Shown: positions 1-62,685 of the stretch, one piece after another
Layout: each line of letters starts with the position of its first letter
Numbering within the stretch: position 1 is the first letter of the stretch
Assembly: GCA_018238545.1 (NCBI GenBank)
Contig: JABCTC010000022.1
Coordinates: 1-62,685, forward strand
Reading direction: 5' to 3'
DNA length: 62,685 nt
From: Candidatus Heimdallarchaeota archaeon
Lineage (GTDB): Archaea > Asgardarchaeota > Heimdallarchaeia > Heimdallarchaeales > Heimdallarchaeaceae
The notes under the pieces: generated by a model
The model's database searches: none
What the model saw: only the letters and a program-made list of their open reading frames with translations
Told to the model about the DNA's origin: nothing
Position numbers and translations under genes: made by a program

Positions 1-228
1 ATATTTATGGTTCGCAAGTGTTTGAACACTTGTCCCTCAGTTAATAAAGTTTGAACCATACAGCACGATGCGCAATGGCAGGAATGTTGTCGGAGTAAAT
101 ACACACTCACTTCATTCCTTCCCCAATCATGATCTTCATGATTCTTCCCCTCAACGCACGTGAGGGGACCCACTTAAACGACGGTTAGACCACCTCTGGC
201 AAGTTTGACCAAGTTTCATAACGTGCGT
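1..228 (+). mobile_element. Right end of an IS607-family element (rest lies upstream of the window)
   Basis: Positions 151-228 match 3304-3381, which is fused to an IS607 tnpA fragment. Tandem CAAGTTT motifs at 200-216. The sequence abuts and truncates the downstream ORF. Confidence 0.75.
15..228 (+). ncRNA. Candidate TnpB omegaRNA (reRNA) scaffold
   Basis: Stems 15-21/26-32, 80-86/113-119, 93-96/105-108, 125-132/136-143 and 146-153/161-168. The loop ACGCACG (154-160) is complementary to terminal CGTGCGT (222-228), forming a pseudoknot with a compensatory change in the second copy. Confidence 0.6.
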
Positions 229-2524
229 GCTAAGTACATTGGATCTAGCAACAACAACCACTAATAATGTTCTACAAAATGTATCATTACCAGTACCTGT
301 GGGACCTATAATTGAGCATCCTATATTGGATAATATTCAATGGAATTCTGTTCCTACTATTAGAAATTATACTGATATACAGTTGACTGGAACTATTTTG
401 TTAGAAACTTCAGTTGTTAGTGCAGATCCAGGAATTGACTTAGTGAGTACAATTGATAACAACAGACTTATCGCTTTTAATTTCTTTCCAAATATGGAGT
501 TTAACAGCGAATTAATTGAATGGCCTTATTTCAATTATATGCTTTATCTCACTATAATGTCAACTGTTGACGAACCAGTTTTAACATACGCAAAATGGGA
601 CTACTCTCCTGTTCCCCATACCCTTGATACTATCTTGTTAGGTGTTTCAGTTCTGGTTACAGCTGTTATAACAATAGTTGGCTTTATTTTTGTTAGAAAA
701 TATTCAAAGAGGAATCCTGTAAAAGCTGAAGATCTGGAAGGTGTAAGCAAAGAAGTTGAAAAAGAAAATCAATGGGAAGAAGTTGGTATGCATCGTCAAC
801 TTGGTGGTTTTCTTATCCAATTATTTATTGGGCTTCTTGTTATTTTGCCTAATGTTGTCATGTCTGCTTTGGTTTTTCCACTTATAATTCTACCAAGCCC
901 ACAAGCTGCAGGTTTTTATGATTATACAATTAAATTCTTCGAAGCTCTTTGGTTATTCTTTGATTTGGGGACATCAGTAGTATTAGTGAAATTCTTCAGT
1001 GCTCATAGAGTGAAGAAACCCCAAAAAGCAATAAAATATGTCCAATTATTTATTTGGTACCAAATGTTATCAGGAGTAACTCAATTGTTCCTAATTTCCT
1101 TTATTGGTTCAATGGTGTTTCCACATACATTTCTTGCTCATATGTCATGGATTTTTGTTACTCACGCATTCTTCCAATGGCCGGCTTTCTTCCTGGTGTT
1201 TATGTATCTATTCCAAGCTATGAATAGAATTGATCTTCAACAGATTCTTAATCTGTTACTTTATGCAGTTTTCAATATCACGATTCAATATCTTGTGATT
1301 GTGCTCTTCAGATTTACTCTGGGCAAAAATCCTGTTTTTGGAGATGGGTTAGCTGGGGCAATAGGTTATAGCGTTGGTTTCTATGTGATTCAACTCTGCT
1401 CATTTTTGGTTGGTTTACTATTCTTCAAGAGACTTGGATTCTCATTGAAAACCATCTTTCGAATAGATTTCACGTGGACAGATATAAAAGAAGCATTCAA
1501 GTTTGGTATTAAATGGATGGGTGGAAAGATATTGCCTCCTCTCGGGTGGTTCGTACAATTGTATCTTCTCTCATTGTTCTTACCTAACTATACTCAGCAA
1601 CAGGGTTACTTCTCATTAGCCTGGAATTTTGCTACTATAGTGTTGTTGGTTGCACTTTTCGCAGAATCTTTACTCCCAGCTATATCTGAATCATACCATG
1701 CAAAGAAAAAAGCGCTCACTAGATATTATACTATGAGTTCTATAAAATGGAGTTCATATTTCGACTGGTTCTTAGTTGCAGCTCTAATTCCTATTGGTTG
1801 GCGATTCATAATTGGAGGAGCAGGTGCGGAATGGGCAGCGGCAACACCATTGATCGTATGGTTCCTTATCTTCCATGCAATAGGTTATTTCTCATGGCTA
1901 GGTGATTGGATGTTTGCAGGATCAGATCGTCCGGGTTGGGCTGCAATAAGCTGGATAATTGAACAAGTGATCAGAATAGGGTTGCTATTCGTTTTCATAC
2001 CTCTGTATGGATGGTTCAGCATAACCTTTGGTTCCCCAATGGTTGCGATAATGTTCGCGTATTTCCCCGCTTTAATTATTAAGAATATCTTCATGTGGTG
2101 GGGTATAAGACGTGATGATTATTTCAAATTCAAATGGAAAGATTTAGCGTGGCAAGGTTTTGTTGCTCCTTTAGGTGCTGCTGTGGTGATTTGGGGTATT
2201 CTGGAAGGATTGTTTTCATTAATTTGGCAAGGAGAAATCATAACTTCTGTACTTATCCTTCTCATTGGTACTCTTGGTGGTATGTACATTTTCGCATTCT
2301 TTGCTAGTTTGTTTGGTACTTTTGATGACAATACCTTAGAAGAGTTTAAACGCGCAACAGAGATGGCTAAAGGGTTGAAATTTATGGCAAAACCTCTTTA
2401 TCTTGTATCAAAATGGGGCGCAAAAATATCTCCATTACATAATAAATTCCCCATGACTATTTTTGATGAGGCTCAAGCTGAAGCCAAGCAACTTACAGAA
2501 GAGAAAACAAAACTAATGATATAA
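227..2524 (+). CDS. MOP-superfamily (MurJ/Wzx-like) flippase with N-terminal extracytoplasmic domain; 5'-truncated by the IS insertion
   Basis: About 14 hydrophobic segments after a soluble N-terminal part, with DLGT and LLPAISESY motifs typical of polysaccharide flippases. The GTG start lies inside the IS end, with an in-frame TGA at 206-208 and no native start. Confidence 0.7.
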   Translation: MLSTLDLATTTTNNVLQNVSLPVPVGPIIEHPILDNIQWNSVPTIRNYTDIQLTGTILLETSVVSADPGIDLVSTIDNNRLIAFNFFPNMEFNSELIEWPYFNYMLYLTIMSTVDEPVLTYAKWDYSPVPHTLDTILLGVSVLVTAVITIVGFIFVRKYSKRNPVKAEDLEGVSKEVEKENQWEEVGMHRQLGGFLIQLFIGLLVILPNVVMSALVFPLIILPSPQAAGFYDYTIKFFEALWLFFDLGTSVVLVKFFSAHRVKKPQKAIKYVQLFIWYQMLSGVTQLFLISFIGSMVFPHTFLAHMSWIFVTHAFFQWPAFFLVFMYLFQAMNRIDLQQILNLLLYAVFNITIQYLVIVLFRFTLGKNPVFGDGLAGAIGYSVGFYVIQLCSFLVGLLFFKRLGFSLKTIFRIDFTWTDIKEAFKFGIKWMGGKILPPLGWFVQLYLLSLFLPNYTQQQGYFSLAWNFATIVLLVALFAESLLPAISESYHAKKKALTRYYTMSSIKWSSYFDWFLVAALIPIGWRFIIGGAGAEWAAATPLIVWFLIFHAIGYFSWLGDWMFAGSDRPGWAAISWIIEQVIRIGLLFVFIPLYGWFSITFGSPMVAIMFAYFPALIIKNIFMWWGIRRDDYFKFKWKDLAWQGFVAPLGAAVVIWGILEGLFSLIWQGEIITSVLILLIGTLGGMYIFAFFASLFGTFDDNTLEEFKRATEMAKGLKFMAKPLYLVSKWGAKISPLHNKFPMTIFDEAQAEAKQLTEEKTKLMI

Positions 2525-2544
2525 TTTTCTCTTTTCTTTTCTTT

Positions 2545-3012
2545 TTATTTTCTTGTTTTTAAAGCAGATTGTATTGTTCGTTTCACCCATTCTTCTGCTT
2601 CAGAATCTTTAAGAATTTTTTCGCAATATTCCCAATGTTCTCCAGCAATCAGCCCCATTAGAGATATCTTCTTGAATTTTCTTGGTTTATTGGGTGTTGA
2701 AGTAAACATAGAAAGAAGTTTAGCGGATTTCTTCTTCAGCATCATTAAGTCCATTGTATTATCGAGTGGGATTTCATCATCTTGAAGCGTTATTGCTACA
2801 TCATAACTAGAAGTATTGATTGTAGCAAATTTTGTTAAAGCTAAGAGCGAGTAGTTTCTTATCCAATCAATTCTTGAAGATGTTAAAGCATGATTGTATA
2901 ATGAAGCTAAACATCCATCCTTGATTAGAGTCTTAAGCGCAGACCTTCTTCTTCCATCACCTAAAGAAGGCGTTGAAATGATTATATCGAATTTACTACA
3001 ATCCATTAACAT
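2545..3012 (-). CDS. Hypothetical protein, possibly HEAT-like helical
   Basis: 155-aa ORF with a TTTATT box ~25 nt upstream. Segments RRSALKTL, RNYSLLAL and EWVKRTIQSAL resemble HEAT repeats. Confidence 0.55.
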   Translation of the reverse strand: MLMDCSKFDIIISTPSLGDGRRRSALKTLIKDGCLASLYNHALTSSRIDWIRNYSLLALTKFATINTSSYDVAITLQDDEIPLDNTMDLMMLKKKSAKLLSMFTSTPNKPRKFKKISLMGLIAGEHWEYCEKILKDSEAEEWVKRTIQSALKTRK

Positions 3013-3029
3013 ACAATATTCTTTCTTTC

Positions 3030-3381
3030 AAATAAACTTTAGCAAACTGTGGACAACTGCTGAAGAAAATAGTGCTCAATCTTGCCAAAAGAAGTAAAAG
3101 AATTTCTGAAGATTCAACAGAAGTAGAACTATGTTAGTAAGAATTGGCATAACAGCATCCATACAAGGAGTATCTGCTAGCACTATGAGAAGGTGGGAGA
3201 GGGAAGAGAAAATACTCCCTTATAAGAGGACAAGAGGAGGGCACAGGAGATACAAACTCTCCCAGATGATAGGAGAAGAAGAACAGAAGGAGGAGAACGA
3301 CAATCAACACACGTGAGGGGACCCATTTAAACGACGGTTAGCCGCCTTCTGGCAAGTTTAACCAAGTTTCATAACGTGTGT
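3030..3381 (+). mobile_element. Internally deleted, non-autonomous IS607 derivative (left end + 5' tnpA + last ~78 bp of right end)
   Basis: The truncated TnpA HTH is joined directly to a copy of the 151-228 end. Left-end motifs AAACT (3034, 3044) and CTTGCCAAAAG (~3081) are inverted counterparts of right-end CAAGTTT/CTTCTGGCAAG. Left boundary is approximate. Confidence 0.75.
3131..3316 (+). pseudogene. tnpA: IS607 serine transposase, N-terminal MerR-like HTH only
   Basis: GVSASTMRRWEREEKI...RTRGGHRRY is the IS607 TnpA N-terminal signature. The catalytic YARVS domain is missing and the stop codon lies in the right-end sequence. Confidence 0.85.
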
Positions 3382-3424
3382 TACGTGAGAAAATTTTTTA
3401 ACTCACATGCTCACAAAAGTTTCC

Positions 3425-3943
3425 ATGGACTCTGTTACTCATGGAAGTATATCTGTACTAATTGGTTTTATATTCATTCAATTTTACGATGTCCCACTTT
3501 GGTTGCTTCTAATTGTAATGTTTGTTTTCGGAGTTCTTGTAGACTATGACCATGTTTTCTATTATAAGAGGAAGCATCCCGAGATTAAATTATGGAACCT
3601 TCCTCAACTGATTAAACTTTATTTTAAAACAGTAGATGAAAGAGATGAGTTCATTTATCATACTTGGTTGCATGAACCATTTGGTGTTCTAGTAGTCTGC
3701 GGAGTCAGCTCTCTCTTCTTTTGGTTGATTAATATTCCTGAATTAGCTATTTTGGCGAGTAGTTGTTATGTTGCACATTATCTTGTCGACTTAATATCAG
3801 GAAAAATGAAACCTTTAGCTCCTTTCTCAAATAAAGTTACAATCGACCTAAAAATTCTACCTGCAAATGCTTTCACTATTACTGGAATTGCTTTAGGCAC
3901 ATTTCTTATTGCACTTGTTATCTTTATTGCATTTAAACCTTAA
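3425..3943 (+). CDS. Membrane-bound metal-dependent hydrolase (YdjM-like)
   Basis: MDxxTH start, LVDYDH, HTWLHE and HYLVD motifs, 4-5 TM segments. The start at 3425 fits the TATA box at ~3393. Confidence 0.75.
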   Translation: MDSVTHGSISVLIGFIFIQFYDVPLWLLLIVMFVFGVLVDYDHVFYYKRKHPEIKLWNLPQLIKLYFKTVDERDEFIYHTWLHEPFGVLVVCGVSSLFFWLINIPELAILASSCYVAHYLVDLISGKMKPLAPFSNKVTIDLKILPANAFTITGIALGTFLIALVIFIAFKP

Positions 3944-3994
3944 CAGAATCAACTCCTCGATAGATTTTTAATTTCTTGATAGACTGTACACCTA

Positions 3995-6391
3995 ATGTCT
4001 AATGAGTTAATAGGAAAAGTACCGTTTTGGATGGTTAAATTCGCTTTGAATAATGTCATCAGAAAGAAAATGATGCAAAATAATGAAGTAGTGCTACCAG
4101 AAGACGAGTCTAATTGGAAAAAAATGGGTAAACTATCTTCTAGTAAAGTTAGAAAATTTGATTTTCAAGCAGCGTTAGGCGATGGGGCATTTCAAATAAA
4201 ATCTATTGCTAATGGGGTTCTAAACATCCGAATCTCTAAACAGCTATCCAATATCCCGCAAACTGATGCTGTAATTCTAGACAATAAATCACCACCAGCG
4301 TTGGTTGTGAAGAAAGAGGACGAAAAAACAATAATTACTCAAGAATCTGGTCCAACTGTGTTTATTGTTGCTACAATAGACAAAGAAGCTGGTCAGATCA
4401 CTTTTGAAGATGGGTTTGGATTTAAAATTTGTACAGAGGAATTCCCAAGTTATCACGAGGAAGATTGGTACAAAATCGAAAAATTACCTGGTGTAGCTTG
4501 CGAAAATTATTATGGTTTTGGTGAGAAGGGTGGTCCTTTGAACAAAAAAGGTGAAACTATCTCATTCTGGAACACAGATTCTTTTGCCTATAGTAACGAT
4601 GATTCAAAATTGTATCAATCCCAGCCTATCCAGATAGTTGTTCGATCTAATGGTTTCTGCTATGCTGTTGTTTATGATAACCCTAATCGAAGTCAAATTG
4701 AAATTGGTGACGATGATGATTGTTCAACAAAATATTATGTTAATGGTGGTGGTATAAATTACTATATTATTGTTGGACCTACAGTGTCCAAGGTATTTAG
4801 AAAACTAGCCGATTTGCTCGGAAGAGCTCCTCTCCCACCTATTTCAGCTCTTGGACATCATCAAAGTCGGTGGTCTTATTATCCTGAATCAGAAGTAAGG
4901 GCTTTAGCTTCAGAATTCAGAAATAGGAAAATTCCCTGTGATTATATTCACTTAGACATTGACTATATGGATGAATATCGAATATTTACTTGGAATAAGG
5001 AACATTTCCCAAATCCAAAGAAATTGTCGGATGATCTTTTTGAGCAAGGTTTTCGTCTGATGGCAATGATGGATCCAGGAGTCAAAGTAGATCCAAACTA
5101 TAAAATTTACAAAGAAGGAATCAAAGGAAAGCATTTCTGCCTAAATCCTGATGATTCGGTATATACTGGTCCTGTATGGCCTGGCGATTGCCATTTTCCT
5201 GACTTTACTCAAGAAAAAACACGTGGATGGTTCGGTAATCACTTTAAAGCATTAACTAAAGCAGGAGTAAGAGGTTTTTGGATTGACATGAATGATCCAT
5301 CGGTTTTCAACGATAAAGGAACAATAGATGACGATATTATACATCCTGGTGAAGGAGAACCTCGTTTACATAAAGAAGTACATAATGAATATGCACATTT
5401 AATGGCTAAAGCAACCTATGAGGGTTTACAAAAACTTCTACCAAATAACAGAATTTACATCAATTCTAGGTCAGCATATTTAGGGACTCATAGATATGCA
5501 GGAACATGGACAGGAGACAATGTTGCAAGTTGGAGACATTTGCAACTATCTATACCCATGATGTTGAATATGGCTGTTTCTGGACAAGTAATGATTGGTC
5601 CTGATATTGGAGGTTTTGCTGGAAAACCAGGTGCTGAACTTCTTATCCGTTGGTATCAAGCTGGCTGTTTATACCCCTATTTCAGAAATCACACAATTAA
5701 CAAAAAGTGCTCCCAAGAACCATGGGCTCTTGGAAGAAAAGCAGAAAAAATTATCAGACGGACTATCCAGTTAAGATATTCTCTAATGGTTTATATCTAT
5801 AATAGCATAAGACAAACTTGTTTGACTGGTATTCCAGCTTTCCGACCATTGTGGGTAGATAATTCAAAGGATCCAATGGCACATATTGCGGAATGGGCAG
5901 AAACTGAATATTTGTTTGGGGATAAAATGCTTTTAGCTCCTGTTCTAAAGAAAGGTAGAAGGAAAAGAGAAGTTTATCTTCCCCAAGGAAAGTGGTATAG
6001 TTTCTGCGGAAAACTTCTTTTTGATGGTGGAAAAGTGCATGAAATTGATGTACCTTTAGATGTAGTGCCGCTATTTGTCAAAGAAGGTTCTATTATACCC
6101 TATATTACAGAACCTATTCAACATACAGGAGAGATTTACAAATCAAAAATTTCTCTTAGAGTATATCCAAAAGATTCGGAAGCTGAAGGAGAAATCTATC
6201 TTGATGATGGAGACTCACTCGAATTTAATAATGGTGATTATGAAATTGTGAAAATTCAAGCAGAGGAAAAAGCTGGAGAAACATGGTATTTCAATATTAA
6301 CAGAGAAGGGAAAAAGAAGAAATATATTGAAATTGGCGAAATAACAATAATGGGTGAAGAAAAGCTAAATTATTTGGTATTTGAGAAATAA
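3995..6391 (+). CDS. GH31 alpha-glucosidase
   Basis: YGFGEK, HLDIDYMD, WIDMNDP (nucleophile), WTGDN (acid/base), GPDIGGF and YFRNH motifs. Confidence 0.95.
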   Translation: MSNELIGKVPFWMVKFALNNVIRKKMMQNNEVVLPEDESNWKKMGKLSSSKVRKFDFQAALGDGAFQIKSIANGVLNIRISKQLSNIPQTDAVILDNKSPPALVVKKEDEKTIITQESGPTVFIVATIDKEAGQITFEDGFGFKICTEEFPSYHEEDWYKIEKLPGVACENYYGFGEKGGPLNKKGETISFWNTDSFAYSNDDSKLYQSQPIQIVVRSNGFCYAVVYDNPNRSQIEIGDDDDCSTKYYVNGGGINYYIIVGPTVSKVFRKLADLLGRAPLPPISALGHHQSRWSYYPESEVRALASEFRNRKIPCDYIHLDIDYMDEYRIFTWNKEHFPNPKKLSDDLFEQGFRLMAMMDPGVKVDPNYKIYKEGIKGKHFCLNPDDSVYTGPVWPGDCHFPDFTQEKTRGWFGNHFKALTKAGVRGFWIDMNDPSVFNDKGTIDDDIIHPGEGEPRLHKEVHNEYAHLMAKATYEGLQKLLPNNRIYINSRSAYLGTHRYAGTWTGDNVASWRHLQLSIPMMLNMAVSGQVMIGPDIGGFAGKPGAELLIRWYQAGCLYPYFRNHTINKKCSQEPWALGRKAEKIIRRTIQLRYSLMVYIYNSIRQTCLTGIPAFRPLWVDNSKDPMAHIAEWAETEYLFGDKMLLAPVLKKGRRKREVYLPQGKWYSFCGKLLFDGGKVHEIDVPLDVVPLFVKEGSIIPYITEPIQHTGEIYKSKISLRVYPKDSEAEGEIYLDDGDSLEFNNGDYEIVKIQAEEKAGETWYFNINREGKKKKYIEIGEITIMGEEKLNYLVFEK

Positions 6392-6395
6392 AACT

Positions 6396-7106
6396 CTAAT
6401 CCAAGTATTTTCTTGCTGTTCTCCAATTTATTTTCTTAAATGATTCTGCATATCTTACATAAGCCATTCTGCCTGTCATTAACATCCCTGCCTGCTTATA
6501 TGCTCTTACTGGCCATTCACCATATGCTTCTTCATAGACGTTGAAGAACTCCATTATTCTGTCATGCTGATTACTTACATCAACATAAACACAATTTTGA
6601 ATATTGGGATCGTCTCCTAAATTTGGTGTGTAGAGACTTATGGGTTTTCGATGAGGTTCTAAATTACTGTCATCTTCTTTGTATCTAGCATAAGAAATAG
6701 CATCAAGAACTATGTCGTGAGTGTAACGATGATCTGGATGGCCGGTTCCTGTAGTTGTTGATTTCCCCCAAGTTATTACTACGTCTGGTTTAAGTTGTTT
6801 GAATATCCTAGCAACTTTTTTAGCATTTTCGACTGAAGGAAACACACCTGAATCTGGGAGGTTCATAAGCCGATATTGTGCTCCTATGATTTTCTCGATT
6901 TGGTTTACATGTCCTTGTCTAATCAGTTTTATTTCGTCATGTGAGCCCCTTAAAGAAGAAGCGTTTTCGCCATGAGTCAACATTACAACATAGACGTTAT
7001 CACCACGATCGCTATGATTCATTAATGTACCAACTGCACCAGCTTCATCATCTAGGTGAGCAAAAACAGCTACAACGGTAAGTGGTTTATGGTTATCATT
7101 CATCAC
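6396..7106 (-). CDS. PIG-L/LmbE family deacetylase
   Basis: AHLDDE and HPDH zinc motifs, LTHGE. Confidence 0.9.
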   Translation of the reverse strand: MMNDNHKPLTVVAVFAHLDDEAGAVGTLMNHSDRGDNVYVVMLTHGENASSLRGSHDEIKLIRQGHVNQIEKIIGAQYRLMNLPDSGVFPSVENAKKVARIFKQLKPDVVITWGKSTTTGTGHPDHRYTHDIVLDAISYARYKEDDSNLEPHRKPISLYTPNLGDDPNIQNCVYVDVSNQHDRIMEFFNVYEEAYGEWPVRAYKQAGMLMTGRMAYVRYAESFKKINWRTARKYLD

Positions 7107-7165
7107 TATACCATCTCATTCTATTATTAAAAAATCCACCATTATACAAAAAAAGAAAGGATTCT

Positions 7166-8680
7166 TCAGAATCCATAAAGAACAGCGTATTTTTCCTTCA
7201 AGAAATCAATAAGATATTGAGGTGTGGGATACTCCCCAGTTACAATCTTAACAAGTTCAGGGGCATTGTATAGATTTCCTTTCTCTTGGATGTTGGTTTT
7301 CATCCAGTCCAATATCGAAGATACATCCCCACTCTCTAGTTTGGTATTCCAATCTGGGATGTCCTTAGTCAATTTGTTGAAGAATTGAGCAGCATAAACA
7401 TTACCAAGTGAATATGTTGGGAAATAGCCGAATGTTCCTCCGCTCCAGTGAATATCTTGGAGAACACCGTCACTATCTTTTTTGACTTCTATTCCAAGCA
7501 TGTCCTTCATTCTATCTTTCCATATCCTAGGTAAATCTTTTATCTCAATTTTTCCTGCAAATAGATCTCTTTCGATTTCAAATCGAAGGATAATATGCAG
7601 ATTATAGGTGACTTCATCTGCTTCAACTCTTATCATGGAAGGTTCAACTGTGTTTATTGCACGAATGAAATCAGTATATTGAACATCAGAGAAAATATCT
7701 CCAGTTAGTTTTTTGAATCTATCCAAATAATAGAACCAAAATGATTTACTTCTCCCAAGAGTGTTCTCGTAAAACCTGGATTGCGATTCATGAAGTCCTA
7801 ACGAACAGTACTTTCCTACAGGTTGGTATTTCCACCCCTCTGCTTGGTTTTGTTCATAACAACCATGACCACCTTCGTGCATAACTGAGAAGAATGAGCT
7901 CGTGAAATCCTCTTCTTGATATCTTGTAGTTATTCTTACGTCATCGTATGCTCCTGTTGTGAATGGGTGTGTTGAAACGTCAATTCTTCCTTTTTCCATA
8001 CTAAAGTTGATTAAGGATACAAGGTCCTTAGACAATTTATCTTGTATATCTAAAGGCACTTTTCTATATATCAGGGAAGTGTTTGGTTGCGTAGGTGCTT
8101 CTTTACATTTTTTTATGAGTTCAACTGTTGCTTCTTTTAGAGGCGTAAAAATTGCTGTATATTTTTCACTCGACATCCCTGGTTCAAATTCATCTAGAAG
8201 AACCTCATATGGGGGAATGTCTGGATTGATGTAGTTGGCGTACCGCTTTGCCATTTCAAATACTTTCTCTAAAGATGGTTGAAACTTAGAAAAATCATTT
8301 TCAGCTCGAGCTTCTTTCCAAGCTTCAACAGCCATTACTGCAATCTTGGTATATTCAACAACAAAATCTTCAGGTAATTTTATTGCTTTATTATACTCCC
8401 TTTGAATTAAGTATATATTCCTCTTTTCTATTTCAGATAGTTTATCGTAATCTTCATGCTTTTTAATGACCTTCAATAGCTCTCCTATCTTGGGATCAGT
8501 ACTTACCTTGTGATTTAATCCAGCAAGATATCCTTGTTGTTCACTTCTTTGGATTAAACCTTTCTTCGGCATTAACACTTCTTGGTCCCAACCGAGAAGC
8601 ATACTTATTTGTTCAACAACTTGTATTTCCTTGTATATTGCTAGAAGTTGCCCGTATATTTCTTTCATTTGAATCATCAT
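7166..8680 (-). CDS. Carboxypeptidase M32 (Taq-type)
   Basis: HPF, DVRITTRY, HEGGH, HESQ, IRVEADE, QDIHW and GYFPTYSLG motifs. Confidence 0.97.
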   Translation of the reverse strand: MMIQMKEIYGQLLAIYKEIQVVEQISMLLGWDQEVLMPKKGLIQRSEQQGYLAGLNHKVSTDPKIGELLKVIKKHEDYDKLSEIEKRNIYLIQREYNKAIKLPEDFVVEYTKIAVMAVEAWKEARAENDFSKFQPSLEKVFEMAKRYANYINPDIPPYEVLLDEFEPGMSSEKYTAIFTPLKEATVELIKKCKEAPTQPNTSLIYRKVPLDIQDKLSKDLVSLINFSMEKGRIDVSTHPFTTGAYDDVRITTRYQEEDFTSSFFSVMHEGGHGCYEQNQAEGWKYQPVGKYCSLGLHESQSRFYENTLGRSKSFWFYYLDRFKKLTGDIFSDVQYTDFIRAINTVEPSMIRVEADEVTYNLHIILRFEIERDLFAGKIEIKDLPRIWKDRMKDMLGIEVKKDSDGVLQDIHWSGGTFGYFPTYSLGNVYAAQFFNKLTKDIPDWNTKLESGDVSSILDWMKTNIQEKGNLYNAPELVKIVTGEYPTPQYLIDFLKEKYAVLYGF

Positions 8681-8794
8681 CTAGTTTAATTTTGATTCTA
8701 CAAAGAGACTGATAAATATTTTGTCTCAAGGAAGATTTTCTTGTCACATCCTATTAGTAAAAATATAAATAATACCAACTGTCATCTAGTTACT

Positions 8795-11119
8795 ATGAAC
8801 TTTTCATGTTTAAAAACAAGAATTTTAATAATTTCCTTATTACTCTCCTCTATTCCTTTGACACTTGTCACTGGGAATACTTCAGATATTACTCAATCAA
8901 ATGTTTCTTTAGATGCTACGAACAAAGATTGGACTGTTTTAATCTATATGTGTGGAGATAATAATTTGGAATATTTTGCTATGGATGATTTAAACGAACT
9001 TGAAGCAGCTGGAGGCACAACTGCTGATGTTAATGTTGTAGTCATGGTAGATCAAAACACAAAGGATTATCCTGATCCTGTATATGTAAGTGATTGGACA
9101 GATTCACGATACTATGTAATCGAAGGCGATTCTGATCCTAATACATTTACTACTCCTGTCAATACTTCTTTAGGAGAGCAAAATATGGGAGATGGTGCTA
9201 CACTAGAATCTTTTATAGATTGGGGATTAACCAACTTTCCTGCTAACAATACAGCATTAATTATTTGGGATCATGGTGGTGGTTTAGGTGGTATTTGTTG
9301 GGATGATGATGACAATGATTTTCTAACAATTGATGAAGTTGATGATGCTTTAGAAGGTTATTACTTTGACATAATTGCTTTAGATGCTTGTATTATGGGC
9401 CATATAGAAATATTATATGAATTCCAAGATAATTGTGGGACACTAGTATCAAGTCTTTACAACATCCCTGGAGATGGATACCCTTATGATATTATTTTAG
9501 CAGATTTGGTTGCTGATCCAACTCAAACAGCAAGTGAATGGGCAAATACAATTGTCTATGAATATGTAAATTATTACGAATTGCATTCTTCTGCTGACGT
9601 TACTTTATCGGCTTATAATACTACAGCAATAGCAGGAATTGATACACTTGTGAATGATTTTTCACAAGCTTTGATTGCTGCACTACCAACATACTATAGC
9701 TCTATTTACAATGCAATAAATATGGCAGACAGCTATCCTCCAGAATTTGTTTGTGAATTTTATCAATTCATCGAAGAAGTGCAGAGTATAGCTGCTTTTG
9801 GCGTTGGTACAGCTGCAACCAATCTCTTGAACATGCTAGATGATGCATTAATTGCCGTGGATTCAAGTTTGTATACAACACCTTACGGGCTTTGGGTTTT
9901 TCTACCAAGCTTGCCCTATAATTACGTTAATGACTTCTACGTTTTCTCTAATCAAAGTGTAGTCAATAGTTATTCTAACGATTACTATGATCTAGAGTTT
10001 GTTGCTAATACAGACTGGGATAATTTCGTTTATCAATGGAGAGACAAAGTAGACTTTCTTGTTCCTTCAGTCTATGTAGGCTCTTATTATACCGGGACTC
10101 TCACCTATGGGCATATCCAATATATACAAGCTGATTTATCCAATCCTGGAACAGGACTTGCGTACATGGCCACCCTAACAATGGATTCAGATGTAGACTT
10201 TGATTTGTATGCTTTCAATGAAGAAATTTATCTAGGTATGCCAAACGGCATTACGACTTCAAGTACAAATATAGACGATTATCCTGAGGTGTTGATTCTT
10301 CCCATTTCAGGTGTAACTACTGTGTTCTTTATGGTATATGCTTACTCGGGTTCTGGTTCTTACACTTTGACCCTTGAAACAATAGATTATGACGATGATA
10401 TATATGAAGAAAATGACCATCTAAATTATGCTGCTTACTTAGAAATCAATAATGAATATGATCTGATTGCATACGATGACGATTTCTTTGAAATAGAATT
10501 AATCTCTGGTCAAGGTGTTGAAATATTACTGGATTTCAATCCTTCTACAGTCGATTTAGATCTTTATTTGGTTGATGAAGTCGGAACTATTGTTGACTAT
10601 AGTGAAAGCTATTCAACCGATGAATACATAGACTATACCGCAACATACACTGGTTCTTACTTCATCTATGTCAGTTTCTTTGACGGTGAATTGGGTTCAA
10701 GTTATGTTCTTGGTATTTGGTCTGATATTGGTCCAGATGTTTCAAGTATAAACCATGTACCTTTCAATCCTGACTCTGGTGAAAATGTTCAAGTTACATG
10801 TGTCGTTACAGGTCCATATACTATCACTTCTGTTATACTATCTTATTCATATGATGGTGGTTCAACATGGATGAACGTTACTATGTCTGGTGATGTTAAC
10901 GAATATTCTGGTACAATACCAGGTAGTGAAATTGCAGATGATATTCGTTACAAAATTTATGCTACAGATTCAGAAGACAATACTACGGTTACTGCTGTAA
11001 AAACAGTGACATTTGCTACTTCATTCATAGCGTTTCCATGGTTTATGATACCTGTACTACTCGTAGGCTTAGCTTTTATCAATAAGCGTTTCCTTAGAAA
11101 ACTCAGAAATAAGAACTAA
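8795..11119 (+). CDS. Secreted clostripain-family (C11) cysteine peptidase with PPC-like domains and C-terminal membrane anchor
   Basis: Signal peptide, WTVLIYMCGDNNLE, WDHGGG (His), DACIMG (Cys), DFDLY/DLDLY PPC motifs, C-terminal TM plus basic tail. Confidence 0.9.
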   Translation: MNFSCLKTRILIISLLLSSIPLTLVTGNTSDITQSNVSLDATNKDWTVLIYMCGDNNLEYFAMDDLNELEAAGGTTADVNVVVMVDQNTKDYPDPVYVSDWTDSRYYVIEGDSDPNTFTTPVNTSLGEQNMGDGATLESFIDWGLTNFPANNTALIIWDHGGGLGGICWDDDDNDFLTIDEVDDALEGYYFDIIALDACIMGHIEILYEFQDNCGTLVSSLYNIPGDGYPYDIILADLVADPTQTASEWANTIVYEYVNYYELHSSADVTLSAYNTTAIAGIDTLVNDFSQALIAALPTYYSSIYNAINMADSYPPEFVCEFYQFIEEVQSIAAFGVGTAATNLLNMLDDALIAVDSSLYTTPYGLWVFLPSLPYNYVNDFYVFSNQSVVNSYSNDYYDLEFVANTDWDNFVYQWRDKVDFLVPSVYVGSYYTGTLTYGHIQYIQADLSNPGTGLAYMATLTMDSDVDFDLYAFNEEIYLGMPNGITTSSTNIDDYPEVLILPISGVTTVFFMVYAYSGSGSYTLTLETIDYDDDIYEENDHLNYAAYLEINNEYDLIAYDDDFFEIELISGQGVEILLDFNPSTVDLDLYLVDEVGTIVDYSESYSTDEYIDYTATYTGSYFIYVSFFDGELGSSYVLGIWSDIGPDVSSINHVPFNPDSGENVQVTCVVTGPYTITSVILSYSYDGGSTWMNVTMSGDVNEYSGTIPGSEIADDIRYKIYATDSEDNTTVTAVKTVTFATSFIAFPWFMIPVLLVGLAFINKRFLRKLRNKN

Positions 11120-11185
11120 TTTCTTTTTTCTTCTTTTTTTCATTTTCAGTTAAGTTATATAGTACTAATTTATTTTCTTCTTCAG

Positions 11186-12085
11186 ATGACTAGATTGAAG
11201 ATTTTAGGCGTTGATTCAGAAAAATGTATCAAATGTGAAAAGTGTATAACATCTTGTTCTGTTAGACTTTTCTCGGTTCAAAAAGATGGCCTGGAAAAGA
11301 AAATAGTTTATGATGATCCCCATCATTTCTGTTTTAGGTGCGGACATTGTATTTCTATCTGCCCTACAGAAGCAATTTCTTATGAAGGAGAGGATAAAAC
11401 CTATGCTTTTGAAGAGATTGGTCATCCTGAATCTCTAATCAACTATGAAGACCTGATGAAGTATATAAGAGCTAGAAAATCAATAAGAATTTATAAAGAT
11501 AAATCTGTTCCTAAAGAGGAGATTAACCGTGTTTTGGAAGCTATGAGATACTCTCCTAGTGCTAGTAACAGACAAAGTAGACAGTATATAGTTATCACTA
11601 ACAGAAATAAAATTGCTTGGTTGTCTTCAAAGGTTTCAAGTTTGATGGAAAAAACAAGAAGGCTATTGCCTTTACGTTATCTTATAGCTCCTTTCTTAAG
11701 CCCTACCTTACGTAGAAGAATTATGAGCCCAAGAACTAAACGGAGTTTAGAAATGTTCTTTGAAAGAACAGACAAAGGTGACGACATGATATTCTTTAAA
11801 GCTCCAGTTGTTATCATATTATATGCTCCCTCTTACTCAAAAATGACTGGTGTTGATGCTGGAATCGCCATTACTCATGGGATGTTTGCAGCACAATCTC
11901 TCGGTTTGGGAACTTGCTGGATAGGTTTTGCACACGAATATCTTTGGAGAAGTAAGAAAACAAGAAAAGCTCTAGGAATACCTAAAAACCGTAATGTTCA
12001 TGGTGTTTTTGTAATGGGCTACCCAGATATAACATTTGAACGAGCAGCTCCAAGACGTAAATTAAAAGTAAGTTGGAAAGAGTAG
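11186..12085 (+). CDS. Nitroreductase with N-terminal 2x[4Fe-4S] ferredoxin domain
   Basis: Two CxxCxxCxxxC motifs, RKSIR, PSASNRQ, GLGTCWIG. Confidence 0.93.
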   Translation: MTRLKILGVDSEKCIKCEKCITSCSVRLFSVQKDGLEKKIVYDDPHHFCFRCGHCISICPTEAISYEGEDKTYAFEEIGHPESLINYEDLMKYIRARKSIRIYKDKSVPKEEINRVLEAMRYSPSASNRQSRQYIVITNRNKIAWLSSKVSSLMEKTRRLLPLRYLIAPFLSPTLRRRIMSPRTKRSLEMFFERTDKGDDMIFFKAPVVIILYAPSYSKMTGVDAGIAITHGMFAAQSLGLGTCWIGFAHEYLWRSKKTRKALGIPKNRNVHGVFVMGYPDITFERAAPRRKLKVSWKE

Positions 12086-12200
12086 AAAAAATATTCTCTT
12101 TGCTTACTCTTCTTTTATTTTGACATTCCCTGTTTTCAGATCAAATATGTGTGTGTCTCTTTTAACTGGGATTTGTACACTGATTTTTTCCAAATCGAGT

Positions 12201-12326
12201 CTATACAAAAGAACCTCGAATCATGATATAATTGCCATAATTATACAAATTTTTACTCTGTCTCGCTAACTGCATAAGCGTGAAACTAGGTTTCACTTTT
12301 ATCCGTTCAGTTCTTCTAACGAGCAT
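12201..12326 (-). pseudogene. tnpB: TnpB N-terminal fragment (41 codons; not in the ORF track)
   Basis: Translates MLVRRTERIKVKPSFTLMQLARQSKNLYNYGNYIM. SKNLYNxxNY is the typical N-terminal motif of RGLF-type TnpB. Confidence 0.8.
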
Positions 12327-12411
12327 TACTACTACCCTCCTTATTACATTATTTAAACCTAAAAACTCTCTCTGAACCTACATGTTAATGCGGAATAAGG
12401 CGGAAAATTCA
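12220..12411 (-). mobile_element. Left end and 5' tnpB remnant of a tnpB-only element
   Basis: 192-bp insert bounded by ATGAT(T) direct repeats. Contains TTTAAAT (12351-12357), a GGAGG SD (12336-12340) and the tnpB start. Confidence 0.7.
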
Positions 12412-13032
12412 ATCATCATAAAACTTCCAATAATCGTCAAACCAAGGAATTGATTTTATCACATCCTTCTTTGTCTCAAAATCAGTAATTAGAATTGCTT
12501 TTCCTGTACCTCTAATGGTGCTCAAATCTTCTCTGTTTTGGGGATTGATAGCAAATTCAATATTATTGTTTTTTTTAATTTCATTAATTTTTTCTCTTCC
12601 AGCGATACTAACAAACCAACAAGTATCATTGTGATAGATTAAAGCCATAGGTCTGACTCTAGGTTGATTTACATCTGAGGTGGCAAGATACATCAAAGGT
12701 TGAAGTTTCAGATAATCTAGTACATCTTCCAGTTTAGGTTCTTAATTAAATGAACACTAATATGCCTTTTTCTCTACTTGATTAGCTGTTCAACTCATAA
12801 CTCAATCACGAATGTGTTGTTAATGCTCTCGCTCTCTTAGACTTAATCTAGAATTATTTACCATATTATTTCTCGGAAATGCTTCTGTGAATCTTGAAAC
12901 GTCTTTAAATGCCAGAATAGTCCCGACAATAAGCGAATTACTATTGTATTATTCACGTAAGATTCCATGCACGTTTTTTCACATTTTAGAGAAACTTTAT
13001 TATTACTCAGTACAATTTGTTAGTTGAACAAA

Positions 13033-13896
13033 ATGACATTTTCAATAGTTGCTTATGATCCTGAAAGAAAGGAATGGGGAGTAGCTGTCCAATCAAAATT
13101 CATAGCTGTTGGTAGTATTGTACCATGGGCGAAATCTGGTGTTGGAGCTATCGCAACTCAAGCTTGGGCCAACACAAGTTATGGTCCAAAAGGTCTTGCG
13201 TTACTGGAGCAAGGATTGACAGCAGAAGACGTAATTTCCTCACTGACAAAGCAAGACGAGAAGAGAGAAGATAGACAGGTAGGTATAGTTGATTCCTATG
13301 GCAATGCTGCTTCATTTACTGGCTCAAGATGCTTTGATTGGGCTGGACATATTGTAGGGGAAAATTACTCTTGTCAGGGAAATATATTGGTTTCTGAGGA
13401 TACAGTTTTTGCAATGTCACAAGCTTATCGTGAAACTAAAGGTGATTTAGCTATCAAGCTGCTTACTGCTCTAGAAGAAGGTCAAGAAGCTGGTGGAGAT
13501 AGCAGAGGTAAACAATCAGCTGCTATACTTATTATGAAGGAAGAAGGAGCATATGATGGTAGAACTGACAAATACGTCGATGTAAGAGTTGATGAACATG
13601 AACACCCCATTAAGGAACTTAGAAGAGTCTTTGAGCTCTATAATCTTTCATTGCTTAAACGAGATGATCCTGATGATAAAGTAAAACTGGAAGGGGATGT
13701 CATGAAAGCAATAAAGGAAGTTCTCAAAGCAGATGGTTTCTATGAAAAGGATGTTGACTCTAAATACGATACTTACACTAAAGAAGCTCTGCAGAAATGG
13801 ATGCACACAAATAATTTTGAAGTTAAAGAAAGGGAAGATAATTATATGTGGGGAGCAGTTTATCGTTATATCGAAAAGAGAAAAGAAGAACTCTAA
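13033..13896 (+). CDS. DUF1028 family Ntn-hydrolase with C-terminal PG-binding-like domain
   Basis: MTFSIVA start, GVAVQSKF, GAIATQ, GGDSRGKQSAA, DVRVDEH. Confidence 0.92.
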   Translation: MTFSIVAYDPERKEWGVAVQSKFIAVGSIVPWAKSGVGAIATQAWANTSYGPKGLALLEQGLTAEDVISSLTKQDEKREDRQVGIVDSYGNAASFTGSRCFDWAGHIVGENYSCQGNILVSEDTVFAMSQAYRETKGDLAIKLLTALEEGQEAGGDSRGKQSAAILIMKEEGAYDGRTDKYVDVRVDEHEHPIKELRRVFELYNLSLLKRDDPDDKVKLEGDVMKAIKEVLKADGFYEKDVDSKYDTYTKEALQKWMHTNNFEVKEREDNYMWGAVYRYIEKRKEEL

Positions 13897-13926
13897 AGAT
13901 ATGAGTTTATTTAGTTAAAACTGAAT

Positions 13927-14385
13927 GTGATTAATATGAAATATAGAGCACCAATTCAAGTTCTTGTTTATCCCTTCAAACAATCAGAAGAGAAGATAGA
14001 ATTTCTCTTGCTAAAAAGAACAGAAGAGCGTGGAGGATTTTGGCAAGGTGTCACCGGGCATACAGAGAGAGGTGAGAAAACAATTGATGTTGCAAAACGT
14101 AAATTGCTCGAAGAAACAAGCTTCATCCCAAATTTCATTTTTCAAACTGAATGTTCATACACTATAGGTATCGGAGAAGAAATGAAGAATCAATACCCAC
14201 CTGATGTTACTGAATTAACAGAATTTGTTTTTCTCGCAAGAATTGATCAAGAAGATTATCCAAAAATAGATTCACTAGAGCATGGTGAGTGGAAATGGTG
14301 TTCTTGTGAAGAAGCATTAAAACTCTTAAAGTGGGAAGAAAACAAGAAGGCACTTGAATACTGTTATGATTTGTTAAAAGAATAG
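13927..14385 (+). CDS. NUDIX hydrolase (NudB-like), variant Nudix box
   Basis: FWQGVTGHTERGE...AKRKLLEETSF, EHGEWKW. Confidence 0.85.
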   Translation: MINMKYRAPIQVLVYPFKQSEEKIEFLLLKRTEERGGFWQGVTGHTERGEKTIDVAKRKLLEETSFIPNFIFQTECSYTIGIGEEMKNQYPPDVTELTEFVFLARIDQEDYPKIDSLEHGEWKWCSCEEALKLLKWEENKKALEYCYDLLKE

Positions 14386-14516
14386 TAAAAATTGCAAAAA
14401 AAAGTGTAGGAAGTTAAAACACCTAATTTTCGCTTTTTTTGAAAGATTTCATTTTGTTAAACAAAGTATAATCTATTTTTATATATCTGTTAGAGTATTC
14501 TTATTAGAAGATAATA

Positions 14517-15278
14517 ATGAATAATTCACCTAATAAAGAAATGTTGATTGAAGCTATCTCTACTGTCAAGATATACGAGAGTTACCGTGTTCAGAAATTG
14601 TGGGGAATTGCTTTAATTAGTATACCTTTTATCAATATTCTATTCGTTATATTATTTGAAACAACCAATCTACTATCTAGAAATTCAGAATTGATATACT
14701 TGATATCTCATTCAGTATTAATAGCCATTGTCATTGGCATTTTTTGCTATAATTTGATACGAACAAAGAAATTTAAGATAAAAAACAGTAAGATTGTATC
14801 TACATATTATGTGGTTTTGGGGATAGCATTACTACTAATATTCTACTTTTTTGCAATTAATTTCATGTTTACGGAATATTTGGAACACTACAGTCGTTCG
14901 ATTGATGGGCCATACAATAGTTTCCCATTTATATTGTTTGGTTATCCCATCCCTATTGAATCAGTACTTTCTCCTCATTATACATATGTTTACTGGGGAG
15001 ATAACATAGCTTTTTTAGCAAGTTATTTTCTCCTACGTTATAGTATAAAAGAATGTAAATTCAAAGAACTGCTTTATAGCACTATTTTCTTCTTCATTTT
15101 CGATATTTTGTCGTATATATTTGATGCATTTGTCTTTAAAACAGAAGTTTTTGGTAATGGAATTTTTCTTGTTGTACCAAGTTTTATTGCAATGTTATGT
15201 GGAATATATTCCATAAGAAGAGCTTATAAGACTTTAAATAAGCAGTCTAACTTGAATTTAAGTGATATCAATGGCTAA
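14517..15278 (+). CDS. Hypothetical multi-pass membrane protein
   Basis: About 6 TM segments, very AT-rich, overlaps the downstream wHTH gene. Confidence 0.65.
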   Translation: MNNSPNKEMLIEAISTVKIYESYRVQKLWGIALISIPFINILFVILFETTNLLSRNSELIYLISHSVLIAIVIGIFCYNLIRTKKFKIKNSKIVSTYYVVLGIALLLIFYFFAINFMFTEYLEHYSRSIDGPYNSFPFILFGYPIPIESVLSPHYTYVYWGDNIAFLASYFLLRYSIKECKFKELLYSTIFFFIFDILSYIFDAFVFKTEVFGNGIFLVVPSFIAMLCGIYSIRRAYKTLNKQSNLNLSDING

Positions 15279-15591
15279 AGAAGATAGGAAAGAGATAACG
15301 CTTCCTCCATTACATGAAATCTTTTCTTTCTCTGTCCGTTTTAATATCATGTTAATACTTCATGTTCATAAGAAGATTGATTTTACAAAGTTGCAAAAAT
15401 TGCTGAATTTAACATCAGGAAACTTATCTCATCATCTTAGCAAGCTTTCAGAAAATGGATTTATTACCACTAATAAAATGCTTTTTTCAGCACGTCCAAC
15501 AAGTATCATCCACATAACTGAAAAAGGAAAAGAGAGTTTTGCTTTGTATCTAATGCAGTTCAAATCTATTTTAGACGATATTGAGTTTTAA
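15262..15591 (+). CDS. Winged-helix transcriptional regulator (ArsR/MarR-like, HTH_34)
   Basis: FTKLQKLLNLTSGNLSHHLSKLSENGFI...ITEKGK. Confidence 0.88.
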   Translation: MISMAKEDRKEITLPPLHEIFSFSVRFNIMLILHVHKKIDFTKLQKLLNLTSGNLSHHLSKLSENGFITTNKMLFSARPTSIIHITEKGKESFALYLMQFKSILDDIEF

Positions 15592-15620
15592 GTAAATATG
15601 ATGTTCTATTAGTTACAGAA

Positions 15621-16421
15621 CTAGAGAATACTTGTCAAAAATGGTTCTATGAAATTGTCAAGAAACATCATAAAGACAAAACCTGCTACTAAACCATAGG
15701 TTGACATTCTAGAATAACCTTTATCAGTTCGGTGGGTTTCAGGTATTATTTCGTCAGCAACAACAAAGATCATTGCTCCTGCCGCAAAAGCCATTCCAAA
15801 TCCTAAGAAAAATTTTGCAATCCCAACAGCTGCAACACCAATAAAGGCTCCAAGGGGCTCTACTAATCCTGATAAAGTTGCAATAAGGAAAGCTTTTCGT
15901 TTTGTGTAACCTTCCTTCAGTAAAGGCATTGCTACGGCTGTTCCTTCAGGTATATTCTGTAAACCAATAGCTATAGCAACAATTAAACCTGTTACAATAT
16001 TTTCTCCGCCTTGCCCAAAACTTACACCCACCGCCAAACCTTCTGGAAAATTGTGTATTGTTATAGCAATAACAAATAGCCATGTTGCAGCTAATCTTTT
16101 GGAAACCCTACCTTCTGGACCTTTGACAAAATGCTTATGTGGGGTCCATTTATCAACCAGTGCGATAAAAAGCACACCAACTATTAATCCTCCACTTACA
16201 ACCCACACTCCTCCACCTTCATTAGCTGGAAGACCAAGGGCAGGGACAAGTAAACTAAACGCAGAAGCAGCTAACATCACCCCTGCTGCAAAACCTAGAA
16301 GTATATCTAAAGCTTTTTCTGATATGTCTTTAAGGAAGAACACTGGAAGCGCTCCTAATCCTGTAGCTAATCCAGCTGCAAGGGAAGCAATAGTCCCCCA
16401 AAGTATTATCGACCAATCCAT
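15621..16421 (-). CDS. ZIP family metal transporter (GufA/ZupT-like)
   Basis: GFAAGVMLAAS, HNFPEGLAVG, QNIPEG and EIIPE motifs. Confidence 0.93.
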   Translation of the reverse strand: MDWSIILWGTIASLAAGLATGLGALPVFFLKDISEKALDILLGFAAGVMLAASAFSLLVPALGLPANEGGGVWVVSGGLIVGVLFIALVDKWTPHKHFVKGPEGRVSKRLAATWLFVIAITIHNFPEGLAVGVSFGQGGENIVTGLIVAIAIGLQNIPEGTAVAMPLLKEGYTKRKAFLIATLSGLVEPLGAFIGVAAVGIAKFFLGFGMAFAAGAMIFVVADEIIPETHRTDKGYSRMSTYGLVAGFVFMMFLDNFIEPFLTSIL

Positions 16422-16553
16422 TTTGATCACATGACTAGTAACTAACAATATAGCAGCCACAACTTCCTTAATAACTTAACTTCTGCCAATTATTTGTTTA
16501 ATTGATAAAGGCAAAAATTTTTTTATCCCTTAAAGATATTTTACTTAGTAATT

Positions 16554-18059
16554 GTGATTATGATGAAAATTTCTACATTAAATAAATATCTTAGCGAATT
16601 TGATATTCCTCTGGCGATTGTAGGTGTTTTAGAGAATCCAAAGGAAGATCCAATTATATATGATGAACAAGGCAAACTTTGGAAAATTATTCAAGAAACT
16701 GTAGAACTTGGTGACTTCAAAGGTAAAAAGGGCGATCTCACAGTTGTCTATTCGAAAGGACAAATCGGTCCAAAGAGAATATTACTAGTTGGACTTGGGA
16801 AAGCAGAGAAAATAACCCTCGAAAGCATAAGAGAAGTTTTAGGAAATGCTTCTAGAAAAGCTAGAGATCTCGACGTAAAGAAAGTAGGGATTTGTGTAGA
16901 TATCTTCAACCGTGGTGATTTTACTGTTTCTGAACTATCTGAAGCACTTGTGCAAGGTATTGCTTTAGGAAGTTTCCAAGATATTGAATATCGAACAAAG
17001 GACCTAGAAAAATACAAGTTCATAGAGGAGTTAATCCTTTTCAGCCCTGATTACTCAATAGATGAAATGAAATCTGGAGCAGATAGTGGGCAAACCATCA
17101 GTGAAGCTGTTAACTTATGCCGCAAACTTGCTTGGGGACCAGCTAACTTCATCACTCCTACTAGACTTGCAGAAGAAGCTAAAAAACTTGAAGAACATGG
17201 TGTTAAAACAACTATAATAAATCGAAAAGAAGCTGAAGAAATTGGTCTAGGTAGCTATTTGGCGGTTGCAAAGGGAACCGAAGAGCCTCCTAAATTCATC
17301 ATCATGGACTATGGTTCAGAAAAACAAGATGTGGAAACAGTAGCTTTGATTGGCAAAGCTATCACATTTGATAGTGGTGGGATAAGCATCAAGCCTGGTC
17401 AGAACATGGAAAAGATGAAAGCCGATATGACTGGAGGAGCAGTAGTTATAGGCGCTATGAATGCTGTTGCTAAACTAGGTTTAGATTTGCATGTTGTAGC
17501 GATTGTTCCTGCAACTGACAATATGCCCTCTGGGAAAGCTTACCATCCTGGAGATATAATAAAAAGCTATAGCGGTCAAACTATAGAAGTGATAAATACT
17601 GATGCAGAAGGAAGAATGGTTCTAGCAGATGCCTTGACTTATGCTGCTAAACATTATCAACCAAAAGCTATGTTTGATTTTGCAACTCTAACTGGAGCAA
17701 TGATGATAGCATTAGGCGAACATGCAATAGGTTATTTCTCCAATCATGATTTCGTAGTTGAAAAACTAGAAAATGCTTCGAAAACAAGTGGAGAAAGAAT
17801 CTGGAGAATGCCTCTATGGGAAGTATATGATCAACAATTAAAGAGCGATGTAGCTGATATGAAACATACTGGTGGAAGACCAGCTGGATCTATTACTGCA
17901 GCTAGATTTCTAAGTAAGTTTACTATGGAAGTGCCTTGGGCGCATCTAGATATTGCAGGAGCAATGGAACAAAGTAGTGATAAAGACTATAATCCAAAGG
18001 GAAGCAAAGGTCCTGGAGTTAGATTAATCGTTGATTTGTTAAGAAACTGGAAAGCGTGA
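16554..18059 (+). CDS. pepA: Leucyl aminopeptidase (M17)
   Basis: GKAITFDSGG, MKADMTG, NTDAEGR, ATLTGA and HLDIAG motifs. Confidence 0.96.
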   Translation: MIMMKISTLNKYLSEFDIPLAIVGVLENPKEDPIIYDEQGKLWKIIQETVELGDFKGKKGDLTVVYSKGQIGPKRILLVGLGKAEKITLESIREVLGNASRKARDLDVKKVGICVDIFNRGDFTVSELSEALVQGIALGSFQDIEYRTKDLEKYKFIEELILFSPDYSIDEMKSGADSGQTISEAVNLCRKLAWGPANFITPTRLAEEAKKLEEHGVKTTIINRKEAEEIGLGSYLAVAKGTEEPPKFIIMDYGSEKQDVETVALIGKAITFDSGGISIKPGQNMEKMKADMTGGAVVIGAMNAVAKLGLDLHVVAIVPATDNMPSGKAYHPGDIIKSYSGQTIEVINTDAEGRMVLADALTYAAKHYQPKAMFDFATLTGAMMIALGEHAIGYFSNHDFVVEKLENASKTSGERIWRMPLWEVYDQQLKSDVADMKHTGGRPAGSITAARFLSKFTMEVPWAHLDIAGAMEQSSDKDYNPKGSKGPGVRLIVDLLRNWKA

Positions 18060-18111
18060 AGTTAACTCCATTGAGTTAATTTTATTAACTTCTTCCCTCT
18101 ATTTTCTTATT

Positions 18112-18909
18112 ATGTCGTACACAATGGAAGGGAAAGACAATCATTTCTTCTTAGCTGGTTTAACACATTTTGTTGGTTTTTTAGTATTAACAATAATATC
18201 TATGATTCAGTATTTTGTCTTTTATAGTGGAGGATATGCTTTTGAAAGCTATATCACATTCATATACATTTCAATTTTTGTCGGATTAATCATATCAGTT
18301 ATACTGAACACTATATTGTTTATGGCATTTAATAATTTAAGCTCGATAATGAATTTGAGATCATCTGAATCTACAGAATCTATTGCAAAGCTGTTTCTTG
18401 CGCTGTTGATTTTAATCGGACTAGAGTTCTTATCTTATGCTTTATCCTTCATTTCTTCAATAGACCAATTCATGCAGATAGTGATAGCAATATTATCGTT
18501 TATTTCTGCAATTATCGGATTCTTGGCATTCTTCTTTATATGGAAACTTATACAAAAACAAGAATTGACTGGTACAATAAAGATAGTCTCCTACGCCTTC
18601 CTAATTTATTCCATTACAACTCTTCTCTCGGGGATAACCTCTGGAATTTACATGTTAGGTATAGAGGATATAATGGGTGGCATCATGCCCTTATCAAATG
18701 CTTTTGGAACACTTAACTCTGGAATCTCTCATATTATTGCTTTTATTTATATCTTATTTTCAATAGGATTAGTAAATCAAAATACTGGAATAATAGTGCC
18801 TAAACGAATTCCAGAAAAAGAGATTGATCAAAAGCAGTGTAACAATTGTGGAAACATACTAAGTGGAGATGTAAAATTCTGTGTGAAATGTGGAACGAAA
18901 ATCGAATAG
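18112..18909 (+). CDS. Membrane protein with C-terminal zinc ribbon
   Basis: About 6 TM segments, CNNCG...FCVKCG. Confidence 0.75.
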   Translation: MSYTMEGKDNHFFLAGLTHFVGFLVLTIISMIQYFVFYSGGYAFESYITFIYISIFVGLIISVILNTILFMAFNNLSSIMNLRSSESTESIAKLFLALLILIGLEFLSYALSFISSIDQFMQIVIAILSFISAIIGFLAFFFIWKLIQKQELTGTIKIVSYAFLIYSITTLLSGITSGIYMLGIEDIMGGIMPLSNAFGTLNSGISHIIAFIYILFSIGLVNQNTGIIVPKRIPEKEIDQKQCNNCGNILSGDVKFCVKCGTKIE

Positions 18910-18948
18910 TTCCATACACTAATATTTTACCATTATTTCTATATATTA

Positions 18949-19473
18949 TCAAGCTTCATCTGTTTGACTAAGCGTTTTGATTCTCTCTACTCCCTTGTAA
19001 TGATCAATTAGAGGTAGGATTATCTCTGGAAGCGAATCTCTCCAACCGTCTCCTTTTTTCATATTCTCTCTAATTACTTTTCCACTGAAATCTTCTCTAT
19101 TGTTCAAGGGAATCTTTCTCACTTCTTTCTTGCCAAGTTTTGAGAACAATTGTTGAACCAAAGGGTTATTGGTAAAAACAACTTCAAAGGAAGGGACAAG
19201 ATCGATAACATTGGCTGCCCAAATAGTGTTTCTGTTAATGTCTGGAATAGCTGTAATATAAAACAGATTGATATTGAAATGTTCTCTTACAATTGTAGTT
19301 ACCATTTCTAATCTTTCTCCACCTGTGAAAGGATTCTTAAGAGAATAGGCCTTCTCACCACTACCTATTAGGATGATAATCTCGTCGATATCTGTTTGCG
19401 CAAGAATGTACTCTATAGAATAAATGTGACCTTTGTGAGGAGGATTGAATCTGCCAAGATATAAAGCTCTCAT
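18949..19473 (-). CDS. nadM: Nicotinamide-nucleotide adenylyltransferase (archaeal NadM)
   Basis: GRFNPPHKGH, NPFTGGER, SGKVIR motifs. Confidence 0.92.
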   Translation of the reverse strand: MRALYLGRFNPPHKGHIYSIEYILAQTDIDEIIILIGSGEKAYSLKNPFTGGERLEMVTTIVREHFNINLFYITAIPDINRNTIWAANVIDLVPSFEVVFTNNPLVQQLFSKLGKKEVRKIPLNNREDFSGKVIRENMKKGDGWRDSLPEIILPLIDHYKGVERIKTLSQTDEA

Positions 19474-19610
19474 TTCAAATAAAAATAAACATTCGAGAAT
19501 ATATGTGTTTGCAATTAATTGCTGTGAATATGAATGTTAGATGCAATCCGTAAAGACAATGTATACTGCTGAACGAGAAATCATTTTTCTATCAACATAT
19601 ATTTTAGTAA

Positions 19611-19652
19611 AACTATATAGATGCTGATGAAAACTATTATTAACTATATATA
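19611..19652 (+). promoter_or_regulatory. AACTATATA motifs upstream of the AbrB-PhoU regulator (candidate archaeal Pho box)
   Basis: AACTATATAG at 19611 and AACTATATAT at 19642. The same motif recurs upstream of pstS. Confidence 0.45.
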
Positions 19653-19671
19653 TTTCTTAAATCTGAGTTTG

Positions 19672-20685
19672 ATGTCTAAAAGCAATAATTATACAAGAAA
19701 AATCCAGAAAACTGGAGGAAGTACTCACATTATAGCATTGCCTGCGGAATGGATTAGAAAGTCTGAACTAGACAAAGGTGATGTTATAAAGATTTTTCCC
19801 CAACCAGATGGTAATCTGCTTCTCAAACCCTTAAGTGATAAAGATTCCAAACAAGGTAAGGAAACTGAAATTGATATTTCAAATGTTGTGGATACAAATC
19901 TAGTAATGAGACTTGTATTAAGTAGGTACATATCAGGATTCCAAATGATAAAAATCTATGATAACAAAGGGATAGATTTGGAGGTTAGATCACAAGTAGG
20001 GCAACTTGTAGCTAATTTAATGGGTGTTGAAATTATTGACGAATCAGATCACTGGTTGGTACTTAAGGATTTGTCTTCCTTACAATCACTTGATTTGAAT
20101 CAACTCATTCGTAGAACTCATGTATTATCTGATAAAATGTTTTCATCTTCAATTGAAGCTTTTCTGAGTTATAACAAAGAAAATGCAGAGCTTATTAAGA
20201 TACAAGAACCATCAGTAGATAGGCTTTATTATCTTGTTTCAAGACAGTTAAATGCAGTCTTATCTGATTTCTCATATTGTTCTTTTCTTGGATTAAAAAT
20301 GATCGAAGTACTTGATTATAATCTAATAATTAAGAGGTTAGAAGCAATTGCTGATCATGCATATAGTACAGCTCTGATGACATTGGAATTAACTGAGAAA
20401 ATTGAAGATAAAAAAGCTGTAAAATACATTTCTGATTTAAGTAATAAAGTGCGTAATAGATACAATAAAGCAATGAACTGCTTTTTCAATGGAAAGGTTG
20501 TTGAAGCAAATGAAATCGCTAATGAGAAAACGGATTTTCATGAAGATGTTCAATCACATTATCGTTACATTTTAAGTCTGGATAAAGAAGTAGCAGTTAA
20601 ACTTATACTATTACTCCGTAGTTTTGAAAGAATTTCTTCCTACGCGGCAGATATAGCAGAAGTAGTGATTAATCGATCTGTGTGA
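19672..20685 (+). CDS. Archaeal phosphate uptake regulator (AbrB DNA-binding domain + 2x PhoU)
   Basis: RKIQKTGGSTHIIALPAEW (AbrB), VDRLYYL, KRLEAIADHA, RSFERISSY. Confidence 0.92.
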   Translation: MSKSNNYTRKIQKTGGSTHIIALPAEWIRKSELDKGDVIKIFPQPDGNLLLKPLSDKDSKQGKETEIDISNVVDTNLVMRLVLSRYISGFQMIKIYDNKGIDLEVRSQVGQLVANLMGVEIIDESDHWLVLKDLSSLQSLDLNQLIRRTHVLSDKMFSSSIEAFLSYNKENAELIKIQEPSVDRLYYLVSRQLNAVLSDFSYCSFLGLKMIEVLDYNLIIKRLEAIADHAYSTALMTLELTEKIEDKKAVKYISDLSNKVRNRYNKAMNCFFNGKVVEANEIANEKTDFHEDVQSHYRYILSLDKEVAVKLILLLRSFERISSYAADIAEVVINRSV

Positions 20686-20721
20686 TTTACCTCCCTCCCA
20701 ATACATTTTGTTATACTTATA

Positions 20722-21378
20722 TCACTTAATTATAGTTTTTTCACCACTTTCTTTGTAGAACCATTTCTCGCCTATATTACAGATATGATCACCAACTCTC
20801 TCTAAGTAACGAGCAATACTCAAAAAGGCGAAAGCTTGCTGCATGGTTATCTTTTCATCCCGAAGATCTTCATATAATTTAATAGAAAGTTCCTCATATC
20901 GTGAATCTATGATGTTATCACTTTCTGATAGAACAGAAGCCTTTGAAGGCGTATTTGTATAAATCGAAGTATAGATTTCCTGCATCATGAAGTCTATCAC
21001 CCCTGCAATTTGAATTAATACCCTTCTATAGTCTTCATTATCGATTGGAGTAATTTTTTCGAAATCTTCTAGAGTGTGGAGAATATTTCTGGAAATTCTT
21101 TCGAAATCAGTAAGGAACTTGATTACCGTAATTATGAACCTTAAATCCTTAGCTAAAGGTTGTTGTAAAGACAATAATTCAATACATTTAACCTCTATCT
21201 GGCTGGTTTTTAATCTCACCCCTTTATCAATTATTGCACTTTGTTTTATCTTCCTTTTAATGTGTTTTTTACCATTAATTGACTTAGTAATAAGCTCAAC
21301 ATTATTACTAACTAGACTGTGCAAGCTCAAAACCTCTTCTTTTAAATTATTTAATTGTTGGGTATATTGTTTTCTCAT
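20722..21378 (-). CDS. phoU: Phosphate transport regulator PhoU
   Basis: LQQPLAKDLR, DFERIS, RYLERVGDHICNI; directly downstream of pstB. Confidence 0.92.
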   Translation of the reverse strand: MRKQYTQQLNNLKEEVLSLHSLVSNNVELITKSINGKKHIKRKIKQSAIIDKGVRLKTSQIEVKCIELLSLQQPLAKDLRFIITVIKFLTDFERISRNILHTLEDFEKITPIDNEDYRRVLIQIAGVIDFMMQEIYTSIYTNTPSKASVLSESDNIIDSRYEELSIKLYEDLRDEKITMQQAFAFLSIARYLERVGDHICNIGEKWFYKESGEKTIIK

Positions 21379-21384
21379 TGTTAA

Positions 21385-22227
21385 TCACCCGAACCTCCCA
21401 GTGATGTAATCCTCGGTGAGCTGTTCATCAGGTTTTTCAAATATTTTCTTTGTGTCATTGTATTCTATCAATTCACCCATATACATGAAAGCGGTTTTAT
21501 TGCTTATACGAGCAGCTTGATGCATGGAATGTGTGGCTATGATCACAGTGTAATCTTTTGCTAAATCAACGAGTAAATCTTCAATTACGTTAGTTGAAAT
21601 AGGATCTAGGGATGCACAGGGTTCATCAAATAGTATCATTTCTGGCCACACTGACAATGTTCTGGCAATACATAATCTCTGCTGTTGCCCACCTGATAAC
21701 TGTGTTGCAATATCATCTAACCTTTCGTTAACTTCACTCCACAATCCTGCTCTCTTAAGTGAAAATTCTACAATCTGGTTCAATTGCTTCCTATTTTTAA
21801 TCCCTCGTATTTTGGATCCATATGCAATATTCTTCCGAACAGATTGTGGAAAAGGTGTTGGTTTTTGGAAAACCATTCCAACTTTGGATCTCAATTCTAT
21901 AAGATCAGTAGTTTTGCTTACTATGTTTCTGTTATCAAATATTATCTCTCCTTCATACTTGAATCCTGGAATTTCATCATTCATGCGATTGAATGATCGT
22001 AAAAAAGTACTCTTTCCACAACCTGATGGACCAATCAGCGCAGTTATTTTATTTTTCATAATATCCAAGTTAACATTTTTCACCGCTCTGAGATCGCCGT
22101 AATAAAAATTGAAATTCTTAACTCTTGCAGCTATCTCAGCTGGGATTTTATAATCTCTTTTTTGATTTTGATTATCTTTAATTCTATTTTTAGTTGATAT
22201 TTGCATCTTTTTTTTCTCCTTACTCAT
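21385..22227 (-). CDS. pstB: Phosphate ABC transporter ATPase
   Basis: GPSGCGKST, MVFQKPTPF, LSGGQQQR, DEPCASLDP, TEDYITGRFG. Confidence 0.97.
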   Translation of the reverse strand: MSKEKKKMQISTKNRIKDNQNQKRDYKIPAEIAARVKNFNFYYGDLRAVKNVNLDIMKNKITALIGPSGCGKSTFLRSFNRMNDEIPGFKYEGEIIFDNRNIVSKTTDLIELRSKVGMVFQKPTPFPQSVRKNIAYGSKIRGIKNRKQLNQIVEFSLKRAGLWSEVNERLDDIATQLSGGQQQRLCIARTLSVWPEMILFDEPCASLDPISTNVIEDLLVDLAKDYTVIIATHSMHQAARISNKTAFMYMGELIEYNDTKKIFEKPDEQLTEDYITGRFG

Positions 22228-24391
22228 ATTTTACCTGAAACTTAGATCTCAAAATCTGTCCTATGATGAATAAACCTATAGCTAGCAATAGCAGTATCAA
22301 AGCACAAGTCATAGCCCAACTAAAACTGTTGGGATACAATTTATCAGTAAACAAACCTAGAATGTAAATGTCAAATGGGAGCATTGAAACTCCAGTATTT
22401 ATTAAACTATCTGGAAAGATACTTGGAGAATAAACTGAGGCTGCCACTGTAAGGATTATTGGTGCAGTTTCTCCTATTACTCTAGAAATGGAAAATAGAT
22501 ATCCTGTAACTATTGATGGAAAGGAATATCGCAAATTATGATCTTTAATACTTTCCCACTTTGTAGATCCTAAAGCAAGTGCATTGTGTCTCATGCTGAA
22601 TGGAACCTGCTTGAGAGCTTCTATTGTTGTAGATGTTGCAATTGGTATCATCATAATCATAAGAGTGAAACCTCCAGCTAGAATGCTTTTCCCCCAACCA
22701 AAGATATTAACAAATATTCCCCATCCAAACAACCCTACTACAACACTAGGTATCGTTGAAATGTTTTGTATCCCATTTCTTAAAATATTACAAAACCTGT
22801 TGGTAGGTTTGATATAGAAATACAAATAGATTCCAGCAAATGTGGAGATTGGTAATCCTATCAAAGCAGCAGTTCCAACAACAATAATCGTTCCTATAGC
22901 TGATTTAAGATAACCATAATGACCTGCTTGCATATAGGAATAGGATGGACCTTGTATGAAATCAATTGGCCATAAATTCTGAACTCCATCATACACAACT
23001 ACTCCAAAAACAATTAGAAGAGCACCTATTATCATCCCTAAGAGAAGATAAAAGATTATTTTAAATGTTCTTTCAGTAATCTTCTTTTTCGTTGAGGAGT
23101 TCTTTCTGAACATAGAATAGTAATCTCTTAATTCAGTCTTTGTCTGGTTAATAGTTTCTTCCTTTTCTTGTATTGTATCATCAAAAAAACGTCCTATTTT
23201 CACTTTCGATTTATTTCTAGTATCCATATTCAAGTCTTTGTTTTCCTTTAATGGCACTTTTCTGGTGAAGGTTTTTCGTAATCTCATGGTGAATAGTTTG
23301 AAGTAACCATCATTTTTTGAATGTTTATTCTCTTTAAGTGTCCAATATTCTTTCTTGAACATTCTTGTAATGAATTTGAATGATATTTTTCCTGTAGCAA
23401 TATTTCTACCTATTGTTGTAATGATTAAGGATACAAATAATAATTCTAACCCTAAGAAGAATAGTGCACTCCATTGAGCATCACCAATCACAATATCTCC
23501 CACCTCTCCGGCAATTGCTGAAGGTAAAGCATATATCTCTTGAAATGGATTAAACCAACCCTTATTCAATGCAGGATTATTTGAAACAACCATCAACACT
23601 ACCATTGTTTCACCAATGACTCTACCAAATGCTAAAATTATTGCAGAGATAATTGATGATCTTGCGTGTGGTAACGAAACTTTTGATACAGCTTCCCAAT
23701 TGCTACTTCCTAATGCTAGGGACGCTTTCTTTAAATTGCTAGGAACGGCACTTAAAGCGTCATCTGTAAGACTAGCTATCATTGGTACAGTCATGAATGC
23801 TAAAGTAATAGAAGCTGTAATAGCTACTCTACCAGAGCTAAGTAATTCCTGTAATCCTAAAGCGAAAGAAGTTTGTTGAATTATCATAGCCAGATATCTA
23901 AATGCTATTAATCCCATGATAACAGATGGGATCGCAGAGATGATTTCTATGGTTGGTTTTACTATTTTTTTGGATTTTTGAGGTAAAAATTCTGCCATTA
24001 AAATTCCAATCCCTATTCCAAAAGGTACAGCTATTATTATTGCATAAAATGTTACAATTAAGGAACTTAGTAGAAGATTGAATGCCCCAAAATGCTCTTC
24101 CTTTGGGTTCCAATTATTATCAAATAGAAGTTCTCTTATCTGTCTGAAACTAGTCATAACCGGTAAAGCTTCTATGATTAAGTATAATGTGATAAATAAT
24201 GTCATAAGACTAGCAAAAATTGCCATAATCATAAGAAAATATTTTATTCCTCTGTTCATCTTTCTCCTTAATTCCAATGAAGATGAATCTGAATGTTTAG
24301 ATGTAAATTCTTTGAAGTCATCAGAACTGTCTAAATTAACTACCTCACTTTCTTTGTTTGTTTTGCTATCTGATTTTCTGAATATATGCAT
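22220..24391 (-). CDS. pstCA: Fused PstC-PstA phosphate ABC permease
   Basis: N half AIPSVIMG...GRVIGETMVV (PstC), C half TIPSVVVG...SRVIGETAPI (PstA), joined by a ~100-aa basic linker in one uninterrupted frame. Confidence 0.9.
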   Translation of the reverse strand: MHIFRKSDSKTNKESEVVNLDSSDDFKEFTSKHSDSSSLELRRKMNRGIKYFLMIMAIFASLMTLFITLYLIIEALPVMTSFRQIRELLFDNNWNPKEEHFGAFNLLLSSLIVTFYAIIIAVPFGIGIGILMAEFLPQKSKKIVKPTIEIISAIPSVIMGLIAFRYLAMIIQQTSFALGLQELLSSGRVAITASITLAFMTVPMIASLTDDALSAVPSNLKKASLALGSSNWEAVSKVSLPHARSSIISAIILAFGRVIGETMVVLMVVSNNPALNKGWFNPFQEIYALPSAIAGEVGDIVIGDAQWSALFFLGLELLFVSLIITTIGRNIATGKISFKFITRMFKKEYWTLKENKHSKNDGYFKLFTMRLRKTFTRKVPLKENKDLNMDTRNKSKVKIGRFFDDTIQEKEETINQTKTELRDYYSMFRKNSSTKKKITERTFKIIFYLLLGMIIGALLIVFGVVVYDGVQNLWPIDFIQGPSYSYMQAGHYGYLKSAIGTIIVVGTAALIGLPISTFAGIYLYFYIKPTNRFCNILRNGIQNISTIPSVVVGLFGWGIFVNIFGWGKSILAGGFTLMIMMIPIATSTTIEALKQVPFSMRHNALALGSTKWESIKDHNLRYSFPSIVTGYLFSISRVIGETAPIILTVAASVYSPSIFPDSLINTGVSMLPFDIYILGLFTDKLYPNSFSWAMTCALILLLLAIGLFIIGQILRSKFQVKYE

Positions 24392-24467
24392 AATTCTTTC
24401 TCCTTTTGTATATGTCAGCTGTGATGAAGTGAAAACACGAAAAAGAAAAATAAAAGAATGAGGAATA

Positions 24468-25439
24468 TTACTCCTCGTTCTTCTTTTTGTTTCTAATCGC
24501 TAACGCTGTAATACCTATTGCTAATGGAATTGCAATAAACCCCAAAGATGTCGGTAAGCCTTCTGTAGGATTATAATCTTCTGTATATTCTCCAACTGGT
24601 ATGTATCCAGTGTAATAGACAATTGATTGCCCTTCATAAGACATCACAAAATCAATGAATTCTTTTACTAAGCCTGCTGGTTCTCCATCAGTTATCATGT
24701 ATAATGGTCTGCTTATTGGATAAGAACCATCTTTTACAGTTGCAACACTTGGAGCGATAAAAGTTCCTGTTCCATCATCGACGCGAACTGCTTTTATTGT
24801 TTCGTCAACATATCCAAGACCACCATAACCAATGGCATTAATCTCAGTAGCCACAACTTCAAACAGCTGACTTGTAGAAGCATATTGACCATATGCATAA
24901 AGATTAGATGAATTTACTTCTTGTTTTGCTAGAAATGCTTCATTGAAGTAATCATGTGTCCCAGAGTTTTCATCTCTTTCAAGAACCTTTATACCATCTA
25001 GGGTAAGAGAAATTCCCAAATCTGACCATGCCGTAATTGTACCATTGTAGATATCGGTAATTTGTTGTTGTGACAATTGAGCAATAGGATTATCTGGATG
25101 TACAATAATCACTATCCCATCTTTTGCAATTGTGTGTACAATCAGGTCAACATCACTTGAATTTGATTCAAGGATTTCAGATTCCTTTGGATAACGTGAA
25201 GCATCTGCTATGTCACATTGACCATTTATTAAGGCTGCAATGCCAGCTCCTGAACCAGCTCCTCCTACGGTAACTGTTATATCAGTTTTAATTTCTTGAA
25301 ACCTAGCTGCAGCTAAGTTGGCTATAGGATAAACAGTGTTTGATCCTTCAATTACTAATGTCTCTGTAGCTAAAGTGAAATTACTTGTCGCTAAAATTCC
25401 AAGACAGAGTATTCCTAATAATACTGTTTTTTTATTCAT
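24468..25439 (-). CDS. pstS: Phosphate-binding protein with C-terminal membrane anchor
   Basis: GSNTVYP, GSGAG, DIADASR, RDENSGT, YPISRPL; signal peptide and C-terminal TM plus KKK tail. Confidence 0.95.
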   Translation of the reverse strand: MNKKTVLLGILCLGILATSNFTLATETLVIEGSNTVYPIANLAAARFQEIKTDITVTVGGAGSGAGIAALINGQCDIADASRYPKESEILESNSSDVDLIVHTIAKDGIVIIVHPDNPIAQLSQQQITDIYNGTITAWSDLGISLTLDGIKVLERDENSGTHDYFNEAFLAKQEVNSSNLYAYGQYASTSQLFEVVATEINAIGYGGLGYVDETIKAVRVDDGTGTFIAPSVATVKDGSYPISRPLYMITDGEPAGLVKEFIDFVMSYEGQSIVYYTGYIPVGEYTEDYNPTEGLPTSLGFIAIPLAIGITALAIRNKKKNEE

Positions 25440-25483
25440 TAGTATCAAGATGATAAAGGTTTTAGTTTTTACTTAACAGTTCT

Positions 25484-25561
25484 CGATATAGTTTATTCTT
25501 ACATATACTTTCTATATATTTTATATAGTTGGGAAGTAAAAAGAAAATATACTATATATAC
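25484..25561 (-). promoter_or_regulatory. AT-rich repeated motifs upstream of pstS (candidate Pho box array)
   Basis: AACTATATC (25485-25493) and AACTATATA (25522-25530) on the minus strand, plus CTATATA copies at 25512 and 25552. Confidence 0.45.
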
Positions 25562-25673
25562 TTCTTATGGAATTGTTAGTTGTATTATTATCCTATTACT
25601 AGAATATTATGAAAACTTGAAATAGGATGATGATTAGTATTATCTGGCAAAGAGGTTAACTGAGGAAAATATT

Positions 25674-26333
25674 GTGGATTTCGAATTAGCTCTAGAAAGT
25701 GTTCAGAACACCATAAACAACTTTAGAGACATGGCTCAGTTTAATCAAACTTATATCAAGCAAAGGATTATTTATCGTTCTGCAACACCTATCCCTTATC
25801 AATCTCCTGAACTTCTATTAAACCTTAAAGGAATTGGAATAAAGAGCATAATTGATCTTCGTTCTTCGGTAGAAATTGGTCATGCTTCTTACAATGATAC
25901 TTTTCTTCACAATTTCAACTATTTCTGGGTTCATTATGATATTTCTATGCCTCCAGAAGTTCTAGTGCAGGCTGGAGTTGATTTATTGCCTTTTTACAAA
26001 CAATTTGTGTGGTATTCCCTCTTTCATAACAAACCCCAAATTCGGAGATTAATCAATGTTATTTCTAGACCTGAAAATATGAATTTTGTTATGCATTGCC
26101 ATGCTGGCAGAGATAGAACAGGAATTTCTTCAGCAATAATTCTGCTTCTTCTAAATGCTCCTGAGGAAAATATTATTCAAGACTATCTTGCTACAGATGA
26201 GTTTACTCAAGCTGAGGATATGGAATTTTTAATAGAACAAGTTGAAAGTGTGGGAGGCATAGAGAAGTATTTGGTTAGTTGTGGGATCGAGCAAAAAACC
26301 TTAGAACGTATTAAGGAAAGGCTTCGTCCATGA
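25674..26333 (+). CDS. Tyrosine/dual-specificity phosphatase (Y_phosphatase3/IphP-like)
   Basis: NFRD, IYRS, IIDLRS, HCHAGRDRTG P-loop, DYLAT. Confidence 0.92.
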   Translation: MDFELALESVQNTINNFRDMAQFNQTYIKQRIIYRSATPIPYQSPELLLNLKGIGIKSIIDLRSSVEIGHASYNDTFLHNFNYFWVHYDISMPPEVLVQAGVDLLPFYKQFVWYSLFHNKPQIRRLINVISRPENMNFVMHCHAGRDRTGISSAIILLLLNAPEENIIQDYLATDEFTQAEDMEFLIEQVESVGGIEKYLVSCGIEQKTLERIKERLRP

Positions 26334-27085
26334 AAACAGGCAGAGTTCTAGAAGTAACCTTTGACGATTTACATTACAATCTAGCTTTAGAAGAGTCTAT
26401 CTTCACAAATCTTCCAAATTCCAATTATCAAATGACTATTCGTTTCTGGCAAAATCCCAAGTCTGTTGTTGTAGGAAGGGGGCAGAATCTGAGTCTAGAA
26501 GTTGATACAACTTACTGTATGCTAAATAACATTGAAATCGGACGAAGAATATCTGGCGGGGGAGCTGTTTATCATGATAATGGAAATCTTAACATCAGCT
26601 TCTTTGTTAATAGAAACAACTTTCCAGATTTAGAGAATTCTGACCAACTTGGGGCGTTTTTCACTGAACTAATCATTGATTCTTTAGTCAATCTTGGTTT
26701 TACGGATATCGTTAAAGAAGGTTCTTCTAACATCTTGTACCAAGGTAAAAAATTTTCTGTATCCGATGGTTATTTGAAAAAAGAATGGTACTTGCACCAT
26801 GCTACTCTGCTTTTTGATTCTAATCTCACTCATTTAGAGAGTAGTCTCTTATCAAAAAGGGTTGAATCTACAGATAAGCAGGTAGATAGATACTTTCCAA
26901 CAATCAATCTGCCTATTAAGAATCTTCAAACATTGAAAAAAACTCTCACTAAAAAGTTAGAAGAGAAACTTGACGTTAAATTTGAACAAAACTTTCTTTC
27001 GAATTCTGAGAAAGTGCTAGCAGATAAACTCAAAACTAGCGTTTACAATCAATCTGCTTGGATACGAAATAAGCAAAGAGAGTAA
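26330..27085 (+). CDS. lplA: Lipoate-protein ligase A family protein (catalytic domain only)
   Basis: NLALEE, RRISGGGAVYHD, GKKFSVS, HHATLL; ATGA overlap with the phosphatase gene. Confidence 0.85.
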   Translation: MKTGRVLEVTFDDLHYNLALEESIFTNLPNSNYQMTIRFWQNPKSVVVGRGQNLSLEVDTTYCMLNNIEIGRRISGGGAVYHDNGNLNISFFVNRNNFPDLENSDQLGAFFTELIIDSLVNLGFTDIVKEGSSNILYQGKKFSVSDGYLKKEWYLHHATLLFDSNLTHLESSLLSKRVESTDKQVDRYFPTINLPIKNLQTLKKTLTKKLEEKLDVKFEQNFLSNSEKVLADKLKTSVYNQSAWIRNKQRE

Positions 27086-27144
27086 AAAACCTATTTTGGT
27101 GTATTAGAAAATTTCATAAAGGTCTGAAGTTGTGATGGCTTGAG

Positions 27145-27429
27145 ATGTCTATATTAACTGTTAATAAAGTAAAGCAGAAATATTTCTTTACATCAGAGAT
27201 TGAGGTAAAGCAAGAAGTAAGAGATTTCTCTGGACATTTCACACGATATGATTTAGAATTAAGAGAACTCGAAACTCAAGCTAGGGAATTTCAAAAACTA
27301 GCTGCAAGACTCTTTTATGAAGGACATACTTCTACTTCTAAACAAGTATTGCAAAGAAGAGAAAATATTATCTCCCGAATTGATGAATTACGAGACCTTC
27401 TTATCAATATCAGTTTAAGTCTGAATTAG
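27145..27429 (+). CDS. Small helical-hairpin hypothetical protein
   Basis: 94-aa ORF with own TATA-like box; C-terminal coiled-coil pattern. Confidence 0.6.
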   Translation: MSILTVNKVKQKYFFTSEIEVKQEVRDFSGHFTRYDLELRELETQAREFQKLAARLFYEGHTSTSKQVLQRRENIISRIDELRDLLINISLSLN

Positions 27430-27502
27430 TATTTCTAAGCTTTTTATTTGAATAGTTTTATAACTGTGGGTAATATGTTTTACTTTAACAGTAACAATAG
27501 GA

Positions 27503-28678
27503 ATGAAGGTGAATAAAATTACAGAATTTTGCACAAAATGTGGATCTCAACTAGTCGATAAATCTGATTATTGTCACAAATGTGGTTCAAAAATCGAGAT
27601 GATTAAGGGTGTTCCAACAGCTGTTCCTGTCGAAACAAAAATTCCCTCCCAATCTGTGATGGAATACGACAGTAGCAAGTATGATCGACGACGAAGAGTC
27701 GTTATTGGATTATCTGTGGGAATAATAGTGGTAATACTAGTACCAGTAATTCTAATGAGTATTGTCGGTGTTGTTAATTATCAACACATTGGTACATACT
27801 ACTATGATGAAACATCAACGGATTATACTAATCTGAATCTTGTTATAGATAATAATGTAGGTTCAATTGATATTTTCTATGACGACACAATGACAAAACC
27901 ATTTGAGGCTAAAGTTGAATTATATGGTAGAAAAGATGCATCTTTATCGGATGCGATGAACTTTACGACTACGTATCTAAATAATGATACGATGGAAATA
28001 ACATTTGTTTCAGGAGAATTTGATTTCTTCTTCTGGGATAAGAAGGTGTTTACATACGATATCACTGTCTATATCAATCCTACAGTAACTGCTGATATTT
28101 TCGTATATGCAAGCACAGGAAGTGTATCATTATCAACTGAAGCAATTGACAGTTTAAACATGGTAAATGTTGATTTACAGTCTTCTACAGGAAGCATTGA
28201 TCTTGACATGAGAAATTCTGTCAATACAACGTTGAACAATCTTAGCCTTGGAACAAGCACTGGAAGAATAGATATTGACTTAGGTGTTAGAACAGTTTTG
28301 AATGATTCTTATGTGTTGATTGCTACAAGTACAGGAAGCATTGGTTTCGAGTTCGTTGACCTCATATCTACTGATAGTATAACTTGGGAAATTTCTACAA
28401 GTACAGGATCAATTAATATTGGAATAATGCAAAACATTGTTTATCCTTTCCAATTCTTTTCCTTATTCGATGTAGATACATCTACTGGAAGTATAACAGT
28501 TGATTTCTTCTTCAATGAAACAATCGGGTACCAGTTCGATGGTTCAACAAGTACAGGAAGTGTAGACATACTTGGAAATGAAGATGGATATTACTCTCCA
28601 AACTATGCAACAGCAGAAAATCTCTACGATTTTGATTTAATTACATCTACTGGAAGTATAACTGTCACTGAAATGTGA
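27503..28678 (+). CDS. Zinc-ribbon + TM + DUF4097-like beta-repeat surface protein
   Basis: FCTKCG...YCHKCG, one TM, about 8 (S/T)STG(S/R)(I/V) repeats. Confidence 0.8.
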   Translation: MKVNKITEFCTKCGSQLVDKSDYCHKCGSKIEMIKGVPTAVPVETKIPSQSVMEYDSSKYDRRRRVVIGLSVGIIVVILVPVILMSIVGVVNYQHIGTYYYDETSTDYTNLNLVIDNNVGSIDIFYDDTMTKPFEAKVELYGRKDASLSDAMNFTTTYLNNDTMEITFVSGEFDFFFWDKKVFTYDITVYINPTVTADIFVYASTGSVSLSTEAIDSLNMVNVDLQSSTGSIDLDMRNSVNTTLNNLSLGTSTGRIDIDLGVRTVLNDSYVLIATSTGSIGFEFVDLISTDSITWEISTSTGSINIGIMQNIVYPFQFFSLFDVDTSTGSITVDFFFNETIGYQFDGSTSTGSVDILGNEDGYYSPNYATAENLYDFDLITSTGSITVTEM

Positions 28679-28724
28679 TTTACATTTTCTTCTTCTTTTT
28701 TTTTATTCTCAAGTTATTTTGTTT

Positions 28725-29156
28725 TCATAATTCATCTATTACTTTTTTCACGATGTTTGCCGCTAGTTCAACAGCTCCTGTGCACGTCAATCTTCTCTCT
28801 GGGTTTTCTTTATCAACTGAACCACCAGGTAGAATGAATTCAGCTAATATCTCTCCACAATTCAAGGTCTTAAATTTGTTATTGAAAATATCTTTAAATT
28901 TGCGAAAAACTGCTGATTTATCGTCTTTATCTAAATCCTTCTTACTCAGCAGAATTCCCAAAACTGCTAACCCCCCAGTGACGGCACCACATATGGCTCT
29001 TTCTCCCATGCCTCCTCCAAAGCCAAGCATAGAATTGTGAATTGTTTCTAGACAATCTTTTTGATTATAGTGTTCAAGAACTCCACAAGCTACTGCTTGG
29101 GCACAATTGCTCTCTTGGTTCCAATACTTGGATGCTTTATTGATTATATTTGACAT
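28725..29156 (-). CDS. C_GCAxxG_C_C family redox protein
   Basis: NCAQAV, GFGGGMG, ICGAVTGG, LNC and TC motifs. Confidence 0.9.
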   Translation of the reverse strand: MSNIINKASKYWNQESNCAQAVACGVLEHYNQKDCLETIHNSMLGFGGGMGERAICGAVTGGLAVLGILLSKKDLDKDDKSAVFRKFKDIFNNKFKTLNCGEILAEFILPGGSVDKENPERRLTCTGAVELAANIVKKVIDEL

Positions 29157-29413
29157 ATGGAAACAGAAAAAGTGCAAGATATATTAAGAATTTCCCCTTC
29201 CACATCGTAATACTAAGAAAATTACTTATTTTCCTTATCAATAGTCATAAAAAGTTCATTTTGATATCTGTTAGAATATCAAAAAAAACAATTTTATAGA
29301 TTTAGTGCGTAATTTTATTAAACAAAATGGTTTCTTTTAAAAAGTATATTTTTTACAATTTAGTGTTTTGGAGCGAAAAACATATTTACCTCTTAATCTA
29401 TATCTTCTCTATT

Positions 29414-30031
29414 ATGCAAAATTATTCCTCTCAAAATCCAAATAAGGTTCCAAGTATATTACTTTGGATAGGATTTGGTTGTTACGTCTTAACTTCCTTT
29501 TTGCCAATTGTGACTTTAACTTTCATTTTCTCATTTGATATTATGATCTACGATGCTCTCAGTGAATTAGGATTAGTCTTGTTTTTTGGTGGGTTAATCT
29601 CAGCTCTTGTTGGAGCTGTCTCTAAAAATAATTTAATAATATTCAGAGTATGTTCAATTCTAGGAGCGCTTCTAGCCATTTTGCCTATTTTGGCTATTCT
29701 ATTATCTATTGATCATGTTATCCTTTCCATGTCTGTTGGTTTCTACACATATGTTATAGGGGCGATATTATGTTTGGTTGCAGGAATAATATACAAATCA
29801 CCCAGACAATTGCAACGTCGATTTGTCCCCCAAGGTCAAATCCATCAACCTTCACCTATCGAACTGCAAATGTATCCTCAGTCCTCTAATCAACCTCTGC
29901 AATCACTACAACATCAAGAAAATGTACAGATTATTCCAGATGAAATTTTTTTCTTCTGTTCTGAATGTGGTGAAAAAACAAGGACAACAGAAAACTTTTG
30001 CAAAAATTGTGGCTCCAAAATAGAAAAATAA
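29414..30031 (+). CDS. Membrane protein with Q/P-rich linker and C-terminal zinc ribbon
   Basis: 4 TM segments, FCSECG...FCKNCG. Start moved to the Met at 29414. Confidence 0.75.
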   Translation: MQNYSSQNPNKVPSILLWIGFGCYVLTSFLPIVTLTFIFSFDIMIYDALSELGLVLFFGGLISALVGAVSKNNLIIFRVCSILGALLAILPILAILLSIDHVILSMSVGFYTYVIGAILCLVAGIIYKSPRQLQRRFVPQGQIHQPSPIELQMYPQSSNQPLQSLQHQENVQIIPDEIFFFCSECGEKTRTTENFCKNCGSKIEK

Positions 30032-30051
30032 ATTCCTTACAGAACTAAAAT

Positions 30052-30075
30052 TATAAACTAAAATTTTAGTTTATA
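30052..30075. repeat. Perfect 24-bp palindrome between convergent genes
   Basis: TATAAACTAAAATTTTAGTTTATA. Confidence 0.7.
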
Positions 30076-30126
30076 CTAGAATCACTAGAAATTACTGAAA
30101 TTGACAATATCAAGTTCAATTTTGTC

Positions 30127-30750
30127 TTATAAATGATTAGTCTCATTGAATCCTATTATTTTGTATTTTCCATCAGGGTTCAGTTGTATGTGAGTAATGG
30201 AACAAGGTTTGACGAAAAAGCTATAGAATTGCGAAGGATCGGTTCTTGTCAAATAAACAAATATTAAGTTAATCACAGCTCCATGACTGACTAATGCGAC
30301 ATTTTTCTCTTCTTGTTTTTGTAATCGCTTGAATAAACGATGGATCCTGTCTAGAACTTGGTAGAAGGTTTCACCATTTGGGATAATAAAATCATTAGGG
30401 TCTTTGAACCAACGTTTCTCTTCTTCAGGTGTAAAAACTTCTTTTACTCTCTGCCCTTGCCAATCACCAAATGACATATCAAAAAGATAGGGTTCTTCAG
30501 AAAAATTCGCTTTTGGTTGATGTTCCTTAATCTTCTCAGCAGTTTCCTTCGCTCTTGAAAGTTTGCTATAATATATAACATCTATAGGTATGTTAGCTAA
30601 AGCCTTCCCTGTCTCTATAGCGTGATTGACGCCTAATTCGGATAAGGGAACATCCATCTGACCCCTAAAGCGCACTTCTCCTACATTGAATTTAGTTTCG
30701 CCATGTCTAATGATGTAAATATCCATAGTAACCTGAACCTCTAAAGACAT
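30127..30750 (-). CDS. Histidine phosphatase (phosphoglycerate mutase-like)
   Basis: IIRHGET, SKLSRA, FGDWQG, NGET, VSHG, NETNHL. Confidence 0.93.
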   Translation of the reverse strand: MSLEVQVTMDIYIIRHGETKFNVGEVRFRGQMDVPLSELGVNHAIETGKALANIPIDVIYYSKLSRAKETAEKIKEHQPKANFSEEPYLFDMSFGDWQGQRVKEVFTPEEEKRWFKDPNDFIIPNGETFYQVLDRIHRLFKRLQKQEEKNVALVSHGAVINLIFVYLTRTDPSQFYSFFVKPCSITHIQLNPDGKYKIIGFNETNHL

Positions 30751-30838
30751 GTTGGAATAAAAACCATTTGTATTATTGAAAATCTATTCCTCTTAAAAAC
30801 TTAGAAAAACTTAGAAAAAAAAAGGTAAGGGATAGACC

Positions 30839-31900
30839 TTATCTCTTAGATTTCTTTCGGAAGAGAACTGTTAAACCAGTTACTGTTAAAATTGCTACTG
30901 CGGAAATGATAAGCATTTCATTTGAACCTACAGCACTTCTTTGTAATTGAAGGACGTTAGATATGCCTACCTTTGGATCATGTATGATTTCTGTTCCTCT
31001 TGGATAGCTTAGATACATTCTGTTTTCTCCTTCGCTAAACTCAATAGGTGTAGCATTAACAACTTGTTCTACACCATCAACCATTGCGGTTTCAATCCAG
31101 GAGAAGAACCCTATGAAATCACCTGCTGCAATCTCAACTTCTTGCTCATTATCTGCGTAGTTATATTCTTCGTCTTCAGTCTCATCATCATGTTCATAAT
31201 CAACTTCAAACTCAGATTCAAACTTCACCTTAAGTGCAAGAACTGAATCAAGTTCAGTATAATTAAAATTGTGAATTCCAAAGTCTATTTTTAATTGAGT
31301 AGGGGCTACCAGGGTATCATTGACCATAGTAAATTCAGTGGTTACATAAACAGTAGCTGTGAACACTTCATCAACTGTCTCTATTGAAAAAATGTGTACA
31401 GTATCATTTGAGATTATTTCTGTCGTATATACAATTGGTTTGAATTCATCGAGTTTAAGTATTTTTACTACTTGATCAATAGAATCATTATAGAAACCAT
31501 CAGCTGAAGTATCAATAAATTCAATTATTTCTGAAAATACTACTTTGTACTCAATCTCAGTTTCTAATGTTTCATTATCTACTTCAAATTCAAATTTAAT
31601 CTTTAAACCTTCGTCCTCAGTATGGATTTTGACTTGGAATTCATTGCTTACACCGTCTGTTTGGAGAGAAGATTCGATGTAAACCTCATTATCGCTAATT
31701 TCAATCTCGAGTTTGCGCCTGTTTTCATCTTCATCGTGGTCTGAAATACCATCATCATCTTCGTCTTCATCAATGTCGTCGTTACTGTCTCCTAAAACAG
31801 GAGTATATAGAAAAGACGAGATCACTATTATGGCCAAGAGGCCACCCAGCATTAGTTTTTGCTTATTCATTTGTCTTGCTTTCAACTTGTTAAACTCCAT
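30839..31900 (-). CDS. Acidic surface protein, paralog 1
   Basis: Signal peptide, D/E tracts, EFIDTSADGFY, YPRGTEIIHDPK, C-terminal TM plus basic tail; clear paralog of 32957-34030. Confidence 0.8.
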   Translation of the reverse strand: MEFNKLKARQMNKQKLMLGGLLAIIVISSFLYTPVLGDSNDDIDEDEDDDGISDHDEDENRRKLEIEISDNEVYIESSLQTDGVSNEFQVKIHTEDEGLKIKFEFEVDNETLETEIEYKVVFSEIIEFIDTSADGFYNDSIDQVVKILKLDEFKPIVYTTEIISNDTVHIFSIETVDEVFTATVYVTTEFTMVNDTLVAPTQLKIDFGIHNFNYTELDSVLALKVKFESEFEVDYEHDDETEDEEYNYADNEQEVEIAAGDFIGFFSWIETAMVDGVEQVVNATPIEFSEGENRMYLSYPRGTEIIHDPKVGISNVLQLQRSAVGSNEMLIISAVAILTVTGLTVLFRKKSKR

Positions 31901-32108
31901 TTTTTACTAATCAACATAGGATTTTGCTCGAATAAATAGCTGAGCTTATTCCGAATTGTAGTTTTTGACTATCTTTGACTGTAACATTTGCTACAGAAGT
32001 GTGTAAGTTCAGCGTAAATGTCCCCCTAACCTCACATTTCTCATTATAATCGTTGATATTGTTGTTAGAATCTATTAGAAAAGAGACATATAGTACACTG
32101 ATAATCAT

Positions 32109-32939
32109 TTGATAATGCAAGAAGATTTGAACAAAGAATGGATGGATAATTACGAAGTTTCATATTCTAAATATAAAATCGAATGGGATGAGCATTATGC
32201 AAAAGTTAGATTATTTATTCTTTCTTCCTTACCAAGAATTGTTTCAAATTGGGGTTTTATTGGAGTTACAAGTACGGTCCCTGAAATCAGTTTAGAAATG
32301 CTCAACAGCGTTGAAAAATTGACTTTTTTGGATATTTACAAAGATGGAATGTATCGCGCAAGAAAGTTTTTGGGGAAGCAATACAATTTCTCTGGAATTG
32401 ATATTAGAAAATTCGATTCTACACATGGGTTTGTGGAACATATTCTTTCAGAATTTAGTCAATATGATGATGGGGTTATCGAAAGAGAATATCTTTTAAA
32501 AACATTGAATAGGATGTGCATACCAGAAGTAAATTACAAGGAAGCTCAATATGATTTTATCACCCATTTAGGGCTAATGGATTGCTATCTCATGCCTGTT
32601 TACACTCTTTATTGTAATAAATTCAAAGAGCAATACGAAGAATTTTTCACTATAATGAAGAAGCTGAATGATCAAGCTTTAGCTGTTTCTCTCTCCCTTC
32701 TTCATCAAATGCTTAGTTATGATGGTAAGTTAGTTATATCCACTCCTGTTAGCCGAATGCCAGAAGGAAATGACTGCGAAGTTTCATTGTTCTGGAAGCG
32801 ACCGTTTGAATTACATCTGGACGATGCTGGATTTGATATAGTTGGGAAAACAGAGCATATCTGGAAGGAGATTCCCGAAAAAAATGGACACTCACATAAC
32901 ATTCTAAATGTTCTTTGTGTGAAGAAAGAAAATGAATGA
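32109..32939 (+). CDS. Hypothetical protein, possible degenerate SAM-methyltransferase fold
   Basis: YDFITHLG and LHQMLSYDGKLVIST resemble class I MTase strands; no clear GxGxG. Confidence 0.5.
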   Translation: MIMQEDLNKEWMDNYEVSYSKYKIEWDEHYAKVRLFILSSLPRIVSNWGFIGVTSTVPEISLEMLNSVEKLTFLDIYKDGMYRARKFLGKQYNFSGIDIRKFDSTHGFVEHILSEFSQYDDGVIEREYLLKTLNRMCIPEVNYKEAQYDFITHLGLMDCYLMPVYTLYCNKFKEQYEEFFTIMKKLNDQALAVSLSLLHQMLSYDGKLVISTPVSRMPEGNDCEVSLFWKRPFELHLDDAGFDIVGKTEHIWKEIPEKNGHSHNILNVLCVKKENE

Positions 32940-32956
32940 AAAAAACAAGCGATTTT

Positions 32957-34030
32957 CTATCTCTTTCGCGTGATCAATACTACTACGATAATCACTCCAA
33001 TAACAGCTGCTGACACGATTAACAGATCATAGCTTGTGATATCAGATAATTCTAGCCAAGGTGTGCCCGCGAAAAGATTAGTAGTAAAATCTAACAGTAT
33101 GTTTGCTATGCCTATCTTTGGATCATGTATGATCTCATTCCCCCGAGGATAGTTCAGATATAATTTTGTTTCTTCTTCATCTGTAGTTAATGGTGTTGCA
33201 TTGACTGGAAAGTTTACACCGTCTACCGTGACATTTTCTATCCAGCTGAAAAAACCACTATACTCACCTAGAGATATATCTATCTCGCTTTCATCAGTAG
33301 CTCTCCCGTCTTCCTCATCTTCCGTTTCATCGTCCTCTTCGTACTCTACATCCACCTCTGAATCTAATGTGATTTTAAGTGCTAGAACTGATTCTGGTTC
33401 GTCAAAACCAAAACCATGTATGCCAACATCTATTTTAATTTGAGTAGGGGCAATTAGAATTCCATTTACCAATGCAAATTCACTAGAGAAGTAAACTCCT
33501 GCAGAAAATACTCCATCTGTACTAACTATGCTCAGATGATGCACCAAGTTATTTGATATATTTTCAATCGTATAAACTATATCATTAAAATCATTTAGTT
33601 CAACCTGTTGTACGAGAGTATCAGTTGTATCATTATAGAATCCATCTTCATTTAGATCAACATACTCGATGATTTCTGGAATCTCGACTGAAAACTCTAT
33701 CTCAAAATCTGAAACATCACTTTCATTGTCAAAAGAAAATTCGAATATTAACCCTTCACTTTCAGCTTTCATGTGAATACTTATTTCATTTTGAATATCA
33801 CTGTAGTTTTGGTGTGATTCTATTTGTGCTTCTGTTCCTGATACTTCTACAGTGACCCCTCTCTTATTCTCTTCTTCCTCATCATCATGAACTCCATCAT
33901 CGTCCTCATCATCTTCTTCTTCTTCGTCACCGTTTGCGGTAGCTGGATTAATTAAGAAAGAAGATAACACTAATAGTGTAAGTATTCCTCCTAGTAACAT
34001 CTTATTTCTAACAACCCGCTTGAATTTCAT
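32957..34030 (-). CDS. Acidic surface protein, paralog 2
   Basis: Signal peptide, D/E tracts, EYVDLNEDGFY, YPRGNEIIHDPK, C-terminal TM plus RKR. Confidence 0.8.
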   Translation of the reverse strand: MKFKRVVRNKMLLGGILTLLVLSSFLINPATANGDEEEEDDEDDDGVHDDEEEENKRGVTVEVSGTEAQIESHQNYSDIQNEISIHMKAESEGLIFEFSFDNESDVSDFEIEFSVEIPEIIEYVDLNEDGFYNDTTDTLVQQVELNDFNDIVYTIENISNNLVHHLSIVSTDGVFSAGVYFSSEFALVNGILIAPTQIKIDVGIHGFGFDEPESVLALKITLDSEVDVEYEEDDETEDEEDGRATDESEIDISLGEYSGFFSWIENVTVDGVNFPVNATPLTTDEEETKLYLNYPRGNEIIHDPKIGIANILLDFTTNLFAGTPWLELSDITSYDLLIVSAAVIGVIIVVVLITRKR

Positions 34031-34211
34031 TTTCTTATCACCATTTTCAACTATGTTATACTATCTAATAATTCATTAAATAATTCAATTTACACTCAAT
34101 TATTGTTTCTAATACTCTTTTAAGTAGATTCTCTTATATCTTAATGTAGTTTTTATTACATACTTCTGTAAGTTTTGATTATTATGCACTCTAGTGTTAT
34201 TCCTCGGTATT

Positions 34212-35048
34212 TTAGCTCAACATCACAAAAATTAGGACAAAAACTTGAATGTAGATCACAACTAATGATATAATCACAGATTTCTCTTTTGATAATTCTT
34301 TTAGTGATCCTATTGCTGTTGTCAAAACCAAGAAAGACCATATCTGAAAGATTCCATGTAATATTAATAGAACAAAGGGAGGTACAACAATTGTCGTTCC
34401 TGTTGACAATCCAATCAACCAAGACACTAAGATGAATAGGAAAGCAGGAACGAAAACTAGCCAGGATACACCAAATATTCTAATTGTGTTTCTTCTCTTC
34501 TTGTAAACAAATCTTGAAAGAATTTCAGTCAATCCTGCAGTGAACAACCAACTAGCTATCATTAGAACATAAACCAACCATAAACTAGCTTCAAAATTAG
34601 CCACAAAATTACCTAAGATAATTATTCCATAGGCTGATGCAAGATATCCAAAAACCGCAACTAGAATAAAGAACTCTATGAAGATGTGATAAGGATTCTT
34701 CACAAAGAATTTGATAAGAGGTTCTAATGAGAACTTCCCAATACTGAAAACCTTCGGTTTTTCATCATTTATGATACCATGAGGTTTAGGCTCTTCTTCT
34801 CCCTTCAACATAGCCAAGGCTTTTTTCCCTTCATCTGTCAAACAATATTTCTTGTTCTCTCTTTGATAAACAAACTTCTTAATTCGTCGAAGGTGATGAT
34901 ATAGTGGTCCTGATTTCAGTTCAAATTTCGCTGTCAACATTGTATATGTTGCTTCTCCTTCCTCTTCTATATATTCCAACATTTGACGTCTAATAGGATG
35001 CGAAAAAGCTGCGAACATCTCTGCTTTTTGGTTTATATCATCCGTCAT
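34212..35048 (-). CDS. ArsR-type wHTH fused to a 5-TM domain
   Basis: FAAFSHPIRRQML...SGPLYHHL...YCLTDEG followed by TM segments. Confidence 0.85.
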   Translation of the reverse strand: MTDDINQKAEMFAAFSHPIRRQMLEYIEEEGEATYTMLTAKFELKSGPLYHHLRRIKKFVYQRENKKYCLTDEGKKALAMLKGEEEPKPHGIINDEKPKVFSIGKFSLEPLIKFFVKNPYHIFIEFFILVAVFGYLASAYGIIILGNFVANFEASLWLVYVLMIASWLFTAGLTEILSRFVYKKRRNTIRIFGVSWLVFVPAFLFILVSWLIGLSTGTTIVVPPFVLLILHGIFQIWSFLVLTTAIGSLKELSKEKSVIISLVVIYIQVFVLIFVMLS

Positions 35049-35109
35049 ATGTTTGCCACATAGATATGCTACTAAAACTACTATTTAGATGTTGCTAAAT
35101 TTCAAGAAA

Positions 35110-35430
35110 CTACAGATAACTGTCCAATCCAAGCCTTTCTAGTTCTTCTTTATTTGGATAACCTGTATCAAAATTATAGTTTCTATATTCGCACCATTCT
35201 CGAAGTTGAAGTTTTAGATCAGGTGTATTCCCTTCTGTTGGACCTTCCAATCTGTTTTTCATTACTCTTGGAAACCTCTGTAATCCTGGTTTCCATTCAA
35301 GTTTTAGGTTTATTAGACGCTTAAGCCCATATATCCTATCCCCCAGTTCTATAATCTTTTCAGCATTTATTTCTTCATTCATTGCCATACCTAATAGTTC
35401 TCCAACCATGGGGACAGATTTACCATATAA
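35110..35430 (-). pseudogene. C-terminal fragment of aldehyde:ferredoxin oxidoreductase
   Basis: GDRIYGLKRLINL...EYRNYNFDTGYPNKEELERLGL matches the AOR C-terminus (GERIYNLERLFN...RGWD..G.P...L..LGL); the rest of the enzyme is absent. Confidence 0.75.
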
Positions 35431-35497
35431 TGGAGTAAGGTTTTGTGAAACAAATGATTTATTAGAACTGAGTGTATATTTAATATGAGTAAAGATC

Positions 35498-36277
35498 ATG
35501 ACACAATTACTTGGAATAAACACTCAAGAAGAACTTAATGTTTCCTTCTCCTTTCGAATGCCTTCAAGTTTTGAAGAAAAAACTCCAGATGGGTGGGGTT
35601 ACGCCTTCTATCATGGAACTGAATGGCAATCCTTCAAGGAATCTTTAGACATGGATAAAATCCTCAGATTAGGTGTGAAAACAATGAGTTCTCACGAATT
35701 CATCTGTAAGACATTTATGTCACACATTCGTTATGCAACACTGGGTAAGGCAACATACGATAATACCCATCCTTTTGACAGAGATCTTTTTGATTCAAGT
35801 TGGTTCTTTGCTCACCACGGCCATCTTCGATTGTATCGGCACATAGTCAATTCTATGGAACTTATAAAACCAGTAGGTGACACTGATTCTGAAACAGCTT
35901 TTTGTATCATTTTGGAAGAAATAAGAAAGTATGGCAGACTTCCAAGTGATAAAGATCTTGCTATAACCATTCTAAAGACGGCCAAGGAACTCTCTAAACA
36001 AGGCGGATTAAACTTCCTTATATCCAATGGTGAAATGCTTCATGCTTTCTATTCTGGATACAAGTCAATGTTTTATACAACTATTCGACCACCATTTGAG
36101 GATCAAATTATTAGTCAGAATGATCAGTTAAAAATAGTCCTAAAAACACAAAATATTCAAACTCCTATAAGTATAATCACAACTGATCCTCTCTTTGAAG
36201 AATTTGACTGGAAAGAATTTGAAGTAGGAACTCTTTACAGTTTCAAAAACGGACAAAGAATAAAGTTTGTTTATTAA
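35498..36277 (+). CDS. Class II glutamine amidotransferase-like Ntn protein (YafJ/EgtC family) with Thr at the nucleophile position
   Basis: PDGWGYA, SHIRYAT, NTHPF, FAHHGHL, GDTDSE, LNFLISNG; N-terminus MTQLLG. Confidence 0.88.
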   Translation: MTQLLGINTQEELNVSFSFRMPSSFEEKTPDGWGYAFYHGTEWQSFKESLDMDKILRLGVKTMSSHEFICKTFMSHIRYATLGKATYDNTHPFDRDLFDSSWFFAHHGHLRLYRHIVNSMELIKPVGDTDSETAFCIILEEIRKYGRLPSDKDLAITILKTAKELSKQGGLNFLISNGEMLHAFYSGYKSMFYTTIRPPFEDQIISQNDQLKIVLKTQNIQTPISIITTDPLFEEFDWKEFEVGTLYSFKNGQRIKFVY

Positions 36278-36305
36278 ACAAAAAAAAGAAAAAAACAGAA
36301 AAAAA

Positions 36306-37370
36306 TTAACCTTTTTGTGAGAAACCTGTTGCCTCAAGTTGAATGATTTTTCTCAATTCATTAATTGCCTCAAATAGGTTTCCAATTGCAAATATCCAAG
36401 ATCCAATGGTTACATACAACTGTATGTCTGCACCACTAAATATGCTCTCCAGAGTTGTTATTATGATGTCTGGATTATATTGCAACTGTAGCATTAATGG
36501 TATAAACAAACAGCTTGCTGCAATATGCAGAACCATCATTACTTGATGAATTCGTAGATTGTCACCTGCTAGAGCTTGGCCAAATCTGAATGCACCTTGT
36601 GCTAGAATTAGACCACCAATTAATCTTAACCATTGCACAAATGCTTCTGGTTCTACTACGTAATCTATTATAGCTGGTAGGGTAGCAATTGGATACAGAA
36701 GTAAGAAGAAACCACCTGATATTGCTAGAATCCCCATAAAAATGTAACTTCCTTGGCTTTCAAGTACTCCTTTCCTCTTTGCTTTTTTCTCAGCTTTTCT
36801 CTCTACTTTTGCCAATCTTACCTCTGGTTTTTCAATTGTTATGTCTAGTGTTCCCTTCTCGGCTGCCATCTTCTTCAAATCTTCTGGTAGGAACCCATTC
36901 ATTGAAAGCTGAACAAATAATATTGTTACGCCTACAAATCCAAATACTATTCCTGTTGTTGCGCCAGTGAAGAACTCTCCAACTACCTGCCATGCAGTAT
37001 TCTCGCCACCAAATGAGAATGCCATGGTAAGTAAATGTCCGAATATGATTACCGAGGATATAATTATAATTGATTTATAATACCATGGAAATAATTCTTC
37101 TGTAATGTAAATCTTGGGTGTTCCTCTTCTTCCGTACTCTTTGGCTATTTCTCTAGGTGATCCCATCAGTGCTATAGCTTCTCTTACATGCAAAGATGTA
37201 ATAGTTCCACCTTGAGCTAATTCTTCTGCTTTATCCCAGATATGACTCTCTAATTCCTCTAGAACATCTTTTCGTTCTGTTGAACTTGTCTTAATCCATA
37301 TTGGTAATTTCTTAACTACCTGTTCTTTGAACTCCTTTACTAGAGTTTCTTGTTCATGTATATTACTCAT
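36306..37370 (-). CDS. Membrane protein with N-terminal HAAS domain
   Basis: DVLEELESHIWD...EAIALMGSPREIAKEY followed by about 6 TM segments; downstream of PadR. Confidence 0.8.
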   Translation of the reverse strand: MSNIHEQETLVKEFKEQVVKKLPIWIKTSSTERKDVLEELESHIWDKAEELAQGGTITSLHVREAIALMGSPREIAKEYGRRGTPKIYITEELFPWYYKSIIIISSVIIFGHLLTMAFSFGGENTAWQVVGEFFTGATTGIVFGFVGVTILFVQLSMNGFLPEDLKKMAAEKGTLDITIEKPEVRLAKVERKAEKKAKRKGVLESQGSYIFMGILAISGGFFLLLYPIATLPAIIDYVVEPEAFVQWLRLIGGLILAQGAFRFGQALAGDNLRIHQVMMVLHIAASCLFIPLMLQLQYNPDIIITTLESIFSGADIQLYVTIGSWIFAIGNLFEAINELRKIIQLEATGFSQKG

Positions 37371-37380
37371 TTTCATAACC

Positions 37381-37884
37381 TCACTTTGCCAATCCTTCAA
37401 TATTTAATCCACATATGTTGCAAAATCTGTACTCTTCATCAGTAACATCGATTTTATTCGCACAATTGGGACAATAGATGAAGTGTTTCTCCGGCAGTTT
37501 TACTTCTATTTCAATTAAGGAAGCAATTGCTTCTAATAATTTTGAAAAGAAGCCTGCCATATGATCGTTAAGTTTTACTCCTTCCTCTGTTAGTTTATAA
37601 TACTTGCGAGGACGCCCACCTGAATGTTTTTTTTCAGATGATAACATTCCATCTCTTTCAAGTTTTCTTAATATTGGATATAGAGTGCCTTCTTCGATCA
37701 CTAACATTCTTTGTGTTTCTTCTTGAAGCTCTTTGAGAAGCTGATAACCATAAATTCCTTCTTCTGGGTGTTTGCTTATAATCGATAAAGTCGATAAAGT
37801 TGATATCCCTCGAAGTAACTCCGATTCAAAACTCTCAATATACGATCGATACTGTTCTGTTCCGATCATCGCTTCAGGTCTCAT
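37381..37884 (-). CDS. PadR family regulator with C-terminal zinc ribbon
   Basis: YGYQL, EGTLYPILRKLE, RKYYKLTEEG, CPNC...CNICG. Confidence 0.92.
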   Translation of the reverse strand: MRPEAMIGTEQYRSYIESFESELLRGISTLSTLSIISKHPEEGIYGYQLLKELQEETQRMLVIEEGTLYPILRKLERDGMLSSEKKHSGGRPRKYYKLTEEGVKLNDHMAGFFSKLLEAIASLIEIEVKLPEKHFIYCPNCANKIDVTDEEYRFCNICGLNIEGLAK

Positions 37885-37960
37885 TGTTTTTATGTTTCTG
37901 AACAAATTTTTCCACCATCACATTGTTCTTTTTTAGTATTCGTGTTATACTTTTCCACCA

Positions 37961-37981
37961 ATACTATATCACATATAGTAT
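37961..37981. promoter_or_regulatory. Inverted-repeat operator at the padR promoter
   Basis: ATACTATAT-CAC-ATATAGTAT, immediately downstream of the minus-strand TTTATAAA box (37988-37995). Confidence 0.6.
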
Positions 37982-38054
37982 GGGACATTTATAAAGCTTC
38001 CTTAACGAGCTTAAAATCAAAATAATGCGACGAATAATTCCTAGAGTTAACAAA

Positions 38055-38699
38055 TCACGGGTAACATAATTCCCAGGTTGGATGAAAACTATGGATCATT
38101 TCCATGATCTCATCATAACCTTCTTCAGAAAAATATTTCTCAACGCAACTTCTTTCATTATTCTCTATGACGTCAAAATGAATGTGAGCTCCTTCACCAA
38201 CGTATAAGAATCTAGCAATTTCTTGTCCAATTTCAACCCAATCTCCCACTTGAACACTAAACATTGATAGTTGTTGATTCTTATCTTCTTCATTCTGTGT
38301 CCAAGGTTCAAAATTATAACCAATTTGAATGTCTTTGTTGAACCTAACCCATATTCTTGCATAAAATCTATTTTCGGTTCCTTCTCCATTGTCTCTCCAT
38401 TCTATATCTTCAACTTGTCCTGGAGCAGCTGCAAGAACTTTGGAGTTATTTATTAGAAAATAATCAATTCCTTCATGGATAAAACCCCAAGGGCAGTTTA
38501 TTGAGGAACTGTAACCCTCATTAAAGGCATAGATTTCTGAACGATTATCATAAACGACATTCATGAAATCAAGTTCAACATCATCATAAAGATCATTATT
38601 ATCGAAGAATAAACTGTCCCATTGAATGTAAAGATATACTCCACCAAAGCCTACAGAAAGGACTATGACAATGATTAGTATAGTCTTGAACTTATCCAT
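38055..38699 (-). CDS. Membrane-anchored M23-like metallopeptidase
   Basis: N-terminal TM, HEGID (HxxxD), VLAAAPGQV, VQVGDWVEIGQEI, HIHFD (HxH). Confidence 0.75.
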   Translation of the reverse strand: MDKFKTILIIVIVLSVGFGGVYLYIQWDSLFFDNNDLYDDVELDFMNVVYDNRSEIYAFNEGYSSSINCPWGFIHEGIDYFLINNSKVLAAAPGQVEDIEWRDNGEGTENRFYARIWVRFNKDIQIGYNFEPWTQNEEDKNQQLSMFSVQVGDWVEIGQEIARFLYVGEGAHIHFDVIENNERSCVEKYFSEEGYDEIMEMIHSFHPTWELCYP

Positions 38700-38772
38700 A
38701 TCTTTGAAATTACTTCTAGAGTTAAAAGCTTTAAGGAAAAAAATAGAAAAAGAGAAGTAAGTTCAATATCAA

Positions 38773-39654
38773 CTACAATTTTTTCTCAAAGCTTTCAGAG
38801 GTTGCTTGAATTTCAAATCCAAGTTGTTGATATATTTCTAGAGTTGGTAAAAGGTTTCCAAATAATGCTACCTGGAGTCTTTTAGCTTCTTTCTCTTTAC
38901 AAATCTCAGCTACTTTAGATAACAGTATCTTCTGGTATTGTTGATCCGTTGAGTAGAAATAACCTAGTTGTTTTCTATCTTCTTCTTGTGTATTAGCCAT
39001 ATATGTACGAGCAACAATCTTTCCTTCATCTCTTAAAACTAGATGAGCAATGACACCTTCATGAGTGTCAATCAGCTCGAAATTTTGTTCAGCTTGTTCT
39101 TCTGTCATTTGTAGATCTCGAACGAAAATCTCCTTCAATTCTTCAAGATCTGTCTCTTTATTGTAGGGTTTTACTTCTTGAGAGCCTTCAACTGTTTCTA
39201 GTTTATCTACAGAAATTTCCAAGACTTTACCTGTAGTGGCTATTTTTTCAAAACCATATTCTATGGCTTTCTGAGGGAAATCTCCCCAAGTATCAGTAAT
39301 ATTTGCTCGAATAACTTGTACTTCCTTTTCTTTGAGAACCTTAACTATCTCCTTAAAAAGCAAATCAAAGGCTTCATTGTGACCTGGTAAACTTAATGGG
39401 AACCTTATGCTTGCAACTTTTATTCCATCCTCCCCTACTGGAAGAATTTGTGAAGTTACAAAACTCACCATCTTGTCATCTTTGAAGCAGTAAAGTCTTG
39501 TATCTGGATCAAAAGTTTCTTGGGAATAGGCTTGTTTTAAACCTTCTGCATCTGTTTGACCAAAATAGTTCCAATCTTTTGAAGCTTCAGAACCAATTTT
39601 AGCTTGAGTTTCGATATATTCTTCTTTATATTTTTCAATTTTGTAATGAGGCAT
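38773..39654 (-). CDS. Tandem GNAT-fold protein
   Basis: Two internally similar halves ending AIEYGFEK and IYQQLGFE. Confidence 0.7.
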   Translation of the reverse strand: MPHYKIEKYKEEYIETQAKIGSEASKDWNYFGQTDAEGLKQAYSQETFDPDTRLYCFKDDKMVSFVTSQILPVGEDGIKVASIRFPLSLPGHNEAFDLLFKEIVKVLKEKEVQVIRANITDTWGDFPQKAIEYGFEKIATTGKVLEISVDKLETVEGSQEVKPYNKETDLEELKEIFVRDLQMTEEQAEQNFELIDTHEGVIAHLVLRDEGKIVARTYMANTQEEDRKQLGYFYSTDQQYQKILLSKVAEICKEKEAKRLQVALFGNLLPTLEIYQQLGFEIQATSESFEKKL

Positions 39655-39768
39655 AACCTAGCATTTACTGGGACAATTATAAATTCTACTACTTCTCGAA
39701 TTTTCCTTTAATCTACCATTGGAAAGCATTAAAAAAGGATAGTAGTAATTTGAATTAACTCCAATGGG

Positions 39769-40242
39769 GTGATATTATTGTCCAATGAAGAGAAAGTAAA
39801 ATTCTACAAGAAGCAAATAGAACTAGAGAAGAAGATTGTACAAGCTGCTGAAGAATCAGTTGAGGATATGGAGAATAAGATAGTTAAAGAGTTAATCTTA
39901 GCTATAGCTATAGATTCTAAGAAACATGCTAGTCTACTTGGTGTTTTAACTACAATGAATACTTCATCTGTACCTTACATTAGCGAGAAGTCACTTGATA
40001 AGATTGCCAAAAATATCAAAAAACACATTGAATTAGAAGCTCAAGCTATTGAAACATATAAGGAATTACTTACAAAAATTGATACAGATCAAGAAAAGAT
40101 GATAGTTCAAACAATTTATCATGATGAACTCCGACACCATGCTTTACTGGAAAGGCTATATGAAATAATTATCAAAAATGAAGCAATTACGGAAGAAGAC
40201 TTGTGGGATTATCTCAAAGATGATTATATTCCTCAGTATTGA
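39769..40242 (+). CDS. Ferritin-like/rubrerythrin-type four-helix protein
   Basis: ELE...DSKKH and HIELE...DELRHH di-iron-like motifs. Confidence 0.85.
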   Translation: MILLSNEEKVKFYKKQIELEKKIVQAAEESVEDMENKIVKELILAIAIDSKKHASLLGVLTTMNTSSVPYISEKSLDKIAKNIKKHIELEAQAIETYKELLTKIDTDQEKMIVQTIYHDELRHHALLERLYEIIIKNEAITEEDLWDYLKDDYIPQY

Positions 40243-40290
40243 GTTTCCTTAACTCTTTCTAAGTTTTAAGTTTCAAAGGCGCTGAATACA

Positions 40291-41163
40291 ATGAAAACTA
40301 TCAAAGTAGGAACTAGAGGATATTTTTTCTCTTTTGATGATCCTTATTTCACTACTCTATATGTAATAAATGGTAAGAATCGAATCTTCATTTGTGATAC
40401 TTTTCTTGGTCCTGATCCCATGATAGAAGTTTTGAATTTTTTGGAAAAAGAAGGTATTAAGGACAAGGAAATCGTTGTTTTCAACACTCATTATGATTAT
40501 GATCATATTTGGGGGAATCAACTATTTGAAAATTCAATAATCCTTGCTCATGAGCTGTGTGTGAAAGAATTGGAAAAGACTGGAGAAGATGATTTGAAGC
40601 AATTTGAAGCTCATAGAAAGGGAAATGTAAAATTAGTCTTACCGAATACAGAATTCAAAGAAAGGTTGGTTTTTCCAGATGAAGGGATTGAATTTTACCA
40701 TTCGCCTGGACATACAGCTGATTCTTCATCTTGTTACGATTCAGTTGATAAGGTTCTCATAGTTGGCGATAATTTGGAATCGCCCATCCCATTTATTCGT
40801 ATATTGAACCTTCAAGAATATATAAACAGCCTGCGAGAGTATCTTACACGAGATGTGAAAATAATTGTATCAGGTCACGATGAATTAATGTATGATGATA
40901 GTCTTCTCAGGGCAAATCTAGAATATCTAGAAAATTTTGCCCCTAATAAAATAGATAGAACAAATTTCTCAAAGAAACACAGAGGAATTCACTTTAAAAA
41001 TGTTAAAACTGTTGGAGAACTTCTCAAAATAAAGGGGCAAACGACTGAATCTTTGAAATATTATAGAGAAGCAGCAGCAATTCTTTCAGAAACAGAGCAA
41101 ACACCAAAAATTGAGGAATTAAAAGAATCAATAGCTAATATAATAGAAGATTTATCTGTTTGA
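40291..41163 (+). CDS. Metallo-beta-lactamase fold hydrolase with C-terminal TPR-like helices
   Basis: THYDYDHIWGN, PGHT, VGDN, SGH motifs. Confidence 0.88.
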   Translation: MKTIKVGTRGYFFSFDDPYFTTLYVINGKNRIFICDTFLGPDPMIEVLNFLEKEGIKDKEIVVFNTHYDYDHIWGNQLFENSIILAHELCVKELEKTGEDDLKQFEAHRKGNVKLVLPNTEFKERLVFPDEGIEFYHSPGHTADSSSCYDSVDKVLIVGDNLESPIPFIRILNLQEYINSLREYLTRDVKIIVSGHDELMYDDSLLRANLEYLENFAPNKIDRTNFSKKHRGIHFKNVKTVGELLKIKGQTTESLKYYREAAAILSETEQTPKIEELKESIANIIEDLSV

Positions 41164-41239
41164 AACAGTATTTTACTTCCCTCATTTTAAATTGTGAGTG
41201 ACAAAAGTTTTTTATGTACAATATTAATTATACTTCTTA

Positions 41240-41572
41240 GTGATTAAGTTGAAAATAGAAAATTTACAACCAGAAGCAAATTTTGATGAATTAAAAGTAA
41301 GAGTAGTCTCCAAAGATGGACCTAGAACAGTTCAAGGTAGGGATAGAACTCTGTTCGTTTGGGATATACTAGTAGTTGATGAAACAGGTTCAACCGTGTT
41401 AACTCTCTGGGGAAAAGATGTTGGTGAAAAATACAAGATAGGTGATGTTGTTTCCATTCAAAATGGATGGTGTAAAATGTTTAGAGATAAGAAGCAAATC
41501 TCCATGGGTCGTGAAGGTAAGATTTTTCCTGCAGATGATGATCCTAACCTACCTACAAAAGTTCCAGGTTAA
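41240..41572 (+). CDS. ssb: Single OB-fold ssDNA-binding protein (crenarchaeal SSB/RPA-like)
   Basis: VVDETGSTVLTLWG, GDVVSIQNGW, QISMGREG. Confidence 0.85.
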   Translation: MIKLKIENLQPEANFDELKVRVVSKDGPRTVQGRDRTLFVWDILVVDETGSTVLTLWGKDVGEKYKIGDVVSIQNGWCKMFRDKKQISMGREGKIFPADDDPNLPTKVPG

Positions 41573-41578
41573 TTGGTT

Positions 41579-42025
41579 TTACCATAACCCTTCTTTCATC
41601 TTTTTAGATGCTTTACTTTCTTTTATGATATTCTTCCAATCAACTAGTATTTTGTCAACAATTTCTCTTATCTGTCTTCTCTCAGTATCATCTACTACAT
41701 CACAAGATTGTTTATCTGGTATAAGACCATCTAATTTTGTTACTAACAATTTTAACAACTGTTGAACATCATCAGCTGAAATTTCATCCTTTTGATCTTT
41801 AACAAGGACAAGGCCAAAACAATCAGTAGTTTCAATATATACTTCTCTTGTATTAGTTGTGAATTGTTTAGGGGAACCTATTTTAACTTCAATAAGAAAA
41901 TTTTGAATAGCAGTAATAAGCCCAGTAAAAAGTATAGCATCAGCAAGAGCATCTTTTTTCTCAACTGGGTCATAGTAAAAGACCGGAATCCCACCCGGTG
42001 TTAAAATGTAAAATGCTCTTATCAT
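41579..42025 (-). CDS. Longin-like domain protein (Asgard eukaryotic-signature type)
   Basis: IRAFYILTPGGIPVFY...LFTGLITAIQNF pattern of Asgard longin/roadblock-like proteins. Confidence 0.72.
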   Translation of the reverse strand: MIRAFYILTPGGIPVFYYDPVEKKDALADAILFTGLITAIQNFLIEVKIGSPKQFTTNTREVYIETTDCFGLVLVKDQKDEISADDVQQLLKLLVTKLDGLIPDKQSCDVVDDTERRQIREIVDKILVDWKNIIKESKASKKMKEGLW

Positions 42026-42150
42026 TGGAAATTCCCAGATTTTAAAGCTTAAATAGTTATCGTCTCTATTTTTTCTATTTGTAGTGATTCAGAAAGGTTG
42101 AATAATGAGCTTTGTTTAAGAATTATCTGTCAAGTATTAGGTGACATGAA

Positions 42151-42918
42151 ATGGCTGAATATTATATATTTATAATAATAGGTGTTGCAATATTATTCTT
42201 AGGTATCTGGTTATTATCAGGTATAAGAGTCATGCTGGAATATGAAAGATTAGTAATTTTCCGATTAGGAAAATATACTAGAACTACAGGTCCGGGATTA
42301 GTCTATATAATTCCGATTATAGAAACTGCTAAAAAAGTAGATATGAGAATCATTACTCAGGATATTCCTAGACAAGAGCTTATGACAAGGGACAATATCC
42401 CAGTCCTTGCAAATACAGTTGTCTACTTTAAGGTTGAGAGACCTGAAGATGCTGTAATCAAAATTGAGAACTATGTTTATGCAGTTAGACAATATACTCA
42501 GGCAGCTTTGCGTGATACAATGGGAACACTTGAACTTGATCAAGTACTAACTGAAAGAGACCAAATTGCTATAGATATCCAGAAAAGCGTTGATAGAGAA
42601 ACAAATGAATGGGGTATCGATATTAAGGCAATTAAAATTCAAGAAATTGAGCTTCCTGCTGAAATGAAAAGAGCATTTGCAAAACAAGCCGAAGCTGAAA
42701 GAGGAAAACGAGCTGCTATTATCCAATCTGAAGGAGAATTAAAAGCATCTGATAACCTCGCAGAGGCTGCCAAGAAACTCTCGACTCAACGCGGAGCATT
42801 GCAATTAAGAACTCTACAAACAATTAGAGATATTGCTCAAGATCCTAGTGAGAAAATAGTTATTTTTATGCCAAGTGAAATTACAGACATAGTGGAAAAA
42901 ATAACTAAGAAGAAATAA
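42151..42918 (+). CDS. SPFH/stomatin (slipin) family protein
   Basis: N-terminal TM, EYERLVIFRLG, TRDN, QAEAER, ALQLRTLQT. Confidence 0.95.
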   Translation: MAEYYIFIIIGVAILFLGIWLLSGIRVMLEYERLVIFRLGKYTRTTGPGLVYIIPIIETAKKVDMRIITQDIPRQELMTRDNIPVLANTVVYFKVERPEDAVIKIENYVYAVRQYTQAALRDTMGTLELDQVLTERDQIAIDIQKSVDRETNEWGIDIKAIKIQEIELPAEMKRAFAKQAEAERGKRAAIIQSEGELKASDNLAEAAKKLSTQRGALQLRTLQTIRDIAQDPSEKIVIFMPSEITDIVEKITKKK

Positions 42919-42932
42919 TTAGGTGAAGGCAT

Positions 42933-43604
42933 TTGAGTTTAACAACCCACAACAGGTATGTTCAAATTGCTTTCAATGGCACTGCTCGACAAGTTAGAAG
43001 AATACTCCCTCAGATACCTCAAGATTCAAGAATAATTATTGAAGCAGGAACACCTTACATAAAACTAACAGGAATGGCTGGAGTTCATTTAATTAGACGC
43101 TACTGGCGAGGGTTGGTTGTTGCAGATATCAAGGTGACAGATGGTGCAGCTCCAGAAGTTATGTTCTCAGCTGCTGCAGGAGCTAATGCTGCAACTGTAA
43201 TGGGCTCTGCTCCTGTGGAAACATTAGATTTCTTCATTCAATTCTGTGCTAAACATGGGATGTATTCAATGATTGATATGTTAGGTGTTGATAACCCTCT
43301 TCGAAAAATGCTTCCAATGAAACATAAACCAGATGTTGTTGTGATCCATAAGGGACGAGATGAAGAAACAAACAAAAGCAATATTATTCGTTACAAGGAC
43401 ATTTCAAAAATACGGTCAAAATACGATGCTCTAATGGCTGTAGCTGGTGGTTTGAGACCAGATGAAGTAAGGAAAGCATATTTTAATGGAGCAGATATTG
43501 CAATTCTAAATGTCATAGGTGCTAATGATTCAAATGAGGGGTTTCATGAGAATGAGAATTTTAGACAACTTATACCAGCAATTCTGGCTGAGGTTGGTAA
43601 CTAG
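42933..43604 (+). CDS. 3-hexulose-6-phosphate synthase / OMP decarboxylase superfamily protein
   Basis: QIAF, EAGTPYIK, ADIKVTDG (DxKxxD), HKGRD, AVAGG. Confidence 0.85.
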   Translation: MSLTTHNRYVQIAFNGTARQVRRILPQIPQDSRIIIEAGTPYIKLTGMAGVHLIRRYWRGLVVADIKVTDGAAPEVMFSAAAGANAATVMGSAPVETLDFFIQFCAKHGMYSMIDMLGVDNPLRKMLPMKHKPDVVVIHKGRDEETNKSNIIRYKDISKIRSKYDALMAVAGGLRPDEVRKAYFNGADIAILNVIGANDSNEGFHENENFRQLIPAILAEVGN

Positions 43605-43789
43605 AATTCTGTTCCCCTCTATTTTCTATTTTTTTCATCAATATTATATCTCATAGATGAAATCATGAGTGCACAATATTTTAAAGGATGATTTTTTACG
43701 GAAACTCAAGTATCCAAAGGAGTTTTTATTAACTACCTACTAGAACTTACTTCGAATAGAACTTAACCAATAAATACAAGGGGATTAAA

Positions 43790-45040
43790 TTGGGGAAATC
43801 AAAACTTCCAACAATTATTACCGTAGTATTGCTCATTTCATCTTTAATTGCTCTTGATGTTATACGTCAAGCTCAATTTAGAGGTGATAAAGATGAAATT
43901 GTCCTGAAAGTTCTTTATACTAGTGAAAAAAAAGGTTGGATAAATTCTATTGCTCCCGATTTTCCTGAATGGTTTGCCGAAAGGAATCCTGGTAAAACTG
44001 TTAGACTCCAGTTTGAAGTTCAAGGCACGCGAACATCTATGTTATCTATCCTATCTGGAGAGAGTAAGCCTACCATATGGAGTCCTGCAGCAGCTGTTTG
44101 GATACCATTATTTGATTGGGCGTGGGAAAAGAAGTTTGGGGGATCAGTATTAGACTTAAGTCAGATTAAATCTCTAGTTGCTTCACCAATAGTTCTTGGT
44201 ACGTGGCAGAGTTATCGTGAAGAAAACAACTTCACTTCTCTAACTGATTTATATGATTTAGCTGAAGATAATTTGAAACTGGCTCACACCTCAGCTCAAG
44301 AATCAAATTCGGGTTTCATGGCCGTTTTACTAGAGATTACTGCAGCAAGTGGGAAAACTCCAGATAATATTGAATTAGCTGATTTACAGAATACAACTAT
44401 ACAAGATTGGCTTGAAAAAGTAGAATCTAAAGCAGTTCTTTATGGAACTTCAACAGGTTTTCTTGCAAAACAAGCAGTACAGCTAGGTCCATCAGCTATC
44501 AATGTTGTAATTTTATATGAGAACTTGATTATTGAAACAGCAAAAGATGGAGAAGCTTTTGCCAAATGGGGAGACAATTTAGTTGCAGTTTACCCAGAAG
44601 AAGGAACATTGTGGAGTGACCATCCCTTAGCTATTCTAAATGCTTCATGGGTGACTCCAGATGAAGCTTTTGCAGCTACTGAATTTGAAACATTCTTAAT
44701 GAGCAAAGAGGTACAGAAGGTATCCATCCCGTTTGGTTTTCGTCCTGGTAATGAGACAATTAAGGATGATTCAGATGTAATTGAGGAAATGGAAAAGGTA
44801 TTCAAACCTGAAAATGGTGTTCAATTGAATATTTCTATACCGCGTTTTGACGTACCTACTGATGGAGAAGTTCTGGATAGAATACCAGATTTGTGGTTAA
44901 AAACAAGAGCAACAACTATAGAAAAGAATGAGGATGCGGAATATTGGCAAGTAGGGTTAGAACCTGTTTTGCTTATTCCTATTATGCTTACATCACTTGT
45001 AGTTCTTACAGTTATTTACAAAAGAAGGAGGAGAAAATAA
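43790..45040 (+). CDS. ABC solute-binding protein (ModA/vWA-associated type) with N- and C-terminal membrane segments
   Basis: TSEK, IWSPAA, SPIV, SNSG, STGFL, YENL, YPEEGTLWSDHP, GFRP; C-terminal TM plus RRRRK. Confidence 0.8.
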   Translation: MGKSKLPTIITVVLLISSLIALDVIRQAQFRGDKDEIVLKVLYTSEKKGWINSIAPDFPEWFAERNPGKTVRLQFEVQGTRTSMLSILSGESKPTIWSPAAAVWIPLFDWAWEKKFGGSVLDLSQIKSLVASPIVLGTWQSYREENNFTSLTDLYDLAEDNLKLAHTSAQESNSGFMAVLLEITAASGKTPDNIELADLQNTTIQDWLEKVESKAVLYGTSTGFLAKQAVQLGPSAINVVILYENLIIETAKDGEAFAKWGDNLVAVYPEEGTLWSDHPLAILNASWVTPDEAFAATEFETFLMSKEVQKVSIPFGFRPGNETIKDDSDVIEEMEKVFKPENGVQLNISIPRFDVPTDGEVLDRIPDLWLKTRATTIEKNEDAEYWQVGLEPVLLIPIMLTSLVVLTVIYKRRRRK

Positions 45041-45067
45041 CTGACAGCTGAGGATGAGAAACTTGAT

Positions 45068-46771
45068 TTGGAAGTCAAGTTTAGAAAAAGTTTACTAGCT
45101 ACCGAAAAATGGTTGTCAAAAGATACTGTTCTTACAGCTGGTAAAGCAGTAACAATCGGTATATTCATCCTAATTGTATTGGGACCTATCCTTTACCTTC
45201 TTTTTCAGATAATAATCAGTTGGGGTGATATCAATGAAACTGTCTTCAACGACCCAATTTTAGGAAATGAAGCTTTTCTTTCTATGTTAAGATCTATTGG
45301 TTTGTCATTTGAAATAGCTGCTGTTGTAACTGTATTTGATATAGCTGTAGGGGTTCCTATGGCTTGGATTCTCGCTAGATATGAATTTAAAGGAAAGAAC
45401 ATTCTCGATACATTTGTAGACTTACCTATGGCTGTACCTACCAGTGCTTTAGGTTTCTCTATCTATCTCTTCTGGGGAACAAACAATGGTATTTCAAGAT
45501 TGTATAACTCTGAAGTAGGTTTCGCTTCGCAAGGTACACTACTTATAATATTTGCTCATGTTGCTTTTACTTTCCCTTATGTTACACGCTCGATTAAAGG
45601 TATCATTGCAGATTTAGATTTGAATTTGGAAAAAGCTGGAAAGACCTTGGGCGCATCTCCTTTTACTATAGCAAGGATGATATCTCTGCCTATGGTTAAG
45701 GAAGGACTTCTAGCGGGAACAGTTTTAGCCTTTACTAGATCTCTAGGCGAAACAGGAGCAACGTTGATAGTTAGCGGAGTGTATCAAACCGCTCCTGTAG
45801 TCATAGTTAGTTGGATGAAAGGATTAAAAATTCCAACAACAGCATTTCTTGCTTTCATACTAATAATAATTAGTTTATTGCTCCTTACTTTAGTAAGGAT
45901 TTTTGCCAGAAAAGTGGGTCTTCCATGGAACAAAGTGTTTCCAAGATTTGAAAGAAAATTAAGCTCTAAGAAAGTTACTAGAACAAGAAATACATTCTCT
46001 ATTGCTCTCTTCTTTCTTTTTGTTTTTACTCCTGCACTATTTGTTATAATCTTCTTATTCCAGTGGTGGGGTGGGTCCCCTTTCTCTGGGGAGTTTGAAG
46101 CGGGAATGATTTACCAAGTATTCCAGGCACCCGATAAGAAAATAAACGATATAGTGACGGCACTGGTAACGTCATTAGAGATAGCTCTAATCGTTACACT
46201 TGTAAACTTGCTAATAGCCACACCGATGGCCTTAATGATTTCCAAGATGAAAAATAAAAAACTCAAAGGTTTTCTAGATGGGTTGATAGACATTCCGTTA
46301 GTTATACCGAGTTCCGCACTTGGATTCAGTATATTCTTCTTATGGGGTTCTAATGGATTACATATACTATCACCAGGTTTTGCTATGATAGTAATTGCTC
46401 ATATATCTTTCACGTACTCCTATTGTGTGCGACCATTAATAGGTTCCTTTGATTCCATTTCAACTATGTATGATGAAGCTGCTGCAGCATTTGGGGCTTC
46501 AAAGATTACAGCTTTTAGAACGGTAACTTTACCATTCTTGAAGAGTGGACTAATTGCTGCTGCAATTATGACTTTTACTCGTTCAATGAGTGAAACAGGA
46601 GCAACAATTATCTGCATGGGGATAGAGAGAACAATACCTGTCTTACTTGTTGACTTCTTCGAAGCATCAACGTTTCCAGCTGCAGCATTCGCGTCAACGT
46701 TATTGATAATCATATCGTTTGTCATGCTCATATTGTTGAGAGTAGTAACAAGGAGGAAGAAAGATGCCTGA
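45068..46771 (+). CDS. ABC permease with two fused CysT/ModB-like domains
   Basis: DLPMAVPTSALG / DIPLVIPSSALG, two EAA loops, FTRSLGETGAT / FTRSMSETGAT. Confidence 0.92.
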   Translation: MEVKFRKSLLATEKWLSKDTVLTAGKAVTIGIFILIVLGPILYLLFQIIISWGDINETVFNDPILGNEAFLSMLRSIGLSFEIAAVVTVFDIAVGVPMAWILARYEFKGKNILDTFVDLPMAVPTSALGFSIYLFWGTNNGISRLYNSEVGFASQGTLLIIFAHVAFTFPYVTRSIKGIIADLDLNLEKAGKTLGASPFTIARMISLPMVKEGLLAGTVLAFTRSLGETGATLIVSGVYQTAPVVIVSWMKGLKIPTTAFLAFILIIISLLLLTLVRIFARKVGLPWNKVFPRFERKLSSKKVTRTRNTFSIALFFLFVFTPALFVIIFLFQWWGGSPFSGEFEAGMIYQVFQAPDKKINDIVTALVTSLEIALIVTLVNLLIATPMALMISKMKNKKLKGFLDGLIDIPLVIPSSALGFSIFFLWGSNGLHILSPGFAMIVIAHISFTYSYCVRPLIGSFDSISTMYDEAAAAFGASKITAFRTVTLPFLKSGLIAAAIMTFTRSMSETGATIICMGIERTIPVLLVDFFEASTFPAAAFASTLLIIISFVMLILLRVVTRRKKDA

Positions 46772-47870
46772 GATACGACTTCAAAGTGTTACAAAGATAT
46801 TCGGTAGAAAAGTAGAAGCCGTCAAGGATCTTAGTTTCATCATAGAAGATGGAGAGTATGTAAGTTTAATTGGTCCGAGTGGATGTGGTAAAACTACAAC
46901 TTTACGTCTTTTAGCAGGTACCATCCTTCCTACTCAAGGCAATATATATTTTGATGATAAATCGGTTGAAAATTTAAGTATAAGGGATAGAAATATCGGG
47001 TTTGTTTTCCAACATTTTGCGATATTTCCGCATTTGACTGTATGGGAAAATGCTGCTTATGGTCCAAAAGTGAGAGGGAGAAAAAAGAGTGAAATTGATT
47101 CCTTAGTAGAACATGCTCTCAAAGCAGTTCAGATTGATGATAAAGCGGACCTTTATCCTCCTTCATTATCCGCACCTGATTGGCAAAAAACAGCATTAGC
47201 TAGAGTTGTAGCTTCAGAAGCAAAAATTCTTCTTCTAGATGAGCCATTAGGTGCATTAGATCAGAAAATAAGAGAAGAGTTTCAAATATTCCTTCGTGAT
47301 TTAGTCAAGAAGGAAGGGTTAACAGCTATTCATGTCACCCATGATCAAGCTGAAGCATTAACAATTAGTGATAAAGTAGCTGTAATGAATAAAGGAAAAT
47401 TGGTACAACTAGGTTCAGCATCTGACTTGATATTTACACCCAATAACATCTTTACATCTTTCTTTGTGGGTGAATCAGATTTTCTTGAATCTGTTGTAAT
47501 GAATGATAGAAAGGATTTTGCAGAAGTAAGAGTTGGTCAATCAACTATCAAAGTCAAAAACATGGGTATTGCACGAGGTAAAAGAGCAGTTGTGGCTGTT
47601 CGAAGAGAGTTTTTCAAAGTACACAAATATAAAGATAAAATTAAAAAAGAAAACTTCCTACCAGGAGTGGTAGTGAGAGATCAATTTCTAGGATTATTAA
47701 GAAGAGTTAGAGTTAAACTTGAGAATCAACAGATTGTAGAAGTAAAAATTCATGCCAAACATCCTATTCGTTTCAAGGTAAATGAAAAAGTAAGGTTGGT
47801 GATTGATCCTTCTACAACAAGATGTTTTGAATATCCTGAAAAAGGTGTTGCTTCAGCGCTGGAGATGTGA
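46764..47870 (+). CDS. ABC ATPase 1 (MalK/PotA-like, TOBE) with degenerate signature
   Basis: GPSGCGKTT, FQH, LSAPD in place of LSGGQ, LLLDEP, VTHDQ. Confidence 0.93.
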   Translation: MPEIRLQSVTKIFGRKVEAVKDLSFIIEDGEYVSLIGPSGCGKTTTLRLLAGTILPTQGNIYFDDKSVENLSIRDRNIGFVFQHFAIFPHLTVWENAAYGPKVRGRKKSEIDSLVEHALKAVQIDDKADLYPPSLSAPDWQKTALARVVASEAKILLLDEPLGALDQKIREEFQIFLRDLVKKEGLTAIHVTHDQAEALTISDKVAVMNKGKLVQLGSASDLIFTPNNIFTSFFVGESDFLESVVMNDRKDFAEVRVGQSTIKVKNMGIARGKRAVVAVRREFFKVHKYKDKIKKENFLPGVVVRDQFLGLLRRVRVKLENQQIVEVKIHAKHPIRFKVNEKVRLVIDPSTTRCFEYPEKGVASALEM

Positions 47871-47873
47871 TTC

Positions 47874-48971
47874 ATGGTTAAGCTAGAGTTAGATAATATT
47901 ACCAAATATTATGGAAAAAGAAGAGGAGTAGAAAACATCAACCTCTCTATTGAAGACGGTGAATATCTAGCTGTACTTGGTCCAACAGGTTCAGGAAAAA
48001 CCACTACTATGTACCTTGTTGCTGGACTTCTATCTCCTTCTGAAGGGAAAATTTTGTTTAATGGTGAAGACGTAACCAAGGTACCCTCTGAAGATAGAAA
48101 TGTTGGTTTTGTGTTCGAAGAGTATAATTTGTTTCCACGAATTAATGCTGAATCAAACGTTCTTTTTGGTCCCATTGTAAAGGGTCTTGATTTATCTGAT
48201 TCTAGACAAGTAGCTCGTGAAATGTTTTCCCTACTAAATATAGCTGGTAAAGAAATGAATTTTCCTGATGAAATTAGTGGTGGCCAGAAACAAAGGGTAG
48301 CTTTAGCTCGAGCTATTGTCTCTAATGCTAATTTACTTGTGATGGATGATCCTTTGCGTGCCTTAGATGCGAAAATCAGGGAAATACTTCAAGTTGAGCT
48401 AAGGAATTTAGTCAAGGATCTTAGTTTGACTTGTATCCATGCTACACATGATACACAAGAGGCAATGCGAGTAGCTGATAAAATAGCAGTGTTTAAGGAT
48501 GGAGCTATTGTCCAATTTGGAACTCCAGAAGAGGTTTACAATAATCCCGTTTCGATTTATGTAGCAAACTTCTTAGGTGAAACAACAGAATTAGAGGGAA
48601 CGATTTTACAAGAGAAAGGACAGAGTTTCCTTATTCTTGAAGATATCAAGATTGAGATTGTAACCGACTTGAAATCTGGAACAAAAGCTGTTGCTCTAAT
48701 TCCTGCAGAATTAGCAGATATTCATTCTTTATCAGAGAGAGAGAGACTAAATTATGATAATATTATAGAAGCTGAAATTATCAGTACAAAGTGTGTAGGA
48801 GAGTTTTTTGATGTTGATTTGATTGCATTTAATCAAGAAATCAAAGCAAAAGAATTGATAGGAAATGACGTTCCTTTGACTGAAGGAAACAAAGTTTTGT
48901 TTGCTACAGATAAAGGTGATTTTAGAGTTTTCCCCATTGAAGAGGACGAGAAAAATGAGAAAGAGATTTAA
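47874..48971 (+). CDS. ABC ATPase 2 (MalK/PotA-like) with degenerate Walker B and Q-loop
   Basis: GPTGSGKTT, FEE, ISGGQ, LVMDDP, ATHD. Confidence 0.93.
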   Translation: MVKLELDNITKYYGKRRGVENINLSIEDGEYLAVLGPTGSGKTTTMYLVAGLLSPSEGKILFNGEDVTKVPSEDRNVGFVFEEYNLFPRINAESNVLFGPIVKGLDLSDSRQVAREMFSLLNIAGKEMNFPDEISGGQKQRVALARAIVSNANLLVMDDPLRALDAKIREILQVELRNLVKDLSLTCIHATHDTQEAMRVADKIAVFKDGAIVQFGTPEEVYNNPVSIYVANFLGETTELEGTILQEKGQSFLILEDIKIEIVTDLKSGTKAVALIPAELADIHSLSERERLNYDNIIEAEIISTKCVGEFFDVDLIAFNQEIKAKELIGNDVPLTEGNKVLFATDKGDFRVFPIEEDEKNEKEI

Positions 48972-49039
48972 CCAAACAAAGTATATTTATTATTTAGAGC
49001 AGAGAGAATTGTCAATTTATAGAAATGAGAGGTGTCAAT

Positions 49040-49711
49040 ATGAGCAATAAAGAGCTAAAACACTGGTTAAGTAAAAGGAGAGAATCTAAAGTTTTGAAGC
49101 GAATCAGAGAACATTTGATTCTTGTTAACAGTTGTATAACCAAAGCCAGAGATTTCTATGCCTTCTGGGTAGAGAAAGATGAAGAAGCAGCAAAAAACAT
49201 GTACGATTTAATTCATCAAGAAGAAAAAACAGCAGATATTGTAGAAGCTGATATTCTTGATATGCTTTCAGAGGGCAGAATGCCAGTTTACGTTAGAGCA
49301 GACTTAATAAACTTCATAAGACTTGCAGATAAGTCTGCAGGTAGAATAAAACAAGGGACAAATAACCTTTTACTCCTAATAAAAATAGAATTTCCTGAGA
49401 ATATAGTTAAGATTCTCAAATCCAATTTCGAACTGCTAGTAGAAGAAGTTCAAGGCTTCACAAAAGTATTCGATTCAATGTTCTCTATAGAACATGATGA
49501 ATTAGTGAAAGAGATTGAGAAAGTGAGTGAAATAGAAACCGCTATTGATAAAAACTACAGGCAATTGAAATATGAATTAGCATATTCTACAAAAGATGTA
49601 CCTGCCGGTGCATTAATCGTTTTGGATCATGCTATAAGAGATATCGAGCTTTCTTCTGATTTAATTGAAGATTGTGCAGAAATGGTAAGAAGTTTAGTGC
49701 TTCTCCAATAA
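49040..49711 (+). CDS. DUF47/TIGR00153 PhoU-like phosphate transport regulator
   Basis: EKTAD, RADL, ETAID, SDLIEDCA helical repeats. Confidence 0.85.
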   Translation: MSNKELKHWLSKRRESKVLKRIREHLILVNSCITKARDFYAFWVEKDEEAAKNMYDLIHQEEKTADIVEADILDMLSEGRMPVYVRADLINFIRLADKSAGRIKQGTNNLLLLIKIEFPENIVKILKSNFELLVEEVQGFTKVFDSMFSIEHDELVKEIEKVSEIETAIDKNYRQLKYELAYSTKDVPAGALIVLDHAIRDIELSSDLIEDCAEMVRSLVLLQ

Positions 49712-49779
49712 TTTTTTTCTTCTCTACTAAACTATTAATTTATTAGTAACTTCGTTCATTATTCTTTCAAATAGATTAT

Positions 49780-50349
49780 GTGATTAGAATGGTTGATAAG
49801 AAAGTACTAATTGCTTATGGCACAAGATATGGTGCTACTGAAGGTGTAGCAATTAAAATCGCGGAGATTTTTAGGGATAATGATGTTCTTGCTGAAGTGG
49901 TTAATCTCAAAGAGAAATCTGACTTTGACAATTTTGATAATTATGATGGCTTAATCATTGGTTCAAGCATTAAAATTGGTCAATGGACAAGACATGTCAA
50001 AAATTTTGTTCGTAACATGAGGTTGGAAATTCAGAAACTTCCCGGTCCATTTGGTTTCTATGTCTGCTCAGCTTATGCTGCACTTGATGAACAATACGCA
50101 AAAGTCAAAGAAGAATACATTCCTGATAAACTGAAAGAATTTGACGTTTCTATAACATATTATGACGCTTTTGGAGGTATTATCGATTTTTCAGAGACCT
50201 CTAAAATGGGTTGGTTAGAGAAGAAAATAATGAAATTAGCTGGAAACCAAGCTACCGGTGTATCTGTTGAAGCTGAATATACAGACCTTAGAAACTGGGA
50301 TCAGATAGAAAAATTTGCTCTAGGGTTCCTAGATTTAATTAAATCTTAA
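49780..50349 (+). CDS. Flavodoxin-domain protein (HemG-like)
   Basis: YGTRYGATEGVA, YDGLIIGSSI, FGG, DLRNWDQI. Confidence 0.88.
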   Translation: MIRMVDKKVLIAYGTRYGATEGVAIKIAEIFRDNDVLAEVVNLKEKSDFDNFDNYDGLIIGSSIKIGQWTRHVKNFVRNMRLEIQKLPGPFGFYVCSAYAALDEQYAKVKEEYIPDKLKEFDVSITYYDAFGGIIDFSETSKMGWLEKKIMKLAGNQATGVSVEAEYTDLRNWDQIEKFALGFLDLIKS

Positions 50350-50360
50350 CTTCTTTTGGA

Positions 50361-50413
50361 TAGTAAGTACTTACTTACCCAAACTCTTTTAAGTTAGTAA
50401 GTAGTTACTTACT
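50361..50413. promoter_or_regulatory. Twin palindromic operators flanking a TATA box
   Basis: TAGTAAGTA(C/G)TTACTTAC at 50361 and 50395, each palindromic, around TTTTAAG (50387-50393). Confidence 0.75.
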
Positions 50414-50422
50414 TGAACGCAA

Positions 50423-51391
50423 ATGAATGACGAAAAAAATCAAAAAAATATCAGTCAAGAAGAAGTTTTCAAATCATTCCAGAATATCCAGTCTAAAGGG
50501 GCACCTAAAAACGTGGATAAGGATGATGAGAGATATAACCAAATGAAAGACTCATACGAGGTTTCATCTTGGTATGCCAAAGCTAAGCTAAGGAATGACG
50601 AACCCGAAATGGCCGCAGCTCTGGATAAGGTAGAGGCGAGTAATGTCATAGTTGTTCAGGGAGGATACGATAACTGTGAGTTTGTTCTTAGATTAGCTGA
50701 CATTCCTCATGTAGTTATCAATGAACATGCTGCAGAAACAGTAAATTACCGACCTGATCAAACTGTTTTCATCAACTGTCCTGGAGACATACGTGATAAA
50801 GCAATAAGAAAGCTAGTAACTTTCGTTCGTGAAGGAGGGTTATTGATTACTACTGATTGGGCTCTTCAGAATGTTCTGGAGAAAGGATTTCCAGATAAAG
50901 TTAAGTATAATCAAAAGCCTACTGGAGATGAAGTTGTAAGGATAACTGTTAAGGATCCAGATAACCCTATAGTAAAAGGTTTTCTAGAAGCAGATGGAGA
51001 ACCACTTTGGTGGCTAGAAGGTTCTTCTTATCCTATAGAGATACTCGATAAGAAAAATGTCAAAGTTCTTGTTTATTCTAATGAACTTAAGGCAAAATAT
51101 GGCGAGAGTCCTGTAATAGTAGAGTTTGAACATGGAGACGGTAAAGTTATACACATGATTAGTCATTTTTATCTCCAAAGAACTGAGACAAGAGATAAGA
51201 AGGATAAGATGGCTGCATCTACTACTGTCGAGGGTAAATACTATGAAATGGCTCCTGAAGCAATGAAAGAGAAGTTCAAGTCAGTTGATACCGCTTCCTT
51301 CAAGTCATCTCAATCCTCTGTTGATTTCATACAGAAAAATATCGCTGCTCAAAAGATGAAATCCTTGAAGAAGAAGGATAAAACTGAGTAA
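50423..51391 (+). CDS. Uncharacterised class I glutamine-amidotransferase-like fold protein
   Basis: GGYDN, INCPG, FVREGGLLITTDWAL, WWLEGSS, GKVIHMISHF. Confidence 0.65.
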   Translation: MNDEKNQKNISQEEVFKSFQNIQSKGAPKNVDKDDERYNQMKDSYEVSSWYAKAKLRNDEPEMAAALDKVEASNVIVVQGGYDNCEFVLRLADIPHVVINEHAAETVNYRPDQTVFINCPGDIRDKAIRKLVTFVREGGLLITTDWALQNVLEKGFPDKVKYNQKPTGDEVVRITVKDPDNPIVKGFLEADGEPLWWLEGSSYPIEILDKKNVKVLVYSNELKAKYGESPVIVEFEHGDGKVIHMISHFYLQRTETRDKKDKMAASTTVEGKYYEMAPEAMKEKFKSVDTASFKSSQSSVDFIQKNIAAQKMKSLKKKDKTE

Positions 51392-51408
51392 CGGCTTCAG
51401 TGAAGTGA

Positions 51409-51813
51409 TTGTATATGAAAGATGAAAGAAGAAAACGTGTTCCCAAGAAAATCTCCTCTGTTAGCCATCCAACAAGAAAAGCTATTGTAGATGAATTAAA
51501 AGAGAAAAATCAAACTACTTTAGATTTGGAACAATCTCTAAACGAATCTCGATACAATCTCTACCACCATCTAGAAGTTCTAGAGAACCAGGGAATTATT
51601 GAACAACATCGAGACGGAAAGGTGAAAGTTTACAAGTTAAGGAAGGGAGCAACACCAATTGTTCTTGAAGTTGAAGCATTACCTGAAGATAAGCAAGAAA
51701 CATTTAAGCAACTTCTAAACAAAATTCTTATCCTTTGGAAAGAGAAAGAAATCAAAAATATTACTGATATAGATGAGGTTCTAATCGTTCCTATTAAGAA
51801 AGAGAAGAGGTAG
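51409..51813 (+). CDS. ArsR family transcriptional regulator
   Basis: SHPTRKAIV...RYNLYHHLEVLENQGII. Confidence 0.88.
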   Translation: MYMKDERRKRVPKKISSVSHPTRKAIVDELKEKNQTTLDLEQSLNESRYNLYHHLEVLENQGIIEQHRDGKVKVYKLRKGATPIVLEVEALPEDKQETFKQLLNKILILWKEKEIKNITDIDEVLIVPIKKEKR

Positions 51814-51836
51814 TACCCCCTTACTTTTTTCTATTT

Positions 51837-52820
51837 TTAGATGCTAAACATACCTGGTTTTTTAGGAAAAGCTGTACAGTTTCCTATATCTTCATACCCT
51901 AACATGTAACGTGTTAATCTTTCAATGCCTATACCCAGACCAGCGGAAGGTTGTCCGTCTACACTTAACATATCTAGATACCATTTATAGTTCGATATAT
52001 TTTCTTCTGTGCTATGTAATAATTGTTTTATTTTTCTTACGTCTGTTTCTCTTTCACCTCCACTTGATGCCTCACCAAATCCTTCTGGATAAATCAGATC
52101 CATTGTTAGTAAAGTACCTGGTTGTTCCGGATTTTCTTTGTAGTAAAAACCTCTAGATCCAACAGGATAGTCAACAATCCAAAACGGTTCAACCATTTTT
52201 TTGGAGAGTTCTTCCTCAACTTCCCAAGGAATTTCTTCACCATATGAAATTGTATAATCCATGGATTGTGCTATATCGAAAAATTCAGAATATGTAAGAA
52301 CGGGGAAAGGAATTTGAGGAACTATGAAATCTCTCTCTAACTCTTCAAATAGCTGGTTGCAAGCTCTCTTCACTTTTTTAAACAATGTGACCAGGAAGAA
52401 TTCTGTTTTACTCATTACATCGTGAATTGATTTATCTCTCATTTCCAAATCTAACTGATAAAACTCACAGAGGTGCCTTGTACTCTTTTTATTTGATATG
52501 GGTTCTATTCTTACATTGGGGGAAAAAGCATAGATATTATCAAAAGTACGTATCAAGGCTTGTTTATATAAAATAATACTACTCATTACTTTGTATGATT
52601 TACCATAGTAATCAAATGATATTTGTTTAGCTCCCTTAATTCCAGGATCTGTTGCTGGTCCTACAACTGGAGCTAAAAATTCCTTAAAATCTAGAAAATT
52701 TAACGTTTTTCTACTCTCTAATAATATTCTGTGTTGCACTTGAAGTGCTATTTTCACTTCTTTGCTTAATATTTCCAAATATCTTGGTATAACTGGAGTG
52801 TCTATTTCTTGTGTTACCAT
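51837..52820 (-). CDS. asnA: Archaeal asparagine synthetase A (AsnRS2, anticodon-domain-less AspRS/AsnRS paralog)
   Basis: TDPG, SPNVRIE, RHLCEFYQLDLE, GEASSGGERE, SAGLGIGIERL; no N-terminal OB domain. Confidence 0.9.
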   Translation of the reverse strand: MVTQEIDTPVIPRYLEILSKEVKIALQVQHRILLESRKTLNFLDFKEFLAPVVGPATDPGIKGAKQISFDYYGKSYKVMSSIILYKQALIRTFDNIYAFSPNVRIEPISNKKSTRHLCEFYQLDLEMRDKSIHDVMSKTEFFLVTLFKKVKRACNQLFEELERDFIVPQIPFPVLTYSEFFDIAQSMDYTISYGEEIPWEVEEELSKKMVEPFWIVDYPVGSRGFYYKENPEQPGTLLTMDLIYPEGFGEASSGGERETDVRKIKQLLHSTEENISNYKWYLDMLSVDGQPSAGLGIGIERLTRYMLGYEDIGNCTAFPKKPGMFSI

Positions 52821-52866
52821 TTTAAGCCTTCCTTGATATATAGAACAACTGTAAGCATTTTCTTAA

Positions 52867-52898
52867 AACAATTGTGCCAAAAATTTGGGACATATGTT
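52867..52898. promoter_or_regulatory. Imperfect palindrome between divergent asnA and lrp
   Basis: AACAATTGTGCCAAAAATTTGGGACATATGTT. Confidence 0.45.
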
Positions 52899-52923
52899 TA
52901 TTAATGTGTCATGAAATTGCATT

Positions 52924-53403
52924 ATGGTGATACATGTGTTCCAACTAGATGAACGAGATTTTGAAATTCTTACAGAACTGAAAAACAATTCAAAACAAAG
53001 TCTTGGTAAAATAGCTAAGAAATTGGACATCCCTAAATCCTCTGTATATAGAAAAATCACAAAATTAGAAGAAAATGGTCTTATCAGGCACTATTCAATT
53101 CGTATAGATTATCAGAAGCTAGGAAAACCAATTTTAGCATATATTTTAATTTCAATTGAATCAAGCGTATCTGGGAAAACTCAGAAAGAGATAGCTATGG
53201 AAATTGCTCAGTTTCCTGCAATTCACGAAATTCATATCACTACTGGTGATTATGATATGATCGCTAAAGTTAGAGCTAAATCTGTTGAAGATTTAGGAGA
53301 GATTGTGATAAACAAAATAAGAAACGTCAAGGGTGTTGGAAAAACATATTCAATAGTGACATTACAGATTTTGCCAGAAGAGACAAACATTGTTCGAGTA
53401 TAA
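52924..53403 (+). CDS. Lrp/AsnC family regulator
   Basis: LDERDFEIL...IAKKL...RKITKLEENGLI; TGDYD RAM domain. Confidence 0.95.
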   Translation: MVIHVFQLDERDFEILTELKNNSKQSLGKIAKKLDIPKSSVYRKITKLEENGLIRHYSIRIDYQKLGKPILAYILISIESSVSGKTQKEIAMEIAQFPAIHEIHITTGDYDMIAKVRAKSVEDLGEIVINKIRNVKGVGKTYSIVTLQILPEETNIVRV

Positions 53404-53414
53404 TTTCTTTTTAG

Positions 53415-53492
53415 TGGAAAGATAAAGAAATCAAGAATATTACAGATATAGATGAGGTTTTGATCGTACCTACAAAGAAAGAGAAGAAGTAA
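53415..53492 (+). repeat. Diverged duplicate of the last 78 bp of the ArsR gene (51736-51813)
   Basis: 68/78 nt identical; reads WKDKEIKNITDIDEVLIVPTKKEKK*. Confidence 0.92.
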
Positions 53493-53942
53493 TTAGGATA
53501 CTCTTGTTCCTCTTTTTATTGGGCCACTACATTCGGGGCATTCTCTTTCATGGCTTTTAACCTCATATCCACAATAATCACAATAATATATTTTTCCAGT
53601 TTTTGAAGGTCTATATGATGCAGAATATGGAGCTAAAGCGGCAGCAGTTGCGGTGGAAGCTGAGCTTGATATGTTGTGGAATGTTTTGGTAAGTTCCTTT
53701 CTTTTACTCATAATGAAAGAAATCAATAGTATTGGAAAGAAAATGATTATAGACCCTATAAATATCCAAATAAATATCATTCCTGTGAAAAACATATCTA
53801 TGTTATTGGGAATCATTGCAAATGAACGAATAATAAACGATATTCCAGTAGCTATCAAACCGACTTCGATAATTACAAACAAAATTAGAACTATTTTGAA
53901 CCCCTTTCTCTTTTTAGGTTTTTCTTCACTCTGGATAGTCAT
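53493..53942 (-). CDS. 2-TM protein with C-terminal zinc ribbon
   Basis: Two TM segments, CDYCG...CPECS. Confidence 0.75.
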   Translation of the reverse strand: MTIQSEEKPKKRKGFKIVLILFVIIEVGLIATGISFIIRSFAMIPNNIDMFFTGMIFIWIFIGSIIIFFPILLISFIMSKRKELTKTFHNISSSASTATAAALAPYSASYRPSKTGKIYYCDYCGYEVKSHERECPECSGPIKRGTRVS

Positions 53943-54042
53943 CTTGATAGATAAACTGTCTATAACTAATAAACATTGTTGAGATTTCTAAACAGAGAGA
54001 AGTAATCTTTTATTTAGGTTAATTAAGTAAAACTGCAAGTCG

Positions 54043-54612
54043 TTGATTGTTATGTCATCAGAAGAATCAAATGGACCGAGCTCCCTAGATAATAGAATGA
54101 GAAAACATAGAAGAAAATATTCAGAGTTACTTTTAGAACCTAAGAAGATTTGGAGTATTGTAATCCGGTTAGTCACACTTCTAGTGATCTCTGGAGTGCT
54201 ATTAGGTCTGTCATTACCGTTTCTAGAGAATTCTTGGTCTATTTACATAGCAATTTTAGGAGTGGTAATTGGTGTAGTAGGTTTAGTGCAAGTGATATTT
54301 TTGGTAAATTACTCCTCCCGAGATAAGAACGCCTATTTATTAACAAAAGATGGTTTTTACATTACTGATGAAAGAAACGAAGTAATGAAGTACTCGTGGA
54401 AACAAATTTCTGATGTTTCGGTATTTACACCTAGCAGAAGATTTGCTCAACCTTATTGTGTTATCACTACTACAGATGCAAAGATTTCTATCCCGCTCTC
54501 TCACTACACGGAGAAAAATATCGGTCTAAAATCTCCTAAGGTTCTAGCTCAAGCAATCGCAATGTTCTACAAATGGAAATTATTGAATCTGAGAAGAAAA
54601 CTACAAGGGTAA
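54043..54612 (+). CDS. 2-TM membrane protein with possible PH-like C-terminal domain
   Basis: Two TM segments then YLLTKDGF...YSWKQISDV. Confidence 0.6.
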   Translation: MIVMSSEESNGPSSLDNRMRKHRRKYSELLLEPKKIWSIVIRLVTLLVISGVLLGLSLPFLENSWSIYIAILGVVIGVVGLVQVIFLVNYSSRDKNAYLLTKDGFYITDERNEVMKYSWKQISDVSVFTPSRRFAQPYCVITTTDAKISIPLSHYTEKNIGLKSPKVLAQAIAMFYKWKLLNLRRKLQG

Positions 54613-54639
54613 ATTATTCCATTTTTATCCCAGTTTTTA

Positions 54640-55041
54640 CTATTCTTCTTTTTTTTCAAAATCTATGGAGACAGAATTTATGCAATATCGTAATCCTGTC
54701 GGGTAAGGTCCATCATCGAAAACATGTCCCAGGTGTCCTCCACAGTTTTTACACAAAACCTCTGTTCGAACCATATCTTGGGATCTATCTGCTTTTTCTT
54801 CTATATTCGATTCATTAATCGGCGAACTAAAACTAGGCCAACCACAACCTGCATCGAATTTTGTATTAGAATCGTAGAGAACTGTCCCACAGCCGGCACA
54901 CTTGTAAATGCCTTCTTTCTCGTGATCCCAATATTTACCCGTGAAAGGTCTTTCTGTTCCTTTAAGACGGAGAACATTGTATTGTTCTGGAGTAAGTTCT
55001 TTCTTCCATTCTTCTTCTGTTTTTTTCTTCTTATCACTCAT
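54640..55041 (-). CDS. msrB: Peptide-methionine (R)-S-oxide reductase
   Basis: [32 protein letters not shown]. Confidence 0.97.
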
Positions 55042-55141
55042 TGCGAATTAACATTATCACCGAATCTAATAAAACTAGTTGTATTTCAAAAATCAAAATA
55101 TCGCTTCATAGAATTTTATCCTTTTCCTCTCAAAACTAAGA

Positions 55142-55486
55142 TTAATCTCTAATTTGGATTATAATTTCATGATGTTGACTGATAGCTAATGCGATTTTCT
55201 TTCTTGTTCCATTCAAGTATCTCCAAACTGAGGTTTGTGAAATATTTAATTTTTCTGCTATCTCATTTTGATTTAGGTTTTCTATATCTGATAATTGTAG
55301 TATTTGCAACTCAAAACTAGAAAGCTCAACCGTTCCCTTGTCTACATTTATCTCTCTATTAACGTTAATTGGATAGAAAACAGGTGGTCTTCCCCTTCTT
55401 GGATGTCTTCTCCCCCTTCCACGTCCATATGGTCTCCCTCTACCACGAAAATCATCATCATCAGGAGCAAATCCTCTGCCAGACAT
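55142..55486 (-). CDS. DUF134-like HTH protein with RG-rich N-terminus
   Basis: GRPP, ELQILQLSDIENLNQNEIAEKLNISQTSVWRYL...RKKIALA. Confidence 0.82.
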   Translation of the reverse strand: MSGRGFAPDDDDFRGRGRPYGRGRGRRHPRRGRPPVFYPINVNREINVDKGTVELSSFELQILQLSDIENLNQNEIAEKLNISQTSVWRYLNGTRKKIALAISQHHEIIIQIRD

Positions 55487-55542
55487 ATTTATTACCTTGA
55501 AAAAATTGGTGGGTGGAAATATAAGTATTGTTAATTCCCAAT

Positions 55543-55869
55543 TTATTTTGCTGGTTTATCCAATGATTTCAGCTGCTCAATTTCTTTTTGAAGTGCTTCA
55601 ACTTGCTTTTGAATGAGCGAAATCTCATGATCTATTGCTTCCGGTGTTTCCGGTTTTCCATATGGATCCCACCTAGCTCCTGCTGGTGGTGCTACATAAC
55701 CTGCTCCTTCGTATTCTGGCATAGCCCACCATCCTCTTGGACGATCGGGATAATAATCACAGTACGGACTTGAAAATCTTCTTCCTGGACCCCATCCTGG
55801 ACCGTATCCGGCTCCATAACCTCTGCCTCTCCCATATCTTGCTCCATAATATCTTCTTGCTCTATACAT
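55543..55869 (-). CDS. DUF5320-like G/R/Y-rich protein with C-terminal coiled coil
   Basis: GRGRGYGAGYGPGWGPG, PRGWWA, terminal heptads; co-oriented with the DUF134 gene. Confidence 0.72.
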   Translation of the reverse strand: MYRARRYYGARYGRGRGYGAGYGPGWGPGRRFSSPYCDYYPDRPRGWWAMPEYEGAGYVAPPAGARWDPYGKPETPEAIDHEISLIQKQVEALQKEIEQLKSLDKPAK

Positions 55870-55882
55870 TATTCTTTCACCT

Positions 55883-55954
55883 TAATGAATTATTACTCAT
55901 TATTCTCTATGTTCCGGTAGATATTTAAACCTTTTGTTTTGAATTATAATTCAA
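55883..55954. promoter_or_regulatory. Two related palindromic operators flanking a TATA box
   Basis: Perfect TTGAATTATAATTCAA (55939-55954) and TAATGAATTATTACTCATTA (55883-55902) around TTTAAA (55924-55929). Confidence 0.65.
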
Positions 55955-55979
55955 TATACTTATCATTATATAATGGCAT

Positions 55980-56552
55980 GTGAAAAACTTCAATATGAAT
56001 GATAATGAAGAGAAGATTCAAGGATTTACAAGAGGAAAACATAAGGGGAGAAAAGATTTAGCTGGTGAACACAAGATTACTGATATTGGACAAGTGATTC
56101 TCTTAGTTATCTTTATGGTTGTCTGGGTTATAGATTCATTCTTTCTTAAATTTTCAACATTCTTATCTGACTATATTCCAATCTATGTAACAATTCCACT
56201 TGGGTTTACAATTCTAATCATTTCTGGAGTTTTTGCCTTTACTGGATTAAGAAAAGTTTTCAAAGAAGTAAGAGAGAAACCACAAGCAGTAACTTCTGGA
56301 ACATTTGCTTATTGTCGACATCCAATTTATTTTGGATCAATTTTGCTATTTGTAGGGCTGTCAATTTTGAGCTGGTCATTAACAGCATTTGGTATAAGTG
56401 TGATTGTTATAATATTCTATGAATATGTTGCAACATATGAAGAAAAATTACTCGTAGAACAATTTGGACAAGAATATAGAGATTATCAGAAAAAGGTTCC
56501 AAAATGGATACCTGGGTTGAAATTCTTTCAAAAAACTAAAAGAAAGAATTGA
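55980..56552 (+). CDS. Isoprenylcysteine carboxylmethyltransferase/PEMT family membrane protein
   Basis: TSGTFAYCRHPIY, EEKLL..FGQEY..YQKKVPKWIP. Confidence 0.9.
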   Translation: MKNFNMNDNEEKIQGFTRGKHKGRKDLAGEHKITDIGQVILLVIFMVVWVIDSFFLKFSTFLSDYIPIYVTIPLGFTILIISGVFAFTGLRKVFKEVREKPQAVTSGTFAYCRHPIYFGSILLFVGLSILSWSLTAFGISVIVIIFYEYVATYEEKLLVEQFGQEYRDYQKKVPKWIPGLKFFQKTKRKN

Positions 56553-56607
56553 ACTATACTAAGATCAAGCGAAAAATCTATGGTAAATTCACAACTGTAA
56601 GAAGTTT

Positions 56608-57351
56608 CTAGATTTCCTCTAGTTCCTCCAGATCTCTCTTTACTTTCTTCAATTTTGTTCCGCATTTCTGACATGTTTTTGATGCAGTTAGATTATCCTC
56701 ATTACACTGACTACAGTGATACATTATTGTACTTATTTTCTCTAATTTTTGGGTTTTTGTGGTCTCTTCTTCTTCTCTATGAACATGAATTGTTCTTTTA
56801 GGATTCTTTTTCCTTATTTTTTCAATTATACCTGCTAGGATTCCTAAAACTATGAATGAACCTAAAATTATCCCTATGATAAGAAAAGCATCTATTGGTT
56901 CTCGAAAATCAAAATTAGTAACTTCTTCCTCAAAGTCTATGAACCCTTGTTCATCGGTCAAAAAGACTGTTATAGGATTAGAAGCTGTGATGTTGAAAAC
57001 AAAGTGTATGGTGAAAAACAAAAAAGTATCAGTAGTTATTGGAACATCCCAATAGTAATGGGCTTTCAAATTTTTGCTATCCGAAACATATTCTGGATCG
57101 CCATTGAGAGCGAATATTTCTATTGACACAAATGTATCTTCTCTTTCATACTCACCAGAGACATACCCTGTGTTATCGATAACAAGATGATACTCTCCCT
57201 CTTCTAAGCTGATATCTATTGAAATATCGGTTAACTCTTCTCTAAGTGATGAAATTTCATAATCAAAAGCTTTTAGTGAAACACTGTTGTTAAAAAATAT
57301 TATTAAAAACAATAGAACCGGTATTATCTTTCTGGTATTCACAGAAATCAT
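56608..57351 (-). CDS. Single-pass surface protein with cytoplasmic zinc ribbon
   Basis: Signal peptide, beta-rich ectodomain, TM, CSQC...CQKCG. Confidence 0.7.
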   Translation of the reverse strand: MISVNTRKIIPVLLFLIIFFNNSVSLKAFDYEISSLREELTDISIDISLEEGEYHLVIDNTGYVSGEYEREDTFVSIEIFALNGDPEYVSDSKNLKAHYYWDVPITTDTFLFFTIHFVFNITASNPITVFLTDEQGFIDFEEEVTNFDFREPIDAFLIIGIILGSFIVLGILAGIIEKIRKKNPKRTIHVHREEEETTKTQKLEKISTIMYHCSQCNEDNLTASKTCQKCGTKLKKVKRDLEELEEI

Positions 57352-57399
57352 CAGTACTTTCCAATATTTATATTCTCTTCTTGTTTTTACCAATGTTGT

Positions 57400-57639
57400 C
57401 CATTTAGCATAAGTTTTCTAATCGTTAAATGGAAACAACTAAATTTATGTTTTTAGCTAATTCTTCTAACTGGAATTAGAAACATCAAGAAAACAAATGA
57501 TCTAGAAAAGTTAGTAGATAAGAACATGTCCATTGAAATGGGCTATTTCTTTCTTCGCAACTTTTCTAGCTTCGTGTATGTAAATCCATTTGTTTTGATT
57601 GTTTTCTGCTTCTTTGTTTTGATTTATTTTTTCAGCCAT
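57400..57639 (-). pseudogene. Decayed small membrane-protein gene (2TM-domain-like)
   Basis: AGGTG SD and ATG at 57639, MAEKINQNKEAE...EARKVA then frameshift to EEIAHFNGHVLIY and several stops. Confidence 0.35.
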
Positions 57640-57825
57640 TTTTTGCACCTAAGTATACTATAGGTGGTCACTGGATTTTAACATGGCGAGAAAAAGTGAC
57701 CATTATGTGACCAACCAGAAAAACATTTTTTAGTAAAAATTCGCACGAATTTTACCTTTCCTTTCGTTTCTCAGCAGCTTTAAATAGGATATACGACCTT
57801 TTTACAAGAATAATAAGGTGAGATT

Positions 57826-60189
57826 TTGAATAAAAAATTAATAACTTTAATATGTCTAATTATCCTTACTACCAGCAGTTTTTCGATGCTTGTTGTTAAT
57901 GCAGCTCCTGGTGATATAGGATTTATGAAAATCGAGCTCAAAGACGTGAACATCATTGATGATCATGATGGTGCTCTACTTGGCACAGGTGAGATATACT
58001 TCAAATTCAATATGAACGGTTCAGAATTGCGTACTGCTAAATACGAAGGTATTGATAATGGAGATAATGTCACACTTAATTTTGTGTTCTTTGAAAGCTT
58101 AGTGAAAGAAGGAAGTGATTTCTTCCTTTTTATTGAAGTCTGGGAAGAAGACACAGCAGATGCAGATGATTATGTAGGAGAATATAATTTTACTCTTCTA
58201 CCAATAGTTTTTGCAGATATTATCTCTTCTTGGGGTTACAATCATGTGATAGTTGTAACAGGCACCGACGCTATCTTCTATCTTGAAATAACTGTTGACG
58301 ATGCACCTACTATCCCTCCTGAGGTTGATGATACGCCTTATATTACTGTCACTTTGACTAGTGCTATTATTCACAATAAGCATGAAGCAACAGGAAAAGG
58401 TGATGGAGAAATTTATTTCAGTTATGAAGTGAATGGAGTTAAAACCTCTACCACTGAGTATAAAGATATTGAAGATGGAGAAACGATTTTTGCTTATCTT
58501 GACTTATACAAGGGTCCACTGTTAGATGATGAATTTCAATTCATGATTACCTGCTGGGAAGCAGATATTGATTGGGATGATGAACTTGGTGGTGTGATTT
58601 TTGACTTTCCTGTATTCAATCCAGAATGGTACAGAGCAAACTATGGTAACAGTCATACTGAAATAATAGCTATTTCTGATGTTACTTTTTACATTGATAT
58701 ACTTGTAAACTATCCTGCTGTTCCTTCAGAGTATGAGATTATTCCTTTAGACGATGAAGTAGTAATTTACTTTGAGACTTCAAGAGATGCTCAAGTAACC
58801 ATCCACTATGGAACATCACAAGGATCTTTGGTTAGCACTTTGAATATGGTTGGTTTCAGAACAAGCCATAGTGCTTCTATGATAAACCTTAGTCCATTTC
58901 AAAGATACTATTTCAAAGTTGAAACACTAAGTCTAGATGGCGAAGTGTGGATAGATGACAATGGTGGACCAATGTATATGTTTGAGACTATAGACGATTT
59001 ACCAATCTACACAAAAATAACCAAAAATTTGGGATTAGAAGAATACTACTCTCAAGAATTATCTGGAGGTGTAAGTTTCGTTGATTTCAGTATAGGAATG
59101 TTTGCCGGATTGTATGTTCCACTCATATTCTCTCAACTGACACCTAGGTACCTTATACCTGGAAACAGTGTCTCTTCTGAAGTAACTATAAGCCCTGAAG
59201 AAGGTTTTGTAGGTGCTGAATTGACAGGAGAAATTTCTGTGTATGGATATAAGTTACAGCTGTTTGAACCTGTTAGCTATTTCTATAATTTCCTAACACC
59301 TTTTGGAGATTTAACACTATATTCATTCGGTTATTCCTATGCTTTAGGTACTCTGAATAGATCAGATGGTATATACTCTGTTGATCTTACTGCTAGTGTT
59401 GATGTATTGTTTGAAGTAGGAATTTACCTAGAAACAAATGTTACAATGGATTTTGATGGACCTGTTGATGATGGCACACCAACTAGTTATGTTATCGATG
59501 AGGGGCAAGAAACAAAAATCCATGGAGATACAGTTTCATCTTCAGCAACCGATGGAGAAGAAGTAATTTGTAATGCAAATGCTACGCTACAATTCAATAA
59601 CTTATACTTCAGAATAGCTCAAGTTAATCTTTCAATAGTAGGAGAAGTTGATACAATTGTTGCATCTGATACTATTGACTTTGCTTACAGAGTTGTTGGA
59701 GAAGGAGCTCTGTTTGAGCCTATTACACTACCTGTTCTTAACGATTGGTTATTCCCAGTTGTGCTCAAACATGACTATCTACAAACAACTTCAGAAGTTG
59801 ATGCAGTAAATCCAGATATATCTGGAATTGATGATACTAAGAACACAGATACAGAATATACAGTTGAAGCTGTTGTAACAGATAATAATGCTGTATGGGA
59901 AGTACTCGCTTCAGTGTCACTTGATGGTGGTGCAGACCAAAATTACCTTATGACACATGTTTCTGGGGATACTTACGAAGTTTCGCTTACCATTCCACAA
60001 GGTAGTACAGCGGAAGTTACCGTTGTTGCAAGAGATGTAGCAGGAAGAATTATTGGATCTTTGATTTACCAAATATTTAATCCTGCAGCTATTCCAGAAA
60101 TGTCTAAAGGTATCATAATACCTCTATTCTTATTGACAAGTATTGTGTTAATACCTATACTACTCAAATCAAAAAAGCAAAAGATCTAG
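57826..60189 (+). CDS. Large surface protein: two C2-like domains, FN3-like domain, C-terminal sorting signal
   Basis: Signal peptide; repeats GEIYF...VWEED..DDYVG and GEIYF...CWEAD..DDELG; VTIHYG...YYFKV; IPE + TM + KKQK. Confidence 0.75.
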   Translation: MNKKLITLICLIILTTSSFSMLVVNAAPGDIGFMKIELKDVNIIDDHDGALLGTGEIYFKFNMNGSELRTAKYEGIDNGDNVTLNFVFFESLVKEGSDFFLFIEVWEEDTADADDYVGEYNFTLLPIVFADIISSWGYNHVIVVTGTDAIFYLEITVDDAPTIPPEVDDTPYITVTLTSAIIHNKHEATGKGDGEIYFSYEVNGVKTSTTEYKDIEDGETIFAYLDLYKGPLLDDEFQFMITCWEADIDWDDELGGVIFDFPVFNPEWYRANYGNSHTEIIAISDVTFYIDILVNYPAVPSEYEIIPLDDEVVIYFETSRDAQVTIHYGTSQGSLVSTLNMVGFRTSHSASMINLSPFQRYYFKVETLSLDGEVWIDDNGGPMYMFETIDDLPIYTKITKNLGLEEYYSQELSGGVSFVDFSIGMFAGLYVPLIFSQLTPRYLIPGNSVSSEVTISPEEGFVGAELTGEISVYGYKLQLFEPVSYFYNFLTPFGDLTLYSFGYSYALGTLNRSDGIYSVDLTASVDVLFEVGIYLETNVTMDFDGPVDDGTPTSYVIDEGQETKIHGDTVSSSATDGEEVICNANATLQFNNLYFRIAQVNLSIVGEVDTIVASDTIDFAYRVVGEGALFEPITLPVLNDWLFPVVLKHDYLQTTSEVDAVNPDISGIDDTKNTDTEYTVEAVVTDNNAVWEVLASVSLDGGADQNYLMTHVSGDTYEVSLTIPQGSTAEVTVVARDVAGRIIGSLIYQIFNPAAIPEMSKGIIIPLFLLTSIVLIPILLKSKKQKI

Positions 60190-60296
60190 ATTGATCTTTT
60201 CTTCTTATTTTCTTTTTTTTATGTAAATGAGTAACCTACTGATTCGTTAAATGGTTTGGTTTATTAACGTCGCTGTGATGATTCACTTAGAAAGAA

Positions 60297-60710
60297 ATGC
60301 ACAAACACAGAAACAGACATAAACATAATTATTTTGGAATAACACCTCTAATTTTATTGATTATAGGTGCGGTAGTTTACTTTGGATTCTATCGTGGATA
60401 TATTTCATACATGAGTTGGACCTTCTCACCCTTAGTGATAGTTATTATAATTGTTATCGTACTAGGAGGAGTAAGTTCTAGAAGAAAAAGGATGAGTAAA
60501 AGGAATCACGAAGAAGCAAATGTAAGAGCACAATCCCCTTATCGTAAGTACGAACCTCCAGCTGTTCGAGAAGAAAAGAAAGATTTCACTTCAACTCCAG
60601 ATTATCAATATAAAAATCATTATGAAATGCAATTTTGTAATTACTGTGGAATTAAACTAGAAACAGAAGAACAGAGTTTCTGTGTTAACTGTGGACAGAG
60701 AATTAATTAA
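60297..60710 (+). CDS. 2-TM protein with C-terminal zinc ribbon
   Basis: Two TM segments, FCNYCG...FCVNCG. Confidence 0.75.
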   Translation: MHKHRNRHKHNYFGITPLILLIIGAVVYFGFYRGYISYMSWTFSPLVIVIIIVIVLGGVSSRRKRMSKRNHEEANVRAQSPYRKYEPPAVREEKKDFTSTPDYQYKNHYEMQFCNYCGIKLETEEQSFCVNCGQRIN

Positions 60711-60797
60711 GAATTCTTTCTCTCTTCAACTATTATATTAACAGACAATTAATTTTGTCAATTAAGAAGATTAAAAAGATTCGAATTATACATTATT

Positions 60798-61991
60798 ATG
60801 GTAAATATGATTACGATTACACGTTTGTTTGGAACACCTTGGTGCTCTGATTGTAAGGTTTCCAAATCTTTTCTAGCTGATCAACGTATAGAATACAACT
60901 ATATTGATATTACAAACGATGAGGAAGCTGCTCTATTTGTTGAAAGTGTTAATGATGGCAAAAGAAAAGTTCCAACAATAGAATTTTCAGATGGAACTTA
61001 TCTTGTCGAACCTACCAATGCTGAGTTAGCAAATAAGCTTGGTTTAGTTTCACATCCTACAAAATCTTTGTATGATGTTCTAATTATTGGTAGTGGTCCC
61101 GCAGGATTAACTTGTGCCATTTATACCTCCAGAGAAGGGTTTGATACAATTGTTATCGAGAAAGGAGCTCTTGGCGGAAGGATGAATTTCACTGAGAGAA
61201 TAGAAAATTATCCTGGCTTTCCCGAAGGTATAGATGGTATCGATCTCGCTGCTAACTTCACAAAGCAATCTGAAAGATTCGGCGTAGAATTACTAAAAGC
61301 CACAGAAGTAACAAAGATAGAGAAAGAAGGAGAAATTTTCAGCGTAACAACCTCACATGGTGATAATATTAAGGCAAAAACCGTTGTTATATCAACAGGT
61401 AGTATTTACCGTACTCTTGGAACAGAAGGTGAGACGACCTTATTAGGTTACAAGATTCACTTCTGCCCCGTTTGTGATGGACCGTTTTACAAAGATAAGA
61501 AGGTTCTAGTTCTGGGTGGAGGGAATTCTGCTTTAGAAGAGTCACTCTTCCTTGCTCGTTTTGCATCTGAGATTTATGTGGTAGAAATAATGGACAATCT
61601 TACCGCTACAAAAGCTATTCAGGATCAAGTAGCTAAAGAACCAAAAATCAAAACTTTCACCAGCTACGAAATTCAAGAATACATTGTTGGAGAAAAGAAG
61701 AAACTAGAGGGCGTAAGATTCTTTGATAGAGCAAATAATAAGCAAGTAACTCTCAACCCTGATGGTGTTTTTCTGCTTGTAGGGCTTAAACCCAATACAG
61801 AAATTGCAGAAGGTGTTGTGGAACAGGATAAAAGAGGATTTATTAAAACTGATGAGAAACTGATGTCTAATATCTCGGGGCTTTTTGCTATAGGGGATTG
61901 CAGAAGCCAGTCAACTCAACAAGTTGCAGCTGCAGTTGGTGAAGGAGCAATAGTAGTTGCAAAGATTAGAGAACTCTTGAAAAAACATTAA
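60798..61991 (+). CDS. trxB: Glutaredoxin-like domain fused to thioredoxin reductase
   Basis: WCSDC...VPTI N-domain; GSGPAG, ENYPG, CPVCDG, GGGNSA, GLFAIGD. Confidence 0.92.
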   Translation: MVNMITITRLFGTPWCSDCKVSKSFLADQRIEYNYIDITNDEEAALFVESVNDGKRKVPTIEFSDGTYLVEPTNAELANKLGLVSHPTKSLYDVLIIGSGPAGLTCAIYTSREGFDTIVIEKGALGGRMNFTERIENYPGFPEGIDGIDLAANFTKQSERFGVELLKATEVTKIEKEGEIFSVTTSHGDNIKAKTVVISTGSIYRTLGTEGETTLLGYKIHFCPVCDGPFYKDKKVLVLGGGNSALEESLFLARFASEIYVVEIMDNLTATKAIQDQVAKEPKIKTFTSYEIQEYIVGEKKKLEGVRFFDRANNKQVTLNPDGVFLLVGLKPNTEIAEGVVEQDKRGFIKTDEKLMSNISGLFAIGDCRSQSTQQVAAAVGEGAIVVAKIRELLKKH

Positions 61992-62002
61992 TTATTTTCC
62001 TC

Positions 62003-62458
62003 TTATTTTTCCTCTTCTTCTTGATTTACTCTCTTTTTCTCCAATTCTTCCAATCTCTTTCTAGGGAGCATTTTCTTTTTACCTAGTTGAACTATTATGG
62101 GGATGATAGTTCCAAAAGTCAGCAAAGCTCCTATTGGTATAGGGGCCCAATCCAAAAACCAAATTAGATTGTTTGGTCCATAGGCTAAATCAATTATTAG
62201 GAGATATATTGACATTAGCAAAAAGAAAGTTGGACCTACAAACCAAGCTAGTTCAGGTCTTCTAACAACAATGATGTTCAGAATGTATATCAGTAAAAAT
62301 CCCAATGCTGGCCAATATACCCAGTCAAAAGTTCTGGGAGGATCGCCTATTGAATAATCTATGATTGCTAGAAAACCTGCCATAACTACTAAGTTGAGAG
62401 GTGTCACCCACCATCTGAATTTTTTAATACCACTATTTTCTTTTTTCTCTGTTATCAT
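62003..62458 (-). CDS. Hypothetical 4-TM membrane protein with internal repeat
   Basis: Two similar halves (IIDY...DWVYWP and IIDL...DWAPIP); GGTGA SD upstream. Confidence 0.7.
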   Translation of the reverse strand: MITEKKENSGIKKFRWWVTPLNLVVMAGFLAIIDYSIGDPPRTFDWVYWPALGFLLIYILNIIVVRRPELAWFVGPTFFLLMSIYLLIIDLAYGPNNLIWFLDWAPIPIGALLTFGTIIPIIVQLGKKKMLPRKRLEELEKKRVNQEEEEK

Positions 62459-62467
62459 TTCACTTCA

Positions 62468-62612
62468 CCATGAGTGACCTTTCCGAACGTTACCGAACAT
62501 TTAAGGTCTTTAACTGTTATCATCTCTGCATCGATTACTCTAAACAGTCCAACAGTGAGGATGACTCACGGCATCCACTGTCCCGTAGGTGAAGACCAGC
62601 GGGAATACTTTT
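62468..62612 (-). ncRNA. Candidate omegaRNA / right end overlapping the tnpB 3' end
   Basis: Successive minus-strand stems CCCG/CGGG, ACAGTGGATG/CATCCTCACTGT, GACTGTT/AACAGTT and GACCTT/AAGGTC. Loop CCGTGAGT can pair with GGTCAC or ACTCATGG at 62468-62479. Confidence 0.5.
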
Positions 62613-62683
62613 CTACCGATATTGCCTGCTGAGTTGCAATCAGCGTTAAGCAGGATACCGGTTTTGCTTCTGAATAAACCTCT
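62540..62683 (-). CDS. tnpB: TnpB RNA-guided nuclease, C-terminal 47 aa (partial, runs off the window; not in the ORF track)
   Basis: RGLFRSKTGILLNADCNSAGNIGRKVFP...TVDAVSHP matches the RuvC-III motif RGLF...NADxNxAxNI, with the catalytic Asp intact. Confidence 0.9.
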   Translation of the reverse strand, partial: RGLFRSKTGILLNADCNSAGNIGRKVFPLVFTYGTVDAVSHPHCWTV

Positions 62684-62685
62684 TT

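Follow-up and report, generated by a model that had tools for sequence, protein, structure and literature searches.

A gene-less IS607-type mini-element of Heimdallarchaeota with a candidate guide-RNA scaffold closed by a covarying pseudoknot

Analyzing a 62,685-nt contig of a Heimdallarchaeota genome (hereafter the window), we found that its first 228 nt belong to a mini-element (MITE) that derives from an IS607-type transposon and has no genes, and that they form its right part. The explanation that we consider likely as a whole is that this mini-transposon carries a guide-RNA scaffold that would be used in trans by a TnpB protein encoded in full copies elsewhere in the genome. Right-end guide RNAs with a pseudoknot are already established biology, and what we describe is an archaeal variant with the architecture of ISXfa1 and CboIStron. 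Comparison of copies directly supports its assignment to the family, the boundaries and target motif of the element, and the base-paired structure together with its strand. In the literature we found no published description of this Heimdallarchaeota IS607/TnpB family.

The contig begins within the MITE, and the left ~175 nt (172–175 nt) are absent from the window copy. Full copies lie in the same genome at C21:11427-11829(-) and C43:96165-96566(-). Overall, the genome harbors at least 12 copies, whole or partial and many of them at contig ends, and the element was found in 10 of 23 congeneric genomes. The 403-nt sequence contains no gene-like ORF. Its ends match those of full IS607-type elements (left ~45 nt, right ~125–150 nt), only the last ~82–150 nt of the MITE being common to both, and its positions 254-403 align with the tnpB 3' end at L089:3351-3496 (79%). 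It is therefore a short, multi-copy sequence without an ORF, bounded by the ends of an autonomous element, as a MITE should be. Both parental genes, tnpA and tnpB, are gone; kept are the left end, a structured 5' module, the tnpB 3' tail and the ~82-nt right-end scaffold, and diverged copies also retain a promoter-like (TATA-like) block, TTTATATA, and a further covarying hairpin. A search for an upstream nuclease gene at the two internal full copies gave only hut genes and unrelated ORFs, and we dropped the reading of 1-228 as a truncated full element. The earlier note had placed the cognate nuclease outside the window, which does not hold for the sequence just upstream, into which the repeat continues for only 172–175 nt, without an ORF. 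Since the MITE is non-autonomous, any nuclease would act in trans.

A second element in the window, copy 2, informed on the mode of insertion. It consists of the left end and the first 61 tnpA codons (ORF 3131-3316, matching a MerR HTH at E = 1e-8), followed by a deletion that extends to the last 78 nt (3304-3381), and it matches C82:20634-20899 at 92%. The target motif ACTGT (3046-3050) adjoins it. This single insertion is seen empty in two sister genomes (G010:C21 and G021:C237), where the site reads ..AGCAAACTGT|TACGTGAG.. with ACTGT present once. The occupied site reads ..ACTGT-element-..TGTGT, and the 3-nt overlap indicates scarless insertion. As in the IS607 family, there is no target duplication and crossover would take place at a short core common to both ends and target. 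The logo of 43 left junctions (A40 C43 Y42 G41 T43, bases further out being random) defines the motif as ACYGT, and in 18 of 21 elements the left-junction Y and the right-end Y are identical. The crossover core is probably YG, corresponding to CG at 226-227 in the window and lying inside the 3' strand of the pseudoknot described below; sequence comparison would accommodate either YG or GT as the dinucleotide. In all copies similarity stops at 228, which fits the earlier proposal that a guide starts at 229.

By analogy with ISXfa1 and CboIStron, the right end would thus be arranged as a scaffold followed by a guide. For the subsequent steps of transcription, binding in trans, cleavage and element retention, we infer the following course. 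The + strand of the element would be transcribed, possibly from the conserved TATA-like block that the element itself has a short way before the window start, and the transcript would cross the right end into host DNA, joining the scaffold to a guide that begins at 229. TnpB made from full copies elsewhere in the genome would bind the scaffold, and the complex may recognize the scarless donor joint (ACYGT plus guide match) left by TnpA excision. Cleavage, followed by repair from a sister copy, would restore the element at the donor joint.

The proteins needed for such a course are encoded by the parent elements, as the assignment to an archaeal IS607-type family had anticipated. Their TnpA is a serine recombinase with an N-terminal MerR-type HTH (L053:2297-2902(-); Resolvase 3.9e-21, MerR 1.6e-9), and an accessory tnpB lies downstream of tnpA, as seen in C71 and C82; the window's first copy is itself gene-less. 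The full copies do carry the TnpB-like ORF on which the earlier proposal hinged. It encodes a protein of 645 aa (645–647), and right-end copies lie 35–40 nt past TnpB zinc-ribbon matches and near resolvase matches. The full protein scored 22.6–24.6 bits against the Pfam TNB-domain, below the 26.3-bit cut-off. Its structural model (pLDDT 85.9) has a TnpB/Cas12f fold, the best matches being Cas12f, ISFba1 TnpB (8iaz) and ISDra2 TnpB (8h1j). The suggested link to Fanzor2 was not borne out, as Fanzor2 ranked only 33rd in this search, behind Cas12f and bacterial TnpBs.

In nearly all members of the TnpB family His618 stands in place of the RuvC-III Asp, whereas D433 and E531 are invariant. The variable residue of an NTHxNAA motif was rejected as the RuvC-III position, because in an alignment with the NADxN motif it is His618 that takes this position. 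Judged from the alignment, the histidine makes the nuclease activity of this TnpB uncertain. It could accordingly be argued that the RNA is made and bound by a TnpB that does not cut and acts by DNA binding only, in repression, in target marking or as a decoy that draws TnpB off the full elements, and nuclease-dead TnpB derivatives have been published as RNA-guided repressors (10.1101/2023.11.30.569447). We regard this as unlikely. The invariant D433 and E531, together with the conserved His618, point to a rearranged rather than a decayed site, and clades with His for Asp are thought to be active (PMC10691335). Domesticated repressors are moreover single-copy with fixed guides, whereas these elements are multi-copy, TnpA-linked and variable in their flanks.

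Turning to the right end, which we favor as the scaffold of a guide RNA for a cutting TnpB, the + strand of window 1-228 folds with -69.1 kcal/mol (z = -4.75, 0 of 200 shuffles as good), and the - strand with z = -2.82. Hairpins are predicted at 6-60 (inner 15-32), 80-119, 125-143, 147-167 and 176-216 (Table 1), in line with the at least four noticed before. The conserved part is a block of 82–86 nt, found in 27 copies in this genome and at 52 loci elsewhere; it corresponds to the last ~82 nt, and conservation ends precisely at 228. The right end is thus a structured scaffold that overlaps the tnpB 3' end and ends at the element boundary.

Table 1. Features of the two IS607-type copies in the window (positions of the window)
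Feature	Position	Strand	Basis
MITE, right 228 nt of ~403 nt	1-228	+	comparison of copies
5' RNA module: outer helix 6-13/53-60, hairpin 15-21/26-32	6-60	+	covariation in MITEs
Predicted hairpin 80-86/113-119 and 92-96/105-109	80-119	+	MFE; from tnpB 3' coding end
Predicted hairpin AATCATGA/TCATGATT	125-143	+	MFE; invariant in MITE copies
Stem-loop 1, CCCCTCA (147-153)/TGAGGGG (161-167); loop ACGCACG (154-160) bears pseudoknot 5' strand	147-167	+	read from sequence; alignment
Pseudoknot 5' strand CGCACG	155-160	+	compensatory changes, 4/6 pairs
Long stem-loop, AAAC 176-179/GTTT 213-216, GGTTAGA 183-189/TTTGACC 204-210	176-216	+	alignments
Pseudoknot 3' strand CGTGCG (222-227), then nearly invariant T228	222-228	+	alignment, empty sites
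Predicted guide segment, flanking host DNA (GCTAAGTACATTGGATC...)	229-248	+	copy boundary; ISXfa1/CboIStron analogy
Copy 2, internally deleted IS607 element	3051-3381	+	comparison with C82

Support for the individual hairpins differed. Across 58 sequences, stem-loop 1 was 97.8% paired. Full elements have the final tnpB codons (..FPSTHVR) in this stretch, and since stem-loop 1 there encodes a conserved peptide, its conservation could partly be protein-level. The long stem-loop was 97–98% paired, with 2–3 pairs changed on both sides, and its apical CTGGCAAG (196-203) repeats the left-end CTTGCCAG, a putative TnpA site, in inverted orientation. More generally, the recombinase also requires a conserved right end as its site, and arguments from conservation are confounded by this. 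Among 15 MITE copies, the hairpin at 80-119 had 87% of cells paired and no compensatory change, its comparative support being weak, and the one at 125-143, which full elements do not have, was 99% paired with two G.U cells; its invariance leaves no room for covariation. In 56 full elements, RNAalifold applied to the terminal 200 nt supported no structure on the 5' side of stem-loop 1, and the pairing that it proposed between the tail and a U.G-rich coding stretch showed no covariation. A cmscan of window 1-4000 against Rfam with E up to 10 gave no match in 1-260 or 3040-3400, either to omegaRNA-type families (such as RAGATH-18 and IS605-orfB motifs) or to any other, and only chance hits elsewhere in 1-4000.

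The scaffold would be closed by the pseudoknot, which joins an upstream loop to the nucleotides adjoining the predicted guide. The last repeat bases, CGTGCGT (222-228), are the reverse complement of the loop of stem-loop 1, and the earlier note had proposed that the two pair throughout. By our estimate, roughly 1–2 complementarities of 7 nt are expected by chance in a sequence of 228 nt, and one alone hardly departs from this. The joint change in copy 2 that had been offered in support is indeed present (ACACACG 3307-3313, CGTGTGT 3375-3381), but its A/T pair was inherited from a subfamily that includes C71, C82, C41, C114 and C50 and is not an independent event; in copy 2, moreover, the 5' arm of stem-loop 1 is deleted (ACAATCA vs CCCCTCA), so that of the pairing structure just loop and tail remain there. 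It is thus further copies that lend the pairing significance. When 58 homologs of this right end, taken from many Heimdallarchaeota genomes, were aligned, the predicted covariation was found: four of the six pairs between 155-160 and 222-227 changed on both sides (C-G to U-A and A-U; G-C to A-U; A-U to U-A; G-C to A-U), and a fifth covaries in a more distant relative, L103. The pair 154-228 was rejected, being unpaired in 26 of the 58 sequences, which reduces the helix to 6 bp. None of 500 shuffles reached the observed pairing score, and sliding the partners out of register lowered pairing to 23–46%. Pairing of loop and tail was also kept in distant relatives with other sequences (ACGCATG/CATGCGT, CGCATAC/GTATGCG, CACATAC/GTATGTG, CGCATGC/GCAT(T)GCG); in the subfamily L108/L111/L114 we saw no clear pseudoknot, and ARAGORN called no tRNA adjoining these loci. 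The nested MFE partner of 222-226, GCACG at 63-67, was judged less likely than the loop, because the segment is MITE-only, G67 is not conserved and full elements do without it. Taken together, a covarying pseudoknot joins the first stem-loop to the flank-adjoining bases, as expected of an omegaRNA-like right end. Among MITE copies it is almost invariant (one compensatory change in 15 copies), too little variation to demonstrate RNA-level selection in that lineage. One further copy, C43:689-774, has the hairpin inverted and hence the pseudoknot broken.

The same complementarity might instead reflect a motif for protein binding or crossover that is repeated in inverted orientation, the right end serving solely as a DNA site for the serine recombinase, with no functional RNA. 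Several TnpA dimers bind IS607 ends, the pseudoknot 3' strand overlaps the probable crossover dinucleotide, and the left-end motif, of which the long stem-loop has an inverted copy, is a probable TnpA site. Yet the left ends contain neither CGTGCG nor CGCACG, and the changes between right ends are complementary rather than identical. In the pseudoknot the 58 right ends also showed 8 G.U/U.G wobbles vs 3 unpaired cells and only one A.C mismatch, and this passage through G.U rather than A.C (8 to 1) fits an RNA in the tnpB sense, the + strand. Distant relatives pair with unrelated sequences, one of them with a bulge, and the same arrangement has been functionally proven as RNA in ISXfa1 (PMC10711439). 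We consequently hold a mere DNA site to be quite improbable and retain the guide-RNA scaffold as the preferred reading.

Beyond the scaffold, the MITE retains the 5' module, in which a conserved single-stranded TCCCTCAGTTA (33-43) follows the hairpin 15-32 and 2 and 3 pairs have changed on both sides among 15 copies. A hairpin with CCCTCAGTTA and CGAAAACTC is common to this module and to tnpB codons ~270-297, where synonymous sites are frozen (diversity 0.19–0.45 vs ~0.7 elsewhere in the gene). An nhmmer search of the MITE middle against tnpB genes gave matches clustering at codons ~270-308 with a best E of 0.24, and local alignment scores were only marginally above those of shuffles; since nhmmer alone is not significant, we base the link on a 13-mer and a hairpin that both sequences have and on the dip in synonymous diversity. 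That the window copy is an inert relic, moved by TnpA via its ends and bearing inherited RNA-like features without a present role, we consider very improbable, for although copy 2, in which stem-loop 1 lacks its 5' arm, is clearly a dead deletion derivative and the pseudoknot of C43:689-774 is lost, MITEs only 68–82% identical over 1-146 have nearly unchanged scaffolds at 147-228, their 5' module is maintained through compensatory changes, and the segments retained coincide exactly with those of tnpB in which synonymous sites are frozen.

Compared with described systems, the scaffold most resembles that of ISXfa1, another IS607 transposon with a serine recombinase and a right-end guide RNA, where three stem-loops are closed by a pseudoknot between the stem-loop 1 loop and ~5–6 nt beside the guide that is required for activity, and where a fixed right-flank nucleotide after the crossover core, also seen here, belongs to the scaffold (Yoon et al. 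2023, PMC10711439). ISXfa1 differs in its longer scaffold (~150 nt with three stem-loops vs ~82 nt with two, or three in distant relatives), its GG core (here probably YG in ACYGT), its TnpB of ~400 aa (here 645 aa with His at RuvC-III) and its host, here an Asgard archaeon. In CboIStron, likewise an IS607 TnpA/TnpB system, the TAM is the TnpA target (Zedaveinyte et al., 10.1101/2023.11.20.567912), and here too the TnpA target motif coincides with the predicted TAM and scarless excision would leave a donor joint. In both, the guide-adjoining bases of the right end come near the TAM without matching it (TGYGT vs ACYGT here, TCGG vs TGGG in CboIStron). Unlike CboIStron, our elements have no group I intron, core and TAM differ, and use of the TAM by TnpB is presumed. 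PATE-like IS200/IS605 elements (Meers et al., 10.1101/2023.03.14.532601) are a known case of elements without genes whose guide RNAs serve in trans; they likewise keep the scaffold and would need TnpA and TnpB in trans. Those are Y1/ssDNA elements, whereas the MITE is of the double-stranded, serine-recombinase IS607 type and has, in addition to the scaffold, a covarying 5' module and a TATA-like block that is conserved. ISFba1 TnpB (8iaz), also IS607-associated and ranked 14th in the fold search with the parent protein, uses a RAGATH-18-derived RNA (PMC11061315), unlike the window region, which has no RAGATH-18 match; protein identity is ~13%.

If functional, this would be an Asgard RNA-guided system departing from studied TnpBs in several ways, namely a 645-aa protein, a histidine at one catalytic position, a 5-nt ACYGT motif and an unusually compact scaffold. 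Comparative data fix the scaffold, guide boundary and candidate TAM well enough for a direct test. The MITE shows which parental parts were retained once dispensable ones were lost, and hints at a second RNA module, of a kind absent from published TnpB systems. Where pseudoknot and probable crossover core overlap, there is a tangible example of a transposase site and a guide-RNA fold evolving as a pair. A more tentative joint reading, possible but rather doubtful, is that the guide RNA is two-part, with a mid-tnpB module ~1 kb upstream of the right-end scaffold, and that the MITE is a natural minimal guide-RNA gene, which would fuse both modules behind its own promoter and hijack the enlarged His-variant TnpB in trans. 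With the crossover core inside a pseudoknot strand, a change in any one of transposase target choice, TAM and guide-RNA fold would then require the other two to follow, and the CG, TG and CA variants seen here may be instances of such joint change.

The loop and tail sequences that the earlier note had read in both copies of the repeat were borne out by the sequence. The + strand of positions 1-228 folded far better than shuffles (z = -4.75; - strand, z = -2.82). A single 7-nt complementarity within 228 nt is about what chance would give, and the test therefore had to rest on other copies. We gathered right ends, the terminal scaffold blocks of the elements, from the source genome (n = 27) and, via the TnpB protein, from other Heimdallarchaeota assemblies (n = 52). 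Pairs were counted on an alignment of 58 of these, with related right-end sequences being non-independent samples. The pseudoknot (155-160/222-227) showed two-sided changes at 4 of 6 pairs, upholding in further copies the covariation first noticed between the two copies in the window. Its score was reached by 0 of 500 shuffles, and sliding the partners lowered pairing to 23-46%. Stem-loop 1 was paired in 97.8% of cells and the outer helix of the second stem-loop (183-189/204-210) in 97%, the latter with three covarying pairs. Two parts of the original proposal had to be withdrawn: pair 154-228 lies outside the helix (unpaired in 26 of 58 right ends), and copy 2 (3051-3381) is not independent evidence of covariation, its A/T pair being common to a whole subfamily (contigs C71, C82, C41, C114 and C50). 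Pseudoknot cells included eight G.U/U.G and three non-pairs, one of them A.C, an asymmetry that would fit an RNA in the tnpB sense. The loop/tail arrangement is kept, with other sequences, in TnpB relatives at 42-49% identity; among the distant relatives compared, clear pairing was not obtained in one subfamily (loci L108, L111 and L114). In full elements, stem-loop 1 also codes for a conserved C-terminal peptide. In one right-end copy of the source genome (C43:689-774, with the contig beginning just upstream), stem-loop 1 stands in exactly the reverse orientation (CCCCTCA-CGTGCGT-TGAGGGG); the loop there is identical to the tail and no longer its complement, making this a natural pseudoknot-broken variant.

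Features of the repeat, pseudoknot pair changes and loop/tail sequences at loci of TnpB relatives
Feature	Position or locus	Strand	Basis or remark
Hairpin CCCCTCA/TGAGGGG	147-153/161-167	+	read in sequence
Hairpin loop ACGCACG	154-160	+	read in sequence
Tail CGTGCGT, reverse complement of loop	222-228	+	read in sequence
Copy 2 loop ACACACG, tail CGTGTGT	3307-3313, 3375-3381	+	read in sequence
Predicted hairpins, window 1-228	6-60 (inner 15-32), 80-119, 125-143, 147-167, 176-216	+	fold
Whole MITE unit, ~403 nt	C21:11427-11829, C43:96165-96566	(-)	genome copies
Low-synonymous stretch, ~300 nt mid-tnpB	L053 about 1210-1530	-	44-gene profile, minimum 0.19
C-G to U-A (5 sequences), A-U (1)	pair 155-227		58 right ends
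G-C to A-U (10 sequences)	pair 156-226		58 right ends
A-U to U-A (1 sequence)	pair 158-224		58 right ends
G-C to A-U (1 sequence)	pair 160-222		58 right ends
ACGCATG/CATGCGT	L103		adds fifth covarying pair
CGCATAC/GTATGCG	L116		
CGCATAC/GTAT(T)GCG	L115, L117, L126		
CGCATGC/GCAT(T)GCG	L118, L119		
CACATAC/GTATGTG	L128		

About 20 right-end copies sit 35-40 nt downstream of TnpB zinc-ribbon matches, those of C71 and C82 also near resolvase matches. In C71, the element carries a 647-aa ORF besides a TnpA of 201 aa (MerR + Resolvase). This ORF is the TnpB-like one expected in full-length copies: in Pfam it gave only a sub-threshold TNB match, and its AlphaFold model (pLDDT 85.9) matched Cas12f, ISFba1 TnpB (8iaz) and ISDra2 TnpB (8h1j). 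The suggested link to Fanzor2 was not borne out, with Fanzor2 only at rank 33 among the fold matches. Some 135 related proteins of ~645 aa make up the family, almost all of them belonging to Heimdallarchaeota and a few to Thorarchaeota; D433 and E531 are invariant, and His618 (motif NTHxNAAxNI) occupies the position of the RuvC-III Asp in other TnpBs. Intact tnpA copies (C71, C102) and copies with in-frame stops (C82:20239-20625 and C72:747-1133; TAG+TAA and TGA, respectively) show that autonomous and decayed elements coexist. Copy 2 is an internally deleted full element. What remains is the left end, 61 tnpA codons (MerR HTH) and, from the right end, the terminal 78 nt; stem-loop 1 lost its 5' arm to the deletion.

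The window's contig (C51) begins within the repeat, and in copies with an assembled left side similarity reaches just 172-175 nt upstream of position 1. Given this ~403-nt extent and the finding of no gene-like ORF in the unit, whose neighbours are ordinary genes, the repeat is a non-autonomous mini-element (MITE) rather than the terminus of an element that bears a nuclease. The ~20 right-end copies next to TnpB matches have only its last ~86 nt in common with it. At sensitive settings, two parts of the MITE matched full elements: the initial ~45 nt (left end) and the final 125-150 nt (window 79/100/107-228, 79-85% identity). It is present in 10 of 23 congeneric genomes, with identity over 1-146 as low as 68%. 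The MITE/IS607 repeat family is a main cause of breaks in the source assembly (3.63 Mb, 34% GC), in which contigs C37, C96, C42, C123, C125, C9, C56, C115, C74, C11, C50, C82, C33, C16 and C124 start or end inside it; copy numbers are therefore lower bounds. An ORF at 227-2524 begins at the MITE boundary, its listed GTG start overlapping the last MITE bases; its 765-aa product is a membrane protein in which residues 224-488 form a Polysacc_synt domain.

The internal structure of the MITE was counted on an alignment of 15 copies. Two-sided changes occurred at two pairs of the outer helix 6-13/53-60 and three pairs of hairpin 15-21/26-32; the hairpins at 80-119 had none and are weak, 125-143 was invariant and 147-228 nearly constant. 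Diverged copies also preserve, upstream of the window, the block TTTTTCTACGAGTTTATATAGGAAAGT, which would suit an archaeal TATA-type promoter, and an additional covarying hairpin (TGGCGA/TCGCCA versus AGGTGA/TCACCT). Direct similarity between the 5' module of the MITE (window 6-60) and mid-tnpB is marginal; the putative link between them is backed more strongly by synonymous sites profiled across 44 tnpB genes. Normalised codon diversity, about 0.7 elsewhere in the gene, drops to 0.19-0.45 over codons ~240-345 and reaches 0.32 at the 3' end; the mid-gene suppression points to an overlapping nucleotide-level function. Inside this dip lies the near-invariant GTTTTCACACTCTTTGAYCA..CATGCAGAGTGTCCCTCAGTTA, a hairpin followed by CCCTCAGTTA, like window 14-43, and CGAAAACTC is likewise common to MITE and tnpB. 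The MITE thus retains exactly the tnpB segments under nucleotide-level constraint.

The right end doubles as recombinase substrate. The empty site of copy 2 reads ..AGCAAACTGT|TACGTGAG.. in two sister genomes and the occupied site ..AAACTGT-GGACAAC...ACGTGTGT-TACGTGAG..., so the insertion left no scar and shows a 3-nt overlap, which is what a serine recombinase would be expected to produce. At left junctions (n = 43), conservation sets in sharply with A(40) C(43) Y(42) G(41) T(43), and the bases beyond are random; the empty site shows AC to be part of the target. Of 21 elements for which both ends were available, 18 have the same Y at the left junction and at the right end, and the TGT right ends (8/8) all occur with ACTGT. 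Since a target-derived base would not follow the element in transposition, the crossover core most likely includes this Y; YG (window 226-227) is the probable dinucleotide, with one empty site to go by. T228 would be a fixed nucleotide in the flank, and the core would lie within the pseudoknot's 3' strand. Right end (TGYGT) and target motif (ACYGT) disagree at two positions, comparable to TCGG versus TGGG in CboIStron (10.1101/2023.11.20.567912). Similarity ends at 228 in all copies, and a guide that begins at 229 would agree with ISXfa1, in which the scaffold includes the fixed flanking nucleotide (PMC10711439). Among distant TnpB relatives from three genomes (L108:3440-3660, L111:3443-3640, L114:3436-3640), the string (A/G)GAACGGAT directly follows the right end and recurs ~80-110 nt downstream, in the apparent 3' half of a tRNA gene on the other strand; ARAGORN called no tRNA there. 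Another distant subfamily has a tRNA-Asn gene (L115:1322-1398, L117:1319-1395) that precedes the tnpB start by ~100 nt, and its right-end flank contains GGATTCGAAC, resembling a tRNA T-arm.

In ISXfa1, the right-end RNA folds into three stem-loops and a pseudoknot that is needed for activity and joins the stem-loop 1 loop to the five guide-adjoining bases (PMC10711439). Gene-less IS200/IS605 elements encode guide RNAs used in trans (10.1101/2023.03.14.532601), and RuvC-III clades with His for Asp have been mentioned (PMC10691335). The general kind of system is therefore already known; in the literature on TnpB in Heimdallarchaeota/Asgard we found no description of the ~645-aa family. The present system differs from published ones in its Asgard host, enlarged His-variant protein, ACYGT target with a probable YG core, compact scaffold, putative second module and MITE form.

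Follow-up and report, generated by a model that had tools for sequence, protein, structure and literature searches.

A type I ABC importer of Asgard archaea with a predicted asymmetric ATPase heterodimer pairing one consensus and one degenerate ATP site

Each ATP pocket of an ABC transporter is composite, formed by the Walker A, Walker B, Q-loop and H-loop motifs of one nucleotide-binding domain (NBD) and the signature motif of its partner. In the heterodimeric exporters TM287/288, TmrAB, TAP1/2, CFTR and MRP1, two different NBDs are paired and the deviations lie within a single composite site, where the Walker B glutamate is replaced by aspartate and the partner signature is non-consensus; the other site is consensus. 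In these exporters the NBDs are fused to transmembrane domains of the exporter fold, and there is no binding protein. Among importers, one degenerate site is described for the fused two-NBD ATPases of the RbsA/NupO (CUT2) type, which are binding-protein-dependent and have unequal NBDs with one site predicted to be incompetent; both NBDs reside in one polypeptide, the Walker A lysine is lost, and the permeases are called type II importers (PMC11466899). Our search of the literature, conducted largely outside the subscription journals, found no degenerate site described for a type I importer of the MalK/PotA class.

The operon described here lies within a 62,685-nucleotide stretch of a Candidatus Heimdallarchaeota genome (the window) and encodes, all on the plus strand, a substrate-binding protein (43790–45040; 416 aa; Pfam SBP_bac_11 at 7.7e-11), a fused double permease (45068–46771; 567 aa), ATPase a (NBD1, 46764–47870; 368 aa; PF00005), and ATPase b (NBD2, 47874–48971; 365 aa; PF00005). 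A DUF47/PhoU-like gene follows on the same strand (49025–49711; 228 aa; Pfam PF01865 at 2.3e-15) and forms a conserved fifth member of the unit. The genes are tightly packed, with an 8-nt overlap between the permease and NBD1 genes and a 3-nt gap between the NBD1 and NBD2 genes, and all reading frames are open. The permease contains two BPD_transp_1 stretches (PF00528 at 4.1e-30), each half carrying an EAA coupling loop that can be read from the translation. The halves share 30–38% identity (tblastn), and each resembles ModB/CysT in NCBIfam; the scores for modB_ABC and Mo_ABC_porter (213 bits against 182.6 and 219 against 210.3) are sums over the two halves. An earlier note on this DNA had proposed a type I importer with a fused pseudo-dimeric permease, and both assignments are borne out by the two permease stretches in one chain, the binding protein, and the two PF00005 ATPases. 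Judged by its domain content, the operon encodes a type I ABC importer that depends on a binding protein. SPFH and HPS-like genes were considered as further members of the unit and rejected, as they lie upstream in only eight of the close loci, at variable distances.

The nearest solved relatives of the two ATPases are MalK, PotA (8y5f), CysA (1z47), ModC (3d31), 2it1, 1v43, and GlcV (1oxs), with E-values from 1e-55 to 1e-68; 2it1 and 1v43 are archaeal MalK-like ATPases. These relatives, which have regulatory C-terminal domains, resemble the Asgard pair in their setting in type I importers and in having an NBD followed by a TOBE-like tail; unlike the Asgard pair, all of them form homodimers, in which both sites are identical and consensus. 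Neither NBD reached an NCBIfam equivalog cut-off (PotA, PhnT2, CysA, WtpC, MalK, and others), the best match of both being PhnT2 (283.0 and 275.1 bits vs. a cut-off of 457.7), with the PotA model scoring 277.1 against a cut-off of 482. Systems of the FbpABC, ThiBPQ, and PhnS2T2U2 type likewise use a single fused two-domain permease, served by a PotA-like ATPase and a binding protein of cluster D, and differ in having one ATPase gene and hence a homodimer.

The adjacent NBD1 and NBD2 genes encode proteins of approximately 33% identity (32% by profile comparison). NBD1 carries a canonical Walker A (GPSGCGKTT, 46872–46898), Q-loop (VFQH with Q83, 47004–47015), Walker B (LLLDEP with E160, 47229–47246), and H-loop (VTHD with H193, 47334–47345), together with a degenerate signature, LSAPD (47166–47180), in place of the canonical LSGGQ. 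Its tail matches TOBE_2 in Pfam (24.7 bits vs. a cut-off of 21). NBD2 presents the complementary arrangement. Its signature, ISGGQ (48273–48287), is canonical, its Walker A (GPTGSGKTT, 47979–48005) keeps the lysine, its H-loop (ATHD, 48441–48452) keeps the histidine, and the A-loop tyrosine is retained; the Q-loop (VFEE, 48111–48122) has glutamate (E82) in place of glutamine, and the Walker B (VMDDP, 48339–48353) has aspartate (D159) in place of the catalytic glutamate. A HMMER alignment to the solved ATPase 2it1 places E82 at the Q-loop glutamine, D159 at the Walker B glutamate, and ISGGQ opposite LSGGQ. The tail of NBD2 has no Pfam match, and the NBD2 profile aligns end to end with that of the ATPase a family (NBDa). 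All features that the earlier note had read in the two subunits, canonical and unusual, were thus recovered at the same positions by translation and motif mapping, with the homology of the NBD2 positions supported by 2it1.

When these motifs are assigned to composite pockets, site I, consisting of the catalytic motifs of NBD1 and the ISGGQ of NBD2, is fully consensus, and site II, consisting of the catalytic motifs of NBD2 and the LSAPD of NBD1, holds every deviation. Site II retains the A-loop tyrosine, the Walker A lysine and threonine, the Walker B aspartate, and the H-loop histidine, and has lost the catalytic glutamate (to aspartate), the Q-loop glutamine (to glutamate), and both signature glycines. 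The earlier note had argued that random decay would not sort the defects so neatly. For a single genome this argument is weak, since three deviations share one composite site with a chance of 0.25; it becomes significant with the comparative Asgard set, in which site II has taken at least 11 independent changes and site I none. Degeneracy as a general trait of ABC pairs in this genome was rejected, as the Walker A and signature motifs of the Opp/Dpp-type NBD pairs on two other contigs (C8 and C119) are consensus, as are their Walker B and Q-loops where these are readable.

The deviations are conserved among close relatives. The co-occurrence of the spoiled signature with the altered Walker B and Q-loop held in orthologous operons of the Heimdallarchaeaceae, where all 20 loci containing both genes have LSAP[DE] in NBD1 with FEE and MDDP in NBD2. 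Protein clusters with at least 58% identity, approximately 35 for each subunit, show the same residues. Among representatives of these clusters, the L, A, and P of LSAPD are invariant in 34 NBD1 sequences of the Heimdallarchaeaceae clade, and FEE and MDDP are invariant in 37 NBD2 sequences; invariant columns make up only about 31% of these sets, and the deviant residues are among them. Replacement of the Walker B glutamate by aspartate is confined, among mapped loci, to the Heimdallarchaeaceae clade, and one unplaced cluster representative (P0282) likewise reads DDP.

Beyond this clade, at least 13 Asgard families, represented by 20 distant loci, show the same gene layout: a binding protein and a fused double permease are followed by ATPase a and ATPase b and, in most cases, by a DUF47/PhoU-like gene. 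This brings the inspected loci to 40 (20 close, 20 distant). The permease is fused in 17 of 17 distant loci with the ATPase pair. In the distant NBDa sequences, the signature is always spoiled and the Walker A, Q-loop, Walker B, and H-loop are always intact; in the distant ATPase b (NBDb) sequences, the SGG of the signature is always intact and the Q-loop residue is never glutamine, being glutamate in 18 of 20 and alanine in two (L071 and L072). Family-wide, the NBDa signature follows L[SNDT][AT][PA][DEQ], or FGNPG in Loki-type lineages, and GPSGCGKT, Q83, D159-E160, and H193 are invariant. In NBDb, S135-G136-G137 is invariant across 16 diverse sequences, and the lysine, glutamate, and histidine are not. 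Outside the Heimdallarchaeaceae clade the NBDb Walker B reads DEP or DQP. One lineage (f4) has lost both the Walker A lysine (to proline) and the Walker B glutamate (to glutamine), the H-loop histidine is glutamine in f15–17 and asparagine in f28, f30, f19, and f20, and the A-loop aromatic is lost in f3, f4, and L074. These additional, lineage-specific losses all fall in site II and none in the other pocket. Phylogenetic analysis places the NBDa proteins with degenerate signatures in one clade (SH-aLRT 97), with all NBDb proteins falling to the same side of a split that has a support of 96, and the two subtrees are congruent, which at the level of sequence phylogeny shows a single origin and co-divergence of the ATPase pair. 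One genome (G278, f21) encodes an NBDa with the signature LSTPE and no NBDb that could be found anywhere in its single 3.7-Mb contig; here the a subunit may be independent of b, or the locus may be decaying.

In its non-identical, co-encoded NBDs and the sorting of deviations into one site, the Asgard importer resembles the class of transporters with one consensus and one degenerate site, with the function of its site II predicted from sequence. It falls outside the heterodimeric type IV (exporter-fold) transporters, since its transmembrane domains are of the BPD_transp_1 type and its NBDs are separate. Unlike those exporters, it combines BPD_transp_1 halves and a binding protein with separate, soluble MalK/PotA-type NBDs bearing TOBE tails; the H-loop histidine is kept here, and the family-wide loss is that of the Q-loop glutamine. 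It also differs from RbsA/NupO in that its NBDs are of the MalK/PotA/CysA class and encoded by two separate genes, with an intact Walker A in the Heimdallarchaeaceae.

Taken together, the motif patterns point to what is probably an obligate heterodimer that has a single catalytic site and whose site II would bind ATP and hydrolyze it slowly or not at all. An intact site arises only in the heterodimer, since both sites of either homodimer would be defective, and because site II keeps the binding residues without the catalytic ones, it most likely binds ATP and hydrolyzes it poorly. The motor would then consist of two paralogous ATPases of the MalK/PotA type, joined as an obligate heterodimer below one fused double permease. 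Site I would perform the hydrolysis that resets the pump, and site II of the Heimdallarchaeaceae would bind ATP and help the dimer to close with little or no hydrolysis, as in exporters of the TM287/288 type, at a cost of approximately one ATP per transport cycle. Heterodimer assembly, ATP occupancy of site II, its loss of hydrolysis, and the stoichiometry are all things we infer. According to the review literature, a single active site is enough for the histidine importer (PMC3971661). The aspartate at the catalytic position of site II and the retained serine of the signature would leave residual hydrolysis possible.

Other readings of the asymmetry attribute more, or less, to site II. In the Heimdallarchaeaceae it might be no ATP site at all, with NBD2 serving a purely structural or regulatory role and the dimer closing on a single ATP. 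The NBDb proteins of f3/f4, with proline at the Walker A lysine, no A-loop aromatic, and a DQP Walker B, give this reading some substance, since they imply that the family tolerates a site II almost certainly unable to bind nucleotide; the Heimdallarchaeaceae NBD2, however, keeps the Walker A pattern G-x-T-G-x-G-K-T, the A-loop tyrosine, the Walker B aspartate, and the H-loop histidine, and its deviant residues are invariant rather than drifting, and we consider a nucleotide-free site improbable. Conversely, both sites might hydrolyze ATP, the substitutions merely retuning kinetics, with aspartate acting as a weaker general base and the serine of LSAPD kept. Exchanges of glutamate for aspartate and of glutamine for glutamate are charge-conservative, and all nucleotide-binding residues are present. 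Against this, sister lineages have lost the Walker A lysine, the Walker B glutamate (to glutamine), and the H-loop histidine in site II only, losses expected only if hydrolysis there is dispensable, and the same glutamate-to-aspartate exchange is held responsible for the block of hydrolysis in TM287/288 (PMC3971661). Hydrolysis at both sites therefore seems to us an unlikely account.

A further possibility is that each ATPase forms a homodimer, the two alternating on the permease of the operon or serving different transporters. That the nearest solved relatives are all homodimeric, and that G278 has an NBDa-type gene without a detectable NBDb, would agree with such an arrangement. An NBDa homodimer would nevertheless have two spoiled signatures and an NBDb homodimer two sites lacking both the catalytic glutamate and the Q-loop glutamine; the two genes are adjacent and co-diverging in the 40 inspected loci, and homodimers give the complementary pattern no rationale, making this very improbable. 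Strain-specific decay, a pseudogene, or sequencing error would explain the departure from consensus, the sole point in its favor, yet 20 independent genome bins that contain both genes carry identical deviant residues, and the frames are open. In metagenome contigs from four independent studies, the deviant codons have no listed change, and the ISGGQ codons have three, all synonymous. On this sequence evidence the deviations are neither decay nor sequencing error, an explanation we regard as exceedingly improbable. The heterodimer with a single hydrolytic site and an ATP-binding, impaired site II is the reading we prefer.

The binding protein, with a membrane helix at its N-terminus and a membrane anchor at its C-terminus, matches SBP_bac_8 as well as SBP_bac_11 in Pfam and is modeled by AlphaFold (pLDDT 88) as a bilobed, cluster-D type fold. 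Its top Foldseek matches are a sulfate-binding protein, PhnS, FbpA, AfuA, ModA, and PotD, at a TM-score of about 0.55 and approximately 15% identity; these matches are generic, covering binders of sulfate, AEP, Fe3+, sugar phosphate, molybdate, and polyamine. No NCBIfam model matched it and a phmmer search of PDB sequences found no solved chain; 41 residues are invariant across 19 Asgard orthologs. Candidate substrates are a small anion, a phospho-compound, or a metal. A role as the phosphate importer of the cell was rejected, as the genome encodes a true PstB (in the window at 21388–22125; 377.8 bits vs. a cut-off of 343.2) plus a PiT and DUF47 pair elsewhere; a phosphate-related substrate is possible. 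The DUF47/PhoU-like gene lies directly downstream of NBD2 in all 20 Heimdallarchaeaceae loci that reach that far and is adjacent in 14 distant Asgard loci, one of them a non-degenerate relative, and it probably regulates the pump.

How many ATP molecules are hydrolyzed per importer cycle is a long-standing open question, and most work on it has used homodimers such as HisP and MalK engineered into single-site mutants. The Asgard operons represent a natural type I importer family in which one consensus and one impaired site appear fixed throughout Asgard archaea, and would bring into the MalK/PotA class a consensus/degenerate design previously described for exporters and for fused ATPases of the CUT2 type. 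Because sister lineages differ in how far site II is dismantled, they provide a comparative series on the role of a second site, whether dimer glue, regulation, or nothing. Eukaryotic ABC transporters often have degenerate sites, and the trait described here is conserved and unannotated in the closest archaeal relatives of eukaryotes, with no direct evolutionary link implied. A broader and decidedly tentative reading is that these are ancient, pan-Asgard importers with a single hydrolytic site, in which the impaired site and the DUF47/PhoU-like protein act as a regulatory latch or energy saver that halves the ATP cost. The same tentative reading would include a series running from the binding-but-impaired site of the Heimdallarchaeaceae, through losses of H-loop and Walker B residues, to a non-binding site in which the Walker A lysine is proline. 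If true, such importers would save ATP in uptake for energy-starved sediment archaea.

The transporter is encoded by five closely packed genes on the + strand of the window (43790-49711) in a Heimdall-type Asgard host; records titled Candidatus Heimdallarchaeota and Heimdallarchaeum contain the nearest loci in the genome collection. A substrate-binding protein with an SBP_bac_11 match (43790-45040, 416 aa) is followed by a permease with two BPD_transp_1 stretches (45068-46771, 567 aa), the ATPases NBD1 (46764-47870, overlapping the permease gene by 8 nt) and NBD2 (47874-48971, starting 3 nt past the NBD1 stop), and a DUF47/PhoU-like gene 53 nt beyond NBD2 (49025-49711). SPFH/Band 7 and OMP-decarboxylase-family (HPS-like) genes lie upstream of the binding-protein gene (42151-43604), and were rejected as members of the unit because they recur in only 8 close loci, at a variable distance.

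An earlier note had read this unit as an ABC importer with an asymmetric ATPase heterodimer, and every motif was borne out by mapping at the position it had claimed. NBD1 contains GPSGCGKTT, VFQH, LLLDEP, and VTHD motifs together with the signature LSAPD (47166-47180, + strand). NBD2 keeps GPTGSGKTT, ATHD, and the signature ISGGQ (48273-48287, +), while its Q-loop reads VFEE (48111-48122, +) and its Walker B motif VMDDP (48339-48353, +). Aligned by HMMER with 2it1, a MalK-like ATPase of solved structure, NBD2 has E82 at the Q-loop Gln position, D159 at the catalytic Glu position, and ISGGQ opposite LSGGQ; the profiles of the two ATPase families, hereafter NBDa (NBD1-like) and NBDb (NBD2-like), align end to end, TOBE-like tail included. 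In an ABC dimer, each ATP pocket pairs one subunit's Walker, Q, and H motifs with the signature of its partner. All three deviations therefore fall in the pocket formed by the NBD2 catalytic motifs and LSAPD (site II), and the pocket formed by the NBD1 catalytic motifs and ISGGQ (site I) deviates nowhere from consensus. A homodimer of either subunit would have both pockets defective, so the NBD1–NBD2 heterodimer is the sole arrangement that provides an intact one.

Deviations seen in one assembly could reflect local decay or sequencing error. Using the permease as query against ~186,000 species genomes returned 23 close Asgard loci, and each of the 20 with a complete ATPase pair carries LSAP[DE] in NBD1 with FEE and MDDP in NBD2, the remaining motifs being canonical, down to ~60% identity. 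Cluster representatives from searches of 5.8 billion proteins (34 and 37 sequences) agree: ~31% of columns are invariant in these sets, and the L, A, and P of LSAPD, FEE, and MDDP are all among them. At the nucleotide level, the deviant codons have no listed change in contigs of four independent metagenome studies, and the ISGGQ codons differ at three positions in independent contigs from sediment and cold-seep metagenomes, all synonymous (48278 T>C, 48284 C>T, and 48287 G>A). This constancy across orthologs, representatives, and independent contigs excludes decay and sequencing error, and the co-occurrence and conservation of the deviant motifs support the reading of one degenerate and one consensus site. 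One close locus (L005, JBHLQZ010000009.1) is titled Candidatus Thorarchaeota; its operon groups within the Heimdallarchaeaceae clade at 72-85% identity to the window proteins, and the bin label may be wrong.

A close NBD1 match was present in 73 of the 399 Asgard genomes searched. NBD1-like proteins with a spoiled signature persist at 43-53% identity in bins named Kariarchaeaceae, Hodarchaeales, Helarchaeota, and Asgardarchaeia, and canonical LSGGM relatives start at ~45% identity. Among 28 distant loci fetched for comparison, 20, representing 13 of our Asgard family codes (f numbers), combine the layout of binding protein, fused permease, NBDa, and NBDb with complementary degeneracy, the contigs of three stopping short of the upstream genes. 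In these 20 loci NBDa combines a spoiled signature (L[SNDT][AT][PA][DEQ], or FGNPG in Loki-type families) with Walker A, Q-loop, Walker B, and H-loop motifs that are invariably intact. Their NBDb proteins invariably retain SGG and carry Glu, or Ala in f28, at the Q-loop position.

Additional lineage-specific losses are confined to the catalytic motifs of NBDb. The Walker B Glu is replaced by Asp in Heimdallarchaeaceae, and Kari-type family f4 (L065-L068) has lost both the Walker A Lys (to Pro, GxxGxGPS) and the Walker B Glu (to Gln, LDQP). The H-loop His has become Gln in f15-17, accompanied by a two-residue Q-loop insert, and Asn in f28, f30, f19, and f20, with f30 additionally carrying a Walker B Glu to Gln change. 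The A-loop aromatic residue is lost in f3, f4, and locus L074; in L064 (f3, Kari-type) the Walker A Lys and DEP are kept. Family-wide, GPSGCGKT, Q83, D159-E160, and H193 are invariant in NBDa, whereas S135-G136-G137 is invariant in NBDb and its Lys, Glu, and His are not. The earlier note had argued that random decay would be unlikely to sort the defects so neatly, an argument that is weak for a single genome. There the chance probability of such sorting is 0.25, and the real test is therefore comparison across loci: by our own count of the inspected Asgard loci, at least 11 independent changes lie in site II and 0 in site I, which upholds the claim.

One locus may depart from an obligate NBDa–NBDb pair. 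In genome G278 (C1, ~3098909-3099892; L102/L104, family f21) an NBDa-type ATPase with signature LSTPE adjoins a fused permease, and no NBDb was found at the locus or elsewhere in the single 3.7-Mb contig, which is rated 63% complete. The binding-protein match spans only query residues 208-373, within a 530-aa ORF, and the locus may be decaying or may be a true exception.

Three loci (L079, L082, and L100) share the same layout, and both of their ATPases have nearly canonical motifs; thus the two-ATPase, fused-permease architecture predates degeneracy. The context of these non-degenerate relatives comprises a fused permease and two ATPases, with a binding protein in L079 and DUF47 shown for L100. 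A milder signature deviation, LSRG[AML]QQK, occurs in the second ATPase of L079 and in several cluster representatives (the non-degenerate relatives include P0285, P0291, and P0323), and may mark an early, or else an independent, stage of asymmetry. A maximum-likelihood tree of 63 NBDs groups all NBDa proteins with a degenerate signature in a single clade (SH-aLRT 97) and puts every NBDb protein on one side of a split with support 96. Lineage order is identical in the two subtrees, a pattern consistent with a single ancient duplication after which the two copies diverged together. The degenerate-pair family is small: when 1.84 billion cluster representatives were searched exhaustively by HMMER with an NBDb profile, only ~17 of the top 150 had the Glu Q-loop. 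Members with a taxon name are all Asgard, save one Thorarchaeota-titled bin clustering inside the Heimdallarchaeaceae clade.

In the window's clade, site II still has a complete set of residues for binding Mg-ATP, namely the A-loop Tyr, the Walker A Lys/Thr, the Walker B Asp, and the H-loop His. Missing from it are a general base, the Gln of the Q-loop, and the glycines of the signature. The same Walker B Glu to Asp change is given as the cause of blocked hydrolysis in the degenerate site of TM287/288, and one active site is enough in the histidine importer (review, PMC3971661). Together, these residues and precedents suggest that site II would bind ATP with impaired hydrolysis and aid dimer closure, and that site I would be the catalytic site; about one ATP would then be hydrolysed per cycle. 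Judging from its motifs, the second site of f4 almost certainly binds no nucleotide. Family f4 would thus represent a further stage of the same site II erosion, and the family would seem able to dispense with nucleotide binding in this site.

The DUF47/PhoU-like gene is a conserved fifth member of the unit, adjoining it in the window, in all 20 Heimdallarchaeaceae loci whose sequence extends to this point, and in 14 distant loci, among them the non-degenerate L100. PhoU proteins act on PstB, and by analogy the DUF47/PhoU-like protein is likely a regulator of the importer. A true PstB is encoded elsewhere in the window (21388-22125, - strand; TIGR00972, 377.8 bits against a cut-off of 343.2) and a PiT and DUF47 pair lies on another contig of the same genome (C8); phosphate thus has uptake systems of its own in this genome, and we rejected the importer as the main phosphate pump. 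The structure model of the binding protein is confident (pLDDT 88) and about equally like sulfate, AEP, Fe3+, sugar-phosphate, molybdate, and polyamine binding proteins. This protein has an N-terminal membrane helix, a soluble part (about residues 35-375), and, at its end, a C-terminal membrane anchor with a basic tail; the anchor occurs only in Heimdallarchaeaceae and f4, and other Asgard orthologs are ~40 residues shorter (ortholog alignment A1).

The Asgard importer shares its working design with consensus/degenerate heterodimeric exporters, but differs in permease fold and in having a binding protein, which places it outside that group. Its nearest solved relatives (MalK-like, PotA, CysA, ModC, and GlcV) are all homodimers. 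For importers, the fused ATPases RbsA and NupO have been noted to carry a degenerate site (PMC11466899); in the literature searched, whose coverage is incomplete and does not prove absence, we found no description of one in a type I importer of the MalK/PotA class. A type I importer that naturally works with a single site, and whose second site has eroded to graded extents, as these sequences suggest, would be of interest for understanding ABC transporter mechanism.
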